Assembly (NCBI GenBank): GCA_037137535.1
Contig: JBAXKC010000012.1
Location: forward strand, 1 to 64,000
Direction of reading: 5' to 3'
From: a bacterium
GTDB taxonomy: Bacteria > Cyanobacteriota > Vampirovibrionia > Gastranaerophilales > JBAXKC01
Length of the DNA stretch: 64,000 bases
Every line of letters begins with the position of its first letter. The stretch's first letter is position 1. A program made the translations under genes and the position numbers. The notes beneath the pieces were generated by a model. That model was not told the origin of the DNA. It made no database searches and was given only the letters and a program-made list of their open reading frames with translations. Shown piece after piece: positions 1 through 64,000 of the stretch.

Positions 1-254
1 ATTTTACATAGGAGTCACTAAGTTTTAAATAGGGGGATTTTTTGGGGGCATGTCATAAATTACCCGAACTGCAATATAAGAAAAGTTTCCCTGAAAATTA
101 TCCTGAATTTATTGAAGATAGAAATCCTAAATGGATTGAATATGAAAAAACAAAATAAAATCTTAAATTCATTAATATTTTAATGATAGAATTAAGTTAA
201 TAGTTTATATGGCTATAGATTTTAGAGTTAGGATTTTTAAAGCCGGAGGCTAAA

Positions 255-1748
255 GTGAGCGAAGATAAAACAACACATACAACTATAGAAAACCTTAGAA
301 GAGTAAGAATTCAAAAACTAAACGACTTAGTGGATAAAGGAGTTAACCCTTATCCTTATACATTTGACAGAACTGCATCCGCAAAAGATTTACAGGATAA
401 ATATGAAAATCTTGAAGCAGGGAACGAAGTTGAAGAAAGCTATAACGTAGCCGGAAGAATTATGGCGATGAGAAACAGTGGAATGTTCATAGACCTTATG
501 GACAGCTCAGGAAAAATTCAACTTTTCACACATAAAGAAAATGTTTCCGAAGATAAAATGGCAATTTTAAAACTTTTAGATGTAGGCGATATTATTGGTG
601 TTTCAGGAAATATAAGAAGAACTCCAAGAGGAGAACTGAGTCTTAAAGTAAAAGATCTTAAAATACTTACAAAAGCTCTTTTACCACTTCCAGAAAAGTG
701 GCATGGACTTACAGACGTTGAAACTCGTTACAGACAAAGATATTTAGACCTTATAATGAATGAAGACACAAGAGATACCTTTAGAAAAAGAAGTCTTATA
801 ATTCAAGAAATAAGAAATTATCTTATTTCTCATGGTTTCCTTGAAGTTGAAACACCAATGCTGCAAACCATTGCAGGTGGTGCTGCGGCAAGACCGTTTG
901 AAACTCATCACAATGCACTTGATTTACCAATGTCACTTCGTATCGCTCCAGAGCTTCACCTAAAAAGACTTATGGTCGGCGGAGTAAACGAAAAAATATT
1001 TGAAATAAACAGAAATTTCAGAAATGAAGGAATTTCTCCAAAACATAACCCTGAATTTACTATGCTTGAACTTTATCAATCCTATGTAGATTATAATGAG
1101 ATGATGGTTTTAACTGAAAATCTTGTAAGCCATGTTGCTCAAAAGGTACTAGGAACAACAATCATTGAATTCCAGGGAAAAAATATTGACCTTAGCCCTC
1201 CATGGCAAAGAATGACAATGGTTGGAGCAATCAAAAAATATACAGATGTAGACTTTAGCGAACTTTTATCAATTGAAGAAGCATCTGAAGCAGCTAAAAA
1301 AATGGGAATACAAATAGAAGCTTCTGACAGCTGGGGCAAAATACTTGATAAAGTATTTGAAGTTAAAGTTGAGCCGCATCTTATTCAACCTGTTCATATT
1401 ATTGATTACCCTAGAGATATATCACCGCTTGCAAAAGCTCATAGAGACGATAAAAGACTTGTTGAAAGATTTGAAACACGTGTCAACGGCTGGGAAATTG
1501 CTAACGCATTTTCTGAGCTTACTGATCCTATTGATCAAAGAAGTAGATTTGAGCATCAAATGCAAGCTAGAGCTGAAGGCGATGAAGAGGCCAACGAAAT
1601 TGACGAAGATTATATTACCGCTCTTGAATATGGACTTGCTCCGACAGGCGGACTTGGTATTGGTATAGACAGACTTATAATGATACTTACCAACTCTCCA
1701 AATATTAGAGACGTAATAGCCTTCCCAACAATGAGACCAAAAGCTTAG
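255..1748 (+). CDS. lysS: Lysine--tRNA ligase (class II)
   Basis: Motifs RYRQRYLDLI, LRIAPELHLKRL, FRNEG, HNPEFTMLE, GLGIGIDRL; GTG start after GGAGG. Confidence 0.97.
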   Translation: MSEDKTTHTTIENLRRVRIQKLNDLVDKGVNPYPYTFDRTASAKDLQDKYENLEAGNEVEESYNVAGRIMAMRNSGMFIDLMDSSGKIQLFTHKENVSEDKMAILKLLDVGDIIGVSGNIRRTPRGELSLKVKDLKILTKALLPLPEKWHGLTDVETRYRQRYLDLIMNEDTRDTFRKRSLIIQEIRNYLISHGFLEVETPMLQTIAGGAAARPFETHHNALDLPMSLRIAPELHLKRLMVGGVNEKIFEINRNFRNEGISPKHNPEFTMLELYQSYVDYNEMMVLTENLVSHVAQKVLGTTIIEFQGKNIDLSPPWQRMTMVGAIKKYTDVDFSELLSIEEASEAAKKMGIQIEASDSWGKILDKVFEVKVEPHLIQPVHIIDYPRDISPLAKAHRDDKRLVERFETRVNGWEIANAFSELTDPIDQRSRFEHQMQARAEGDEEANEIDEDYITALEYGLAPTGGLGIGIDRLIMILTNSPNIRDVIAFPTMRPKA

Positions 1749-1764
1749 TCAAAAATTTACAACT

Positions 1765-1802
1765 AAAAAATAGAGAAGTAATTAAAACTTCTCTATTTTT
1801 TT
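1765..1802. terminator. Bidirectional intrinsic terminator
   Basis: AAAAAATAGAGAAGT-loop-ACTTCTCTATTTTTTT between convergent genes. Confidence 0.85.
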
Positions 1803-1820
1803 ATTTATGTTTTATTTATT

Positions 1821-2375
1821 TTACTTGCTTGATTTTCCAACCATATAAGAACCTGCCATAAGTCCCATAGTGTTTGTAGTGCTATTATTAGCGGCAGCTG
1901 CTTGAGCTTGAGCCATTTTTGTCATTGCATTTGCATTAAGATAAGCAGCAGCATCTTGCGGTGATAATTCCCCATTTTTAGCCTTTTGAGAAACACCAGA
2001 CATTACATCAAATTCTAATTGTTTTTGATAAATTCTTTCTCTTGTTCTTTCTTTAGTAAAAGGTAACATCAATGCACTTACAGCAGCTCCAACAGCTGCC
2101 CCTATAACGGCAAATCTAACTATTTTAGCTTTTGGAAGTCTTTCTGCATACTGTTCACTCTTAGCTAATAATGAAGAATATACACCGATAACACCGCCTA
2201 GAAAACTACCTGTAGCAAGACTTGTAACAGTTGCACCCATATATTCAAGATTCTCATTTACTTTAAATCCATCAGATTTAGGAGTTGATTTTGTCTCTTC
2301 TTCATCCCCCTTAAAGGCAACTTTACTTTCAACCACTAAGTTAGGAGTATTAAATGAACGATTACTGATATTCAT
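1821..2375 (-). CDS. Hypothetical membrane protein with N-terminal VAFKG motif and Gly/Ala-rich helices
   Basis: ATG at 2375 follows GAGGAAGGA; two small-residue hydrophobic segments (LGGVIG, IGAAVGAAVS). Confidence 0.75.
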   Translation of the reverse strand: MNISNRSFNTPNLVVESKVAFKGDEEETKSTPKSDGFKVNENLEYMGATVTSLATGSFLGGVIGVYSSLLAKSEQYAERLPKAKIVRFAVIGAAVGAAVSALMLPFTKERTRERIYQKQLEFDVMSGVSQKAKNGELSPQDAAAYLNANAMTKMAQAQAAAANNSTTNTMGLMAGSYMVGKSSK

Positions 2376-2574
2376 TGATACAGTTTCCTTCCTCAATATA
2401 TGACTTCATACATATAAAACCCAAAGACATAATTTATTAATAGTACAAAAGTGTGATATTTACAATTCTTATATTATTCGCCATGGTTGAATTAAACAGA
2501 GCTAAAATAAACTTTATAATTTCTTAACAAAATAAGTGTTTACAAGACACACAAAGTATGATAATCTAAAATGT

Positions 2575-2700
2575 TAATAAGGGTGTGCAACAAACACTTT
2601 TATAAAAAAACTGAATATCCGTCACGTGTAGGAGACGCACGATAAAAATTCCCACTGGTGCAGCCAAGCACTACCTAAAAAATGGTGTTAGTCAGGGAAT
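2575..2700 (+). promoter_or_regulatory. Candidate structured 5' leader or small RNA
   Basis: GC-enriched hairpins (CGTGT/GCACG; ATTCCC...GGGAAT enclosing sub-stems) downstream of promoter-like TTTACA...TATGATAAT; family not recognised. Confidence 0.35.
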
Positions 2701-2715
2701 ATGAGGAAATTTAGA

Positions 2716-2961
2716 ATGATTAAATTGCTTAATCAAATAAATTCATCAGCTACCTTGAATAACACCAGACGAATTCAGAACAATGATAATTTCTCAGGAA
2801 TTCAAGCATCTCAAAACTCACAAACAGATAAAAGATGCGAAGGTGTTAATTCAAGTAATACTCCACTGAAAGGAATATTTAACCTTATCGGTCAAAGTAT
2901 ACTTTCTCAGGAGTCAGCCGAATTTATTCAAAACAACAAAACACTTAACTATTTAGCTTAA
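2716..2961 (+). CDS. Small hypothetical protein ending KTLNYLA
   Basis: ATG at 2716 preceded by GAGGA (track start 2701 also possible); followed by terminator; shares IFNLIG with 53026-53286. Confidence 0.7.
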   Translation: MIKLLNQINSSATLNNTRRIQNNDNFSGIQASQNSQTDKRCEGVNSSNTPLKGIFNLIGQSILSQESAEFIQNNKTLNYLA

Positions 2962-2971
2962 GAAAAAATAT

Positions 2972-2999
2972 AAAAGAGCCTCTTAATTGGGGCTTTTTT
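2972..2999 (+). terminator. Intrinsic terminator
   Basis: AAAAGAGCCTC-TTAATT-GGGGCTTTTTT. Confidence 0.75.
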
Positions 3000-3030
3000 A
3001 TGTTTTTATGACAGAAAGGGCACTTACGAT

Positions 3031-4107
3031 ATGAGAAAAAAAGTAGATCTTACTATTTTTAAAAATTTAATTATGTTCTTTCTATTTTTAATACTTATAG
3101 CAGTTTTGTATAAAATTCAAACAGTAATTATAATATTTTTCGGAGCTTTTGTTATTGCAAGCGCAATAGAACCGCTAATTGACCTTTTCGGCAAAAAATT
3201 TTCAAGAAAAATATCAATAATTTTAACAGGATTAAGTTTAATTTTAGTTTTATCCATAATCCTTTTCCCGCTTTTAAACGTAATAGTAAGCCAAATAGCT
3301 CAATTTATAGAACAACTTCCTTCTTATATTCAAGCAGGAAAACTCTATACAACTAAATATTTATTCACTAATCCTTTCATTATAAAAATATTTAAACATT
3401 TTGGACTACATTCCTCTAAGCAAATTTTTACAAACATCGGACTGTCTCAAAATCTATCACAGACGGTAAACTCCTTTTCCAGCGTGGGGCAAACTATTGT
3501 GAACGGATCTCTAACGGTTACCACAGGGATTTTTACAGCATTATCCTTTTTATCGATAAGTTTAATTTTAACGGTATATTTAATCTTTGACAGAGATAAC
3601 ATTAAACAGAAAACGTTAAAACTGTTGCCTGAACACATGAGAAATCAAGCTGAAAATATAACCACACTTATTTCAAGAAGAGTCAGCGGATTTGTAATCG
3701 GTCAACTTATAATGATGACAATAGTAGGAACAATGGTAACAATAGGCTTACTTATATTAGGTCATAAATTCCCTGTAGCCACAGGAACAATAGCTGGATT
3801 AATGGATATAATTCCTTTCATAGGACCTATGATTACAACAATAGTAATTGTTCTGAGTCTTTTGACACAAAATCCAATTCTAGCACTTTGGGGCATAATT
3901 TTATACATGGGGATTCAATGGACTACCGACACCTTTATCAGACCTTATATAATAGGCAAATTCGTAGATATACATCCTCTTGTTCTAATTTTTTCGCTGT
4001 TAAGCGGCGCTATTCTATTTGGAATAGGCGGAGTAATAATAGCACCTTTATTAGCTTTAGTTTTTATAGTGTTAATTCAAGAACTTTATGTAAAAAAAAT
4101 AAATTAA
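3031..4107 (+). CDS. AI-2E family transporter
   Basis: Multi-TM protein with IPFIGP and IRPYIIGKFVDIHPL motifs. Confidence 0.9.
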   Translation: MRKKVDLTIFKNLIMFFLFLILIAVLYKIQTVIIIFFGAFVIASAIEPLIDLFGKKFSRKISIILTGLSLILVLSIILFPLLNVIVSQIAQFIEQLPSYIQAGKLYTTKYLFTNPFIIKIFKHFGLHSSKQIFTNIGLSQNLSQTVNSFSSVGQTIVNGSLTVTTGIFTALSFLSISLILTVYLIFDRDNIKQKTLKLLPEHMRNQAENITTLISRRVSGFVIGQLIMMTIVGTMVTIGLLILGHKFPVATGTIAGLMDIIPFIGPMITTIVIVLSLLTQNPILALWGIILYMGIQWTTDTFIRPYIIGKFVDIHPLVLIFSLLSGAILFGIGGVIIAPLLALVFIVLIQELYVKKIN

Positions 4108-5045
4108 CAGAATTTTTCAGCAGCAAGAGAAGCAGCTCCAATAATTCCTGCATTATTTTCAGCTTTTGCATGAAGTAGCTTTGTTTGAGAAATAACAGCT
4201 CTTTTATTTAAACCTTCTTCAAGTTTCTCAAAGTTAATGAATTTTGCCATTCCACCGCTTAAAATAATACTTTCAGGATCAAATATATTAACAAGACTTA
4301 TTAAACCTAATAAAACAAGTTCTTCCCATCTGTCATGCACTGCCTGACAGAATTCATCGCCTTTATTTAAACCTTTTATAATGTCATAAGTTGTAAGGTC
4401 ATAAGCATCTAAATCAAGCAATATTCCTTTTTTTTCATAAGGGTAAAATTTAAGCGCCATTTCACGAGCATTTTTCGCATAACCTGTTCCCGAGGCATAG
4501 GCTTCCCAACAATCCCAAGCACCGCATGAACAAAGACGTTTTCTCTCCCATGTAAGTGGAATATGTCCGCATTCTGCACCTACACCAGACTTACCTCTTA
4601 ACAATTTTCCGTCCACAATAATCCCTCCACCGATTCCGGTTCCGAGAGTAATTGTAATCGTGTTCTTATGCCCTACTGCATTACCTGCAATATATTCAGC
4701 ATAAGCTGCTGCGTTAGCATCATTTTCTATATAAGTATCTAAACCGAATTTTTCTTGAACAATTCCTTTAAAATCCAAATCAGAATAGCCTTGAGGCAAA
4801 TTACCCGTTGAACCCGTAACTTTAGAATTATCAATATCAACAGTCCCGGCTGTAGCAATACCTACTGCCTTAAGCTCATACTCAGCCTGAAATCTCTCTA
4901 CTATACTTATTACAGTTTCAAAAATTTCTTGAGCAGTATTTCCTGTAGAAAATATCGCCACATCGCTTAGGATATTTCCCTTATTTATCACTGCAGCGCT
5001 TATTTTTGTTCCGCCAATATCAATACCTAAAGTGTTTGTAGTCAT
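4104..5045 (-). CDS. ROK family sugar kinase (possible ManNAc kinase)
   Basis: GIDIGGT, ENDANAAA, LGTGIGGG, ECGH...CSCG..CWE; adjacent to nanE. Confidence 0.9.
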   Translation of the reverse strand: MTTNTLGIDIGGTKISAAVINKGNILSDVAIFSTGNTAQEIFETVISIVERFQAEYELKAVGIATAGTVDIDNSKVTGSTGNLPQGYSDLDFKGIVQEKFGLDTYIENDANAAAYAEYIAGNAVGHKNTITITLGTGIGGGIIVDGKLLRGKSGVGAECGHIPLTWERKRLCSCGAWDCWEAYASGTGYAKNAREMALKFYPYEKKGILLDLDAYDLTTYDIIKGLNKGDEFCQAVHDRWEELVLLGLISLVNIFDPESIILSGGMAKFINFEKLEEGLNKRAVISQTKLLHAKAENNAGIIGAASLAAEKFC

Positions 5046-5047
5046 TT

Positions 5048-5737
5048 TTATTCACCCGTTATATTTACAAAACGTTTCGTAATCAAATGAGGACGCGTAA
5101 TTGCAGAGCCAATTACTACTGCATAAGCTCCAAGCTCAAAGGCTTTTTTAACATCTTCTGGCGACCATACCCTACCTTCAAGAATTATAGGGAGTTTAAT
5201 ACTTGAAACAAGTTTTTCCAAAAGCTCAAAATCAGGCAGACCATTGTCTTTTTCAATAGTATTAGTTGTATAGCCTGATAATGTTGTTGAAATAATATCA
5301 GCACCTAATAACGCAGCTGAAAGACCTTCTTCTAAAGTTGATATATCTGCCATTACAGGCCTATTTAAATCGTTATGTATTTTATCTGTCAAATCCGCCA
5401 AATTCTCATGCAGTCGTTTTCTGGATGTTCCGTCAATAGCTATAATATCAGCATTACTTATGCTTTTTGCACTTTGAAAATCGGGTGTTATATAAACAAT
5501 ATCTTTCCAATTCTCAGGCAATGGGTCAGGTTTTGTTATTCCAATTATAGGTATATCAGTCAAAGACGTTGCAAGACTGATATCTTCAGCCCCTGCAACA
5601 CGTAATCCTGCTGCACCACCGTTTATTGCAGACTGCATCATAGCAGCCATACATTCTTTTTTGTAAAATGGTTCACCATGGCTAGCCTGAACGGACACTA
5701 TCACTTTATGTTCTATTTTTTTTATAATTTTATTCAT
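5048..5737 (-). CDS. nanE: N-acetylmannosamine-6-phosphate 2-epimerase
   Basis: IVSVQA, GGAAGLR, PIIGITK, VYITP, MADIST, TTLSGYT, IGSAITRP; start likely MNKII at 5737. Confidence 0.92.
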   Translation of the reverse strand: MNKIIKKIEHKVIVSVQASHGEPFYKKECMAAMMQSAINGGAAGLRVAGAEDISLATSLTDIPIIGITKPDPLPENWKDIVYITPDFQSAKSISNADIIAIDGTSRKRLHENLADLTDKIHNDLNRPVMADISTLEEGLSAALLGADIISTTLSGYTTNTIEKDNGLPDFELLEKLVSSIKLPIILEGRVWSPEDVKKAFELGAYAVVIGSAITRPHLITKRFVNITGE

Positions 5738-6034
5738 AGCATGTAAATTATATGTTAAAAACAGAAAAAATAACACTATATTAAGCTGAACTATTGCTTT
5801 TTTGTTGTTTTTTTGGTTTGCTGAATATGGGTATGTTTGTATAAATTTATAAAATAAATTGAAAGATATTTATAACATATAAGTTTATATAAATCAGTTT
5901 CAAAAAAACTCAAGAAAATGAGGTAAAGTCCTAAAACTAGACGATAGAGAAACACATTTTTGAAACTGAAGTACTAATTTTCTTGAGAAGAGACGTTAAA
6001 AACTATTAAATCTGATAAAAGCGGAGGAAAAAAA

Positions 6035-7756
6035 ATGTCAATCGGTTCTTTTGTGTTTATGCTTCACAGTCACCTGCCATTTTATAGAAAAGCAGGAATG
6101 TGGCCATTCGGAGAAGAAAACCTCTACGAATGTATGGCAGAAACATATATTCCTCTTTTAAATGCAATTGATGAACTATATGAAGAAGGAATTTTATCAA
6201 AACTAACAGTGGGTATAACACCTATTCTTGCAGAACAACTTAACGATGAACACTTAAAACAAGGATTCATTGATTATATTGATACAAGAATTACATCAGT
6301 TGCAGAAGATCTTGTAAGATACCCGAATGACAGTGTTGCTCACTCTCAACACCTTAAATATCTTGCAGGATATTATCATGATTGGTTTACAAATATTAAA
6401 GATTGTTTTATCAATAAATATAATAAAGATCTAATCGGAGCATTCTCAAAATTCCAAGAGCTTGGTGCTATTGAAATCACAACATCAGGAGCTACTCACG
6501 GATTTTCACCGCTTCTTTCAACAGATTCTTCTTTAAATGCACAATTTAAAGTCGGTTCTGAAACAACAAAAAGACTTTTTGGAAAAAAAGCCAGAGGTGC
6601 TTGGTTACCTGAATGTGCATACAGACCGGGTTATGAAGCTATCAACTCAAAAGGTGAAAAATATTGGAGACCTCCTGTCGAAGTTGCTATGCAAAACAGC
6701 GGTATTGAGTATTTCTTCACAGAATCACACGTTATTGAAGGCGGTGTTTCAGTAGGAAACAGAAGAATTATCGGAGCTTACGGCAATATTGAATATATTC
6801 CACTTCCTCCAAGACCTGCAACAGGTTTAACAACTTATGAAGCATACTGGTTACCTGGAGCTCAAGTTGCAGTTATGGGAAGAAATGACAGAGCCGGATT
6901 CCAAGTTTGGTCAGCCGGTGATGGTTATCCTGGAGACGGATGTTTCAGAGAATTCCACAAAAAAGATGCTAACTCAGGTATGCATTATTGGAGAGTAACA
7001 AGCTCAACAACCGATTTAGGCGATAAAATGCTTTATGATCCGGTTCTTGCTCTTTCTAAAATCAATGAAAACTCTGATCACTATGTTGGACTTCTTCAAG
7101 ACTTGTTAAAAGGACACAAAGATTCAACAGGCAAACAGGGACTTATAATGGTTTCATTTGATACCGAGTTATTTGGTCACTGGTGGTTTGAAGGTGTTGA
7201 GTTCATTAAACAAGTTGTTAGAAAATTACACAAATACGCTGATGGTGTTGAAAGACATACAACAAGCGAATATCTTGATAAATACCCACCAACCTCTGCT
7301 ATTTCAATACCTGAAAGCTCATGGGGACAAGGCGGACATTTCTGGGTATGGCAAAATCATCAAACAGAGTGGATGTGGCCAATTATTCATTCTGCTGAAA
7401 AAAGAATGGAAGATCTTGCTTCTAAATATTCAAATATTCCTGAAGACAAAGTTCTTCACAGAGCACTTAACCAACTTGCAAGAGAAAATCTGCTTGTTCA
7501 AAGTAGTGACTGGCCATTCTTAGTTACAACAATGCAAGCTAGAGACTACGCTGTAGAAAGATTTAGAAAACATCAAGACAACTTTGAAGCACTTGCATCT
7601 ATGATCGAAAACCAATCAATAGATGAAGCATTCTTAATTGAACTTGAGTCAACAAACAATCCTTTCGGCGATATTGACTACAGAGCATACATGCCTATTG
7701 AAGAAGGTCAAATCCCTCAACAACAACCTAAACTTCAAGCAGCTTACGCAAAATAG
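6035..7756 (+). CDS. GH57 family 1,4-alpha-glucan branching enzyme (DUF1957 C-terminus)
   Basis: HSHLP, ETYIPLL, WLPECAY, FDTELFGHWWFEG, SSWG, QSSDWPF motifs. Confidence 0.93.
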   Translation: MSIGSFVFMLHSHLPFYRKAGMWPFGEENLYECMAETYIPLLNAIDELYEEGILSKLTVGITPILAEQLNDEHLKQGFIDYIDTRITSVAEDLVRYPNDSVAHSQHLKYLAGYYHDWFTNIKDCFINKYNKDLIGAFSKFQELGAIEITTSGATHGFSPLLSTDSSLNAQFKVGSETTKRLFGKKARGAWLPECAYRPGYEAINSKGEKYWRPPVEVAMQNSGIEYFFTESHVIEGGVSVGNRRIIGAYGNIEYIPLPPRPATGLTTYEAYWLPGAQVAVMGRNDRAGFQVWSAGDGYPGDGCFREFHKKDANSGMHYWRVTSSTTDLGDKMLYDPVLALSKINENSDHYVGLLQDLLKGHKDSTGKQGLIMVSFDTELFGHWWFEGVEFIKQVVRKLHKYADGVERHTTSEYLDKYPPTSAISIPESSWGQGGHFWVWQNHQTEWMWPIIHSAEKRMEDLASKYSNIPEDKVLHRALNQLARENLLVQSSDWPFLVTTMQARDYAVERFRKHQDNFEALASMIENQSIDEAFLIELESTNNPFGDIDYRAYMPIEEGQIPQQQPKLQAAYAK

Positions 7757-7772
7757 TAAACAGAAAATATAT

Positions 7773-7806
7773 AAAAAACTCGGAAGTTAAAGTTCCGAGT
7801 TTTTTT
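7773..7806 (+). terminator. Intrinsic terminator
   Basis: AAAAAACTCGGAA-loop-TTCCGAGTTTTTTT. Confidence 0.85.
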
Positions 7807-7840
7807 GTGCAGATTTATTGAGAAAATAGCCTGTTTATTC

Positions 7841-7902
7841 TTGACAACTTATTATCAATATGCTAATTTGAATACATTGAGCTATTGAGAAATATTCTCA
7901 TT
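7841..7902 (+). promoter_or_regulatory. feo promoter region with two Fur-box-like sites
   Basis: TTGACAACTTATTATCAAT (overlaps -35 TTGACA) and ATTGAGAAATATTCTCATT at 7884-7902 resemble the 7-1-7 Fur consensus. Confidence 0.7.
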
Positions 7903-7941
7903 AAGCAAGAGGCAGAAAATAATAAAAAATGGTTGGTAAAA

Positions 7942-8157
7942 ATGGTTACTCTCGACAAAATTAAAGTAGGTCAAAAAGCTGCAATTTCAGTCTTTAATAA
8001 TTCCTCTGCTAAATGTTTTTCTTCAAGATTTGGCATTGAAGAAGGTCAAATTATTACCTGCATTGCAAAACCAGGGTCAATTGTTATTCAAAAAGCACTT
8101 CAAGAGATTGCCATAGGTAAAAAACTTTCACAAGAAATACTGGTTAATCTTTTATGA
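7942..8157 (+). CDS. feoA: Ferrous iron transport protein A
   Basis: TLDKIKVGQKA..RFGIEEG..IAIG pattern; overlaps feoB start; start likely MVTL at 7942. Confidence 0.85.
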   Translation: MVTLDKIKVGQKAAISVFNNSSAKCFSSRFGIEEGQIITCIAKPGSIVIQKALQEIAIGKKLSQEILVNLL

Positions 8158-9995
8158 AAAGCTGTTGTAAACAAAAACAAGACTCTGATCAATGCAATAA
8201 AGAGCAATTAGATAAAATTGTATTAGTAGGAAATCCTAACGTAGGAAAATCAGTAGTTTTCAATAATATAACCGGATGTTATGTAGAAGTCAGCAATTAT
8301 CCTGGCACTACTGTTGATATATCAAAATCATGCTGTAAAAATGCTGAAATAATTGATGCCCCAGGCATTTATGGAATCGGCAACTTTAATGATGAAGAAA
8401 AAGTGGCCAGAGAAGTTATTTTAGAAGCTGATTACGTTATAAACGTGGTTAGTGCTATTTCTCTTGATAGAGACTTATTTTTAACAAGACAGCTGATTGA
8501 TTATGGTTTTAAAATGATTATAGTGTTAAATCAAATTGATGAAGCCGAAAAAAAAGGAATCACCATAGATTTAGAAACATTAAAATCAGAATTAGGAGTT
8601 GAAATATATCCCTCCGTCGCAACTAAGAAAATAGGAATGACAGAGGTAAATAATTGTATTTTAAATCGCTCTTTATTTCGACAAGGAACTAAAGACGAAA
8701 ATATTTTCAACTTGACCGAAAGCAATTCAGAATCCATCGAAAAGCTTGAAGCAATTGAAGAAAAAAGAGATATTGTTTATAAAACAAGAAGAGGAAAAGT
8801 AAATAATATCGTTGAAAAAACTGTAATGATAAAAAGCGCAGCTTTCAGCATATCAAAGACTATTGGAAACTTATTACTAAATCCGTTTTATGGTTTTATC
8901 ATTTCAGCTATTGTCCTATTATCCTTATACCAAATAGTTGGCGTTTGGATAGCAGGTGATCTCGTTGATTTTATTGAAAACAAACTGCTTATAAAATATT
9001 ATATTCCTTTTGCTGAAAATTTAGTCGGCAAATTTATAACGATAGGCTGGCTAAAAGAGATACTAGCAGGAGAATTTGGCTTATTGACAATGACTGTTCA
9101 ATATATTTTAGGCGTTTTACTTCCTTTAGTCATGGGCTTTTACTTTTTCATGGCAATTTTGGAAGATAGTGGATATTTACCCAGACTTGCAGCCCTTACA
9201 GACAGAGTTTTAAGTAAAATAGGACTTAATGGAAGAGCAATCATTCCTATAATATTAGGCTTTGGTTGTGTGACGATGGCAACAATAACCACAAGAATAT
9301 TAGGCTCTGAACGTGAAAGAACGATTGCAAACGTAATTCTTGGATTAACAATACCATGTTCCGCTCAATTAGGAATAATTATAGCTTTATTGGCATTAAT
9401 TGGCAGTCTTAAAGCCTCTTTAATTTATATGGCAACAATCTTAATCGTTTTATTCAGCGTAGCTCTTGCTCTAAATAAATTATTACCCGGCAAATCTACA
9501 GATTTACTAATAGATTTACCGCCTATGAGATTGCCTATATTAAAAAATATAATTAATAAAACACTTTTAAAAACATGGCACTTTCTTTCAGAGTCAACGC
9601 CTTTATTCTTTTTAGGCTCTTTTTTAATAACCGTTTTAAAGATTACAGGCGGATTGCTTGTTATACAAAAAGCATTAGAACCTTTAACCGTAAAAATAAT
9701 GAACTTACCACCCGAAACAGCTTCAATATTCATAATGGGATTAATAAGACGTGATTTTGGAGCAGCTGGACTTGCAAAAATGGCGGGAATTAACGGACAT
9801 GCAGTATTAACCCATTCTCAAATACTTGTAAGCATTGTTGCACTTACAATGTTTGTTCCATGCATAGCCTCGGTGGTGGTTTTTTATAAAGAAAGAGGCT
9901 TTAAAGAGGCCTCGGCAATATGGTTTGGTTCTTGGATAGCAGCTTTCGTAATCGGCGGTATTCTTGCAAAAATATTAACGGTGGTGCATATATAA
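8154..9995 (+). CDS. feoB: Ferrous iron transport protein B
   Basis: GNPNVGKS, NYPGTTVD, DAPG, EDSGYLPR, GFGC, IPCSAQ. Confidence 0.95.
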   Translation: MKSCCKQKQDSDQCNKEQLDKIVLVGNPNVGKSVVFNNITGCYVEVSNYPGTTVDISKSCCKNAEIIDAPGIYGIGNFNDEEKVAREVILEADYVINVVSAISLDRDLFLTRQLIDYGFKMIIVLNQIDEAEKKGITIDLETLKSELGVEIYPSVATKKIGMTEVNNCILNRSLFRQGTKDENIFNLTESNSESIEKLEAIEEKRDIVYKTRRGKVNNIVEKTVMIKSAAFSISKTIGNLLLNPFYGFIISAIVLLSLYQIVGVWIAGDLVDFIENKLLIKYYIPFAENLVGKFITIGWLKEILAGEFGLLTMTVQYILGVLLPLVMGFYFFMAILEDSGYLPRLAALTDRVLSKIGLNGRAIIPIILGFGCVTMATITTRILGSERERTIANVILGLTIPCSAQLGIIIALLALIGSLKASLIYMATILIVLFSVALALNKLLPGKSTDLLIDLPPMRLPILKNIINKTLLKTWHFLSESTPLFFLGSFLITVLKITGGLLVIQKALEPLTVKIMNLPPETASIFIMGLIRRDFGAAGLAKMAGINGHAVLTHSQILVSIVALTMFVPCIASVVVFYKERGFKEASAIWFGSWIAAFVIGGILAKILTVVHI

Positions 9996-10148
9996 ATGAA
10001 CAAATGCTCAGATAATCCTAAAATAATTTGTCAAGAGTGTAAACTTCCTTTAGAAATGGACTTTTTAGGAAAAAAATGCCCGAGATGTAATAACTTTATT
10101 TTTGCAAATGCATGCGAAAATTGCATTAAAAAGTGCAGAAAAAAATAA
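9996..10148 (+). CDS. 50-aa Cys-rich protein after feoB (absent from ORF track)
   Basis: Manual translation MNKCSDNPKIICQECKLPLEMDFLGKKCPRCNNFIFANACENCIKKCRKK; ATG directly follows feoB stop; 8 Cys with three CxxC. Confidence 0.7.
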   Translation: MNKCSDNPKIICQECKLPLEMDFLGKKCPRCNNFIFANACENCIKKCRKK

Positions 10149-10223
10149 AATTCATTATTTTCTAAAAGCAATTTTAACAACCATTATGTGTTATTTAAAA
10201 AGTAATCACATAATGGTTGTTTT

Positions 10224-10694
10224 ATGATTTTATTAAATAATGCTACACATTTTAATATTCAAAAAGCTCAACCTTCTTTTAAAGGTAAGAAACTTGAAAC
10301 ATTGCCTGAATTAGATGAATTTAGAAGAAATCAAAAACATCTCCACTTAAATGAAAGAGAACAAACTGTATTGCAAACGGTTAAAGAGCTTGAAATGCAG
10401 TATTATCTTGAAAATGGTTGCCATATTACAATGACAAAAGAAAATATTGAGTCAATGATTGATAAATCAGGCGGATACCCTTGTGATGCGGAAATTATCT
10501 TTTATGAAATGAAGGCTTGCTCTGAATTTGATAAATTAATGGGAACTTCAAAAGAGGGTGAAAAACTCCTCAAGAAAAAAGAAGATAATCCGCTAAAAGA
10601 TTATGATGCAAAGAGAAAAGCCGAAAAAGAAAAAACACTAATGGCAGCACAGCAAAATTTAATAAATCTTACTCCTGCTGCCATTATGAAATAA
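10224..10694 (+). CDS. Hypothetical protein with N-terminal PSFKG motif
   Basis: 156-aa ORF filling intergenic space. Confidence 0.7.
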   Translation: MILLNNATHFNIQKAQPSFKGKKLETLPELDEFRRNQKHLHLNEREQTVLQTVKELEMQYYLENGCHITMTKENIESMIDKSGGYPCDAEIIFYEMKACSEFDKLMGTSKEGEKLLKKKEDNPLKDYDAKRKAEKEKTLMAAQQNLINLTPAAIMK

Positions 10695-10701
10695 TGTATA
10701 T

Positions 10702-10959
10702 TTAGATTACGGTAAAAGCTATTACTTTATCTTCAAAAATATTTAACCAGTCACGATCTACTGAAAGACAAGTGGATTCACCATTTTCAGAGAAAAGAGG
10801 ATAAACTTTCACATTAGTTAAAGTAACAAGTCCGTCTACAACTTTATCATCGCTCTTATAAAGAACGCCTACTGCTTTAAAAGTAGGTGTCCATAATTCA
10901 ATTCTTGAACTATGAGCAACATCAGCTATTTTTAATATTTTTTCAAATTTTTCAGACAT
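10702..10959 (-). CDS. Small hypothetical protein, possibly Sm/LSm-like beta fold
   Basis: AGGAGG RBS; alternating beta-strand pattern. Confidence 0.7.
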   Translation of the reverse strand: MSEKFEKILKIADVAHSSRIELWTPTFKAVGVLYKSDDKVVDGLVTLTNVKVYPLFSENGESTCLSVDRDWLNIFEDKVIAFTVI

Positions 10960-11070
10960 TTTATGCCTCCTAAGAACTTATAATTAATAACCATTCTAAA
11001 TTAACATAAAATAAAAAAAATAGAAGTAGCCCAACAGAATTAATTTACTTTTATGATTTAATAAATAATT

Positions 11071-12423
11071 ATGGCTATTTACAAAATTCAAACTTTTCTT
11101 AATAACAATTTGCTATTAAAAGAGGAAAATATTTTTCTCATAGCTTTTTCAGGCGGTGCTGATTCTCTTTGCCTGTTAGATTGCATTTATAATCTTTCTC
11201 TTCAATACGGATTTAAAGTTAAAGCCGCTCATTTAAACCATGGATGGCGAAGAGAATCCGATGATGAAGAAATAAAAGCCCGAGAATATTGCAATAATAG
11301 AAATATAGAGTTTTTTACAGAAAAACTACCAGCTGGAACTCCTAAAACAGAGCTTGAAGCAAGAGACAGAAGATATGAGTTTTTAAACAGAATAGCTCTA
11401 AAAGTTAAAGCCACAGGGCTTTTTACAGGACATACAATTACTGATCAGGCTGAAACTATTTTATATAGGATTATAAAAGGGACAGGAGTTCACGGATTAA
11501 CGGGAATTCCTCAATCAAGACCTCAAGCTAACGGCATTACAATTTATAGGCCTATGATGAATATTTCTAGGCAAGAAACTTTGGACTATTGCAAAAATAA
11601 TAATTTATCGCCTTCTTTTGATAGCAGTAATGAAGATATTTCATATTTTAGAAACAGAATAAGATTAAACCTAATACCCGAATTAAAAAACTATAATGAA
11701 GAGGTAGAATCAGCTTTAATAAGATTAGCCTTAATCTCTCAAGACACCGAAGAGCTGGTAAAAGAATATTTAACCGAAAAAGAAAAAATTTATTTTATTA
11801 ATAAAGAAGAACTTCACCTGCAAATTTTTTTAGAAGCATCTTTAGCTCTCAAAAGGCGAATTATTTACCAATTTTTAATAAAAAATAATCTTGAATATGA
11901 TTTTGAACGAATTGAAAAAATACTGCATTTTATTGAAAAATCCAAAACTCGTAAATCAGGTGATACACTATCTATTGCAAAAGAAAAGTGGATTTTTTGC
12001 TCAAAAGAAAAGTTAAAAATTATTGGTTCAGTACGTTCAACTGTGATAAAATCAGCGGTAGAAGTCAACTTGAAAGACAAAGTATCTTTTTTAGGAAAAA
12101 CCCTTGAAATAAATGAATGGGAACAAGGCAAGCCTTTTACTTATTCTAAAGAAAAAGATTATAATGCTTTAGTTGATTTAAATGAGGTTAAAACACCTTT
12201 ATTTATAAGAACTCGCCAAGCAGGTGACAGAATTCAGCCTTTTGGAATGAAAGAAAAGGTTAAATTAAAAAAATATATTATAAATAAAGGAATTCCCGAA
12301 CATGAAAGAGACAGCCTACTCCTGTTAACAAATGAAGAAGAGGTGCTATGGGTGATAGGAGTTGGAATAAGTGAATTATTAAGAGTTAAAAACTCTCCAA
12401 CCCATAAGCTAGAAGTATATTGA
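11071..12423 (+). CDS. tilS: tRNA(Ile)-lysidine synthetase
   Basis: SGGADS PP-loop, HLNHGWR, DQAET, RNRIR, C-terminal RQAGDRI. Confidence 0.95.
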   Translation: MAIYKIQTFLNNNLLLKEENIFLIAFSGGADSLCLLDCIYNLSLQYGFKVKAAHLNHGWRRESDDEEIKAREYCNNRNIEFFTEKLPAGTPKTELEARDRRYEFLNRIALKVKATGLFTGHTITDQAETILYRIIKGTGVHGLTGIPQSRPQANGITIYRPMMNISRQETLDYCKNNNLSPSFDSSNEDISYFRNRIRLNLIPELKNYNEEVESALIRLALISQDTEELVKEYLTEKEKIYFINKEELHLQIFLEASLALKRRIIYQFLIKNNLEYDFERIEKILHFIEKSKTRKSGDTLSIAKEKWIFCSKEKLKIIGSVRSTVIKSAVEVNLKDKVSFLGKTLEINEWEQGKPFTYSKEKDYNALVDLNEVKTPLFIRTRQAGDRIQPFGMKEKVKLKKYIINKGIPEHERDSLLLLTNEEEVLWVIGVGISELLRVKNSPTHKLEVY

Positions 12424-12432
12424 GGTGAAAAA

Positions 12433-12999
12433 ATGACACTAACCGAAAAAACAATATTTGACAAAGATCAAGGCAAATTAGAAATTTTATTTTCAAGCGA
12501 AAAAATTCAAAAAAGAATTATAGAACTTGGAAAAGAAATAACAAAAGAATTTGAAGGCTGTGAAGAACTTGTTATCATTTGCGTATTAAAAGGCTCTGTA
12601 CTATTTACCGCAGACCTTGTAAGACATATTGATCTTCCTGTTACTATGGAATTTGTAAGGCTTGCAAGCTATGGAGATGCCGAAAAATCATCAGGAAAAG
12701 TAAAACCTGTTGATTTAACATTACCTGATCTTTGCGGCAAAAATGTAGTAGTAATTGAAGATATTGTAGATACAGGCTTAACTGCAAAATTCTTCCTCGA
12801 TTATTTAAAATATCAACACAAAACAGCAAAAATTAAATTTGCAGCGCTATTAGATAAAGCCTGTACAAGAGTTCATCCTATTGATATTGATTACACAGGT
12901 TTTGAAATTGACGATAAATTTGTTGTAGGCTACGGTCTTGACTATGCAGGACATTACAGAAATCTTCCTTATATAGGCTATTTCCCAAAAAATGATTAA
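12433..12999 (+). CDS. hpt: Hypoxanthine phosphoribosyltransferase
   Basis: VLKGS, IEDIVDTGLT, FVVGYGLD, YRNLPYI. Confidence 0.95.
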   Translation: MTLTEKTIFDKDQGKLEILFSSEKIQKRIIELGKEITKEFEGCEELVIICVLKGSVLFTADLVRHIDLPVTMEFVRLASYGDAEKSSGKVKPVDLTLPDLCGKNVVVIEDIVDTGLTAKFFLDYLKYQHKTAKIKFAALLDKACTRVHPIDIDYTGFEIDDKFVVGYGLDYAGHYRNLPYIGYFPKND

Positions 13000-14032
13000 T
13001 AAATCAGATTTTTTAACTTCATTAATAATTCCAACAGGTATTGGAGCTTCAATAGGTGGTTTTGCAGGCGATGCATCACCATCAGTGAGGCTCCTTTCCT
13101 CCGTTAGCCCTGTTATAGTAAATCCTAATGCAGTAAATGGAGCAGTATTTTCTGGAATAAAACAAAATGTACTATACACAGAAGGTTATTCCTTAAATAA
13201 ATTTTTCAAAGGCGAAATTGCATTAAAGCCATCTAAGTTCAATAAAATAGGGGTAATAGTTGATGCAGGAATACCGAAGGACGTTTTAAACATTCATATT
13301 AATACTCTTAATGCAATAAAATCAGTTTATGGGATAGAAATAACTGCCATAGAAATAACAAATGAACCGGTTGGCGTAGAATTTTATATTTCAGAAAGCG
13401 GAATTTCTAACGGAACTTTAACAAATCCTCAAACTCTAATCAAAAGTACAGAAAATCTAATCAAACAAGGAGCTGAAGCAATTGCCGTTGTTTGTTACTT
13501 TCCTCCATCAGATATTGCTGACAGCGAATACTCCGAAAATGGAGGCGTTGATCCCGTAGGTGGAGTTGAAGCGATAATATCACACTTAATAAGCAGAGAA
13601 TTTAATATTCCCGTAGCTCATGCTCCTGCTTTTGCACTAGAAGACATTGAAATAACGACTAAAATTGTCGACAGGAGAGCATCCTCCGAATATATAACTC
13701 CAACCTTTCTTCCATGTATTATTTTAGGACTTTACAATGCTCCTAAAATAACGGAAATAGAAAATAAAACGCCTTATGATTATTCTATTGATGATTTAAA
13801 CTGCCTTATTATGCCTTATGACAGTCTTGGATGTATTCCTGTTTTTGAATGTGTTTCAAGAAATATTCCTATTCTGGCAGTAAAAAACAACTATACCACC
13901 TTAGACATAACTGCAAAAAATTTAGGACTTGATAATAAAATAATAGAAGTAAATTCCTACCTTGAAGCAACAGGCTATGTGATGGCACTAAAAGAAGGGA
14001 TTTCTATCAATACTATTTTAGGTATAAATTAA
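12992..14032 (+). CDS. DUF3326 family protein
   Basis: IIPTGIGASIGGFAGDA, NPNAVNGA, YTEGY, GVDPVGGVEAIISH, PVAHAPA. Confidence 0.85.
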   Translation: MINKSDFLTSLIIPTGIGASIGGFAGDASPSVRLLSSVSPVIVNPNAVNGAVFSGIKQNVLYTEGYSLNKFFKGEIALKPSKFNKIGVIVDAGIPKDVLNIHINTLNAIKSVYGIEITAIEITNEPVGVEFYISESGISNGTLTNPQTLIKSTENLIKQGAEAIAVVCYFPPSDIADSEYSENGGVDPVGGVEAIISHLISREFNIPVAHAPAFALEDIEITTKIVDRRASSEYITPTFLPCIILGLYNAPKITEIENKTPYDYSIDDLNCLIMPYDSLGCIPVFECVSRNIPILAVKNNYTTLDITAKNLGLDNKIIEVNSYLEATGYVMALKEGISINTILGIN

Positions 14033-14275
14033 AATTAAAAAAAATAAGTGTAATAAATTACATATTTCTTTTAGTTTTCTCAAGAAAAATACCACTAATG
14101 TATTATTTTTGTAATTTTTTATTCTTTTTATATAATTTACTATCAATTTTTTTAAATTTTGGTTTTTATATACTTGTAAACGATTATTGTTTTGTTTACC
14201 ATAAGATTAAAACCTTTCTTTTATATATCCTAAGTAACTCTTGTTGTAAGAAACAAAGGGGTAAAAAAAAAATTC

Positions 14276-15571
14276 ATGATTACTAATTTTACAAACAATT
14301 CTAACATTCCTCAAAGGAAGATTTGGCAAAAACAAGACAATATGCCAAGCCATACACTAAGGCAGGAAAGTATAGAAACAAGTGACAAAATTAGCATACA
14401 GAATAATAATAAACAAACAACAGAGCCCTTAAATAACCATACCAAATCACAGGTAAGTTTTAAGGGCTCTACTGTTGTTAACGATAAAGGTGTACAAAAT
14501 ACCGTTAATAAACAACACATACAAGAAACCTTTGATGAAATGGTAAAGAAAAATGCCTTTCATAGCGATATCTTTAAAAAAGAAATTGGTGAAGCAATAA
14601 ATACGCTTCATGAAAATACTGAAATAAAAATTAAATCAAATCTCGGTGAAAAAATCATTGATGCCGTTTTTGGTCCAATTATTGAATTAGTAGCAACAGT
14701 TAAACAAATGAGCAATCCAGAGTTAAGAAAACAAAATGAAGCGAAAGAAACAGTAAAACAATTTATATCACTTGCAGATGAAGCAAAAGATATTAGATTA
14801 ACAGATGCATTAACTAAAATTGCAGAAAAAGAAACTAAAGAGCATATACAAAAACTCAAAGAACAAAATCCGAATATACACTCCGAAGTTATTGATAAAG
14901 CTAAAAAAACATTTGAAACCGCAAAAAAAGAAGCTATTGAAAAAATAGTAAAAGGAAAAGAACTTACAGAAGAAGTAGTTCAAGAACATCTTAAAAATGT
15001 TGACTTCTCAAAAGTAACAGATTACTTAAAAGAAAAATGGCAAGGTAAAGGAAGTACTCTTGGTATTTTAGGAGTTACACTTACAAACAGAGTTGTAGCA
15101 GGAGCTTTATCCGCTGCATTTCTAGGTGTAGACTTTTATAATACCACCAGAATGATAAATGATGATCCTAAAAAAGCTTCAGAAGAAGCACACAAAAGAG
15201 TAGCTCAAGAAGCATTAAGACTTGGTATTACAGTCTATATGACCTCTATAGTTACGAAATTATTCCAAAAAACATGTAATAGCTCAATAGTTATGGCTCT
15301 TGGAATAAATGCCTTGGTTGTTGCAGGTTCTGAAATTATAGGAAGAAAATTAATAGGAAATGATGTTCTTCCTATGTCAAAAGAAAGATTTGAACTTCTT
15401 AAATCTAAAGGAAAACTTGATAATAAAGAGAAACACAAAGAATCTGCCGAAAAACAAAGACTTGATAATCCTCCTGTCTTTGCAAGAAAAATAATAGATT
15501 CCAGTTCAAATAAACAAGGTCAAATCTCCGATATTAATCGACTAAATATGATTAAAGGAGGTACTGTATAA
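14276..15571 (+). CDS. Hypothetical protein with VSFKG motif and C-terminal hydrophobic domain; paralogue of next gene
   Basis: 431-aa ORF; C-terminal region aligns with 15571-16767. Confidence 0.8.
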   Translation: MITNFTNNSNIPQRKIWQKQDNMPSHTLRQESIETSDKISIQNNNKQTTEPLNNHTKSQVSFKGSTVVNDKGVQNTVNKQHIQETFDEMVKKNAFHSDIFKKEIGEAINTLHENTEIKIKSNLGEKIIDAVFGPIIELVATVKQMSNPELRKQNEAKETVKQFISLADEAKDIRLTDALTKIAEKETKEHIQKLKEQNPNIHSEVIDKAKKTFETAKKEAIEKIVKGKELTEEVVQEHLKNVDFSKVTDYLKEKWQGKGSTLGILGVTLTNRVVAGALSAAFLGVDFYNTTRMINDDPKKASEEAHKRVAQEALRLGITVYMTSIVTKLFQKTCNSSIVMALGINALVVAGSEIIGRKLIGNDVLPMSKERFELLKSKGKLDNKEKHKESAEKQRLDNPPVFARKIIDSSSNKQGQISDINRLNMIKGGTV

Positions 15572-16767
15572 TGTTAACAATAAATAATTATCCTAAAACC
15601 TCCTTATATAAAAATAATATTGAAGTAAAAAACAGACAATTATTAAACAATACACCTCAACCGACAACAACTACCGTTTCTTTCAGCGGAAACCCGGTAA
15701 AACAATTTCTCGAGTTTTTTGAAACAGGAAAAAGAACTGTAAAAAAAGAAGAGCTTTTAAAAACACTTGCTCAAATAAGAGAAGTTGATGGAACGTTATG
15801 CCAAAATATTGAAGCAAGCATTATAAATACATTTAAAAAAGCTACAACTAATAATCCACCAGAAAGCATAGAAAAGCTTCCTGAAGTAATAGAATTCGGA
15901 ACAAAAGTTCCTTTCATAAAAACGCTTATAAAAAGTATACTTTTACCTGTATTTTCAGCTATAAAGTTTACAAACTTCCTTTTTGAAAAAGGAATATCCT
16001 TTTTCAAAAAGGACATTCCTGAAACAGCTGAACAACTTAAAGAAAAAACTACAAAAGAAACAAAAAAATCAATCGATAAAACACTTGATAGCATACACAC
16101 ACAACTTGAAGTCTTTAAAAAATTACACAAAGAATCAAATGGAGATAAAACTAAACTTGAAAAATCCATTGGAAAATATATGCTTTCAAATTTAGCAGGA
16201 AAAAACAAAACTAATTACGATCCCTCAACCTACAGCATATTTAATAAGCTTTTAGCCAGCGCTGTAACAGCAGTTTTCCTTGCTTCAGACCAATTTAACT
16301 TTACAATGAAACAAACAAACGGTGATACTCAACAAGCAAAAGCTCAAACAAGACAAAGAGTTCTTCAAGATATAATGAGAGTTGCCTTCTCCTCCTGGAT
16401 TGTGGGAGCAGGAACCAGTACATTCAGAGACTTTAATAACTCTTCTCTTGCAAATATGTCAATAGTTACAGCCAGTACTTGTACCGGATATGAAACATTA
16501 ACAAGATCAGCAGTAGGAGCTCCTTTTGTTCCAAGCTCAAAAGCTCAAATAGAAGAGAATGAAAAAAGAACTCAAAATATGAAAGGACCGATTGGGGCAT
16601 TTTTCAGATTTGTAGCAAAAGTAACAGGCAAAAAATCTCTTTCAAAAAGAGTGACAAAACAGGATAAACCTCCAGTCCCTGCTCAAACTACACCAACCAC
16701 ATTAAATACAACGACACAACAGGCTCCTTCATTTCAAAACAAAAAACCTTTAAACAAATTTGTATAA
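15571..16767 (+). CDS. Hypothetical protein with VSFSG motif; paralogue of previous gene
   Basis: 398-aa ORF, TAATG stop/start overlap, AAGGAGG RBS. Confidence 0.8.
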   Translation: MLTINNYPKTSLYKNNIEVKNRQLLNNTPQPTTTTVSFSGNPVKQFLEFFETGKRTVKKEELLKTLAQIREVDGTLCQNIEASIINTFKKATTNNPPESIEKLPEVIEFGTKVPFIKTLIKSILLPVFSAIKFTNFLFEKGISFFKKDIPETAEQLKEKTTKETKKSIDKTLDSIHTQLEVFKKLHKESNGDKTKLEKSIGKYMLSNLAGKNKTNYDPSTYSIFNKLLASAVTAVFLASDQFNFTMKQTNGDTQQAKAQTRQRVLQDIMRVAFSSWIVGAGTSTFRDFNNSSLANMSIVTASTCTGYETLTRSAVGAPFVPSSKAQIEENEKRTQNMKGPIGAFFRFVAKVTGKKSLSKRVTKQDKPPVPAQTTPTTLNTTTQQAPSFQNKKPLNKFV

Positions 16768-16769
16768 GG

Positions 16770-16793
16770 AAAAGAGCTTCGGCTCTTTTTTTT
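16770..16793 (+). terminator. Intrinsic terminator with UUCG loop
   Basis: AAAAGAGC-TTCG-GCTCTTTTTTTT. Confidence 0.88.
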
Positions 16794-16926
16794 GACTGGA
16801 AACACCTTTATTAATCGTGAATAAAAAGTCAATAAAAGTTTTAATTTATATAAATTTCAATTAAATTGATAATAATAAAAATAAACCAATAGCTATATTT
16901 GTATTGAAATATAGCTCTTTCAGCTA

Positions 16927-16983
16927 TTGCAAAATTATAAACAATAAGGTATTATAAAATTTAATTAGTGAAACAATTCACGA
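16927..16983 (+). promoter_or_regulatory. adhE promoter and Rex/CRP-like operator
   Basis: TTGCAA-17-TATTAT, then TAGTGAAACAATTCACGA (16966-16983) resembling Rex TTGTGAAnnnnTTCACAA. Confidence 0.6.
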
Positions 16984-17015
16984 TTATAAAGAGCAAGTAG
17001 CCTAAGGAGAGATAA

Positions 17016-19610
17016 ATGAACGATAGCTATGAAAAAAATCCTCTCGATCAACTTGAGGAAACAATTAAAAAAGTAAAACAAGCACAAATAGAATACGCTA
17101 AATTCTCTCAAGAAAAAGTTGATGAAATATTCAGAAAAGCAGCCCTTGTTGCTAATGCCGCAAGAATAACTCTTGCAAAAATGGCTGTAGAAGAAACAGG
17201 AATGGGAATTGTTGAAGATAAAGTAATAAAGAACCATTTTGCGGCTGAATATATTTATAACCGATATAAAGACAGTAAAACATGCGGAATTGTTGAAGAA
17301 GATAGAACAAACGGTATTAAAAAAATTGCTGAACCTATTGGAGTTATAGCCGGAGTTGTTCCTACAACCAATCCGACTTCAACTACAATTTTTAAAGCAC
17401 TTCTTTCACTAAAAACACGTAACGGAATAATATTTTCGCCACATCCAAGAGCAAAACGTGCAACTGCCGAAGCCGCAAGAATTGTATTAAAAGCAGCAGT
17501 CGAGGCAGGAGCTCCTGCAAATCTCATAGCCTGTATTGAAAACCCGACAGTTGAACTATCCCAAGCATTAATGCAAAATAAAAATATCAGCATAATTCTT
17601 GCAACAGGCGGACCCGGAATGGTAAAAGCCGCTTATAGTTGCGGAAAACCGGCTATAGGAGTAGGAGCAGGAAATACACCTGCTGTTGTTGATGAAACAG
17701 CCGATATTAAAATGGCGGTAAATTCTATTTTACTCAGTAAAACATTTGATAATGGTGTAATTTGTGCTTCTGAACAGTCAATTATTGCTGTTGATAATAT
17801 TTATGATCAATTAAAAATAGAACTGCTTGATCGTGGTGCATATCTTTTAAATGATGAAGAAAAAGCAAAAGTATCTTCTATTTTATTAAAAGACGGAGCT
17901 TTAAACGCTGCAATAGTTGGTCAACCTGCATATAAAATAGCTGAATTAGCAGGTATTACTCTACCAACAAATATAAAAGTATTAATAGGCGAAGTTACCG
18001 AAATATCAGAAGAAGAACCTTTTGCTTATGAAAAGCTTTCTCCTGTTTTAGCCCTATACTGGGCAAAAGATTACAGAGAAGCAGTAGACAAAGCCGTTAA
18101 ACTTGTTGATTTTGGTGGCAGCGGACATACCAGCGTACTATACACAAATCCTAAAAATCAAGACAGGGTTGAATATTTTGGCGAACAAGTGAGTACGGGA
18201 AGAGTTCTTGTAAACATGCCTGCCTCTCAAGGAGCAATAGGTGATGTTTATAACTTCAGACTTGAACCGTCATTAACTCTCGGCTGCGGCTCTTGGGGCG
18301 GAAACTCCACAAGCGAAAACGTTGGAGTTAAACACCTGTTAAATATTAAAACAGTTGCAGAGAGGAGAGAAAATATGCTTTGGTTCAGAGTTCCGCCAAA
18401 AATATATTTTAAACAAGGTTGCTTGTCATTAGCACTTGAAGATCTTAAAGGAAAGAAAAAGGCTTTCATCATAACCGACAAACCACTTTATGACTTAGGA
18501 CTTACCACAAAAGTTACCGATATTTTAGACAAAATAGACATAAAATATGAAACCTATTTTGATATAGAGCCTGACCCTAAAATTTCAACAGTAAATAGAG
18601 TTTTAGAAGTTATTAATAAGTTTGAACCCGACGTGATTATTGCTCTTGGTGGCGGATCACCTATTGATGCGGCAAAAATCGTATGGCTTCTATACGAACA
18701 CCCTGAACTTAAATTTGAAGACCTTGCTCTAAGATTTATGGATATAAGAAAAAGAATTTATAAATTTCCAGAGCTTGGTAAAAAGGCTTCAATGATTGCT
18801 ATACCTACCACATCGGGAACAGGCTCTGAAGTAACTCCGTTTGCTGTAATAACCGATGACGAAACCCATATTAAATATCCTATTGCAGATTATGCACTTA
18901 CTCCAAATATGGCAATCGTTGACCCTGAGCTAGTAATGACAATGCCTAAAAGCCTTGCCTCCGTTTCAGGTGTTGATGCTTTAACCCATGCTTTAGAGGC
19001 TTATGCGTCTGCGGTATCAAGTGATTTTACGAATGGATTAGCACTCGAAGCTTTAGAGTTAATCTTTGAATATCTTCCTGCTTCTTACAAAACAGCTAAT
19101 CCTGAAGCAAGAGAAAAAATTCACTACGCTTCAACAATTGCTGGGATGGCATTTTCTAACGCATTCTTAGGGCTTTGTCACTCTATGGCTCATAAGTTGG
19201 GAGCTGCCTTTGATTTACCTCACGGAATGGCAAATGCACTCTTAATTTCACAGGTCATAAGATATAATGCGTCAGAATGTCCTACTAAACAATGTGCATT
19301 CCCGCAATATAAATATCCAAATGCAAAAGCACGATATGCAAAAATAGCTTCTTTCTTGGAATTAAACGGAGAAACAGCTGACGATAAGATTGATAAACTT
19401 ATTGAAGCAATTGAAAATCTTAAAAAACAGATTGATATACCTTCTTCAATAAAAGAAGCAGGCGTCACCGAAGCAATATTTTATGAAAAACTTGACGAAA
19501 TAGTAGAACTTGCTTTTGATGATCAGTGTACAGGAGCAAACCCAAGATATCCGCTGATGAGCGAGATTAAAGAACTTTATATAAAAGCCTTTAACGGCGA
19601 TATAAAATAA
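17016..19610 (+). CDS. adhE: Bifunctional acetaldehyde-CoA/alcohol dehydrogenase
   Basis: PTTNPTST, FDNGVICASEQ, LGCGSWGGNS, GGGSPIDAAK, PTTSGTGSEVT, HSMAHKLG. Confidence 0.97.
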   Translation: MNDSYEKNPLDQLEETIKKVKQAQIEYAKFSQEKVDEIFRKAALVANAARITLAKMAVEETGMGIVEDKVIKNHFAAEYIYNRYKDSKTCGIVEEDRTNGIKKIAEPIGVIAGVVPTTNPTSTTIFKALLSLKTRNGIIFSPHPRAKRATAEAARIVLKAAVEAGAPANLIACIENPTVELSQALMQNKNISIILATGGPGMVKAAYSCGKPAIGVGAGNTPAVVDETADIKMAVNSILLSKTFDNGVICASEQSIIAVDNIYDQLKIELLDRGAYLLNDEEKAKVSSILLKDGALNAAIVGQPAYKIAELAGITLPTNIKVLIGEVTEISEEEPFAYEKLSPVLALYWAKDYREAVDKAVKLVDFGGSGHTSVLYTNPKNQDRVEYFGEQVSTGRVLVNMPASQGAIGDVYNFRLEPSLTLGCGSWGGNSTSENVGVKHLLNIKTVAERRENMLWFRVPPKIYFKQGCLSLALEDLKGKKKAFIITDKPLYDLGLTTKVTDILDKIDIKYETYFDIEPDPKISTVNRVLEVINKFEPDVIIALGGGSPIDAAKIVWLLYEHPELKFEDLALRFMDIRKRIYKFPELGKKASMIAIPTTSGTGSEVTPFAVITDDETHIKYPIADYALTPNMAIVDPELVMTMPKSLASVSGVDALTHALEAYASAVSSDFTNGLALEALELIFEYLPASYKTANPEAREKIHYASTIAGMAFSNAFLGLCHSMAHKLGAAFDLPHGMANALLISQVIRYNASECPTKQCAFPQYKYPNAKARYAKIASFLELNGETADDKIDKLIEAIENLKKQIDIPSSIKEAGVTEAIFYEKLDEIVELAFDDQCTGANPRYPLMSEIKELYIKAFNGDIK

Positions 19611-19625
19611 AATACACTTGCTCTG

Positions 19626-19658
19626 AAAATCCCACTTTTACTAAGTGGGATTTTTTTT
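19626..19658. terminator. Intrinsic terminator
   Basis: AAAATCCCACTT-loop-AAGTGGGATTTTTTTT. Confidence 0.85.
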
Positions 19659-19671
19659 GATTTTAAATATT

Positions 19672-20085
19672 TTATTTATCAGAAAAATAACTTTTAAACT
19701 TCTCCGCAATTTCATCTCTTACCTGTCTGAAAACATTTAATTTTTCTTCTTCTGTCCCTTTAGCTTCAGCAGGATCATAGAAACTCCAATGAAGTTTTTG
19801 AGCTTCTCCTAAAAAAACAGGGCAAGTTTCTTTTGCGTTATCACATACGGTAATTATAAAATCAAAGCTCTGTCCTACAAATTCTTGGACTGATTGAGAT
19901 TTATGATCTGATAAATCAATTCCTATTTCTTGCATTACGTTTACTGCATTTGGATTTATGCTTGTAGGATGAGTACCTGCACTAAAGACCTCAAACCTAT
20001 CGCCGTAAAAATTACGCAACAATCCTTCCGCCATTTGAGAACGACAAGAATTGCCGGTACAAAGAATTAATACTCGTTTTTTCAT
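19672..20085 (-). CDS. arsC: Arsenate reductase (LMW-PTP/thioredoxin type)
   Basis: CTGNSCRSQMAEG, TVCD..ETCP, DPA. Confidence 0.93.
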   Translation of the reverse strand: MKKRVLILCTGNSCRSQMAEGLLRNFYGDRFEVFSAGTHPTSINPNAVNVMQEIGIDLSDHKSQSVQEFVGQSFDFIITVCDNAKETCPVFLGEAQKLHWSFYDPAEAKGTEEEKLNVFRQVRDEIAEKFKSYFSDK

Positions 20086-20097
20086 TATATAAACTCC

Positions 20098-21144
20098 TTA
20101 AACTTTATAAAATTTATCTTTAAACCATAACGATAAGTTAACAAGACTTATAAGAACAGGGACTTCTATTAATGGACCTATAACTGCAGTAAAAGCAACT
20201 CCTGAACCTATGCCGAATACTGCAATTGCAACCGCAATAGCAAGCTCAAAATTATTTCCTGTCGCAGTAAAAGCTAAAGTGGCAGACTTTTCATAATTAG
20301 CACCGAGCTTTTTACACATAAAGAAACTGAATAAAAACATTATTGCAAAATAAATAGAGAGCGGAACAGCTATTCTAATTACATCTAATGGAATTTGAAC
20401 GATAAGTTTACCCTTTAAACTAAACATAACAATAATAGTGAATAATAAAGCAATAAGTGTAATATGGCTTATTCTATGGACAAAATCTTCATGATACCAT
20501 TTGTATCCTTTTAACTTTATTAATATAGTCCTTGTCAGAAATCCTAAAATAAAAGGAACACCCAGATAAATAAATACACTTTGAGCTATCGAAATAATAC
20601 TTACGTCAACGACAGAGCCTTTCAACCCGAATAATGGAGGCAAAACCGTAATAAACACCCACGCATACAGGCTAAAAAATAAAACCTGAAAAATACTGTT
20701 AAAAGCAACTAATCCCGCTCCATATTCCGCTGAGCCACCTGCAAGATTATTCCAAACTAAAACCATAGCAATGCAACGGGCTAATCCTATTAAAATTAGT
20801 CCTACCATATATTGCGGATAATTATGCAGAAAGATTATTGCCAGTAAAAACATTAATACAGGTCCAATAATCCAATTTAAAACCAAAGAAAGGCTCAAAA
20901 CCTTTTTATCTTTAAATAATTCAGGAAGTTCCTCATATTTTACTTTTGCAAGAGGAGGAAACATCATTAATATAAGCCCTATAGCAATAGGAATATTAGT
21001 TGTACCTATCTGAAATTTATTTATAAATCCTTCCACTCCCAGAATAAAATATCCCAAGCCTACACCAATAAGCATTGAAAGAAATATCCAAACTGTAAGG
21101 TATCTTTCAACAAATGACATTTTACAAGAAATTTCACTGTTCAT
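20098..21144 (-). CDS. acr3: ACR3 family arsenite efflux transporter
   Basis: [25 protein letters not shown]. Confidence 0.95.
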
Positions 21145-21246
21145 TTATATAAATCTCCTATTCAAATGAGGACTTTTAAATCAATTGCATACTAACACAC
21201 TATATGATAAAATTGCAATATAGTCATATTAAAATCAAGGTTAAAA

Positions 21247-21576
21247 ATGAATAAAGAATTTTATAAATTAAAAACATCTATTATAAAAGCACTCTCTAAT
21301 CCTATACGATTAATGATTGTTGATTGCCTGAGAGATGGAGAAAAAAGCGTAACCCAACTTATAGAACTTTTAGACGAAGAACAATCAAATATTTCTAAAA
21401 GCCTCGGTATTTTAAAATCAAACGGACTTATTAAAGACCGAAAAGAAGGTTTAAATGTCTTTTATAGCCTAAAGATCTGCTGTATCAACCAATTTTTCTG
21501 CTGTTTAGACAGTATGATAGAGGAAAACATTAAATATCAGCAAGAATTAATCAACTCATCAACAAAAAAAGGATAA
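21247..21576 (+). CDS. ArsR/SmtB family transcriptional regulator
   Basis: KALSNPIRL, QSNISKSL HTH, Cys pairs CC...CC near C-terminus; divergent from acr3. Confidence 0.88.
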   Translation: MNKEFYKLKTSIIKALSNPIRLMIVDCLRDGEKSVTQLIELLDEEQSNISKSLGILKSNGLIKDRKEGLNVFYSLKICCINQFFCCLDSMIEENIKYQQELINSSTKKG

Positions 21577-21580
21577 AATC

Positions 21581-22552
21581 ATGATAGATATATTTAAACC
21601 TATAGAATGGTTTGCAAATTTTATTGTTTATAACCTTATGCATCTTTCCACTAAAACAAACCTGGCATCAAGCCTGCATTTCTTCATCTACGACACTATA
21701 AAGATATTTATATTAATTCTTGTCATTAGTTTTATTGTAGGACTAATTAAAAGCTTTTTTACGCCCGAAAAAACAAAGAAATTACTTAGCGGAAAACATA
21801 GCGGCATTGGAAATATAATGGCAGCTTCTCTTGGAATAGTTACTCCATTTTGCTCTTGCTCGGCTGTTCCTTTATTTATCGGATTTGTAGAGGCTGGAAT
21901 TCCTCTCGGAATAACCTTCTCCTTTTTAATAGCCGCTCCTATGATTAATGAAGTAGCAATAATCTTACTTTGGGGGCTTTTTGGACTTAAAATAACCGCA
22001 ATATATATATTGTCAGGCCTGATAATATCCATCATCAGCGGTATTATAATCGGAATATTGAAACTTGAAAAATATATCGAACCATTTGTTTTTGAAACAA
22101 AACCCAAATGCTGTTGCTCCGAAGCAACCTTAATAACGTTAAAAGATCGATTCACAGATGCAAAAGAAAGTAGTCTTGCCATATTTAAGAAAACTTGGCC
22201 TTATATAGTACTAGGCGTAGGATTTGGAGCGTTTTTACATGGATACGTTCCTACAAGCTTTTTACTGAAATATGCAGGAGCGAATAATCCCCTTGCAGTT
22301 CCGCTTGTGGTCTTGCTTGGAGTTCCTTTATACGGGAATTGTGCAGGAATTTTACCTATAACCGTAGTTTTGGTAGATGCAGGTTTGCCTATAGGTACGG
22401 TTTTAGCTTTTACCATGGCTGTTACGGCTATTTCGTTACCCGAAATGCTTATACTTAGAAGAGTTTTAAAACTTCCACTATTGGCTTTATTTGCCGCAAT
22501 TCTTACAGTTTCAATAATATTTACAGGATATTTGTTTAATTTTTTAATATAG
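21581..22552 (+). CDS. DUF318/ArsP-type permease
   Basis: TPFCSCS, FLIAAPMINEV, ISLPEM; ars context. Confidence 0.88.
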   Translation: MIDIFKPIEWFANFIVYNLMHLSTKTNLASSLHFFIYDTIKIFILILVISFIVGLIKSFFTPEKTKKLLSGKHSGIGNIMAASLGIVTPFCSCSAVPLFIGFVEAGIPLGITFSFLIAAPMINEVAIILLWGLFGLKITAIYILSGLIISIISGIIIGILKLEKYIEPFVFETKPKCCCSEATLITLKDRFTDAKESSLAIFKKTWPYIVLGVGFGAFLHGYVPTSFLLKYAGANNPLAVPLVVLLGVPLYGNCAGILPITVVLVDAGLPIGTVLAFTMAVTAISLPEMLILRRVLKLPLLALFAAILTVSIIFTGYLFNFLI

Positions 22553-22553
22553 G

Positions 22554-23516
22554 CTAAAGTTTTTTAAGAATATCGCCTTCTTTTATTACGAATTTAAAAT
22601 AAATGGGAGAAAAAAATCTTTTACTTTTTCCATATAATCCCACTTGTGAAAACATTACAGCTTTATCATTATCTGCGGTTGCAACCACAATAAAATTATT
22701 GCCTTTTTGTATAATCGTTCCCGGTTTTCGACTATTAGCTTGAACATCAACGATTTTAGTTTTTCTAAGCATAAGAATATTTTCTCCATGTTCGGCATAA
22801 CCGTATAACCATGGGGTAATAGCTCTTATCCTATTATGTATAGACCTTGCACTTGTATTCCAGTCTATTGAAGTATCATAAAGGTTTAACCTCTTATGAT
22901 AAGAAGATTTTGATTCATCTTGAATTAAAGGAATAATAATGTCATTTTCAAGATCATCAAGCAATCCGCCTATAGTTTCTTTTGACCGATAAGAACATTT
23001 TATTCTGAGCGTTTCGCCTGTATCATCGTCATTAATATCAACAGATTTTTGAAGAAGAATAGCACCTGTATCAATTCCTTTATCAACAAGATGAAAGGTA
23101 ATTCCGCTGACTTTTTCATCTGCTTTCAAAACTGCTGCGTAAGGATTTGCTCCTCTGTATCTTGGTAAAAGTGAAGGATGACAATTAATAGTAGCTATTT
23201 TAGGCAATTTTATAACATCTTCCTTTAAAATTTCGCCCCAAGAACCGACTAAGATTACATCAGGTTTTAATCGTTTTATTTCTTTTTTGAAAGCTACATC
23301 TTTAGTTAAACTTGCCTTTATTTTATGAATTTTATATTTTTTTGCAATCGTGCTTAAATCATCATGAAAGAAAAAAGGAAATAATTTTTTAATAATATTA
23401 GGATTAGAATTAAATTCCCATGGCATATAACCTACCAAATTATGCCCCGATTCAAGAACTCCGAGCATAAGAGATGCAGCCATTTCACCATATCCAAGAA
23501 CAATAACTCTAAGCAT
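22554..23516 (-). CDS. Formyltransferase (Fmt/ArnA-like)
   Basis: NCHPSLLPRYRG, DKGIDTG; N-terminus atypical for Fmt so substrate uncertain. Confidence 0.8.
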   Translation of the reverse strand: MLRVIVLGYGEMAASLMLGVLESGHNLVGYMPWEFNSNPNIIKKLFPFFFHDDLSTIAKKYKIHKIKASLTKDVAFKKEIKRLKPDVILVGSWGEILKEDVIKLPKIATINCHPSLLPRYRGANPYAAVLKADEKVSGITFHLVDKGIDTGAILLQKSVDINDDDTGETLRIKCSYRSKETIGGLLDDLENDIIIPLIQDESKSSYHKRLNLYDTSIDWNTSARSIHNRIRAITPWLYGYAEHGENILMLRKTKIVDVQANSRKPGTIIQKGNNFIVVATADNDKAVMFSQVGLYGKSKRFFSPIYFKFVIKEGDILKKL

Positions 23517-23580
23517 TTTTTCTTCTTTTATATATTATAATATACAAATATTTTATCATAGAAAGAATGGACCAACAAAA

Positions 23581-24072
23581 ATGCATCAACAAAATAAAGA
23601 CAAAAGTATATACATAGTACTAGACAATGTTAAATATTCCAATAATTTAGGACCCATTTTTAGATTAATAGACGGGCTAGGCATAAAAAAGTTATATATT
23701 TGCAAAGAAAAAACAACTTCTTTTAATAACAGTCAAATAAACATTCTAAATAAAACCTCAAGGGGAACTTTTAATCATGTAGACTGGGAATTAAGCCCTT
23801 CAACTTATGAAACTGTTAAAAAACTCAAAGAAAATGGTGTCTATATAATAGGAATAGAAACTGGAGATAAATCGTTAGAAATAACTAAAACTCAATTTCA
23901 ATATCCCCTTGCCTTAATATTAGGCAAAGAAGACGATGGAATAGCAGATAACATTATTAAAATGTGCGATAAACTTGTAAAAATACCGATGAAAGGGGTC
24001 GGCAAATCATTAAACGTGTCAACAGCAGCTGCAATAGCTGTATATGAAGCAATTAAACAATTACCCGACTAA
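23581..24072 (+). CDS. TrmH/SpoU family RNA methyltransferase
   Basis: VLDNV..NLG..R, LGKEDDG, IPM.G..SLNVS. Confidence 0.88.
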   Translation: MHQQNKDKSIYIVLDNVKYSNNLGPIFRLIDGLGIKKLYICKEKTTSFNNSQINILNKTSRGTFNHVDWELSPSTYETVKKLKENGVYIIGIETGDKSLEITKTQFQYPLALILGKEDDGIADNIIKMCDKLVKIPMKGVGKSLNVSTAAAIAVYEAIKQLPD

Positions 24073-24315
24073 GTTTAATTTCTTTTCGTTTTTATCACTT
24101 AAAGTTTTAACTTTATTCTCTAACGTTGCTATTTGCTTATCCTTTTGCTCGCATTCAGCTGCTTGCATAGAGATAATATAAGACGCAACCTCTAATTGCT
24201 TATCTTTTCTTTTTAAAGCCTGTTCAGGATTAGTTGATTCTTCAGCTTTAGTGCTTTTAGACTTATTAGCTGTATCAGGTGTATAGACATAAGACTTGCT
24301 TTGGATTGCTACCAT
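24061..24315 (-). CDS. Small coiled-coil hypothetical protein ending KKLNLVG
   Basis: AGAGGAG RBS; internal KDKQL/KDKQI repeat. Confidence 0.7.
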   Translation of the reverse strand: MVAIQSKSYVYTPDTANKSKSTKAEESTNPEQALKRKDKQLEVASYIISMQAAECEQKDKQIATLENKVKTLSDKNEKKLNLVG

Positions 24316-24573
24316 ATTAAAGCTCCTCTTTGCAGGTTTATAAAAATAAAACCTGTCTCCCCTTATATTCCAAATACTATTTTATACAATAATCACAAAA
24401 AAGCGACTGTCTTTTGGACGATTTTTAAGAATAAACAATATATTGCCCTAAACACCAAAGTATTTTACATTTACAAAAATATATAAATATTCTAAAATAG
24501 ACCATCGTTACTTATTTCTTATAAAGAAGTAACCTAAAAAAAGACGAAATAACTTTTTCTAAGGAGTAAAACA

Positions 24574-25308
24574 ATGACCAAAAAACTACTAATAACAATT
24601 CTTGGATTAACAATGATATTTACGGCTATAACTGCAAAGGCACAGCCACCTGCTCCCGATAACAGAGCATTTGTTAATGTACAAGGAACAGCAAAAGAAA
24701 ATTATCCGCCTGATACCGCAAATATTACTTTTGCAATAGAAGTTAACTCAAAAGACGTAAAACAGGCAACACAAAAAAACGCCCAAGCGAGTGAAAAGGT
24801 AATAAATGCAGTAAAAAAATACATAGACACAACTAAAGGCGAAAAAATCAAAACCTCAAACTACAATGTAACACCATCGTACGACTATAATAAAAATTCA
24901 AATAGAAACACCATAACAGGCTATACCGTTACAAATCAGATAACCGTAACTTCAAAACGCATTAAAAATGCAGGTGAAATAATTGATACTGCAATAGAAA
25001 ATGGAGCTAACCGAGTAGACAATCTTAGCTTTTCACTTGAAGATGATCAAAACTTTGCAACAGCTCTCATTAAGAAAGCAACGATAGAGGCTTATTCAAA
25101 CGCTCAAGCGACAGCAGAAGCATTGGGATACAAAGTTAACGGAGTAAAAGACATAACAGTATCAACATCAAGACAACAGCCTTATGCCTCAAATATATAT
25201 TTTGAAGCTAAAAAGGCATCCGTTGCAGGATATTCAACGCCTATAGAAGCCGGTGACACAACAGTAAACGCTCTTGTACAGGCAAACTTTTTTATTGATA
25301 AAAAATAA
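24574..25308 (+). CDS. SIMPL (DUF541) domain exported protein
   Basis: Signal peptide; V.G....PD, GY.VTNQI.V, GANRV..LSF, PIEAG. Confidence 0.9.
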   Translation: MTKKLLITILGLTMIFTAITAKAQPPAPDNRAFVNVQGTAKENYPPDTANITFAIEVNSKDVKQATQKNAQASEKVINAVKKYIDTTKGEKIKTSNYNVTPSYDYNKNSNRNTITGYTVTNQITVTSKRIKNAGEIIDTAIENGANRVDNLSFSLEDDQNFATALIKKATIEAYSNAQATAEALGYKVNGVKDITVSTSRQQPYASNIYFEAKKASVAGYSTPIEAGDTTVNALVQANFFIDKK

Positions 25309-25362
25309 ATAACACAAAAATCCTCTCTTTAAGAGGGGATTTTTATTTAACAAATTCAGATA

Positions 25363-26319
25363 TTAACCAAAACTAAATGCAAACACATCAACATCATCGC
25401 TATTAAACAAAATTTCTAAGGTATTATGCTGAAGTTTATCAGATTCAACTAAATTATAAAGCCTGTAATCCTTAATAATAAGATGGCCTTCATCATTTAT
25501 ATCAGAACCTCTATTACAATCAGACAAACTTTTCCCATTTAATTTTATTTCTGCACAAACAGGCATCTTCGCCCCCGTAATAATATTTAAACTTTCAGCC
25601 TTGTACGGAAGGACTATTTTTCCTTGAAAACTATTTAATGAAACTCTATCAGAATAAAACGTCCAAACGCCTTCTACTCCCAATTTGTTTGTCTCAATAT
25701 GCCTTAAGGGAGTATATTTTGAAGAAGTATTTGGATTTAAACGCTCATAACAGGAAAGACCACTAATTCTATTATGTCCTGCATAAATTTCAGGAGCAGT
25801 AGTTCGCTCAATAGGATTAAAAATAGTAGTACCGCTATCAAAGCTATCAGTTAAATAGTGAGATTCTTTCAAAAGTTTAACAATATTTTCTTCTATTCGA
25901 GAGTAATAATCTTCCCCAAAATGAGTAAACCTTAACTGCTGATGTGCAGAATATAAATAATATGAAGGTAAATATACATTATTAAATATTGACCATAATC
26001 TATGGTTATTATCTACAACAACAGGATAAGGTATTTCAAAGCGTTCTACTTCTTTTTTAATATTATAAATATTTTTTTCAAAATTAAATTCAGGAGTATG
26101 AACCCCGATAATCTCTAAGCCAAACTTATTATATTTCTCATACAAAGCCTTTAAAAAAGGGATCGATCTAACGCTGTTAATACAAGAGTAAGACCAAAAA
26201 TCAATCAAAGTTATATTTCTGTTGTCATCAAAGTTCTTTTCCTCTGAGTTAAACCAAACAAGGCCCGATGGAAAATCAGGCAAATGCGTAGGTTTTTTAC
26301 TCTCATAAAGATGTTTCAT
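25363..26319 (-). CDS. DipZ-like thioredoxin-fold protein lacking the N-terminal membrane domain
   Basis: DFWSYSCINS, GVHTPEFNFEK, HFGE, PEIYAG, RLYNLV, FAFSFG. Confidence 0.8.
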   Translation of the reverse strand: MKHLYESKKPTHLPDFPSGLVWFNSEEKNFDDNRNITLIDFWSYSCINSVRSIPFLKALYEKYNKFGLEIIGVHTPEFNFEKNIYNIKKEVERFEIPYPVVVDNNHRLWSIFNNVYLPSYYLYSAHQQLRFTHFGEDYYSRIEENIVKLLKESHYLTDSFDSGTTIFNPIERTTAPEIYAGHNRISGLSCYERLNPNTSSKYTPLRHIETNKLGVEGVWTFYSDRVSLNSFQGKIVLPYKAESLNIITGAKMPVCAEIKLNGKSLSDCNRGSDINDEGHLIIKDYRLYNLVESDKLQHNTLEILFNSDDVDVFAFSFG

Positions 26320-26517
26320 CTAACAACCCTCCTCTACTTAATTATAAAAATACCATTAAACAAAAGTACCTCCGTCCCTCTATGGACTAATGCCATAAAG
26401 CAAAACCCAATAGTCTATTCGGACAGATAAAATGATTTAAAACTAACTATTTATTCCAATGAATGTTGAAAATAAAAGCTATATATTAGAATTAAACATT
26501 TATAACAATTAGGGGGA

Positions 26518-27723
26518 GTGTATATGCGTTCTGAAATTTATGAAAAGATGGAATATTTATCTAAACTTGAAAAAACTGATTTTCCTTTTATAAGCCTTTA
26601 TATTGATGCTGATTTTCAACATTCCCTTGATAGAACAGAGAATGCCAGAATTCAAATAAAAAACTGTCTGAGAGAAAAAGAAAAACAGCTTAAAGAAAAT
26701 AAAGAACACGTGACTTCTTTAAGAGCAGATATAAATAAAATAACTAATTATTTATCAAATGAACTTGAAAGAGACACAAAAGGTTTAGCTATTTTTGCAT
26801 GTAATGAGTTTGATGTTTTTGAAGTAATAAAGTCATCCGAGAGCTTTAAAAACGAATGTAGAGTAAATCACATGCCAAACTTAACTCAACTTGCACATAA
26901 AATGGAGGACAGCAAAAAAACACTAATAATTATGGTAGACAGAAGATTTTCTAAAATAATGGAATTAAGAAGCAATGACATTTTATTTGAAGACATTCAT
27001 CAACATGAAAAACAAGCCATAATAATGCACCACGAAGTACACGGTTATCATAAAGAAGGAGATTCAGACGCAAAAGGAAATTACAAAGTAATAAGCGGAG
27101 CACCAAGAACAGGAGGATGGTCGCAAAGAAGATTTCAAAGAGGAGTTCAATTACAAATAGGACAACACTATAAAAAAACGACCGAAGTTGTAGTAAAACT
27201 AATTGAAGAAAACAACTATGACAATATTGTTATAATCGCCCAAGAACATGAAGCAAAAAACTTCATAAAACAACTTCCTGCACATATAGAAGAAAAAGTC
27301 TGCTCAATAATCAATATGCAAATGATAGCCTCTCATGACGACATAATAAATGAAGTCAAAAAACAGCTTGAATTGGCAAAAAGAAAAATAGAACTTGAAA
27401 TGGTTAAAAAAGCCATAAATGAATGCTTTGAAAATAAAGATCACTGTGCGTTAGGCATAGAAAATGCAGCTGACAAAGCAAAAGACGGAAGAATAGATAA
27501 ACTTATAGTTGCCGAAGATATGGTCACAAAAGGATATGAATTTGGAGGCTATTATTACAAGGAAGAAGACAACTCTCAACGAGAAGATGAATTTGACCTT
27601 GTATCAGAAGCAATAAGATTAACCATTAAAAATGGCGGTGAGGTTACTTTCATAAAAACCGAGTCTGAAGCATCGGAAGAGCTTAATAAATTACAAAATA
27701 TCGGAGCTATTTTGAGATATTAG
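26518..27723 (+). CDS. Bacterial eRF1/aeRF1-like (baeRF) protein
   Basis: ISLYID, GLAIF, GGWSQRRFQR, C-terminal IGAILRY. Confidence 0.8.
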   Translation: MYMRSEIYEKMEYLSKLEKTDFPFISLYIDADFQHSLDRTENARIQIKNCLREKEKQLKENKEHVTSLRADINKITNYLSNELERDTKGLAIFACNEFDVFEVIKSSESFKNECRVNHMPNLTQLAHKMEDSKKTLIIMVDRRFSKIMELRSNDILFEDIHQHEKQAIIMHHEVHGYHKEGDSDAKGNYKVISGAPRTGGWSQRRFQRGVQLQIGQHYKKTTEVVVKLIEENNYDNIVIIAQEHEAKNFIKQLPAHIEEKVCSIINMQMIASHDDIINEVKKQLELAKRKIELEMVKKAINECFENKDHCALGIENAADKAKDGRIDKLIVAEDMVTKGYEFGGYYYKEEDNSQREDEFDLVSEAIRLTIKNGGEVTFIKTESEASEELNKLQNIGAILRY

Positions 27724-27784
27724 AATTTTATCTATATAAGTGGGGCAAATTTTAGGAATTGCCCCCATTTTTTTACATTAATTT

Positions 27785-29335
27785 TTAAGCAAAAACCCTA
27801 TCCAAATTCCTGTACTGTATGGCTTCTGCTATGTGATTAGCTTCAATATTTTCAGAGCTTGCCAGATCGGCTATTGTTCTTGAAACTTTGAGTATTCTAT
27901 CGTAAGCCCTAGCTGAAAGATTAAACTTTGTAATTGCCATTTTAAGCAAACTTTCGCTGTCTGCTGCTAATTTACAATATTTTTGAGTAAGAGCAGGAGT
28001 CATTTGAGCGTTTGAAACAATATTATCGCCAAAATATCTTTTTACCTGAATCATTCTTGCTTTTACAACTCTTTGTCTTATCTCAAAAGAGCTTTCTCCT
28101 TGAGGAGCATGCCCTAACAGTTCTTCTTGTTTTAATCTTGGCACTTCTATCTGAATATCTATTCTATCCAGCAAAGGACCTGATAATCTTGACCAGTATT
28201 TTTTTGCCTGAATTTCAGAACAGGTACATTGTTTTAAAGTATCCCCATAAAATCCGCAAGGACATGGGTTCATAGCAGCCAATAAAATAAAATCAGCAGG
28301 ATATTTTACACTTATCTGAGCCCTTGAAATAGTTACAACACCATCTTCAAGCGGTTGACGTAAAACTTCAAGAACAGGTCTTGGAAACTCTACAACCTCA
28401 TCAAGAAATAAAACTCCTCTGTGAGCAAGAGTTATTTCCCCTGGTTTAGGGTTTGATCCGCCCCCGATTATACCGACGGAAGAAGCCGAATGATGAGGCG
28501 AACGAAACGGTCTTTCTGTGATAAGAGCCTGATTACAATCTAAAAGTCCGCTTACACTATATATTTTAGTTAATTCAATTGCTTCTTCAAATTCAAGTGG
28601 AGGCAATATACCCGAAAAGCATTTAGAAATAAGAGTTTTTCCCGAACCGGGCGTTCCTGCCATAAGTACATTATGACCGCCTGCTGCTGCTATTTCCATA
28701 GCTCGCTTTGCTTTTTCCTGACCTTTTACATCTTTAAAATCAAACATTGCCTGACTTTGATTAGCTTTTGCAAGATATTTTTTAACATCAAAAGAATATT
28801 TTTTTATTTTAATTTCTGGAATGATTTTGGCATCCAAAAAATCAACAACATCTCTAAGACGCTCAGCGGGATAAACTTCTAATCCATCGATAAGGGCTGC
28901 TTCAGCTGCATTTTCAGTGGGAATAATAATACGTTTAATTCCTTGTTTATGCAACGCAAGAACAACGGGTAAAACGCCACTAATTCTACGCAGACTTCCA
29001 TCAAGCGAAAGTTCGCCTAAAAAGGCAGTATCTGTAACAGAATCAAGGTCTATATCTCCATTAGCAATCAAAACTCCAACAGCCATGGGTAAATCAAAGC
29101 CTGAGCCTTCTTTTTTTACATCAGCTGGAGCAAGATTTATTACTATTTTCTTTGACGGGAAAACATAGCCCGAATTTTTTATTGCAGAGCGAATACGTTC
29201 TCTTGCTTCGGATACAGCAGCATCAGGAAGTCCTACAATTGCCATACCGGGTAATGTTGAGCTTATATCAACCTCTACACTTATTTTATAGCCGTCAATT
29301 CCTGTTACCGATCCTGTTGTTACATTTGCAATCAT
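27785..29335 (-). CDS. YifB/ComM Mg-chelatase-like AAA+ ATPase
   Basis: VGLPDAAV, NLAPAD, GTPGSGKT, FRSPHH, LRQPLEDG, NPCPCG, SGPLLDRID; start likely MIANV. Confidence 0.93.
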   Translation of the reverse strand: MIANVTTGSVTGIDGYKISVEVDISSTLPGMAIVGLPDAAVSEARERIRSAIKNSGYVFPSKKIVINLAPADVKKEGSGFDLPMAVGVLIANGDIDLDSVTDTAFLGELSLDGSLRRISGVLPVVLALHKQGIKRIIIPTENAAEAALIDGLEVYPAERLRDVVDFLDAKIIPEIKIKKYSFDVKKYLAKANQSQAMFDFKDVKGQEKAKRAMEIAAAGGHNVLMAGTPGSGKTLISKCFSGILPPLEFEEAIELTKIYSVSGLLDCNQALITERPFRSPHHSASSVGIIGGGSNPKPGEITLAHRGVLFLDEVVEFPRPVLEVLRQPLEDGVVTISRAQISVKYPADFILLAAMNPCPCGFYGDTLKQCTCSEIQAKKYWSRLSGPLLDRIDIQIEVPRLKQEELLGHAPQGESSFEIRQRVVKARMIQVKRYFGDNIVSNAQMTPALTQKYCKLAADSESLLKMAITKFNLSARAYDRILKVSRTIADLASSENIEANHIAEAIQYRNLDRVFA

Positions 29336-29554
29336 TTTTTTGCTCCAGACATAAACATATAAATTATCAAACAAACTGTACCTATTTACCATAGTAAAAT
29401 GACAATTTTATAAATAAGTTATTAAAGATAAAAAAATTCATTTTAAAATACTTTAATATTTGGTTACAAATTGTCCATCGAGTAATATAATATAAATAAG
29501 GTTAAGCCTATAGATTGATTTACATTTATATGAAATAAATGTTTTAATCATAAT

Positions 29555-30034
29555 GTGTTTAGGAAGAATAAAATGATTGATATGAAACAACTTATTGAAA
29601 AATTCAAAGCAAAACTATTAGAAGAAGAAGGCAATTCTTTATACAAAAATGAATCAGTCAGAAATATTGTCAACAGAGTTTTTGTGGAAGAATTTGCAAA
29701 GATTTTTGAATCAATCGTTAATGAAATAAATAATAAACTGAACATTAAACTTCTTTCTTATCAGCTGGAAGGCAAAAGCCGTTTTATAGTCGAAGGAAGA
29801 TATCATAGAATTTATTTTCAAAAAGGCAAAATAGACCAAAATGATGAAGTTATACAATTAAATATAATACCTATCTGCGTTTGGAAAGGCGTTACAAAAC
29901 ACCTTGGACCGATTTGCGCATATATTAATCAGGAAACATTACAAATAAAATGGGATATTCCTTTTGAAAACCCTGAAATATACGCAATGGACGTCTTTAA
30001 TAAACTAGTTGATGATACTGACTTTTCTATGTAA
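29555..30034 (+). CDS. Hypothetical protein
   Basis: 159-aa ORF; start may be ATG at 29573. Confidence 0.7.
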   Translation: MFRKNKMIDMKQLIEKFKAKLLEEEGNSLYKNESVRNIVNRVFVEEFAKIFESIVNEINNKLNIKLLSYQLEGKSRFIVEGRYHRIYFQKGKIDQNDEVIQLNIIPICVWKGVTKHLGPICAYINQETLQIKWDIPFENPEIYAMDVFNKLVDDTDFSM

Positions 30035-30098
30035 CTTATTTATGTAATAATTTTACATAGTTTCAAACAAGAATTTATCTATAAAGTCAGGTGAAAAG

Positions 30099-32093
30099 AT
30101 GTTTTTATACGAAGCAGAAGGCAAGAAGGTAACTATAGCCTTTGAATTACCATTAGAAAATATAAAAATAGGCGATTTTATAAAGGTTTATAACAATAAA
30201 AACGGTATTGTTGCTCAAATAATAAATGTAAAAACTAACGAAACAACAACCAATTCTAATTACGCAGAAGGATTAATCCTAAAAACGCTTACTAATAATC
30301 AAAAATGGATTGAATGGCAAGGTAATCTGCCTGCTAGAAATTTTCAATGCCAAAAGGTTACTTCTGAAGAACTTATAAACAATACGATAAGTAAAAATAT
30401 TTCAGAAACTGTTAATATAGGCTATCTTGCTTCAGATAACCAGCCTTGTAATATTAATGCAGATAAAATCAATCAACCTTTTATCATTTTAAGTGATAAT
30501 AACTCAACAAAAAAACAAACAATTAAAAAACTGGCTCAAGAATTATCTGCTAAAGGAGTCAAATGCTTACTATTAGATATTAAAGGTGATTTTTCAGCTT
30601 ATAATAACACTCTTACAGCCGGCAAAAACTTTAAACTTCCTTTAAACTCAGAAGGTATTCAAAGTTTGTATGAAAAAACTCTAAATACCATACCTGCTGA
30701 AACAAAGGCAGTTATTGAAGATGTTCTTATGCATGTTCAAGAATACGCAGATAAAAGTGATTTAGGCTTTGTACCTTTTGCAAGTTTTAAAGGTGTTGTT
30801 GAAAATGAATACAAAAACAGCAAGGTGCATGAGCTGGTATTATTAAAAAATCAGCTGTCAAAACTTGAAAAACAAGGTATTTATGGGAATACAAGACGAG
30901 AAATTCATGCCTTTGAAAATGCAATTGAAAAAGAAAACCTAATCACCGTAGATTTATCAAACTTACCTGAACTATGGCATAGCGAAATATTAAACTACCT
31001 AATTAATACAGGTATAAAACAAAATAAGAAGTTTATTATTTTCATAGAGGCAGAAGATGCTTTTGCAGACAGCAAATTACTAGATAAACTACTTTCATTG
31101 CGCAATAAAAGCTCAATAACACCTTGCATCTCATCATCTTATCAAAATAAAAATCTTCATAAACTTATTTCTCACGCAGAAAACATTATGTTTTTTGCTC
31201 CTCAATTCCCATTCAATATTACAAATTTCAAAGAACAATTAGAATTGTTAAATCAAGAATCAGCGGTTTTATATGGTTCTATAACCGCTAAAACTCCCAT
31301 TTTTGTAACTATGGAACATTCAAATATTTTCGTTGAAGATATAGTTGAGCAAGCTAAACCTATTAATAATCAGGCTGATTTTTCTCAATTTTTATCATCG
31401 GCAACACCTTATAACTATAACAAAGAACATGAATCGGTAGAAGAATATCTTGAAGAACCTGTTCAACAACTATTTACGGAAGAACCTTATCAAGAACAGC
31501 AAGTAGATTATCCTAGCTATGAAGAACCGGCTCTGCCTGTCTTTGAAGAAGAAACTTTTGAATCAGATGAAGTTTTTGAGGAATTTGAAGAATATTCACT
31601 TAATGAAACAAAAGAATCTCAAGATTTATATGAAGAAATAACTAAAGAAACCTTTGAACAACAGGAAGAGCCTCAAGTCGAACATGAACAAGAGGCCGAA
31701 GAAGAAATAAATCCATATGAACTTGATGATGACTTTGAAGAACTAACTGAAGAAAATTTAGAAATTAAAGAAACACCTATTTATGAAGACTCTGATCACG
31801 AAATAAAAAGTGATGTAGATACTTTATATACAGGTGGAAGAAAAACTACAATCATTCAAGAGCAAGTAGACAATATTGTTACCGAAGAAATTCCTGTCTA
31901 TCCTGTTGAAACAGAGCCTTCTGATGTTGAAATTGATTTCAAGGAAGGCGAAAACGTCAATCATGACAAATACGGTACAGGTACAATAAAAAAAATCATC
32001 AACTACGGAAATAAAAAGCTTTTGAGTATTCAATTTGAAGGTGTGGGCAGAAGACTTTTAGATCCACAACTTGCAATTATTAGAAAAGCTTAA
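30099..32093 (+). CDS. Degenerate HerA-like protein with acidic linker and C-terminal PcrA/UvrD-type Tudor-like domain
   Basis: IGDFIKV barrel-like N-terminus, LLDIKGDF, no Walker A GKS, Glu-rich tract, C-terminal V.HDKYGTGTI...IQFEGVGRRLL. Confidence 0.6.
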   Translation: MFLYEAEGKKVTIAFELPLENIKIGDFIKVYNNKNGIVAQIINVKTNETTTNSNYAEGLILKTLTNNQKWIEWQGNLPARNFQCQKVTSEELINNTISKNISETVNIGYLASDNQPCNINADKINQPFIILSDNNSTKKQTIKKLAQELSAKGVKCLLLDIKGDFSAYNNTLTAGKNFKLPLNSEGIQSLYEKTLNTIPAETKAVIEDVLMHVQEYADKSDLGFVPFASFKGVVENEYKNSKVHELVLLKNQLSKLEKQGIYGNTRREIHAFENAIEKENLITVDLSNLPELWHSEILNYLINTGIKQNKKFIIFIEAEDAFADSKLLDKLLSLRNKSSITPCISSSYQNKNLHKLISHAENIMFFAPQFPFNITNFKEQLELLNQESAVLYGSITAKTPIFVTMEHSNIFVEDIVEQAKPINNQADFSQFLSSATPYNYNKEHESVEEYLEEPVQQLFTEEPYQEQQVDYPSYEEPALPVFEEETFESDEVFEEFEEYSLNETKESQDLYEEITKETFEQQEEPQVEHEQEAEEEINPYELDDDFEELTEENLEIKETPIYEDSDHEIKSDVDTLYTGGRKTTIIQEQVDNIVTEEIPVYPVETEPSDVEIDFKEGENVNHDKYGTGTIKKIINYGNKKLLSIQFEGVGRRLLDPQLAIIRKA

Positions 32094-32103
32094 AATAAAC
32101 AGT

Positions 32104-32133
32104 AAAAAACTTACTTTAAAAGTAAGTTTTTTT
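32104..32133. terminator. Bidirectional terminator
   Basis: AAAAAACTTACTT-TAA-AAGTAAGTTTTTTT. Confidence 0.75.
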
Positions 32134-32154
32134 ATAAATATTGATAATGTATTG

Positions 32155-32484
32155 TTAAATAGAATTTTTCAACAACTCTACAAGTAATTCATCTTCAGTT
32201 TCAACTTTAATTCCGTTCAAATAGAGAAAAACCAAAGCTGAATGCAATCCGACTCTTTTATTGCCATCAACAAAAGGGCTATTTTTCACAATATGAAAAA
32301 TATAAGAACTTGCTATTTCATATAGATTTTCAGTATTACCCTTACCTACTGATACTTCTTTTACGCTTTTCATCGCCGATTTAAGAAGACTTAAATCTTT
32401 CAAACCTTTTGATCCGCCAAAATGTTCTATTTGGGATTTATGTATATCTAAAACTTTTTCAACGTTTAAAAACTTTATTGCCAT
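32155..32484 (-). CDS. Doc/Fic family toxin with degenerate motif
   Basis: IH...FGG..GLKD..LL.SA and SPFVDGNKR (His replaced by Ser). Confidence 0.85.
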   Translation of the reverse strand: MAIKFLNVEKVLDIHKSQIEHFGGSKGLKDLSLLKSAMKSVKEVSVGKGNTENLYEIASSYIFHIVKNSPFVDGNKRVGLHSALVFLYLNGIKVETEDELLVELLKNSI

Positions 32485-32486
32485 AA

Positions 32487-32705
32487 TTATTCTGCTAATT
32501 CCTTAAATACATTTTTATATCGGTTGGCACTCCACTCCAACGCTTCTTTAAAAGCACTTTCCTCTTTTAAAGGAGTAATTATAAGACTCTTACCATCTGT
32601 TGTAAGCTCAAGAGGTGTATCTGAATCTATTTTCAAAAGTTCTAGAATACCCTTATCGATTACGATAGCATGACTATTTCCATGCTTTGTAAGCTTTTTA
32701 ATCAT
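32487..32705 (-). CDS. AbrB/MazE-type antitoxin
   Basis: KLTKHGNSHAIVIDK, directly upstream of doc, C-terminal FKELAE. Confidence 0.88.
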   Translation of the reverse strand: MIKKLTKHGNSHAIVIDKGILELLKIDSDTPLELTTDGKSLIITPLKEESAFKEALEWSANRYKNVFKELAE

Positions 32706-32874
32706 TAAAAACCTCTTGTATCAACCCAATTATTAACACGATATACCTATTATAATAACAAACATGCTTTTTTCAAAACATCTAATAAATGTAAAATTAT
32801 AAAAATTCAACAAATTGAAATCAGTTAACCACCGGTAGTCACAAAGTAACAACAAAATGCAAACAAAACAGCAA

Positions 32875-34182
32875 CTAAAGTTCCACAAAGTCCAATATAT
32901 AATTTTTCATATAAGAACAATCATTTTGTTCAAAGCTCTGAATCAGCTCTTGTTTGTTATCACAGTTAAATTCTGCAATAATTGTCTTTCCATCTCCAAC
33001 TAAAACAGTCAGATAGTTAAGAAAATCAAAAGAAAGACTGCCCTCAACCCATATAACATCCGCAGAGTGAAACTTTGCCATTACATAAATAGTCTGAAGC
33101 GAAGCCCCCGGGAGAAGATCAAGTTTATTCTGGCAGACAGTTTCTATTGGCTTTTTAATGAACTGTTCAGCGGTAAAGACTTCTTTATCTTTTAAGTCAG
33201 CGTTCAATAACGTCAAATAAACAAAAGAAGAGCGTATTATATCGTTTTTTGAACATATTGCTATAATACCACTTTTACCGAATAAACTGCCGACTTTTTT
33301 AATATTTAGCTCATCTGTCTCTGTTTTTAAGGTTAACGGATAAATTTTCAAAACTGTTTGCTTGCCGTTTATATGGTTTATTTTTGAAACATAAACAAAA
33401 TACTCATTGCATGCGACAATGGTATTAAATCCACCGCTAAAAAAGCTGTGACTCTCCTTGTATATAACTTCGGACTTTGACTTAAACACCGAATACAGCA
33501 AAGGAGCAACTAGAAGCGGAATACTGTCTTCTTTTTTATTGTCTTTCGCATCCTGAAAGACAAAGCTTAACTTATTTTTATCTTCTTTTATCGAAATATC
33601 ATAATATTTTTTAGAAATGGCATAAGCTATAAAATCATTAAAAAATAATTCTGCCGATTCTGCATCGAAACAGTCCGACTCAAGCTTACTTCTCCAACTG
33701 TTTAAATCAACATTAACATCATCAAGAGAACAAGATTCAGAATAGTTTTTATTTATCGCCCTTAAAATAGAACTTTCAGAACAAACAACGGGTTCAACCT
33801 TAAAATCAGCATCTCCTAAAACGGTATTTACTGAAAACAAATCAAGAGGGTCAGCCATAGCAACGGTTAAAACTTCTTCTATTTTAAACAAAGGTAAAAT
33901 TCTCAACCTTAAAGCATCTTGTTTATTAATAAAATTAAGACATTTCGTGTCTAAAGAATAATCATCCAAATGAACAAAAGGAATACGCAATTTTGTTTCG
34001 ATAAACTCCAATAAAGCCTTTTCAGAAAGGATTTTCAAGTCTATAAGAGAATGTGCAAGGGTTTTATTATGTTTTTCTGCCTCTTGCTCTGCCTCTTGAA
34101 GATATTCAAAAGAAATTATATTTTCCCTTACCAGATCATATTTTAGCCTTTCGACTGTTTTATTTGTTATTAAAGTTTCCAT
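32875..34182 (-). CDS. GspE/PilB-like protein with degenerate ATPase domain
   Basis: N-terminal ILP..LTVAMADPLD; Walker A position reads ICSKNDIIRS. Confidence 0.65.
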   Translation of the reverse strand: METLITNKTVERLKYDLVRENIISFEYLQEAEQEAEKHNKTLAHSLIDLKILSEKALLEFIETKLRIPFVHLDDYSLDTKCLNFINKQDALRLRILPLFKIEEVLTVAMADPLDLFSVNTVLGDADFKVEPVVCSESSILRAINKNYSESCSLDDVNVDLNSWRSKLESDCFDAESAELFFNDFIAYAISKKYYDISIKEDKNKLSFVFQDAKDNKKEDSIPLLVAPLLYSVFKSKSEVIYKESHSFFSGGFNTIVACNEYFVYVSKINHINGKQTVLKIYPLTLKTETDELNIKKVGSLFGKSGIIAICSKNDIIRSSFVYLTLLNADLKDKEVFTAEQFIKKPIETVCQNKLDLLPGASLQTIYVMAKFHSADVIWVEGSLSFDFLNYLTVLVGDGKTIIAEFNCDNKQELIQSFEQNDCSYMKNYILDFVEL

Positions 34183-34185
34183 AAT

Positions 34186-34557
34186 TTACTCGTTTAAATA
34201 TTTTTTAACTTTTTCTACTACTTCCATTATATCAAAAGGCTTTGTTATATATTCATTAGCACCTGTTTCTTGCCCTATAAGCCTGTCTTCTTCTTGAGAA
34301 CGAGCAGTAACCATTAAAATAGGAATATTTTTATATTTAGCATCAAATTTTAGAAGCCTGCAAACCTTATATCCATTTATTTTAGGCATCATAACATCTA
34401 AAATAACGAGGTCAGGAACTTTCGACCTTATAAGATTCAAAGCTTCTTCTCCGTCATAAGCCGTAAAACACTCTATACCGTCACATTCAAGCATAAACTG
34501 TATTGTTTCGACTATGTCTCGCTCATCATCAGCAATTAATACTTTTTTTCCACTCAT
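34186..34557 (-). CDS. Single-domain response regulator
   Basis: ADDE, LDVMMP, TA, YITKPF. Confidence 0.95.
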   Translation of the reverse strand: MSGKKVLIADDERDIVETIQFMLECDGIECFTAYDGEEALNLIRSKVPDLVILDVMMPKINGYKVCRLLKFDAKYKNIPILMVTARSQEEDRLIGQETGANEYITKPFDIMEVVEKVKKYLNE

Positions 34558-36537
34558 TTATTCAACCCTACTGCTTATTCTTTTTTCAGCTATATCAATC
34601 AACTCTTCACTTGTTATTGCATCTTGCGGATAAACTGAAAACGCAAATTTTCCAATATTATCAGCTTTTAAATTATCTATAAGCGACACAGCATCAGTAT
34701 TTTTATAACCAGGAACAGCTGCGTAACTTAAATGATCATCTTTAAAAAAGCATGTATTATCTGCTTTTATTATATCAGAGCTTAAAGTCATTTTTTCACT
34801 AACAATCAACGAAAAACCAAGATGATTATATTTGGCACTTTGTATAAACCTGTCTAAATCAAGCATAAATCTGGCTTTATTTTGAACAACAGGCAAAATA
34901 AAAGAAAATATACTGCCCTCTTGCGGTTGGCTTTCCAGCCATATATGCCCTCTATGAGCCTCTACCAATTCTTTTGCTATTGGAAGCCCTAAGCCTGTTC
35001 CGCCGACATCTCTGCTCAAAGTGCTTTCAATCTGTTGAAACTTGTCAAACACCTTTGGAATATCGTCTTTTGCTATACCTATACCTGTATCTTCAACGCT
35101 TATCTTTATATATTCTCCTTCAAAGCTGTAATCAAGCTCACTGGAGTGGATTAAAGAAGCTGAAATACTAATATTACCTTTGTCTGACGTGAATTTTACT
35201 GCATTTGAGACTAAATTTGTAAGAATTTGTTCAATTTTTCTTATATCGCCATAAACTAAAGGCAATTCTTTATTATAATTAACCCGCAAATCTATATTTT
35301 TCTTATCTGCAAGTGAACCGTAAGTATTTTTAACAAAATCCAAAGATTCACCAATATTAAAAGGCTCAAAACGATATTCCATCTTCCCTGCTTCAATTTT
35401 TGAAAGATCAAGAAGGTCATTAATAATACCTGAAAGCCTGTCTAAATTACGCTTTGCCATATTTAAAAAATTATTCTGCTGAGGAGTAACAACGCCTGTT
35501 TTCCCCGAAAGTATTATATCTAAGGAATTTTTAACAGCTGTAAGTGGTGTTCTAAGCTCATGAGAAACAATAGAAATAAACTCTGACTTCATCTTTTCAA
35601 GCTTTTCTAGCTTTATATTAGTCTGTTTAATTTCATCATAAAGAATAGCACTTTCTAACGGTAGTGAAACCTGTTTAACAACTGTCTGAAAACAAGTTGC
35701 ATCCTCTCCCGTATATTCATTTTCTCTTAATATCTCAACAGTTCCAAAAAATCTGTCTGATGTATTTATAGGAGCAAAAAGTCCGTCATATTCCAATACA
35801 TTCAGCCCTAAGGTTTTTCCTTCTTCTCTATAATGAATTTCAACTTTTATGTTATTTATAGAAATATTAAAAGGAAGATTTTTATCTTCAAACAGGTTTT
35901 TATAGCCCAACATAGACCTTAATTTTAAAGCCTGAATAAGCTCTTCAGCAGGCGGATATATGGAATTTATCATTAATGTTGCATTTTCAGGGTCATTTAT
36001 TATGAAAGCACAACAAAGAGAATAATTTAAACTCTTTTCAAATCCTATATTCATTATGTTTATTAACTTTGACTTATCAAGAGTTCCTGCAAGCTGAGAA
36101 CTTGTATTATAAAGCACGTTTAACTGATACAAACTCTTGGCAAGTTCACTGTTGTTGGTGTATAAAATGTCTAAAAGCTTTTTTATACGAAGGTGTGCAT
36201 TTACTGTTGCTATTAAAATATTAATATTTAAAGGCTTTGTAATATAGCCATCAGCTCCAACCAATAATTCTTCTGGTGCTGAGTCAGACGAAGTAAGTAA
36301 AATAATCTGAATATCGTTAGTCTGACTTTGAAGTTTTAATTTTCTACAAACAGTAGAAACATTAATCCCCTTGCAAGACGTATCAACAATAGCAATATCA
36401 GGAGTTATGGCATTTGTAAGTTCAAAAGCATTATTTTCATTATCAGTAAAAAAAGTGTCATAACCAACACCTTTTAACAGGACCTCTATAGAATCCTGTG
36501 AGTCATTATTTTCGGCAATAATAAGAATTTTTGACAT
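34558..36537 (-). CDS. Hybrid sensor histidine kinase (REC, GAF-like, HisKA, HATPase, GGDEF-like remnant)
   Basis: SHELRTPL, NLVSNAVKF, DTGIGI, GGTGLGL; N-terminal REC with KP. Confidence 0.92.
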   Translation of the reverse strand: MSKILIIAENNDSQDSIEVLLKGVGYDTFFTDNENNAFELTNAITPDIAIVDTSCKGINVSTVCRKLKLQSQTNDIQIILLTSSDSAPEELLVGADGYITKPLNINILIATVNAHLRIKKLLDILYTNNSELAKSLYQLNVLYNTSSQLAGTLDKSKLINIMNIGFEKSLNYSLCCAFIINDPENATLMINSIYPPAEELIQALKLRSMLGYKNLFEDKNLPFNISINNIKVEIHYREEGKTLGLNVLEYDGLFAPINTSDRFFGTVEILRENEYTGEDATCFQTVVKQVSLPLESAILYDEIKQTNIKLEKLEKMKSEFISIVSHELRTPLTAVKNSLDIILSGKTGVVTPQQNNFLNMAKRNLDRLSGIINDLLDLSKIEAGKMEYRFEPFNIGESLDFVKNTYGSLADKKNIDLRVNYNKELPLVYGDIRKIEQILTNLVSNAVKFTSDKGNISISASLIHSSELDYSFEGEYIKISVEDTGIGIAKDDIPKVFDKFQQIESTLSRDVGGTGLGLPIAKELVEAHRGHIWLESQPQEGSIFSFILPVVQNKARFMLDLDRFIQSAKYNHLGFSLIVSEKMTLSSDIIKADNTCFFKDDHLSYAAVPGYKNTDAVSLIDNLKADNIGKFAFSVYPQDAITSEELIDIAEKRISSRVE

Positions 36538-36599
36538 ATTGAGCCATACCCGAAACTCACTACAAATTTATTGTAACACAGCACCAATAGTTTAGACGG

Positions 36600-37103
36600 T
36601 TAATCTTTTGCTTTTCCTTCAACTTCCAAAATCTTTGCAAGTGCTTGAGTGTCACCTTTTAATTTAAAATATTCCGCAAATTTAGGGGTTGTCTTTAAGA
36701 CGTAAGAACGCCCATTTGTATCACGTTTACGAGTTATAAGACCTTTTTCAACAAGTTCACCTATATGATCATAAGCAGATTGTCCTCTAAACTCAATGAG
36801 CTTAGATTGTCTTAAAGGTTCTTTTATTGCTATAACAGATAAAGTTCTCAGAACAGCTGGCTTTAACTCAACAGGAACAAGCTTTTCAACAATATCCATG
36901 TGTTCTTCACGAACCTGAAGAATATAACAACCGTCCTCGTCTTCAATTTCAAGAGCTGTATCCCTTGAAGAGTAGTCCATTATAAGATCAAGAAGTGCAG
37001 GCTCTACTTCTTCTATATCAACTTCAAGCATATCGGCTATTTCTTTTACAGTAACCGCTCTTGCCGTAACAAACAAAAAAGCTTCTATTCTAGCTTTTAA
37101 CAT
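36600..37103 (-). CDS. scpB: SMC-Scp complex subunit ScpB
   Basis: IEAFLF, TLSVIA..EP, TTPKF.EYF; follows scpA. Confidence 0.92.
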   Translation of the reverse strand: MLKARIEAFLFVTARAVTVKEIADMLEVDIEEVEPALLDLIMDYSSRDTALEIEDEDGCYILQVREEHMDIVEKLVPVELKPAVLRTLSVIAIKEPLRQSKLIEFRGQSAYDHIGELVEKGLITRKRDTNGRSYVLKTTPKFAEYFKLKGDTQALAKILEVEGKAKD

Positions 37104-37106
37104 AAC

Positions 37107-37844
37107 CTAGCCCGCCTCCGGAACTATATAAAGGTCTGAATAAAATTCATTCTGCACAAGGTCAATGCGGTCGCTCGCAGCTAAAAATAACAAACTTATA
37201 TAAGTAGTGGCTTTATCCATTCCTGTTCGTATCAAATCTTGAAGGGTAAGTGTTTCTTGGGTATCAAAAAGCTTTAATAGCGCATTATAAACCTTATCAA
37301 GCTCTTCTTCCACATACTCTTCATGTGCCATATCAAGAATATCTTCCGCCGTAAAATTAGCGTAGGACTTTGATCTTCTCTCTACTCGATCATGAGCGCT
37401 TTTTATCTGTCTTGTTTTTTCAATTTTTTCATAAAATTTAAGTTGTCTGATAAGATCTTTAAGGGTTACTACTCTTTGCCTGTTTGCTTTTACGCTTGTT
37501 CTTCTTGAAAGAGCATTATCAAGAGAAACAACATTATTTCTGTTTATTTCTTCTTCAAAATAAGGCTCATCAATTAATTCTGAAAACTCATCAAATTCTT
37601 CAAACAAAGCATCCTGTTCAGCAAGAGGATCAATCCCTTCAAGCACATCAGACTTCATTCTTAGTAAAAGAGCCGCATAAAACAAAGTTCTACCCGTCAA
37701 CATAAGGTTATGCGATTTCATTTCAACTATCTGCAAAAGAAATTTATCTGTAACATCAACTATATCAATATTCCATGGATCAATCTTGCTATTTTTTGCC
37801 ATTTCAACAAGAATTTCTATTCCATCCGCCCCATTATCAAGCAT
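37107..37844 (-). CDS. scpA: Segregation/condensation protein A
   Basis: IDPWNIDIVDVTDKFL, LLRMKS, VTLKDLI, Q.EFYSDL. Confidence 0.9.
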   Translation of the reverse strand: MLDNGADGIEILVEMAKNSKIDPWNIDIVDVTDKFLLQIVEMKSHNLMLTGRTLFYAALLLRMKSDVLEGIDPLAEQDALFEEFDEFSELIDEPYFEEEINRNNVVSLDNALSRRTSVKANRQRVVTLKDLIRQLKFYEKIEKTRQIKSAHDRVERRSKSYANFTAEDILDMAHEEYVEEELDKVYNALLKLFDTQETLTLQDLIRTGMDKATTYISLLFLAASDRIDLVQNEFYSDLYIVPEAG

Positions 37845-40800
37845 GTAAGACTACTCCGGTTACTTTTGTAACACCATTATTTTTTTGAGTTACGCCAACT
37901 GTTCTATCAGCTGATTCAATCATAGGTTTTCTTAATGATACCACGATAAACTGAGTTTCGGCAGCCTGTTTTTTCACCATTTGTGCAAGACGCTCTGCAT
38001 TAATCCCATCTAGGTGCATATCTACCTCATCAAAAGCATAAAATGGAGCAGGCATATATCTCTGTATTGCAAAAACAAACGCAAGGGCCGTAATGGACTT
38101 CTCTCCACCACTCATAGACTCTAATCGCTGACGTTTTTTCTCTCTTGGTTGAGCCTCGATAGTTAAACCACCTTTAAAGGGGTTCTCGTAATCGTCAAGC
38201 ACAAGATTTCCAGTCCCATCACAAAGTCCTGCAAAGATTTCTTTAAAGTTAGAATTGATTACGGTAAATGTTTCTTTGAAGAATTTCAGCTTCATATCTT
38301 CATAGCCGCTCATTCTTTCGATAATTTGTTCTTTTTCGAGTGAAAGGGTATTAATTTTATCTTGAAGCTCCGTACGTCTTACCTGCACTTCATCATATTC
38401 AGTTAAAGCTCTCATGTTTACAGGTTCAAGCTCTTCCATTTTTCTTTGAAGCCTTGATATATTGCGATTTACCTGTTCAACCGATATTTCTGACACATTT
38501 ATTTTAGTAATATCATGACCTTGTTTTATAACTTCTTCCTTAATTCTTAAAAGTTCGGGTTCAAGCTCTTTTCTTCTTGTTTTAAAGGCCTCTCCCTGCT
38601 CTTCAAGTCTTTCAAGTTTTACCTCTAAAGCCCCTTTTCTCTTCTCAAGGCTTAAAAATTCTGTGTTAATCCTAGTTCTCTCATCTTGAAGCTCAATGAG
38701 CTTTGAACCTATTTCGGTTATTTTAGCGTTTAATACTTTTAATTTATCTTCTGTTGCAATAATATCCTGCTGATGAACAGATTTTTCTTTTGCAAGAGTT
38801 TCGTTGTCTTTACTTTTACGCTCAATATTTTCCTCGTGAGCTGATATTTGCTCACGATTGAAATTTATTTCCATTTTTAACGCTTTAATTTCATTCTGAC
38901 AATTTGCAAGTCTACTTTCGTATTTTTTAATTTCAAGTTCAATACTTTCAGTAAGCTCATTTAACTTTGCAAGCTCGTCTTTAGGAATTGTACTTTCAAT
39001 ATGATTAATTGCTTGAGAAAGCTCTTCTATATTTTCGTCAATTTTAATAAGCTCAGCACAAACCTTATCAAACTGCATTTGAGTTTCCTCTAAAAGAGGT
39101 GTTGTTTCTTCAATAAGAAGTTTTTTAACCTCAAGGGTTCTTTCTTTTTCCTGGATATTACGGTCAAAGTTGTCATACTGAATTTTTTTACGGTTAAGCT
39201 CATTCATTGCAAGGGAATAATCATTTCTAACCCTGTCAAGCTTTACCTCTATCTCTTGTTTTTGCTTTTCAAGAATCGATGATTTACGCTCTAGTTCGGC
39301 TAGTCTTGTTTTAAATCTTTCAAGCTCTTCGTCTTCGCTTTGAGCAAATTTAAGCCCCGAAGATCGTCCTGTATCACCGCCGGTCATAGCTCCTGTTTTT
39401 TCAAGAATTGAGCCATCGAGAGTAACCATTCGGAATTTACCTATAAGTTTTCTCGCACTTGCCATATCCTCAACTACAAGTGTTTCACCAAGCGCATAAT
39501 AAAAAGCAGAAGAATACATAGGGTCAAAATCTATAAGATTAACGGCATAATCAACAACACCTTCTAAATTTGGTGCTTTTAACCCTCTTGGCATAGGTCT
39601 TATTTTATTTAAAGGTAAAAAGGTTAAAACACCGGCTCTTGTAGATTTTAAGACCTGAATAGCTTTAGAAGCAACTTCATCATCATCAACGACAATGTTT
39701 CTCATTCTTCCACCAATAGCTTTTTCAAGTGCTTCAGAATACTCCTTATTAACTGTTCCAAGCTGAGCAAGAGGAGAATGAACACCGCTAAGACCTGCAT
39801 TCATAATAGTACTTATCGCACGATCTTGAGTTTGATTTTCATGGGCTCTTTTCTCTGCTTCAAGCTGATAAACCTTACGTTGCGCCATTCCAATATTATG
39901 ATTAATGTCTATAAGCTCGTTTTTTGTTTTATCTAGTTCATAAAGTCCATTTTTCTGAATAATTTCATAATCGCCCATTTCTTTTGAAATTTCTTGTATC
40001 TGAACTTTCAGAAGATCTTTTTGCTGATTATAATTTTCTTTTTCACTTTCAATAGATTCAATAATTTTTTGAGCTTCGTCTAAATCTCTTTTATATCTTG
40101 AAATCTTTTCGCCAAAAGCTATTTTACGTTTTAATATTTCGTTCTGTCTGTCTTTACAAGCTTCAAACTGTTTTCTCAGTTCGTTTCTTCTCTCTAAGTT
40201 AGCATCCGCAGTCTGGTTTATGTTGGAAACTTCGCTTAAAACCCGGCGTAATTCGGCTTTTTCAGCCGCAATATTTTCCTCGATGCGTGAAATTTCTTCC
40301 TGTCGATTTTCTATTTTAAATACAGCTTCTTCAATACGCTCTTTAAGCTTTTCAATGTTAGCTTTTGCTGTATTAGCATGATTTTTATTATCAGAAAGTT
40401 GTCTTTCTATAAAGTTAATAGATTCTTTTTTTCTTGCAATAACGCCTTTTAAGGTTTCAGCCTGTTTCTTGATTTCAAGCTGCTCGTCTTCGCCTTTGCT
40501 TTTAATCAAGGAGTTTATTTCGTTTAATTTATTCTCATATTCAGCTATATCATTGACAAGAACTTCAAGCCTCAGTTTTTCTTCCTTACGTGTTTTATTA
40601 GCCTCAATAATGCTCTCATGCAGCCTTTCCATTGAGTTTTTAATATCAAAATATTTAATTACATCCAGCTTGCTTTCAAGCTCATGTTTTTCGTCTTTAA
40701 ATTTTTGGTACTTTAAAGCCTGATCCTTTTCAGCTTCAAGCTGAACGAGTCTTGTATCTATTTCGCCAACAATAATATTAGATTTTTCTACACGTTCATC

Positions 40801-41334
40801 TACTGTTAAAAGTTCGTTTTTAGCTTGTTCTATACGTCTGTCAAAATCAGCAACACCTGCTATTTCATCTATAATTTTTCTTCGCTCATTAGGCGACATG
40901 TTAATTATACCTGTTACGTCACCCTGCATCATTACATTGTAGCAACCAGGGGATACATTAAATTTTGACAATGAGTCATGGATTTCTGTAAGAGTAGAAA
41001 CTTTATCATTATAGTAATAAGTGCTTGAATAACCGTTGGGACTTCTTTTTATTCTTCTTGCAACAGTAAGATCGGTGCTTGTATGTTCATCAAAGAAAGA
41101 AATCTTTACGCTTGCTTCGTTCTTTTTGCCGTGATTATTGATTAAATCGGGTAATTTTTCAGCTCGAAGAGTCCTTGAAGAAGAAAGCCCCAAAGCGAAC
41201 AAAATACTATCAATTATATTACTTTTCCCCGATCCATTAGGACCTGATATAGTTGTAAAACCTTGTAAAAAAGGAATTACAGTTTTATCAGAAAAAGATT
41301 TAAAATTATTTACTTCAATTTCACGTATAAACAT
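37837..41334 (-). CDS. smc: Chromosome segregation protein SMC
   Basis: NFKSF, GPNGSGKSN, hinge TFLPL/GAMTGG, MSGGEKS, FDEVD. Confidence 0.97.
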   Translation of the reverse strand: MFIREIEVNNFKSFSDKTVIPFLQGFTTISGPNGSGKSNIIDSILFALGLSSSRTLRAEKLPDLINNHGKKNEASVKISFFDEHTSTDLTVARRIKRSPNGYSSTYYYNDKVSTLTEIHDSLSKFNVSPGCYNVMMQGDVTGIINMSPNERRKIIDEIAGVADFDRRIEQAKNELLTVDERVEKSNIIVGEIDTRLVQLEAEKDQALKYQKFKDEKHELESKLDVIKYFDIKNSMERLHESIIEANKTRKEEKLRLEVLVNDIAEYENKLNEINSLIKSKGEDEQLEIKKQAETLKGVIARKKESINFIERQLSDNKNHANTAKANIEKLKERIEEAVFKIENRQEEISRIEENIAAEKAELRRVLSEVSNINQTADANLERRNELRKQFEACKDRQNEILKRKIAFGEKISRYKRDLDEAQKIIESIESEKENYNQQKDLLKVQIQEISKEMGDYEIIQKNGLYELDKTKNELIDINHNIGMAQRKVYQLEAEKRAHENQTQDRAISTIMNAGLSGVHSPLAQLGTVNKEYSEALEKAIGGRMRNIVVDDDEVASKAIQVLKSTRAGVLTFLPLNKIRPMPRGLKAPNLEGVVDYAVNLIDFDPMYSSAFYYALGETLVVEDMASARKLIGKFRMVTLDGSILEKTGAMTGGDTGRSSGLKFAQSEDEELERFKTRLAELERKSSILEKQKQEIEVKLDRVRNDYSLAMNELNRKKIQYDNFDRNIQEKERTLEVKKLLIEETTPLLEETQMQFDKVCAELIKIDENIEELSQAINHIESTIPKDELAKLNELTESIELEIKKYESRLANCQNEIKALKMEINFNREQISAHEENIERKSKDNETLAKEKSVHQQDIIATEDKLKVLNAKITEIGSKLIELQDERTRINTEFLSLEKRKGALEVKLERLEEQGEAFKTRRKELEPELLRIKEEVIKQGHDITKINVSEISVEQVNRNISRLQRKMEELEPVNMRALTEYDEVQVRRTELQDKINTLSLEKEQIIERMSGYEDMKLKFFKETFTVINSNFKEIFAGLCDGTGNLVLDDYENPFKGGLTIEAQPREKKRQRLESMSGGEKSITALAFVFAIQRYMPAPFYAFDEVDMHLDGINAERLAQMVKKQAAETQFIVVSLRKPMIESADRTVGVTQKNNGVTKVTGVVLHA

Positions 41335-41681
41335 TAAACTTCAGACTCGATATTTATTTAAAAGCACGATTTACCCATAGTAAACATATAAAAAGATTAC
41401 ACTATATGTAGAGCAGCTTTGTCAAGGAGCAAAAGAAAGCATTTTTCCTTGAGCTTATTAAATTTCAATAAAACTAAAGGTTTACAAAGACTAAATAAAT
41501 TTTAATATATCAATTTTTATTTTAAAAAAAATAAGTTATTACTTCTTAAACAAAAGTCTTTTTTAAACACTAAAAACAAAAAATATCAAAATTTTATTTC
41601 ATGATAATTATTTAGACTGCCATAGCCTAAAAATTTGTATTAAAATTATTAAAACAATAAAAATAAAAAAGGATATAAAAA

Positions 41682-42284
41682 GTGATTAATTATTCTGATA
41701 ACATTACATTTAATCCCGGTTTTTCAAAATTTTCACAAGATTTACCATTTGACCTCTTAGAGCACATAGAAAACTTAAAACAAAGAACACCAAAGCATAA
41801 AATAAAATTTGAACTCTCCAGATTAATTCCGCATATAGGTAAAAGCATTGATATAATTGCTTCTGTATATGCAGGATGCATGTTGTGGGGTACATTTTTA
41901 AACTTATATTTTCAAGACAATCCTATAAAAATAACAGGCAATCCTGTCGAAGAACTATCCGAAGACCAAAAAAAAGAACTTGATTATACAGAAGAGCCTA
42001 AATTCTTATTAAACCTAATGCAAAGCGTTGAAAAAGACTCAAAATTCTTCTTAAATAAACACTTTACAGTTCACCCGAAAGTTAAAGAAATTCTTGAAGC
42101 CTATGAAGATTTTGCACAGATAAACAATAATTTCACTGAAACATCGTTTACTAATGATATAAAGTTGGTTTCTTATTTACAAAAATATAAAAGTTTTTCA
42201 AAAGAAGAGCTTGAAACATTGCATGACAAAATAAAAAACGCTATAAATAATAACAATATAGCTGAATTATTGGAGTTAATATGA
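41682..42284 (+). CDS. Hypothetical protein
   Basis: 200-aa ORF overlapping start of HAD gene. Confidence 0.7.
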   Translation: MINYSDNITFNPGFSKFSQDLPFDLLEHIENLKQRTPKHKIKFELSRLIPHIGKSIDIIASVYAGCMLWGTFLNLYFQDNPIKITGNPVEELSEDQKKELDYTEEPKFLLNLMQSVEKDSKFFLNKHFTVHPKVKEILEAYEDFAQINNNFTETSFTNDIKLVSYLQKYKSFSKEELETLHDKIKNAINNNNIAELLELI

Positions 42285-42922
42285 ACATAAAAGGCATTAT
42301 TTTTGATTTTGACGGAACATTAGCAGACACGCTCCCTATCTGTATTCTTTCATTTCAACAAGCCTTATTCAACAAATTAAACAAACAATATACCGAAGCT
42401 AAAATAGTTAGCTACTTTGGACAAACAGAAGAAGGAATCATGCAGGCTCTTGCAAGCGAACAATGGGAAGAATGCTTTGAAGAATACTTAAACGTATACA
42501 AAACAAACCACACCCATTGCCCACATCTTTTTAACGGAGCAAAAGACCTGCTCGATACTATTCAAGGACTTGGCTTTAAACTGGGTATGGTTACGGGCAA
42601 AGGAAGAGGTTCTGCTGAAATATCTTTAAACCACTACGGAATTAAAGAATATTTTGAACATATTGAAACAGGATCAACGACAGGCTCGATAAAACATCTC
42701 TGTATGTCCTCCATAATAGAAAAGTGGGGAATACTTCCAAAAGAAACAATTTATATAGGCGATTCACCTACTGATATTACCGACGCAAAAAAAGCCGGAG
42801 TTATGCCTATATCTGCTTGTTGGGCATCAACAGCAAACAAAGAAGAATTAATAAAATTAGAACCTTATAAACTGTTTGAAAACGTTTTAGCGCTTAAAAA
42901 TTGGATAAAAACATTGATTTAA
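42281..42922 (+). CDS. HAD family hydrolase
   Basis: FDFDGTLAD, VTGK, IGDSPTD. Confidence 0.9.
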   Translation: MNIKGIIFDFDGTLADTLPICILSFQQALFNKLNKQYTEAKIVSYFGQTEEGIMQALASEQWEECFEEYLNVYKTNHTHCPHLFNGAKDLLDTIQGLGFKLGMVTGKGRGSAEISLNHYGIKEYFEHIETGSTTGSIKHLCMSSIIEKWGILPKETIYIGDSPTDITDAKKAGVMPISACWASTANKEELIKLEPYKLFENVLALKNWIKTLI

Positions 42923-42976
42923 GTTAATCTACATATATCATAGTAATTATATAAACTGTAAAAATTAACGATACTG

Positions 42977-44722
42977 GTGGAATATATGGAAAAAACTCAC
43001 GAAACCGCAAAAAAGACTAAACCTGTTTTGACAGGAGCTCAAGTTGTAATAGAATCATTGAAAAAAGAAGGGGTAGAACATATTTTCGGCTACCCTGGTG
43101 CAATTATATTGCCGATTTATGATGAAATTTACCATTGCAAAGAAATAACTCACTACCTCGTAAGACATGAACAGGCAGCGGTACACGCAGCCGAAGGCTA
43201 TGCAAGAGTGACAGGAAAACCGGGCGTAGCTCTTGTAACATCAGGCCCCGGCGCATGTAACACAGTAACGGCTATTGCAAATGCTTATTATGACGCTTAT
43301 CCGCTTGTTGTAATTACAGGACAGGTTGACTCAAATTTAATAGGCAATGACGCTTTTCAAGAAGCTGATGTTGTCGGAATAACAAGGTCATGCTGTAAGC
43401 ATAACTACCTTGTTAAGGATATTAAAAAACTGCCGTCCATCATTAAAGAAGCCTTTCATATTGCAAGTACAGGAAAACCGGGGCCTGTTGTCATTGATAT
43501 TCCAAAAGACGTAATTGATGCAAAAGTTGCATTTGAATATCCTGAACAGTTACATCTTCCAGGATATAAGCCTAAATATTCAGGGCATACTATTCAAAAC
43601 AATAAAGCCTTATCGCTTATTTATAACGCAAAACGACCTGTTATTCTTGCAGGTGGAGGAATAATACACTCTAATGCTCACAATGAATTGTTCAAACTTG
43701 CTCATGAATTAAATATACCGATAACCACTACGCTTATGGGAATAGGAGCATTTCCTTCCGACGATGAGTTATCTCTAGGAATGATTGGGATGTTTGGAAC
43801 TCATTGGTCTAATAAAGCAGTAGCCGAATGTGACGTTTTATTTGCAATAGGCACAAGATTTAGTGACAGAGTAACAGGAGAACTTTCAAAATTTTGTCAA
43901 AAGGCAAAAATTATTCATATAGATATAGACCCTTGCTCTATAAGTAAAAATGTTCCAGTAAATACCCCAATCGTAGGTGATGCAAAGATAATTTTATCTG
44001 ATATGCTGGAACACATTGATAAAGAACAAGTTCAAAAGAATATAAATTATAAAACACTCTGGCTTCAACAAATTAAAGAATGGGAAAATACACCTGTTCC
44101 AACAACTTGCTTACCTGATGGTATTTGTCCGCAAACGGCAATACAGGCAATTCATGACATATCAAAAGAACATGATGCTTTTATAACAACCGAAGTAGGG
44201 CAACATCAAATGTGGACAGCAAGACTTCAAAAATTCAACAAACCAAGAAAATTTCTAACCTCAGGCGGATTAGGAACAATGGGGTTTGGTTTTCCTGCTG
44301 CAATCGGGGCACAAATAGCCGCTCCCGATAAACTGGTTGTTGGTATAGCTGGCGATGGCAGTATTCAGATGAATATTCAAGAGCTTGCAACCTGCGTTGA
44401 GTACAAACTACCCGTAAAAATATGTATTATAAACAATGGATGCTTAGGAATGGTCCGTCAAATACAAGAAAAAATGTTTAATGAAAATTACTCTGAAACA
44501 TTTTTAACCAGTCCTGATTACGTAAAACTTGCCGAGGCTTATGGAGCAATAGGTTATAAAGTTACGGAAGAAAATGAACTTGAATCAACACTCAGAACAG
44601 CTTTTGACTGTGAAGGACCTGCTGTTATTGAAATTATTGTAAATACTTATAAAACTATATATCCATGGGTTACTCCAGAGAAACTAAACTGCAAGTTACT
44701 ACAAAGTAATTACGAAGATTAA
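42977..44722 (+). CDS. ilvB: Acetolactate synthase large subunit
   Basis: FGYPG, RHEQ, TSGPGA, VGQHQMW, SGGLGTMGFG, GDGS..MN.QEL. Confidence 0.95.
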   Translation: MEYMEKTHETAKKTKPVLTGAQVVIESLKKEGVEHIFGYPGAIILPIYDEIYHCKEITHYLVRHEQAAVHAAEGYARVTGKPGVALVTSGPGACNTVTAIANAYYDAYPLVVITGQVDSNLIGNDAFQEADVVGITRSCCKHNYLVKDIKKLPSIIKEAFHIASTGKPGPVVIDIPKDVIDAKVAFEYPEQLHLPGYKPKYSGHTIQNNKALSLIYNAKRPVILAGGGIIHSNAHNELFKLAHELNIPITTTLMGIGAFPSDDELSLGMIGMFGTHWSNKAVAECDVLFAIGTRFSDRVTGELSKFCQKAKIIHIDIDPCSISKNVPVNTPIVGDAKIILSDMLEHIDKEQVQKNINYKTLWLQQIKEWENTPVPTTCLPDGICPQTAIQAIHDISKEHDAFITTEVGQHQMWTARLQKFNKPRKFLTSGGLGTMGFGFPAAIGAQIAAPDKLVVGIAGDGSIQMNIQELATCVEYKLPVKICIINNGCLGMVRQIQEKMFNENYSETFLTSPDYVKLAEAYGAIGYKVTEENELESTLRTAFDCEGPAVIEIIVNTYKTIYPWVTPEKLNCKLLQSNYED

Positions 44723-44738
44723 AACATAAGAGGCTAAA

Positions 44739-45239
44739 ATGAGACATATATTATCAGTATTAGTACAAAACGAAGCAGGTGTTCTTTCAAGAATAGCTGG
44801 ATTATTCAGCGGAAGAGGATTTAACATTGAAAGTTTGACCGTTGCTCCGACAAACGATAATGAATACTCCAGAGTAACCATAGTAACAAGTGGAGACGAT
44901 GCAATAATCGAACAAATATCAAAACAACTTAACAGACTTATTAATACAATTAAAGTTGTTGATATTACGCAGGAAAACTATATAGACAGAGAATTAATCC
45001 TTATAAAAGTTTCGGCAAAAGAAGAAAAAAGGTCTGAAATATTACGTATAGCTGAAATTTTCAACGCAAACATTGTAGATGTCTCACCAAAAACTTACAC
45101 ACTTGAAGTTTCAGGTGATGAAATGAAAGTTCGCTCTGTTATAGAACTCTTAAGACCGCTTGGTATCAAAGAAATGGTACGCTCTGGCAAAATAGCTATT
45201 TCCAGAGAAATGCAATTTAATGATGCTGTTTCAAGGTAG
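44739..45239 (+). CDS. ilvN: Acetolactate synthase small subunit
   Basis: NEAGVLSRIAGLFSGRGFNIESL ACT domain. Confidence 0.95.
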   Translation: MRHILSVLVQNEAGVLSRIAGLFSGRGFNIESLTVAPTNDNEYSRVTIVTSGDDAIIEQISKQLNRLINTIKVVDITQENYIDRELILIKVSAKEEKRSEILRIAEIFNANIVDVSPKTYTLEVSGDEMKVRSVIELLRPLGIKEMVRSGKIAISREMQFNDAVSR

Positions 45240-45319
45240 AGGGTTTTAATATATTTTTTTATGAACTATAATTTAATGAACAGCTTTTACCCCTTTACAG
45301 ACAAAAGCAAGGATTTAAA

Positions 45320-45811
45320 ATGAAACTAAAAGAAGCAGTTGATTTAATATGGGACAACAGAAGGTATGATACTGCCTCTGAAACAGAAGCTATAAGCCAC
45401 TTGAACGAAGAAGTTGCAGAGTGTCTTAAAGCTCTTTTAAGGGGTGATAAAGACAAGGCTCAAGTGGAGCTTGAAGATGCCCTTTCCTGTATGCTGATTG
45501 CTTTAAAAGTGTTAAAAATGGATCCCGAGCAAATAGTCTGGCGACAAATAAACAGAATGAAAACCCAACCTCACAGGGTAATGCATATTTATTCAAACAG
45601 GGTAGAAATAAAAGTTGGAGATGAAATTAAAGGCGGATGGGCTATATGGAGTCTTGACGACCTTAAAGATGCAAAAAAAATGGCAAAAGAATTTAAGTGC
45701 AAGATTTCAATAGAAGAAGAGAATCCTTTTTTAAAAAATGAAACTGTTTTAGAACTTGAAAGCGTCTTGCAGGACGGAGAAGAATCATTAAATGAACGAA
45801 TTAAGGCTTAA
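45320..45811 (+). CDS. MazG-like nucleotide pyrophosphohydrolase domain protein
   Basis: HLNEEVAE...ELED all-alpha NTP-PPase pattern. Confidence 0.55.
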   Translation: MKLKEAVDLIWDNRRYDTASETEAISHLNEEVAECLKALLRGDKDKAQVELEDALSCMLIALKVLKMDPEQIVWRQINRMKTQPHRVMHIYSNRVEIKVGDEIKGGWAIWSLDDLKDAKKMAKEFKCKISIEEENPFLKNETVLELESVLQDGEESLNERIKA

Positions 45812-46541
45812 CAAATATATCTCTCTTTGTGGAGTTGCTTCAAGACGAGGAGCTGACGAACTCATAAAAGAAGGTAAAGTGAAAATAAACGGTAAAGTTG
45901 TAACTGAACCTGGTGTCAGCGTTACAAAAAAAGACGTTGTTACTGTTGAAGGCAAACAAATTAAAGAACAACATAAAAAATATGTTCTTTTTTACAAACC
46001 CGCAGGCTACATAACGACAGTAAAAGATCCTGAAGGTAGAAAAACGATCTATGACTTACTTCCTGAAGAATTTCAATCATTAAAAACAGCAGGGAGGCTT
46101 GATAAAGACTCAACAGGTCTAATTCTGCTTACAAACGATGGTGATTTAATTCAACAGTTCACACATCCAAAAGTACATATTCCAAAGATATATAGAGTTG
46201 CAGTGCAGGGAAAAATAAACGATAACCATATAATGCAACTACAAAAAGGGCTAGAAATTGAACCTGGTAAAATTGCGCAAGCTTTTGTCGTTCCTCTTGA
46301 ATATAGAAGTGGGGAATCTGCTCTTCAAGTTACTCTTTTCCAAGGATATAACAGACAAATCAGAAGAATGATGGATATGATAGACATGCCTGTAGTTTCA
46401 TTAAAAAGAACAGCTCATGGCTGTCTTCAATTAGGGAATTTAAAAAGAGGCGAACATAAAATTTTACAAAAAAAAGAAGTCGATGAAATTTTTAAATACC
46501 TAAAAGGCAAAGAAAGAAACGCAAAAAAGTTTTCTAAATAA
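45792..46541 (+). CDS. rRNA pseudouridine synthase (RsuA/RluB family)
   Basis: S4 domain RLNKYIS..SRR, GRLD, TNDG, NRQIRRM. Confidence 0.93.
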   Translation: MNELRLNKYISLCGVASRRGADELIKEGKVKINGKVVTEPGVSVTKKDVVTVEGKQIKEQHKKYVLFYKPAGYITTVKDPEGRKTIYDLLPEEFQSLKTAGRLDKDSTGLILLTNDGDLIQQFTHPKVHIPKIYRVAVQGKINDNHIMQLQKGLEIEPGKIAQAFVVPLEYRSGESALQVTLFQGYNRQIRRMMDMIDMPVVSLKRTAHGCLQLGNLKRGEHKILQKKEVDEIFKYLKGKERNAKKFSK

Positions 46542-46545
46542 TTAT

Positions 46546-48139
46546 TATCTTTTCTTCAAAAAAAAATCCCTCACCGAAAAAGTGAGGGAATAAGTTTAAG
46601 GAATTTATATTAAGCGTAGAGTAAGTAACTTTCTTTCATTTTTTTCATTGCGTCTTTTTCTTCTTCAACATTGTTTTTGAAGTTTTTAAGAACGTTTTCG
46701 ATGAATGATTTAACTGTTGGTGCGCCTTGTGCTTCAGCTGTTTTTGCTGCTGCTTCTGTTGCGTTTATGTTCATTCCGAATACATTACCATAGGTTTTGT
46801 TTAAAAATTCATTTGTATCTAAAGTTTGTTGACCTTCAACATTTTTACCTTTGTAATCTACGTTGAATGTTCCAGCTAAGATGTTGTTGTTTACATCAAG
46901 TTCGTTTTTCTTGCTGAATGAATTAAGATCGATTGATTTAATTCCAAGATCAGCTGCTGATGCTATTTTTGATTGACCATCTTTTGTTGCAAGTGTTTGA
47001 AGTGAATTTAATTCTTTACCATTAAGTAATCCATCTTTGTTTGTATCGAATTGAAGAAGTTCATCCCAACCTTTTTGAGCGCCTACGAATTCTTCTTTTC
47101 CGTTGAATTTGCCATCTTTATTTTTATCGTTGATGAAATCGAATTTCCAACCATCTGCTTTGAAACCGATAGGGTCTGTTCTTTCTATTTGTGTATCTGG
47201 TGCTTTTTTCTGTAATTCTACGCAAAGATCAGCGAATACTTGAGTTGATTCTGTATCGTGGCCGTTTGGAACTTTTACATTTCCATTGTTATCTACTTTA
47301 ATTGCGTTTGAGAAATTTGCACCGATATATTTTTTGAATTGATCTTCTGTCATATTTTTTGCTTGTGGGCTTGCTAAGAACTGTTGAAGTTCTGCTACTT
47401 CAGGGTTTGCTGATGTATTAACATCACCTGTGAATGCTGCTTTTTCTGCTTTTTTAATTTGTGCTTCTAAGCCTGTAATGTCTGTACCTAATGTTGCTGC
47501 TTCTTGGGAAAGGTTTTGAATTGTTAAACCAAGTGCATTTGCTGTTTGAACTTTTGAATCTAAGATTGATGTATCTATTCCGATTCCTGCTAATTCTGCT
47601 TTTAATGCATCATTGAATTTAATTGAAGGATCATTTTGGGATTTTGTTGTTACTTTTTTTACTGCTTCTTGTACTTGATTTTCTTGTCTTGCTGTTAATG
47701 CTTTTGATAAATCATCGGTTTCGCTGATAAGTTTTGTAAGTTCATCTTGTTTTGCTTGCATTTCGTTTTCTACTACTTCTTTTTGTGCTTTTTTTGCTGC
47801 AACTTGCTCTTTAAGTCCATCTACTGTTGCGTTGCCTGTTTTTTTATTAAAGGTTACATCATCTGCATTTGCTGTTATATTTGTATTGTTAAATAATAAT
47901 TCTAATCCGTTGTTGTTGTTTACTGTTCCATTGTTTTGTAAATTTAAGGAGAAGTTGTTGATTTTATTGAATAAGTCTTGGTTTTGAATTCCGTATAACA
48001 TCTTTTTATCTCCTTATCTTTAGATTATCAACTGCTTATGTATATATAAAAACATTCCATTATATAAAATTGCGCGACTTGTTATATAATTAGTATATAC
48101 TGTTACATTTCTTAATGTGTTCGCCTGACCACACAAAAA
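46546..48139 (-). repeat. 1.6-kb direct repeat copy A (upstream region, CDS, terminator)
   Basis: Near-identical to 59142-60749 by direct reading. Confidence 0.95.
46610..48001 (-). CDS. Coiled-coil protein with DxNxDG Ca-binding-like loops, copy A
   Basis: DKNKDG, DTNKDG, DPIGF, DLGIKSIDL; AAGGAG RBS; own terminator at 46558-46589. Confidence 0.85.
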   Translation of the reverse strand: MLYGIQNQDLFNKINNFSLNLQNNGTVNNNNGLELLFNNTNITANADDVTFNKKTGNATVDGLKEQVAAKKAQKEVVENEMQAKQDELTKLISETDDLSKALTARQENQVQEAVKKVTTKSQNDPSIKFNDALKAELAGIGIDTSILDSKVQTANALGLTIQNLSQEAATLGTDITGLEAQIKKAEKAAFTGDVNTSANPEVAELQQFLASPQAKNMTEDQFKKYIGANFSNAIKVDNNGNVKVPNGHDTESTQVFADLCVELQKKAPDTQIERTDPIGFKADGWKFDFINDKNKDGKFNGKEEFVGAQKGWDELLQFDTNKDGLLNGKELNSLQTLATKDGQSKIASAADLGIKSIDLNSFSKKNELDVNNNILAGTFNVDYKGKNVEGQQTLDTNEFLNKTYGNVFGMNINATEAAAKTAEAQGAPTVKSFIENVLKNFKNNVEEEKDAMKKMKESYLLYA

Positions 48140-48188
48140 AAAAGCAAAGCTTACAGCTATTGCTTCTTTTTGATATTTTACTTTCTAT

Positions 48189-50519
48189 TTAAAATATATC
48201 TGTAATTGGATCTCTATTAATCATACTTATGGCTTTAGAAGCTGTATCTGCAACATTCTTGGAAACTCCAGGTATAACTGTAAGTTGTCTTAAAAGATCA
48301 ACACTTCTTTTGAAAGCCCTTACAATATCACCTTCATCAAGATCAACACCTTTTAACATTTCGTCCCAATCTCCGCCTTCTACCCAAAATTCTAAAAAGG
48401 CCGAGTAAGCAGGATTTAAGTTAATTATAGTGTTTACGTCATATTTTTTCTGCATTTTTGAAAGTAACTTCATTATATTTTTTGCCTCAAAGACAGATTC
48501 TCTTACCTTATCGCTTGGTTGAAGTTTATACCAGAATTGATTTCTGCTTTCTTCTGTAGAAATAGCACTAACAAAACCTGCAAGCTCTGATGGACTCATA
48601 TATTCAAGCATTCCGCTCATTATTATTTCAGTAAAGAAAAGTTCATTTTCGGTTCTTGATGCAGCAGCGGTAAGCCCAAGCGAAGTAGGAAAATTATCAT
48701 TAAGATAACCCATTTCATTCATTACACCAACAAGATTTAAAAATTGTCTCCAATAAATATCTTTTTCAAAATCTATAGATACTTTTAACTTTTCATAACG
48801 CTTGTTAAATCTTTCAAGAATATCTAAACTTTTTATATGTTTAGCGTAAAACTTACATTTTGAACATTTTATACGTTCAGACTTTGCTAAAAAATCTTTA
48901 GCTTTACCTTCATATTCTCTTACTTCTGATGTATTCTTTTTCCCTGCGGCTTTTGCCTGTCTTCGCAAGGTATTAGCTATTTTTTTGTATTGGATATAAG
49001 TATTTTTAAGTTTGTTGTATCTTTGAACATCCTCATGTTTAAGAGAGTGAGGACAAACAAGACTATTTATATCTTTTATTTTATCTAAAATTATCTCTTG
49101 TTCATTATAAAGAGGTTTTAGTCTTTCTGTTGATGAGTAATACCCGAAACTTTTAAGTATCAACTCTCTTGTCTGATCTATATTAAATCTTTGAAGTAAA
49201 TTTAAAACCATAGAATAGCTTGGTGTAAATCTACTTTCAAGCGGTTCAGCCGCTGACCTTGCAAGATTTGCCACTTCTTCTGGATGTTGAAAAGCTGAGC
49301 CAACAACTGTTACATAACCAACATCATCCATTCCTCTTCTACCTGCTCTTCCGGACATTTGCAAAAATTCGCTTGCAGTAAGTACTCTATGTCCATCATC
49401 CGTTCTTTTTGTTATAGAACTTATAATAGTGCTTCTTGCAGGCATATTAATACCTGCTGCAAGTGTTTCAGTTGCAAAAACAACTTTTATTAGGCCCTGT
49501 TGAAATAACCTTTCGATAAGACTTTTCCATACAGGCAAAAGTCCTGCATGATGGCTTGCAATACCTGCATAAAGATATTCAAGGTTTTTATGCTTGCTTA
49601 AATAAGGATTATCCAGAATATATTCATCAATAATATGATTTAGTCTTTTTTGTTCAAAATCTGAAAGTAATTTTAACTTTGAACAATCTTTTGCATTTAA
49701 ATCACAACGTTTTCTACTAAAAGTAAAATAAATAGCAGGAAGCATTTCTTTTTCATGTAAAATTCTTACAAGATTTGGAACTGTTTCATCTTTTGTTTTA
49801 ACTTTTTTAATAATGTTTTTCTTAAGTTGAGGATTTTCAGGTTTGATTTTTGAATTTATATTACCATCAGGTGTCAAAAGTCCATAAAGTTTATCAGGTA
49901 TTGATGGTGAATAATAATGAAATCTTAAAGGAACAGGTCTAAAATCACTGTTTACAAGGTAGGTTTGACCATGAACGGTATTTATCCAGTCTGTAAGCTC
50001 AGCGGCATTTGCGACTGTTGCAGAAAGAGCTATTATCTGAAAATGATTAGGGCAATAAATTATACTCTCTTCCCAGACCGTTCCCCTTTGTTCATCATTC
50101 ATATAATGAACTTCATCAAGAATAACACTTTGAACGTTATTAAGGTTTTCTTCTATACTGCCTATTTTTGTTCCATAAAGCATATTTCTGAAAACCTCTG
50201 TTGTCATTACAACAACATCAGCATCTCTGTTTATAGAAGTATCGCCAGTTAAAAGACCTGTGCGCTCTTCTCCGAATTCTTGTTTAAAATCATTAAATTT
50301 TTGGTTACTAAGAGCTTTTAATGGTGTTGTATAAAAGGCTCTGCGTCCTTCACTTAAGGCTTTTCTAATTGCAGCCTGAGCTATAACCGTTTTTCCTGCA
50401 CCCGTAGGAGCACAAACAACTACGCTGTTTCCGTTTTTAATATGGTCAATTGCATCAACCTGAAATTCATCAAGTTTAAAACCAAAATCATAAATTTCTT
50501 TTTTATTTTCTTCACTCAT
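48189..50519 (-). CDS. Ski2-like DEVH-box helicase (HelY-like)
   Basis: APTGAGKT, PLKALSNQK, DEVH, SAT, TETLAAGINMPA, QMSGRAGRRG. Confidence 0.92.
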   Translation of the reverse strand: MSEENKKEIYDFGFKLDEFQVDAIDHIKNGNSVVVCAPTGAGKTVIAQAAIRKALSEGRRAFYTTPLKALSNQKFNDFKQEFGEERTGLLTGDTSINRDADVVVMTTEVFRNMLYGTKIGSIEENLNNVQSVILDEVHYMNDEQRGTVWEESIIYCPNHFQIIALSATVANAAELTDWINTVHGQTYLVNSDFRPVPLRFHYYSPSIPDKLYGLLTPDGNINSKIKPENPQLKKNIIKKVKTKDETVPNLVRILHEKEMLPAIYFTFSRKRCDLNAKDCSKLKLLSDFEQKRLNHIIDEYILDNPYLSKHKNLEYLYAGIASHHAGLLPVWKSLIERLFQQGLIKVVFATETLAAGINMPARSTIISSITKRTDDGHRVLTASEFLQMSGRAGRRGMDDVGYVTVVGSAFQHPEEVANLARSAAEPLESRFTPSYSMVLNLLQRFNIDQTRELILKSFGYYSSTERLKPLYNEQEIILDKIKDINSLVCPHSLKHEDVQRYNKLKNTYIQYKKIANTLRRQAKAAGKKNTSEVREYEGKAKDFLAKSERIKCSKCKFYAKHIKSLDILERFNKRYEKLKVSIDFEKDIYWRQFLNLVGVMNEMGYLNDNFPTSLGLTAAASRTENELFFTEIIMSGMLEYMSPSELAGFVSAISTEESRNQFWYKLQPSDKVRESVFEAKNIMKLLSKMQKKYDVNTIINLNPAYSAFLEFWVEGGDWDEMLKGVDLDEGDIVRAFKRSVDLLRQLTVIPGVSKNVADTASKAISMINRDPITDIF

Positions 50520-50521
50520 AT

Positions 50522-52174
50522 TTATTTTTCTATAAGCCTTTTTATATATTTTAACTCATCTTCCTGTGAAAATAACTCTCTATTGATTTTTGCTTTTAAT
50601 AAGCTGGAAAGAATCTCTCCAAATCTAGGCCCTGGATTTAATCCCTGCTCAATAAGATATTTACCTGTTGTATGTATTTTTATATTTTGTAATTCTCTTA
50701 AAAAAAGTTCTATATTTTGTATAGTTGAATTATCTTCGATAAACACCATTGCAGCTATAATTGATTCATTAAAAAAGCCTTCCATTTGTTCGTAAATTTC
50801 ATAGCGTTTTTCAGCTTCGCCAATTATTTCTGATCTTTCAAGAATTGTTTTTGCACCAATTAAAACTTCCGTTTCAATTCCTGACAAATATAATTCTTTT
50901 GAAATAGCAGTAATTTTATCAATATCAAAATGCAATATTATGCCTGAAAGATAAATTAACCAGATAAAGTCCTCGGAATTAAAGTGAGATTTATAGCGGT
51001 TAACAAGTTTTTCACATTTTTTTGAAAGTTCTTTTATATTGTCAGGTTTAACCAAATTTTTATTTATTAATTTATAAATATTTTCACTGAATAATTTATC
51101 TAAACAATCTGCTTTATTTAAGTTTAGCGTTTGTTTCAATTCGCTTTTCACTCTTTCACCGGCTATACCACTAAAAATATTATTATTTAAGCAATTTTCC
51201 TGAAGCGTTCTGGTATTCTCTTCCAGTTCATAACCGAATCTGACCCTGAATTTCAACCCTCTTAATATTCTGGTAGGATCATCAATAAAACTTAAAGAAT
51301 GAAGGACTCTTATTTTTTTGTTTTTAATATCCTCAAAGCCTTTTAACGGATCGATAAGGTTACCGAAGTTGTTTTTATTTATTGCAGTTGCCATTGAATT
51401 AATTGTAAAATCTCTTCTCTTCAAGTCATCGCAAAGGCAGCATCCAACCTTATCTAATGTTGGAAGAGCAGCAGGATACATATATTTTTCTGTTCTTGTG
51501 CTGGCTAAATCTATTTCTATTTCTTCACCATATACATCAAATATAATTTTTGCTGTTTTAAATTCTTCATGAGTACTTTTAATTTTTACTTGAGAAAAAT
51601 ATTCTTTTTTTATAAGTTTGGCAAAATCAATAGCGTTATACTCGACACAAATATCAGTATCAAAACTTTTTCTGCTTATTATTAAATCTCTGGTTATTCC
51701 GCCCACAAGATAAACAGCAATATTATATTTATCGGCTGTTAAATAAACCATATCTATGGCTTTTTTAAATTTTGCAGACATTTGCTTTTCAAAAGTCTCT
51801 CTTAAGGATAAATTATTTGTTTCTGTTTCACAATTTGTTAAAACAGCAAGGTTTTTAGCAGTTTTATTATCTTCACCAATAAAAACACCTTTATTCAAAC
51901 TAAAAGAAATATTTTTTTGTAATTGTTTTTCATCAACTTCATTCAGCTGAATATTAACGCATTCAGCAAGTGTAATAATCAAGGATATAGGCTGATCATT
52001 AAGCTCAAAAGCTAAAGCCTTATCAAGATCCTCTTTTAAGACAAAACCAAATAATTCTCTATCTTTGTTAATTATACCCAGACAAAATTTATCAGAAAGT
52101 AAAACCTGTTCACATTCTTTTATAGATAAACCACTTTCAACGGGTATTATTGTTTTTATATCAAAATTAGCCAT
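50522..52174 (-). CDS. CCA tRNA nucleotidyltransferase family protein with N-terminal CBS-like region
   Basis: VGG..RD, DTD, RRDFTINSMA, SFIDDPTRILR; exact CC/A/CCA specificity not determinable. Confidence 0.88.
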   Translation of the reverse strand: MANFDIKTIIPVESGLSIKECEQVLLSDKFCLGIINKDRELFGFVLKEDLDKALAFELNDQPISLIITLAECVNIQLNEVDEKQLQKNISFSLNKGVFIGEDNKTAKNLAVLTNCETETNNLSLRETFEKQMSAKFKKAIDMVYLTADKYNIAVYLVGGITRDLIISRKSFDTDICVEYNAIDFAKLIKKEYFSQVKIKSTHEEFKTAKIIFDVYGEEIEIDLASTRTEKYMYPAALPTLDKVGCCLCDDLKRRDFTINSMATAINKNNFGNLIDPLKGFEDIKNKKIRVLHSLSFIDDPTRILRGLKFRVRFGYELEENTRTLQENCLNNNIFSGIAGERVKSELKQTLNLNKADCLDKLFSENIYKLINKNLVKPDNIKELSKKCEKLVNRYKSHFNSEDFIWLIYLSGIILHFDIDKITAISKELYLSGIETEVLIGAKTILERSEIIGEAEKRYEIYEQMEGFFNESIIAAMVFIEDNSTIQNIELFLRELQNIKIHTTGKYLIEQGLNPGPRFGEILSSLLKAKINRELFSQEDELKYIKRLIEK

Positions 52175-52270
52175 AAATTAATTTTATATTCCAAATGGAA
52201 ATTTAGCAAATGAAACTTAACATTTTTAAGTTAATCAAATGAGTTTATAGAGTATATTCAGAAAATATTA

Positions 52271-52849
52271 TTAATTTGCTTTAGAGTAAAAATTTCCAAA
52301 TACATGTTTAAATTTTGCATTTTCTTCTTGTAAGAAATTAACCCTTGATATTAATTTTTTATTTTCTGTCAGAAGTTTTTCAACTTGCTTTGATAAAATT
52401 TCGTTATCTCTTTCAAGTTTTGCCGCATCGGCAACAGGAGAAAACAAATCTGATTCTTTTACTTTATTTGTTATATCAGTTGAAATTTTATGAGCAATGG
52501 ACTCGGCTAATAAAGCCAAAGTTTGAGTTGTTATATCAAAGGTAAGTTTATTTAATGGGTTTGCTCCATTGGTTTCAGTTGATTGAATATTATTATTTCT
52601 AAGAGCAGGCATATTTTGAGCTGAAACAATTCCGTTATGAATTATGGAAACTATTTCTTCATTTGTTTTACCTTCTTCTTTAAGTTTTATTCCCTGATTA
52701 AGTTTTAATATTGCAAATTCGTCAAAATATTCTACATTATCTTCATCTTCATACACCGGATCAATTTTCCAGTTTTTTAAATAAACTGAAACTGCATCCT
52801 TATCTGCGTCTTTTTTTACTTGTTCCCTTAATTGTTCAACTGTATACAT
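52271..52849 (-). CDS. Hypothetical protein (MerR-like N-terminus, C-terminal coiled coil)
   Basis: MYT...KLNQGIKLKEEGKT.EEI pattern; heptad C-terminus. Confidence 0.65.
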   Translation of the reverse strand: MYTVEQLREQVKKDADKDAVSVYLKNWKIDPVYEDEDNVEYFDEFAILKLNQGIKLKEEGKTNEEIVSIIHNGIVSAQNMPALRNNNIQSTETNGANPLNKLTFDITTQTLALLAESIAHKISTDITNKVKESDLFSPVADAAKLERDNEILSKQVEKLLTENKKLISRVNFLQEENAKFKHVFGNFYSKAN

Positions 52850-53025
52850 TTTTGCCTCTATAGAAATTGCTCTTGTTTTTAAACATTATCATAAATTTTT
52901 TTTATAATCAAAAAGCAATCAAGTTTATTTTTATAATAATTTTTTATAAAAACAAGATATAAAAATAAAAAAGGAGGCTTTTGCCTCCTTAAATTTCTGC
53001 TCTTATGATCTTTTCTTCCAATCGT

Positions 53026-53286
53026 TTAACCTATAAGGTCAAGCCCTTCTTTTACTTTTGTTGCGTTATTTGTTATTTCAGGTTCTCTGAGGGCATTTGT
53101 TATTCCGTTTAAGACGTTTCCTATTAAATTAAATATTGATCCGTCTTCTACATAATCAGCTTCTCTTATTGATTTTATCTCTTCTAAATAATTATTATTT
53201 CCCGCTCCGGCTTTCATTTCTTCCGTAGGTGGGTTCGTCAGTCCCTTAAAATTTACCGTAATCGGTTTATTTAATACAAGATTCAT
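53026..53286 (-). CDS. Small hypothetical protein with VNFKG motif, ending GLDLIG
   Basis: AAGGAG RBS before ATG at 53286; terminator at 52967-52990. Confidence 0.75.
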   Translation of the reverse strand: MNLVLNKPITVNFKGLTNPPTEEMKAGAGNNNYLEEIKSIREADYVEDGSIFNLIGNVLNGITNALREPEITNNATKVKEGLDLIG

Positions 53287-53310
53287 TGTCCTTGTCTCCT
53301 TGTTTTTCAT

Positions 53311-53349
53311 TCATATAGGAATAGGTATTGGTTTTAAATTAGTTACCAT
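53311..53349 (-). CDS. Putative 12-aa leader ORF MVTNLKPIPIPI
   Basis: AAAAAGGAGACAAAATG start context. Confidence 0.35.
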   Translation of the reverse strand: MVTNLKPIPIPI

Positions 53350-53571
53350 TTTGTCTCCTTTTTCTAGTGTGTTAATTACACTTTATTGAACACTTTTAGT
53401 ATTTACTAATTTAAGTTATTTGTCAAGACTAATTGTCGCACTCTTTTGTTAAAAAAATATAAAGCTTGAGTTAGCTTCTTGTTAGTTTTATTTATGACAA
53501 GAGTCCTTATTAAATACTGTTTTAAAACAAATATTTCATAAAGACTCTTATTTTTTGTATTAACTAATAAA

Positions 53572-54366
53572 TTAAATATTCTCTTGTTGATAAGCCCATG
53601 CCGAGTGATTGTGAATACTCTCAAACGCTTCACAATCAACTTCAATCCATTTAATTGATTCTATACTGCGTAACTTAGTAACAACATCTCTTAAAACATC
53701 CTCTACAAACTTAGGATTATTATAAGCATATTCAGTTACAAATTTTTCGTCTTCTCTTTTTAAGATAGGATAGACAGGACTACTTCCACAGCTTTCGATT
53801 AAATGAATAAGATCTTCAATCCATACCATAGAGCTTTCGTCATAACTTATTCTTACATTTATTACAGCTCTTTGGTTATGAGCTCCATAATCAGAAATTT
53901 CTTTACTACAAGGGCATAATGTAGTAACTGGAACACTAACACCTAAGATAAACTTATAATCTTCACCGCTTAATAATCCCTCAAAACTGCAATCGTAACC
54001 CATAGGGCTGGAAAGTTTACTTACAGGGGCATATTTATCAATAAAATACTTAAAAGAAAATTTAAGTTCAGAACTTTCTGCTTCAAGTTTTTCAGTTATT
54101 TCATTCAGACAGCCTTTTATATCAACGCCAAGAAGATTTTTTTGTCCCCATTCACAAAGTATTTCAATAAATCGGGACATATGAGTGCCTTTAAAATGAG
54201 CAGGCAAAGATACGCTCATTGTTGCTTTTGCACTTACAACCTGTTCTGAATCGTGTTTTCTTTGAATAATAAGGGGAACTTCAACGTTTTTAACCCCTAC
54301 TTTTTGTATTTCTATTCCACGATTGTCATTTAAGTTTTGAATATCTTGCAATGCTGTTTTTTTCAT
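53572..54366 (-). CDS. folE2: GTP cyclohydrolase IB
   Basis: KGTHMSRF, TLCPCSKEIS, AHNQR, KREDEK, NPKFVED, ESIHNH. Confidence 0.95.
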   Translation of the reverse strand: MKKTALQDIQNLNDNRGIEIQKVGVKNVEVPLIIQRKHDSEQVVSAKATMSVSLPAHFKGTHMSRFIEILCEWGQKNLLGVDIKGCLNEITEKLEAESSELKFSFKYFIDKYAPVSKLSSPMGYDCSFEGLLSGEDYKFILGVSVPVTTLCPCSKEISDYGAHNQRAVINVRISYDESSMVWIEDLIHLIESCGSSPVYPILKREDEKFVTEYAYNNPKFVEDVLRDVVTKLRSIESIKWIEVDCEAFESIHNHSAWAYQQENI

Positions 54367-54731
54367 TATTTTTCTTCGTTTAATAATTCATTTTGAAGTT
54401 CGCTTGAATCTTCTCTTGCAAGAGCTTTAAGAAGTTTTGTAGCTGCAACTCTTTGCACATTTGGAGGAGCTTCTTTTAAAAGTTCCATTGCTTTAATCAT
54501 AACCGGATCATTATCATACCAACGATGACCTTTTCCATAGTACCTTTTTATATTTTCATAAAGTTTATCAATAACTTCAGAAGCAACCTGTTCTTGCAGT
54601 CTTAAAACAAATTCAGATTCAGAAGACTCTTCCTCTTCTGTTGCCAGATTAAGGAGTTCAAGCGCTTCTTGAAGTGTTTCATCTCTATCATACCAGCGTC
54701 TTAAGCTTGTCATATTATCAACTCCAGACAT
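54366..54731 (-). CDS. Hypothetical protein with duplicated RWYD motif
   Basis: RRWYDRDETL..ALELL and HRWYDNDPVM..AMELL; stop overlaps folE2 start. Confidence 0.75.
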   Translation of the reverse strand: MSGVDNMTSLRRWYDRDETLQEALELLNLATEEEESSESEFVLRLQEQVASEVIDKLYENIKRYYGKGHRWYDNDPVMIKAMELLKEAPPNVQRVAATKLLKALAREDSSELQNELLNEEK

Positions 54732-54859
54732 TTAGCGAACTATTATACTAATTTTATCATAATATAATAGCAAAGTATAACTGATATTTTATTTATATAA
54801 TGCCAAAAACACCCTAATTTTTTTCAATTAGAGTGTTTTTTATTGTATTTATGAAATAA

Positions 54860-55138
54860 CTATTTTGAATTTACTAATTCTTTGAATTTTTTTCCAGCTG
54901 TAAAAGCAGGTACTGTTTTTGCAGGTATTTTAAGTTCTTTACCTGTTTGTGGGTTTCTTCCACTTCTAGCTTGTCTTTTACGTGATTCAAAAGTACCGAA
55001 ACCAACTAAAGTAACTTTTTTACCTTTAGCAACTGATTTTTCAATTGTTTCTAAGGTAGCAGCTAAAATTTCAGCAGCTTGTTTTTGAGATACTTTACTT
55101 TTTTTTGAAATTTCTTTTACTAATTCTTCTTTGTTCAT
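54860..55138 (-). CDS. hup: DNA-binding protein HU
   Basis: MNKEELV, VGFGTF, GRNPQTG, PAF.AGK. Confidence 0.96.
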   Translation of the reverse strand: MNKEELVKEISKKSKVSQKQAAEILAATLETIEKSVAKGKKVTLVGFGTFESRKRQARSGRNPQTGKELKIPAKTVPAFTAGKKFKELVNSK

Positions 55139-55297
55139 TACGTGAATCTCCCTTTAAATATAGAAACTTTTTGTCTTTATCGTAACCTTGCTTGATATTT
55201 TTTTTAGAATTCAACTAAATCAATTATAAAAAGAGTAAACATATATTCAAGTCGGTAAACAAGGCTATTTTCAAAAACCGATCGGGCAATAAAGCCT

Positions 55298-55330
55298 AAA
55301 AAACAGCCCTTCAAAATTAGGGCTGTTTTT
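55298..55330 (-). terminator. Intrinsic terminator ending the riboswitch-led two-gene unit
   Basis: AAAAAACAGCCCT-loop-AGGGCTGTTTTT. Confidence 0.8.
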
Positions 55331-55365
55331 AAAATCAATAACTAAAACAAAAAGAGTAAATTAGT

Positions 55366-56967
55366 TTATGAATAAGCAAATGGTGCGCCATTTTGAATTT
55401 CTTCAAGGATGTTGTTATACATTTTTTCTAATTTTTGAGTATCTGTAGGATTTGTTTTTTTATAACTTCTATATTCTTCTATCATCGGGTTAATTATGCT
55501 TTCTTTTTTAGCTTTAAAGTTTTTAAGCTCTGTTTCTACAAGATTATTATGAAGTTCATATTCTGTATTAGCATTTTGTTTTTTTACCTGAAAATCTTTT
55601 ATAGCTTCAACTAACTTAGTTCCTATATATGACAAACTGCTAAAGGCTGATACTGAAAGAAACAAATCTCTCGTCGCTTTATTTGGAGATATAAGCATTG
55701 CATATAAATAAGCTGTTGCCTCGTTAACAACAGAGGAAAAATAGGCTTTGTTTGCATAACCATAATAACTTGAAGGAGCTTCCGCAAAAATATTACTATC
55801 TTTTACAAAAGATTCCTGTTTTTCTTTTAATGCGTTTAAAACATTTGAAGTTAAACCTTCTACTGTTGCTTGTGTTGTTTTTTGAGTTAATTCTTTTGAT
55901 TTATTTTCAGGAGAAAGTAACTTTTCTACAAAAGCTAGCAACTCGTCTTTTTTACCTTCATTTATTAGATTATGCAATTCTGAGCGAGTTTTATCATCAA
56001 CTGTTTTTAATGCATTATTTAATGTTTGCTCTAATTTAGAGTTGTTATTTTTAAAGATTTCAATTATATGGTCAATTCCTATCTGTGGATTATTTTTCAA
56101 ACTTTGAATAAGTTTTAAAGGAGTATAATCTTTTATTTTATCAAGAGCCTGTTTCGATAATTTATTTGCACCTTTATCTATTTCACAAATATTTTTATAA
56201 GCATGTTTTGTAAGTAAAAAAGAAACTCCTAAAGTTACGGCAAGACTTGCGGCATAAAACCAATTTTTTTCATAAAAAGGTGTTTTTTCTGTTTTTGTTG
56301 TTTGGTCTTTTTGCTCCGTTCCCTTAAAGCATAAGCATTTAGTTATTTCATCCAGTTTTGCTTTTCCTTCAACAAGAATATTTTTTGTTATCTGATGTTT
56401 TCCTGAAAATGAGCGTGTTTCTACGTCAATAAGACGTTCCTGTAGGTTTTTCTGAAGATCAGCTTCTTTTTTCCTTAACCAGATGTCCTTATATCCGTCT
56501 ATAACATTTTTAGAAACAAAGCTAAATGCAGTTGCAATCATAATTACAGAAGCCGCCATAATTGATTTTTTAGAGCGATCCTTGCAAGCATAATAAATAG
56601 CGAGAACATTATCATCGTTAATTGAAATATAACGAGAAACACCCATTAAAACATTATTGGTTTCATATAGACCTGATGTTCGTTTTAAAGCATGGCTAAG
56701 CCCTGCAAGTGATGCTGATACTGCTAAACTTGCAATTGATATCGGAGCAAGGAATTTAAAAGTAGCAGTTTGTTTTTTGTTATTTTTTTCAAGATCAGGT
56801 ATTGGCTTAATACATTCAGGAATAATTATGTTTGGCTCAAAAGCAGCGCCTTTTATAAAATTATTAACAATAATGCCTTCTTTTAAGGCTTTTTTCTGTT
56901 TTTGAGTTTGATCAGTATTATAATTGCGGTATAGACCAAAGCCGTTAAGCTTAGACTGCATCAACAT
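55366..56967 (-). CDS. Hypothetical membrane-associated protein with internal two-fold repeat
   Basis: 533-aa ORF overlapping upstream gene; two similar hydrophobic plus coiled-coil modules. Confidence 0.8.
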   Translation of the reverse strand: MLMQSKLNGFGLYRNYNTDQTQKQKKALKEGIIVNNFIKGAAFEPNIIIPECIKPIPDLEKNNKKQTATFKFLAPISIASLAVSASLAGLSHALKRTSGLYETNNVLMGVSRYISINDDNVLAIYYACKDRSKKSIMAASVIMIATAFSFVSKNVIDGYKDIWLRKKEADLQKNLQERLIDVETRSFSGKHQITKNILVEGKAKLDEITKCLCFKGTEQKDQTTKTEKTPFYEKNWFYAASLAVTLGVSFLLTKHAYKNICEIDKGANKLSKQALDKIKDYTPLKLIQSLKNNPQIGIDHIIEIFKNNNSKLEQTLNNALKTVDDKTRSELHNLINEGKKDELLAFVEKLLSPENKSKELTQKTTQATVEGLTSNVLNALKEKQESFVKDSNIFAEAPSSYYGYANKAYFSSVVNEATAYLYAMLISPNKATRDLFLSVSAFSSLSYIGTKLVEAIKDFQVKKQNANTEYELHNNLVETELKNFKAKKESIINPMIEEYRSYKKTNPTDTQKLEKMYNNILEEIQNGAPFAYS

Positions 56968-57721
56968 TCAATTGCTCCTTTTGTTTATTTTTAGCTTTCT
57001 TTCTTTTTTTCTCCGCAAGTTTTTTTAATCGCTTAAATAAATTATTAAAAAGTTCTCCTGCTTTATTTAGTTTTTCAAAAGCATGTTTTGTAATTTGTTT
57101 TGCTTTTTGTGCAATAAATTGACCTAAATTCTCTGCGGCATGTTTTAAAAAACTTAATTTTTTAATAACCTCAAGACCCTTTGTTAAAAATTCTTTTAAT
57201 ATTTTTTGCTGTTCTCCCAAGAATGCTGATATTGCATTCAAAGCACTCGTCAATTTTGCCTGAGTGTCAGTAATAACTTGAGAAGCCTTTGAAAGAAGAT
57301 TTGTTACTATTGTTTGTATTTCTTTCATTGTTGAAGCAACAGCATTTTTAATATTATTTAAAGGCTGCATAAAGCTTTTAATTGACTGAAGAACTGAATT
57401 AGCTGCGGCTAAATATTTTGCGGTATTTGATATTTCAAGTTTATTTTTAGTTTGATCAGCCAAAAGGCTTTGATTAAAAAACTCTTTTCGCATTTCTGCA
57501 TTTTTTCTGGTTGAAAGTATGGACATCCAAATCCCATAACCTTCATTCCAGCTCATTTGTCCTTTTTTAGCAACACCGCCGCCACCTCCACCGCCTGAGC
57601 AGGCAGGGCAAGAACCAAAAGGCATTCCATGCGGACATTCACTTGATGATATTTTAGGCTGCGAAGCTGTTCTCATACTTACGCTTTGAAACGTAGGCGG
57701 GGATATATTTCCGACTCTCAT
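56951..57721 (-). CDS. Hypothetical protein with CPHGxxxxxCPxC and poly-Gly
   Basis: 256-aa ORF directly after riboswitch terminator. Confidence 0.8.
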   Translation of the reverse strand: MRVGNISPPTFQSVSMRTASQPKISSSECPHGMPFGSCPACSGGGGGGGVAKKGQMSWNEGYGIWMSILSTRKNAEMRKEFFNQSLLADQTKNKLEISNTAKYLAAANSVLQSIKSFMQPLNNIKNAVASTMKEIQTIVTNLLSKASQVITDTQAKLTSALNAISAFLGEQQKILKEFLTKGLEVIKKLSFLKHAAENLGQFIAQKAKQITKHAFEKLNKAGELFNNLFKRLKKLAEKKRKKAKNKQKEQLNVDAV

Positions 57722-57736
57722 GACTTATTCCAATAC

Positions 57737-57767
57737 AAAAAAATCTAACAGGAGTACTGCTAGATTT
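57737..57767 (-). terminator. Leader terminator (riboswitch expression platform)
   Basis: Minus strand AAATCTAGCAG-TACTC-CTGTTAGATTT followed by further T residues, 15 nt before ATG. Confidence 0.8.
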
Positions 57768-57839
57768 CGAAATATTTACATGCAAAAAATCATAGTAAAA
57801 CTGATTCTTTACGTTCCTTAATTTCGAAGTACTAGCAAA

Positions 57840-57918
57840 GGTAAACTTTAAGCATTCCGACTTTAACGGCTGCGGTTCAGTCGGGTATTTTCAACCCGTT
57901 TCCTTAAAGTAAACTGTA
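57840..57918 (-). ncRNA. Cobalamin riboswitch, compact class-II-like aptamer
   Basis: Minus strand CTTTAAG GAAA CGGGT-TGAAAAT-ACCCG A CTG-AACCG-CAG CCG-TTAAAGT-CGG AATG CTTAAAG, matching the P3-J3/4-P4-P5-P6-J6/3 four-way junction. Confidence 0.8.
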
Positions 57919-57924
57919 ATAAAT

Positions 57925-57952
57925 ATTCTAAAGGTAAAAAAATTTATGTCAA
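57925..57952 (-). promoter_or_regulatory. Sigma70-type promoter of riboswitch leader
   Basis: Minus strand TTGACA-16 nt-TAGAAT just upstream of aptamer. Confidence 0.7.
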
Positions 57953-57958
57953 GTTTTG

Positions 57959-58885
57959 TTACACATAAAACTTACCCTGCCACGAATCCCTTCTTTGTAA
58001 TTCAGCATCTATCATATTTAATAGTCTGAATTTTTCTCCTAAAAATTTAGGAGCTACCAATATTTTTTTTAAACCGTTTCCTGCCATCCTGTGAATAGTT
58101 GTTGTGGGTGGTAAAACCTCTAAGAAATTACAGACAATATCAACATATTCAGAATCCGACATTAGAGTTATTTCTTCTTTGTTATACATATCTTCTATCT
58201 TTGTGCCGTTTAAAACGCATAACAGATGTATTTTAACGCCATCAACCTTCAAATCAGCAAGAACTTTAGCTGTTTCAATTATATCGTCCCCAGTTTCACC
58301 AGGTAAGCCTATAATGACATGGGCGCATATGTTTATATTTTTATTTTTTGTCAATTCAACGGCTTTTATAAAATCTTCACCTGAATGTCCTCTGTTTATA
58401 AGGTTTAAAGTTTTATCATGAATTGATTGGAGGCCGTATTCTATCCATACATGTTTTTTAAAAGCATAATCCGCAATTAAATCAATTTTTTCTTCATCAA
58501 CACAGTCAGGTCTTGTTCCTATGGACATTCCCACTATGTCGGGATGATAAAACGCATTATCATATATGTTTTTAAGTTTTTCTACTGGTGCGTAAGTATT
58601 TGAGTATGCTTGAAAATAAGCAATAAATTTTTGAGCTTTAAATCTTTCTTTTTGTTTCTCAATACCTATAATTAACTGTTCATTTACGCTAATAAGGTTA
58701 CTGTGTGCTTGAGAAAACGAACCGCTGTCATCACAAAAAATACAGCCGCCCGTCAGTTTTGAGCCGTCACGATTTGGACAGCTAAAACCGGCATCAATTG
58801 TTACCTTATATACTTTACAATTAAAAGTATCCTCAAGATGCCGGCTGAATAAATTATATCTTTTGTCTTTAAATGGTGAATTCAT
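57959..58885 (-). CDS. Radical SAM protein, TIGR01212/YhcC-like
   Basis: GFSCPNRDG...GGCIFC, YFQAYSNTY, GTRPDC, INRGH, GVKIH. Confidence 0.9.
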   Translation of the reverse strand: MNSPFKDKRYNLFSRHLEDTFNCKVYKVTIDAGFSCPNRDGSKLTGGCIFCDDSGSFSQAHSNLISVNEQLIIGIEKQKERFKAQKFIAYFQAYSNTYAPVEKLKNIYDNAFYHPDIVGMSIGTRPDCVDEEKIDLIADYAFKKHVWIEYGLQSIHDKTLNLINRGHSGEDFIKAVELTKNKNINICAHVIIGLPGETGDDIIETAKVLADLKVDGVKIHLLCVLNGTKIEDMYNKEEITLMSDSEYVDIVCNFLEVLPPTTTIHRMAGNGLKKILVAPKFLGEKFRLLNMIDAELQRRDSWQGKFYV

Positions 58886-58887
58886 AA

Positions 58888-59073
58888 TTAATCTTCAGGC
58901 TGAGCACCTTCTAAAATAGGATAAACGTAATGTTCTCCACATTTTGGGCAAATTACTTCCTGAGTTTGACCTTCTTTTGTTTGTGCAACTTCAAATAAAG
59001 TTTTGCATCCTGATTGTACGCATCTTATAGCTAAAGTTGTTCTTATAAGTCTTGCCATGTTCCAACCTTTCAT
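58888..59073 (-). CDS. Small zinc-ribbon-like protein
   Basis: CVQSGC and CPKC; 2-nt gap to radical SAM gene; start may be 59058. Confidence 0.6.
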   Translation of the reverse strand: MKGWNMARLIRTTLAIRCVQSGCKTLFEVAQTKEGQTQEVICPKCGEHYVYPILEGAQPED

Positions 59074-59141
59074 TGTTTTTACTTTCTTACATTTAAAATA
59101 TTAACAGATTTATAAAGGTATGGGCAATATAAAAGAATAAC

Positions 59142-60749
59142 TATCTTTATTTCAAAAAAAAATCCCTCACTGAAAAGTGAGGGAATAAGTTTAAGGAATT
59201 TATATTAAGCGTAGAGTAAGTAACTTTCTTTCATTTTTTTCATTGCGTCTTTTTCTTCTTCAACATTGTTTTTGAAGTTTTTAAGAACGTTTTCGATGAA
59301 TGATTTAACTGTTGGTGCGCCTTGTGCTTCAGCTGTTTTTGCTGCTGCTTCTGTTGCGTTTATGTTCATTCCGAATACATTACCATAGGTTTTGTTTAAA
59401 AATTCATTTGTATCTAAAGTTTGTTGACCTTCAACATTTTTGCCTTTGTAATCTACGTTGAATGTTCCAGCTAAAATATTATTGTTTACATCAAGTTCGT
59501 TTTTCTTGCTGAATGAGTTAAGGTCGATTGAATTGATTCCAAGGTCAGCTGCTGATGCAATTTTTGATTGACCATCTTTTGTTGCAAGTGTTTGAAGAGC
59601 GTTTAATTCTTTACCGTCAATAATACCATCTTTATTTGTATCGAATTGAAGAAGTTCATCCCAACCATTTTGAGCGCCTAGGAATTCTTCTTTTCCACTG
59701 AATTTACCATCTTTATTTTTATCGTTGATGAAATCGAATTTCCAACCATCTGCTTTGAAACCGATAGGGTCTGTTCTTTCTATTTGTGTATCTGGTGCTT
59801 TTTTTTGTAATTCAACACAAAGATCAGAAAATACTTGAGTTGATTCTGTATCGTGGCCGTTTGGTACTTGTACGTTTCCATTGTTATCAACTTTAATTGC
59901 GTTTGAGAAGTTAGCGCCGATATATTTTTTGAATTGATCTTCTGTCATATTTTTTGCTTGTGGGCTGGCTAAGAACTGTTGAAGAGCGGCTACTTCAGGA
60001 TTAGCTGATGTATTAACATCTCCTGTGAATGCTGCTTGCTTAGCTTGTTGAGCTTCTGCTGTTTTAATTTGTGTTTCTAAACCTTGAATATCTGTACCAA
60101 GTGTTGCTGCTTCTTGGGAAAGGTTTTGAATTGTTAAGCCAAGTGCGTTTGCTGTTTGAACTTTTGAATCTAAGATTGATGTATCTATTCCGATTCCGGC
60201 TAATTCTGCTTTTAATGCATCATTGAATTTAATTGACGGATCGTTTTGGGTTTTTGTTGTTACTTTTTTTACTGCTTCTTGTACTTGATTTTCTTGTTTT
60301 GCTGTTAGTGCTTTTGATAAATCATCTGTTTCGCTGATAAGTTTTGTAAGTTCGTCTTGTTTTGCTTGCATTTCGTTTTCTACTACTTCTTTTTGTGCTT
60401 TTTTTGCTGCAACTTGCTCTTTAAGATTATCAGTAGCTGCATTACCTGTTTTTGTTGTGAAGTTTACATCATCTGTATTTGCTGCTACGTTTGTATTATT
60501 GAATAATAATTCTAACCCGTTATTGTTGTTTACTGTTCCATTGTTTTGTAAATTTAAGGAGAAGTTATTGATTTTATTGAATAAGTCTTGGTTTTGAATT
60601 CCGTATACCATCTTTTTATCTCCTTACCTTTAGATCATCAACTGCTTATGTATATATAAAAACATTCCATTATATAAAATTGCGTGACTTGTTATATAAT
60701 TAGTATATACTGTTACATTTCTTAATGTGTTCGCCTGACCACACAAAAA
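59142..60749 (-). repeat. 1.6-kb direct repeat copy B
   Basis: Near-identical to 46546-48139 with a net 15-nt in-frame insertion. Confidence 0.95.
59205..60611 (-). CDS. Coiled-coil protein with DxNxDG Ca-binding-like loops, copy B
   Basis: Near-identical to 46610-48001. Confidence 0.85.
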   Translation of the reverse strand: MVYGIQNQDLFNKINNFSLNLQNNGTVNNNNGLELLFNNTNVAANTDDVNFTTKTGNAATDNLKEQVAAKKAQKEVVENEMQAKQDELTKLISETDDLSKALTAKQENQVQEAVKKVTTKTQNDPSIKFNDALKAELAGIGIDTSILDSKVQTANALGLTIQNLSQEAATLGTDIQGLETQIKTAEAQQAKQAAFTGDVNTSANPEVAALQQFLASPQAKNMTEDQFKKYIGANFSNAIKVDNNGNVQVPNGHDTESTQVFSDLCVELQKKAPDTQIERTDPIGFKADGWKFDFINDKNKDGKFSGKEEFLGAQNGWDELLQFDTNKDGIIDGKELNALQTLATKDGQSKIASAADLGINSIDLNSFSKKNELDVNNNILAGTFNVDYKGKNVEGQQTLDTNEFLNKTYGNVFGMNINATEAAAKTAEAQGAPTVKSFIENVLKNFKNNVEEEKDAMKKMKESYLLYA

Positions 60750-61177
60750 TATCAAGACTTTAACCCGACTTATTTTTAAATCTTATTTTAATAATAACGT
60801 TTCAATATATACTTTTATTCAAAAATTCAATATTTACAAATACAAAAGAAAGAATTTAATTTTTGCTTTCCTGAAATTTATTCTTATTATAAGAATATAA
60901 TTTTTACTGAAAAATCTCATCTTAATAAAAATTAATAATAAAAAAAGGAAATTATTTTAGAGTAACGGTTTTATATTTCATATAACAAAAGTCCACATAC
61001 TACTACATTTTAAATAGTAATTAAATTACAAAAACAAAACCAAACCTTAATTTTTTTATTTATTAATAAATATATGTAAACTTAAAAATCTAAAGGTTTG
61101 TTATAATGTTGTCATCGTGATATAAATATTCACTAACGCACTGCGCGATGGCGTTAAAAATGAGGTGAGGGAAATTT

Positions 61178-61747
61178 ATGAAATCAAGCACTTTACACAA
61201 GCCAAACATTTCAAAAGAAAGGATCGCCGCCTTGGAAGAATTACTAAATGATAAAAAAGTATCCTATGATTCCTCACCGGGAGTCTATGTGAGATCAGAT
61301 AACGACCAAGAGTTAGATATACTCTGGCAAGGTTTTAAAATAAATACAAAAGAAGAAAGATCACCTGGTGTGTACCTTACTATAGGTTTTGTAACCGGTG
61401 CTATCTGTATGTTCCTTATGACGACTATATTAAACCTTGGAACACCTGCAAAAGACGGTTTTATGGACATAAACCTATGGAAACAGGGCAATACAAAAAC
61501 TGAAAAAGTTGTTACACCTCAAATCAGCGTAACTCCTTCAGAAACTCAAATAACAGGAACAGGAACAGAAAATTTCAAACAGGAAAAATATACTGTTCAA
61601 AGTGGTGATACACTTGAAGCTATTTCTTATAAATATTATGGCTCACGTGATCCACAAAAAATCCAATTAATTCAAAATGCAAATAACATGACAAGCCCTG
61701 ATCAGATTGCAATAGGACAAGAAATAAACATTCCTGTTAAAAATTAA
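61178..61747 (+). CDS. Membrane-anchored LysM domain protein
   Basis: Single TM helix; C-terminal YTVQSGDTL..IS..YG...N....I.IGQ.I.IP. Confidence 0.9.
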   Translation: MKSSTLHKPNISKERIAALEELLNDKKVSYDSSPGVYVRSDNDQELDILWQGFKINTKEERSPGVYLTIGFVTGAICMFLMTTILNLGTPAKDGFMDINLWKQGNTKTEKVVTPQISVTPSETQITGTGTENFKQEKYTVQSGDTLEAISYKYYGSRDPQKIQLIQNANNMTSPDQIAIGQEINIPVKN

Positions 61748-61769
61748 TTCTTAATACTAAATAATCAAT

Positions 61770-61848
61770 AAAAAAAAGAAGCAGAATAATCTGCTTCTTT
61801 TAATTTGTCAAAAAAATAGAGTGTTCGTTTGAACACTCTATTTTTTTT
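61770..61848. terminator. Two adjacent intrinsic terminators between convergent LysM gene and apt
   Basis: AGAAGCAGA/TCTGCTTCT and ATAGAGTGTTC/GAACACTCTAT hairpins with A/T tails. Confidence 0.8.
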
Positions 61849-62368
61849 AATATTTAATCATCGATACAACTTCTATACCTTGAGGAAGTTTTTCTCTGCC
61901 GTTAAGGAAATCAAGCTCTATAACAAAAGCTATTGATTCGACTTTTCCGCCAACTTTTTGAACTAATTGACAAGCAGCAGCTGCTGTTCCGCCTGTTGCA
62001 AGTAAATCATCAATAATAAGCACTTTTTTACCGACTTCTATTGCATCGGAGTGAATTTCAATAGAATCAGAACCATACTCAAGATCATAAGTAACGCTTT
62101 CTACTTCAGCAGGTAATTTACCAGGTTTTCTGATTACAATAAAACCAGCTCCGATATTATAAGCAAGAGGAGCGCCAAACATAAACCCTCTTGATTCTAT
62201 TCCTGCAACGTAATCTATTCCTTTGTCTTTATATTCAGCGGTAAGGAAATCGATTATTCTTTTAAAAGTTTCAGCTTCTTTTAAAGCGGTTGTTATGTCT
62301 TTAAAGTTTATCCCCGGCTTAGGAAAGTCAGGAACTTCTCTAATCATTGATTTTACTAACTCAGGCAT
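61847..62368 (-). CDS. apt: Adenine phosphoribosyltransferase
   Basis: PDFPKPGI.FKDIT, ESRGF, RKPGKLP, IDDLLATGGT. Confidence 0.96.
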   Translation of the reverse strand: MPELVKSMIREVPDFPKPGINFKDITTALKEAETFKRIIDFLTAEYKDKGIDYVAGIESRGFMFGAPLAYNIGAGFIVIRKPGKLPAEVESVTYDLEYGSDSIEIHSDAIEVGKKVLIIDDLLATGGTAAAACQLVQKVGGKVESIAFVIELDFLNGREKLPQGIEVVSMIKY

Positions 62369-62592
62369 TAATTTTCCTCCAGTTTATTATTTATAAATAA
62401 GTTTTTCACAATATACAAATCAATATAATTTTACTAGAAAAAGGTTTTTGAGGTTAACCTTTTTTCTAAAAGCAAAAATTAATTACTCTTTTTATAGTAA
62501 ACCTTTTAAGGAAAAATAAGCTATAAAATAATAATGAAGTGAAAAAACAGCAAAAGAAAAGTTTTTAATATACTATATAAATAAAATAATTT

Positions 62593-62666
62593 GCGCTTGT
62601 AGCTCAGTTGGATAGAGTAGCGGTTTCCGAAACCGTTGGTCGTGCGTTCGAATCGCATCAGGCGCA
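62593..62666 (+). tRNA. tRNA-Arg(CCG), CCA not encoded
   Basis: Acceptor GCGCTTG/CAGGCGC, D-arm AGCTCAGTTGGATAGAG, anticodon loop TTCCGAA, T-loop TTCGAAT. Confidence 0.93.
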
Positions 62667-62667
62667 T

Positions 62668-64000
62668 TTATTTGTTTTTATCCAAAAACTTATAATCAAA
62701 AGTAAATACAATATCTATGTCATCTTCATCATATTCTAAAGGCAAAGGAGCAAAAGGAGCTGATTTTATAATTGCATTAATTGCAGCTTCATTAGTTGAA
62801 GAATTATCAGAACCTTTAGTTATTTTATAAGTAAGTAACTTTCCACTCTTGGCTATTTTAAAAAAAGTTACAACCCTTGTATTTTTATCAGACTTAGGCG
62901 GATGCCAATTACTTTTAATTCTAATTTGTAAAGTTCTCATATATGGACTAAAATCTGCTTTTGTTTTATTCCCTAATGAATCCAAACCAGATATATTATT
63001 TTTATAAAAAGCCTTATAATCAAAAGTAAATTGAATATCAACATCATCTTCATCATAATTCATAGGTAAAGGACGAAAAGGAGCTGAGTTTATAATTGCA
63101 CTAATTGCAGCCTCATTAGCTAAAGAATTATTAGAACCTTTGATTATTTTATAAGTAAGTAACTTTCCACTCTTCGCAATTTTTAAATAAGTTACAACCC
63201 TTATATTCTCATCTGACATATGCGGTAAATTCCAATTACGCTTCAACCTATCTTGCAAAGCTGTCATATATGGACCAAAATCTACGCTTATATTATTACC
63301 GTTGACATCAAATTTATAACTTTTTTGTTTTGATAATTCTATTGTAAAATCTCTTAAATTTCCTTCAGGATAATTATAGTTATAAATAATTTTAGGATAA
63401 TCCTCATTATCAGTAATAGTTATTCTTTTTAAATTTCCGTTAATATCATAAAAAAGTTCTTTATTTTTAATTTCAACAGAATAAGATGAAATCTCATTAA
63501 CTGATAAATAATTTAATTTTTTATTACCTTTTTCATGAATATTTTTTTTAATTAACTCTTTATTTTCAACAAAATCGGGGTCTTTTTTAGAATAATCATT
63601 TGAATTAATTTGTTTTATACCAACATCATTTATTACTTTATTTTTTAGAGTTTGAATAAGATCCGAATTTTGATTATATGGCTTAGTAACTATATCTTTT
63701 GTTATATGAAACTGAGCATTAGCCTCATAACTCATATAACAATATTTATTAGGGTATTTTCTTTTTAATTGCTTATATAACTTTTTACACTCCACAAAAT
63801 AAGGGGAATTCTTGAAAAAAGAGTTGCTATTGTTTTTACTGTCATTAAAAATAGATATCTCTATACCGCTGGCCACTTCCTCTAAGTCAATAATTAATTT
63901 ATAAACAACATCTTTCTTTTTTACTGATACATAATAAAGAGTCTTATTATTATTAACGCTGTCTATGGAATAATTATTTTTTATAACGAAAGCTTCAAGT
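62668..64000 (-). CDS. Protein with two tandem TonB/TolA C-terminal-like domains; 5' end outside window
   Basis: Two DF.PYM..LQ.R.K.NW...AAI.AI..SAPF.PLP...FTFDY units; frame stays open from 63876 to the window edge. Confidence 0.85.
   Translation of the reverse strand, partial: LEAFVIKNNYSIDSVNNNKTLYYVSVKKKDVVYKLIIDLEEVASGIEISIFNDSKNNSNSFFKNSPYFVECKKLYKQLKRKYPNKYCYMSYEANAQFHITKDIVTKPYNQNSDLIQTLKNKVINDVGIKQINSNDYSKKDPDFVENKELIKKNIHEKGNKKLNYLSVNEISSYSVEIKNKELFYDINGNLKRITITDNEDYPKIIYNYNYPEGNLRDFTIELSKQKSYKFDVNGNNISVDFGPYMTALQDRLKRNWNLPHMSDENIRVVTYLKIAKSGKLLTYKIIKGSNNSLANEAAISAIINSAPFRPLPMNYDEDDVDIQFTFDYKAFYKNNISGLDSLGNKTKADFSPYMRTLQIRIKSNWHPPKSDKNTRVVTFFKIAKSGKLLTYKITKGSDNSSTNEAAINAIIKSAPFAPLPLEYDEDDIDIVFTFDYKFLDKNK

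Follow-up and report, generated by a model that had tools for sequence, protein, structure and literature searches.

A class II cobalamin riboswitch precedes a two-gene operon proposed to take up corrinoids in Gastranaerophilales

A two-gene operon in a member of the Gastranaerophilales is preceded by a class II cobalamin riboswitch, and its products, ORF1 and ORF2, are the strongest candidates for the group's missing system of B12 uptake. Judged from genome context, there is about an even chance that the pair is a B12-repressed system for taking up corrinoids (vitamin B12) and is of a new protein type. The operon lies in the window, by which we mean the whole 64,000-nt stretch of DNA that was analyzed, and its features are collected in Table 1. 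The original prediction for this DNA had suggested an undescribed system for corrinoid or cobalt acquisition, another B12-responsive system, or a variant aptamer with a different ligand. A system for corrinoid acquisition or B12 response is favored by the order-wide link between leader and genes and by the presence of the pair where CobS, CbiB, BtuC, and BtuF were not found.

Table 1. Features of the riboswitch-controlled operon, in window coordinates.
Feature	Position	Strand	Basis
Sigma-70-type promoter: TTGACA (57952..57947), 16-nt spacer, TAGAAT (57930..57925)	57952..57925	-	11/12 match to consensus
AdoCbl-II (class II cobalamin) riboswitch aptamer	57923..57842	-	cmscan, RF01689; between promoter and terminator
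Antiterminator 5' strand (proposed): TGCTAG (57837..57832) and TTCGAAAT (57828..57821)	57837..57821	-	complementarity
Antiterminator 3' strand (proposed): ATTTCGAA (57773..57766) and CTAGCA (57763..57758)	57773..57758	-	complementarity
Intrinsic terminator	57768..57737	-	12-pair stem (57768..57740), 5-nt loop, 7 T (57743..57737)
ORF1, 256 aa	57721..56951	-	open reading frame
ORF2, 533 aa	56967..55366	-	open reading frame
Operon-closing terminator	about 55330..55297	-	hairpin and U-run, -17.1 kcal/mol, z -3.9

The aptamer was matched by cmscan to RF01689 with a score of 39.4 bits, compared with a gathering score of 36.5 bits, over positions 1-81 of the 81 in the model (E-value 7.5e-6 window-wide and 8.2e-8 genome-wide), which bears out the class that had been read from the sequence. 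Visible in the Rfam alignment are the GGAAA junction, the loop hairpin with UGAAAAU, a pair of small hairpins, and AAUG ahead of the P1 3' strand; all elements that had been proposed for the four-way junction are present in the sequence. Core positions that are invariant across 18 aptamers of relatives are all kept in the window copy. Our own aptamer model (R1) scores this aptamer at 84.8 bits, a value that is expected because the window copy is among the 18 sequences from which R1 was built. No other cobalamin riboswitch was found in the host genome (2.95 Mb, rated 100% complete), so the ORF1-ORF2 operon is the only riboswitch target there.

Covariation among relatives supports the aptamer fold. 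When 76 homologous leaders were aligned, 89.4% of the helix cells were paired, and double changes were present in 9 of the 15 pairs. In this alignment, which leans towards the structure because it was fitted to the model, there were 165 double-change cells compared with 60 in shuffles, and the covariation score was 0.380 compared with 0.161 in shuffles (neither value was reached by any of 500 shuffles) and at most 0.139 when the pairing partners were slid.

In class II cobalamin riboswitches, an L5-L13 kissing loop joins the aptamer to the expression platform. That the kissing partner is not obvious here had been pointed out at the outset, and indeed the complement of the window L5 (GAACC) was not found in the leader; the L5 loop itself (AACC) is unlike that of all 76 relatives examined. 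A 5-nt complement of L5, with one bulge allowed, is present in 15 of the 76 leaders of relatives, compared with 38 of 532 mismatched L5-leader pairings; every one of the 11 CTGCC-type copies and the 3 CAGCC-type copies is among the leaders that contain it.

Genes for MetE, NrdD (4 loci), and TonB-dependent receptors lie behind aptamers of this class in relatives, and the window copy is therefore predicted to sense B12. For the same reason, the suggested variant aptamer for a different ligand is improbable. Class II aptamers favor methyl- or aquocobalamin. We conclude that this is a genuine riboswitch that is B12-sensing by comparison with its relatives, on which the predicted cobalamin binding and change in expression both rest.

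The remainder of the leader has the layout that was originally described. Its promoter is the best of 7 promoter-like sites within 55100..58200, a region in which such sites are not enriched (12.2 expected from shuffles). Complementarity in the sequence agrees with an antiterminator that overlaps the terminator 5' arm, CTAGCA being common to the two. The ACTTCGAAAT segment of the antiterminator 5' strand resembles the ACTTCG(A/G)GTCA hairpin loop that lies 3' of the aptamer in relatives. A UUCGAAAU/AUUUCGAA helix is seen in computed leader folds, and thermodynamically the terminator does not exclude the UUCGAAAU helix. The terminator alone folds to -13.1 kcal/mol (z -6.0), its T-run ends exactly 15 nt ahead of the ORF1 ATG (57721), and no second strong promoter was found in this short gap. 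Terminator-like sites number 6, compared with 1.8 expected by chance. The closing terminator, which was missed by a consensus terminator scan and found by folding, also lies where the operon had been read to end; the HU gene downstream of the operon has its own promoter-like site at 55250..55223. Among the leaders of relatives, at least 43 of 76 have a hairpin and T-run just 5' of the start codon, and in 40 of those 43 there are Shine-Dalgarno-like purines inside the 3' arm of the hairpin.

This arrangement is consistent with an OFF switch. When cobalamin is bound, the terminator would form and transcription would stop before ORF1 is reached; when B12 is scarce, pairing of the antiterminator with the terminator's 5' arm would let transcription continue through the operon. 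In many relatives, the same hairpin would also bury the ribosome-binding site.

The link between this leader and the two genes is conserved across the order, and orthologues in relatives carry the same leader. With the Rfam model, 23 of the 28 pair-containing genomes of the order were found to have one aptamer directly 5' of the ORF1 homologue and on its strand, and model R1 increased this number to 26. The aptamer is also 5' of the pair in 76 of 80 further loci, with no other match in 665 kb. The four misses are L041 and three loci with little or no sequence available upstream of the pair (L032, L039, and L049). ORF1 and ORF2 are closed families confined to the Gastranaerophilales/"Melainabacteria". 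Relatives were found when the ORF2 alignment was used as the query, whereas the single ORF2 protein gave none; 543 ORF2 stretches were confirmed by tblastn in species-representative genomes, and the ORF2 profile matched 236 representatives among 1.84 billion proteins. The DNA sequencing runs that contain the locus are freshwater or lake-water metagenomes, with no RNA run among those listed. No description of the operon was found among the titles and abstracts listed for cobalamin and the Melainabacteria, Gastranaerophilales, or Vampirovibrionia, which were a cyanobacterial review, microbiome surveys, and unrelated work.

The two hypothetical genes are present as predicted, with a 17-nt overlap and an AAGGAG upstream of the ORF2 ATG. 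In the family alignment, the N terminus of ORF1 has an invariant Cys/His knuckle (C29-P-H-G...C38-P-x-C41) followed by a Gly run. Long amphipathic helices come after the knuckle, and the window copy has no hydrophobic segments. In zinc fingers of the DnaJ type, the zinc-binding CxxCxGxG motif is repeated; ORF1 contains a single C-P-x-C-x-G-x-G, with C-P-H-G ahead of it, and Pfam at E up to 0.1 returned no zinc-finger family for it. ORF2 has four hydrophobic segments, within residues 67-98, 132-159, 234-260, and 435-453, of which the fourth is weak. Long conserved helices follow the second and fourth segments, the C-terminal motif N-G-(P/A)-P-(F/Y)-x-Y-x is nearly invariant, and neither Cys nor His is invariant anywhere in the family alignment. 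Open-frame lengths had raised the suspicion that ORF2 is split or frameshifted in genus g9, which was rejected because the gene there is one ORF of 541 aa. When 79 loci were compared, 48 were seen to encode a conserved soluble third protein (ORF3) 3' of the pair; L110 is a relative with such a three-gene version.

The original view that neither protein resembles a B12 family is in keeping with the searches that were made. Pfam and NCBIfam gave only sub-threshold matches for ORF1 and ORF2, and Pfam gave no match at E up to 0.001 for 45 members of the ORF2 family. With PDB sequence profiles, ORF2 had no match at E up to 1, ORF3 had nothing below E 0.5, and the matches of ORF1 were limited to helices of designed or apolipophorin-like proteins (best E 0.002, not significant). 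The sole PADLOC match was a sub-threshold one of ORF1 to LmuB (E 0.005); ORF2 and ORF3 had none. The AF2 models are too uncertain for a fold to be assigned, either for ORF1 (mean pLDDT 69.3, pTM 0.30, helices at 58-255) or for ORF2, which was modeled from 45 sequences as an all-alpha protein (pLDDT 59.8, pTM 0.41). A fold search with the ORF2 model (VIA-align, 48,161 chains) recovered only generic helical bundles, and the best Z score of 9.2 is not informative because helical models reach that value by chance. The ESM Atlas contained only Melainabacteria clusters (scores up to 0.88), with no structural match that had a TM score above 0.32.

The gene content of the host points to a need for imported B12. 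The only ribonucleotide reductase found is the B12-dependent NrdJ (NF006417, 1170 bits); NrdD was not found in the genome, and there are two CobA/BtuR-type adenosyltransferases. Family searches of the host genome did not find CobS, CbiB, BtuC/FecCD, BtuF, a TonB-dependent receptor barrel, or a BacA-type ABC transporter. The host has two CbiM-type systems, and no shared ECF module is seen because both of its CbiQ genes sit in dedicated CbiM-Q-O operons. From the presence of NrdJ and the BtuR-type enzymes, and from the biosynthesis and import markers that were searched for and not found, the host is predicted to require B12 from outside the cell.

The distribution of the pair across the order fits with this requirement. 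Among the 41 genomes compared, 27 of the 29 that hold the pair have no CobS, CbiB, strong BtuC, or BtuF match, whereas 11 of the 12 without the pair carry at least one of CobS, CbiB, BtuC, and BtuF. The riboswitch and NrdJ are likewise missing from the twelfth pairless genome (G026), and NrdJ matches are present in 39 of the 41 genomes. The same contrast is seen within each of four families (f3, f5, f8, and f10), and the complementary pattern overstates its own weight because related genomes are not independent. The two pair-holders that have markers, G008 and G015, belong to the same genus (g9), in which a riboswitch-controlled TonB-receptor/BtuC locus is present alongside the pair; in G008, the receptor gene is ∼2 kb upstream of the btuC match on the same strand, with btuF 0.8 kb further. 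Because of this coexistence, the pair is not simply a replacement for BtuCDF. Cobalt acquisition, the other substrate named in the original prediction, is disfavored, as it makes little sense when no CobS or CbiB is found in genomes with the pair.

For the corrinoid uptake system that we favor, the following arrangement can be proposed. ORF2, a predicted four-segment membrane protein with Ala/Ser/Gly-rich helices, would form the membrane path, probably as an oligomer. ORF1, which would be translationally coupled to ORF2 and is predicted to be soluble or peripheral, may act with it on the cytoplasmic face, where its invariant Cys3-His knuckle could be a structural zinc knuckle or could ligate the corrin cobalt via cysteine as in BtuM. 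The imported corrinoid would then be adenosylated by the BtuR-type enzymes and serve NrdJ. A more specific form of the proposal, to which we give somewhat less than an even chance, is that ORF1 and ORF2, joined by ORF3 in part of the order, are a new class of B12 importer that is unrelated to ABC, ECF, and TonB-dependent systems and is confined to the Vampirovibrionia ('Melainabacteria'). In this form, an oligomeric four-helix membrane protein would be the path, the corrinoid would be captured via its cobalt by a cytoplasmic protein with a Cys3-His knuckle, and uptake would be driven by binding, not by ATP hydrolysis.

Several observations run against an uptake function. ORF2 has only four predicted membrane segments, a low-confidence model, and fold matches to generic helical bundles. 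No outer-membrane route for B12 was found in the host; with no TonB-dependent receptor found there, the uptake path would remain incomplete. In family f6 (L010 and L018), OprB-type porins are located downstream of this riboswitch. The host also has the two CbiM-type systems. In genus g20 (G025 and G035), the pair is present with no riboswitch detectable by model R1.

The alternative that survives best, and that we consider unlikely, is that the operon responds to B12 starvation without moving corrinoids, either as a B12-independent bypass or as an adaptation to stalled DNA synthesis (for example, deoxynucleoside scavenging or envelope remodeling) that is switched on when NrdJ is without its cofactor. 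B12 riboswitches also repress B12-independent substitutes, as the position of this class ahead of metE and nrdD in relatives illustrates, and a dedicated response is plausible because the loss of B12 would be severe in a host without NrdD. Such a role is also consistent with the helical part of ORF1, which has a weak, sub-threshold likeness to Mce-type and apolipophorin-type amphipathic helices, and with the lack of a transporter-like fold among the matches to the ORF2 model. A bypass should be useful whichever way B12 is supplied, yet the pair was not found in 11 genomes that have biosynthesis or BtuCF markers and is present in 27 that have none. In addition, the pair coexists with a riboswitch-controlled nrdD in G006, G027, G031, and G033, and a starvation response would leave the B12 import route of the host unexplained.

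Less probable still is a role for the pair in corrinoid handling other than import through the inner membrane, as a membrane-anchored complex for capture, storage, decyanation/trafficking, or remodeling in which ORF1 is the corrinoid-binding subunit and import proceeds via an unrecognized carrier. The invariant Cys/His motif of ORF1 would suit this role, as cobalt-sulfur ligation is used by the B12-handling proteins BtuM (available excerpt of PMC6072759) and MMACHC/MMADHC (available excerpt of PMC12501144). Both the coexistence with BtuCF in genus g9 and the frequent third soluble protein are compatible with it. Against this, the complementary distribution with BtuCF and biosynthesis makes the pair look equivalent to an acquisition route, not an accessory to one, and no separate importer candidate was found in the host among the TonB receptor, BtuC, BtuF, and BacA families. 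It is highly improbable that the leader is a decayed or chance match, or an aptamer for another ligand, with the genes expressed regardless of B12: the RF01689 score only 2.9 bits above the cut-off, the divergent L5 with no kissing partner found, and the compatibility of the terminator with the UUCGAAAU helix would fit such a leader, and they are set against the intact invariant core, the same placement ahead of the same genes in relatives, the regulation of classical B12 genes by this class in the same order, and the lack of a second strong promoter behind the terminator.

If the corrinoid uptake reading is correct, the operon would represent a new transporter architecture, would be a marker for B12 dependence in metagenomes, and would inform studies of corrinoid competition in the gut. 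A whole order of gut and freshwater bacteria relies on B12 for DNA synthesis via NrdJ; for most of its members, no known route to make or import B12 is seen, and the sole B12-sensing switch points at two uncharacterized proteins. According to the available excerpt of PMC6072759, a BtuCDF system is predicted for no more than about half of the bacteria that are auxotrophic for Cbl, and inner-membrane B12 transporters of other kinds have yet to be identified. Should the pair not be a transporter, the operon would nevertheless be a new and widely conserved part of the B12 regulon.

Among known systems, the leader is closest to RF01689 (AdoCbl-II/AdoCbl-variant), with which it shares the full-length match, the four-way-junction core with GGAAA and a UGAAAAU-type loop, the conserved CCGCA...GU...AG.C.GAA core, the 5'-leader position, and an OFF-type terminator platform. 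It differs in that the controlled genes are not btu, cob/cbi, metE, or nrd, and in its AACC L5 with no L13 partner identified. In its four membrane segments and long helices, ORF2 is like proteins of the MotA/ExbB/ZorA type, and its residues 298-528 weakly match ZorA_3 (NCBIfam, E 0.015, 14.2 bits compared with a cut-off of 250). Identity as a stator was rejected, as this match is far below threshold and PADLOC gave no match. Unlike those systems, the operon has no MotB/ExbD/ZorB-like partner carrying an aspartate in the membrane, the window copy of ORF1 is free of membrane segments, and no TonB-dependent receptor was found in the host for such a system to energize.

BtuCDF and BtuB genes are commonly under B12 riboswitch control. 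The type II ABC importer BtuCDF, with BtuB, is like the pair in this association with riboswitches (in G008, the riboswitch-controlled gene is that for the TonB receptor, upstream of btuC), it fills in auxotrophs the role of corrinoid acquisition that is proposed for the pair, and its distribution in this order is nearly mutually exclusive with that of the pair. Unlike BtuCDF, ORF1 and ORF2 have no FecCD, Peripla_BP_2, or ABC ATPase domains (Pfam and NCBIfam, E up to 0.1), and the pair consists of two proteins, one with four membrane segments, with no recognizable energy-coupling module. The ECF S-component carriers BtuM and CbrT are single membrane proteins of about six helices; ORF2 has four segments, and no S-component features are seen in its low-confidence model. 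BtuM, as described in the available excerpt of PMC6072759, is a solitary S-component-like B12 carrier that was predicted from genome context in organisms lacking BtuCDF; it is one ∼22-kDa membrane protein with an S-component fold, occurs mostly in Proteobacteria, has no ATPase, and ligates cobalt through an invariant cysteine; it was assayed in E. coli lacking metE, btuC, and btuF. The pair differs from it in that the Cys/His motif belongs to a second protein, which is apparently not in the membrane, and in that the sequences are not detectably related, and resembles it in being a small system without an ATPase in which ORF1 also has invariant Cys and His residues.

All the elements of the original prediction were present in the sequence: a promoter, the features of a four-way-junction aptamer, a proposed antiterminator, a terminator, two overlapping genes (ORF1 and ORF2), and a closing terminator (see table). 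In a covariance search of the window with the Rfam AdoCbl-II model (RF01689), the aptamer scored 39.4 bits (E 7.5e-6), exceeding the 36.5-bit gathering score, which confirms its assignment as a class-II cobalamin riboswitch. The aptamer starts two bases 3' of the promoter, and its Rfam alignment contains the GGAAA junction, the hairpin with the UGAAAAU loop, two short hairpins, and the AAUG preceding the closing strand of P1. The genes flanking the pair are ordinary in the window, and the flanks vary among relatives. A MnmL/YtqA radical SAM tRNA-modification enzyme is encoded upstream (57959..58885, minus strand); FolE2 GTP cyclohydrolase, a 121-aa protein without a family, and HU are encoded downstream (53572..55138, minus strand), and the HU gene, beyond the closing terminator, has a promoter-like site of its own. 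Also on the minus strand, 59205..60611 encodes a protein of 468 aa that is rich in Asn, Gln, and Thr and has an extended region resembling a coiled coil. An EF-hand-like motif at about residues 321–339 is sub-threshold; the protein reached no Pfam cut-off and had no NCBIfam match.

Coordinates of the leader, the pair, and other loci (L numbers, individual loci compared; G000:C, contigs of the window's own genome)
Feature	Location	Strand	Observation
Sigma-70-like promoter, TTGACA-16-TAGAAT	57952..57925	minus	11/12 matches; top-scoring in region
AdoCbl-II riboswitch aptamer, RF01689	57923..57842	minus	full-length covariance match
Proposed antiterminator 5' strand, TGCTAG..TTCGAAAT	57837..57821	minus	found by complementarity
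Proposed antiterminator 3' strand, ATTTCGAA..CTAGCA	57773..57758	minus	complement of TGCTAG..TTCGAAAT
Terminator	stem 57768..57740; seven T at 57743..57737	minus	5' arm contains CTAGCA
ORF1, 256 aa	57721..56951	minus	starts fifteen bases 3' of terminator T-run
ORF2, 533 aa	56967..55366	minus	17-nt overlap with ORF1; AAGGAG ahead of ATG
Closing terminator	~55330..55297	minus	strong hairpin and U-run; ends two-gene unit
MetE, cobalamin-independent methionine synthase	L005		gene behind RF01689 match (Pfam)
NrdD, anaerobic ribonucleotide reductase	L007, L016, L020, L021		gene behind RF01689 match (Pfam)
TonB-dependent receptors	L009, L017		gene behind RF01689 match (Pfam)
OprB-family porins	L010:1750-3096; L018:1-1116	plus; minus	gene behind RF01689 match (Pfam)
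CbiM-(N)-CbiQ-CbiO operons	G000:C5:92341-94784 (L103:3341-5784); G000:C10:16622-18809 (L104:3622-5809)		

The window's genome (81 contigs totaling 2.95 Mb; completeness rating 100%, contamination 2%) contains no other RF01689 match and, over its whole length, no match to the classical Cobalamin family (RF00174). Among 41 same-order genomes (this one and 40 relatives), RF01689 matches occurred at E ≤0.001 in 36 and over the cut-off in 30. Genes behind aptamers that do not precede the pair were identified by Pfam (see table), and in one genome, G008, a BtuC gene lies ∼2 kb 3' of a receptor's riboswitch on the same strand. Because these other targets are classical B12-regulon genes, the aptamer class probably senses B12 throughout this lineage. 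A response to a different ligand, which the original prediction had offered as an alternative, is unlikely, as the class precedes metE, nrdD, and TonB-receptor genes in relatives. The OprB genes behind AdoCbl-II aptamers belong to family f6, in genomes without the pair; these porins are a possible outer-membrane B12 channel in bacteria without TonB-dependent receptors.

The same leader was found before orthologs of the pair. ORF1 homologs are present in 28 and ORF2 homologs in 30 of the 40 relatives, always as neighbors, and by coordinates an RF01689 match lies ∼100–430 nt 5' of the ORF1 homolog, on the same strand, in 23 of the 28. A covariance model (R1) trained on 18 Rfam-detected aptamers was applied, without filters, to the upstream regions of the other five; it added aptamers in G004, G007, and G012 (38–41 bits), for a total of 26 of 28, and found none 5' of the pair in G025 and G035, two members of one genus. 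In this genus, g20, the pair sits on a contig other than the one that carries three AdoCbl-II aptamers (G025:C62, 2609-2688, 5106-5185, and 7925-8004, minus strand; also L108 and L109), one of which precedes metE. A scan with the ORF2 alignment, one genome per species, gave 543 tblastn-confirmed stretches, and the best 80 loci are titled, for example, Candidatus Gastranaerophilales, Candidatus Melainabacteria, or Vampirovibrio. Exactly one R1 match, on the gene strand and just 5' of ORF1, was present in 76 of the 80, with none elsewhere in 665 kb; because the genome collections behind the 80 loci and the 40 relatives overlap, the two sets of counts are not independent. Three of the misses (L032, L039, and L049) have little or no upstream DNA, and ORF1 was not found within the locus at L039 and L049; the fourth, L041, has upstream sequence and no match. 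Across the 76 aptamers, 89.4% of cells were paired, 165 double-change cells were seen versus 60 expected (a value reached in 0 of 500 shuffles), and control structures with slid partners scored far lower. The aptamer helices covary, in an alignment that was fitted to the model and so favors the structure somewhat.

Of the 76 leaders, at least 43 (a lower bound, since some chosen start codons are probably too far upstream) have a stable hairpin and, after it, a T-run immediately 5' of the start codon; in 40 of these, Shine-Dalgarno-like purines lie within the 3' arm of the hairpin. Judged by its layout, this arrangement is the usual OFF design, in which bound ligand would cause termination and occlusion of the ribosome site. 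In the window, the terminator stands apart from a weak ribosome-binding site. Thermodynamic folding of the window leader indicated that the terminator can form alongside the UUCGAAAU/AUUUCGAA helix, so switching would rest on the extra UGCUAG/CUAGCA pairing, which would be made cotranscriptionally and blocked by something when B12 is bound. In relatives, the aptamer is followed by a hairpin whose loop starts CG-N-G. The aptamer loop L5 is complementary to this loop, with one bulge, in 11 of 11 leaders of the CTGCC type and 3 of 3 of the CAGCC type; overall, such a complement occurs in 15 of 76 leaders, compared with 38 of 532 controls in which leaders were paired with an L5 of another type. 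An L5 kissing interaction is plausible for part of the aptamer family. The L5 of the window (AACC) has no complement in its own leader, as anticipated by the earlier remark that an L5-L13 kissing partner was not obvious.

Neither protein had been thought to resemble known B12 families, and no Pfam or NCBIfam model reached its cut-off with ORF1 or ORF2. Searches of fold, atlas, PDB-sequence, and defense-system collections yielded nothing specific, and both predicted structures are of low confidence. No Pfam match at E ≤0.001 was found for 45 ORF2 relatives; the 95 relatives of ORF2 among 5.8 billion proteins are all named "hypothetical protein," none with a Pfam domain; and an ORF2 profile retrieved 236 proteins from 1.84 billion representatives, a set that resembles a closed family with additional fragments. 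ORF2 has four hydrophobic Ala/Ser/Gly-rich segments (within residues 67–98, 132–159, 234–260, and 435–453), two highly conserved ∼76-residue helices with similar motifs that extend from segments two and four, and a C-terminal motif, N-G-(P/A)-P-(F/Y)-x-Y-x, that is almost invariant. The invariant residues of ORF1 are C29, P30, H31, G32, C38, P39, C41, and E170, with a glycine run after C41; the remainder consists of long amphipathic helices, and the window copy has no hydrophobic segment. A third gene (ORF3, ∼150–200 aa; for example, L110:2751-3305, plus strand, with the motif ...FLAGIYRK.QVPDAFGPL...) lies ∼10–40 nt 3' of ORF2 in 48 of 79 loci compared (L022-L101). It occurs in 18 of the 40 relatives, was not found in the window's genome, and gave no relative in Pfam, PADLOC, or PDB. 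A further conserved gene without a Pfam family (L028:6106-7107, plus strand, and 24 other loci; N terminus ...SQARFLGLTARK...) is mostly second 3' of ORF2, and in 21 loci it is two genes on, past ORF3.

The window's genome encodes a class II adenosylcobalamin-dependent ribonucleotide reductase (NrdJ; NF006417, 1170 bits versus a cut-off of 961) and two CobA/BtuR-type corrinoid adenosyltransferases, from which we infer that the cell uses and tailors B12. Not found in this genome were NrdD, MetE, QueG, any B12-binding domain over cut-off, CobS, CbiB, a BtuC-type permease, a BtuF-type binding protein, a TonB-dependent receptor barrel, and a BacA-type ABC protein. Two CbiM-(N)-CbiQ-CbiO operons of the cobalt/nickel ECF type are present despite the missing CobS and CbiB; neither has a cobalamin riboswitch match, and because both CbiQ genes sit in these dedicated operons, no shared ECF module is seen. 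As a B12 user with no route of synthesis or import among the families searched, the cell would need an unrecognized importer. Its sole B12-sensing switch governs exactly ORF1 and ORF2.

None of the 29 pair-holding genomes has CobS or CbiB, and only G008 and G015, of one genus, have BtuC and BtuF, whereas 11 of the 12 pair-less genomes have CobS, CbiB, BtuC, or BtuF; these counts come from related, non-independent genomes, several of them incomplete, with BtuC scored only for FecCD matches of ≥160 bits. Weaker FecCD matches (21–28 bits; G003, G009, G011, G018, G019, and G037) were not counted, as they probably represent other permeases. In the twelfth pair-less genome (G026, 87% complete), no riboswitch, NrdJ, BtuC, BtuF, CobS, or CbiB was found, and this organism may be one of the order that does without B12. 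Changes from one state to the other recur within families f3, f5, f8, and f10 and so do not go back to one inherited event.

Given the host's need for B12, the missing known routes, the single switch, and the complementary distribution, the best reading of this genome context is that the pair is a B12-repressed corrinoid uptake system of a new protein type, a proposal for which we consider the case evenly balanced. The original prediction of an undescribed corrinoid acquisition or B12-responsive system is favored by the same complementarity with CobS, CbiB, BtuC, and BtuF and by the conserved linkage of leader and genes. Against uptake, ORF2 does not resemble a carrier of any known type, one genus (G008 and G015) has the pair together with a receptor/BtuC locus under riboswitch control, another genus (G025 and G035) holds the pair without a detectable riboswitch, and no outer-membrane route was found in the window's genome. 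The main rival, a response to B12 starvation that has nothing to do with moving corrinoids, accounts for the regulation and leaves the complementary distribution unexplained; we regard it as rather unlikely. Corrinoid capture, trafficking, or storage instead of import fits both the Cys/His motif of ORF1 and the coexistence with BtuCF, and seems to us less probable still. That the aptamer is nonfunctional or tuned to another ligand is hard to square with its conservation and is very improbable.

The window RNA adds a new but ordinary member to a known riboswitch family. What it controls is out of the ordinary: an operon of two lineage-restricted protein families, present in several hundred species-level genomes, with no relatives of known function. 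No description of it was found in the literature searched, supplementary regulon tables lying outside that search. Closest in proposed function are riboswitch-controlled B12 uptake operons (btuB-btuFCD) and context-predicted carriers such as BtuM. ORF1 and ORF2 showed no BtuCDF-type domains, and ORF2, with four hydrophobic segments and no invariant Cys or His, bears no evident BtuM hallmark; the ORF1-ORF2 operon stands as a B12-regulon uptake candidate made of new parts.
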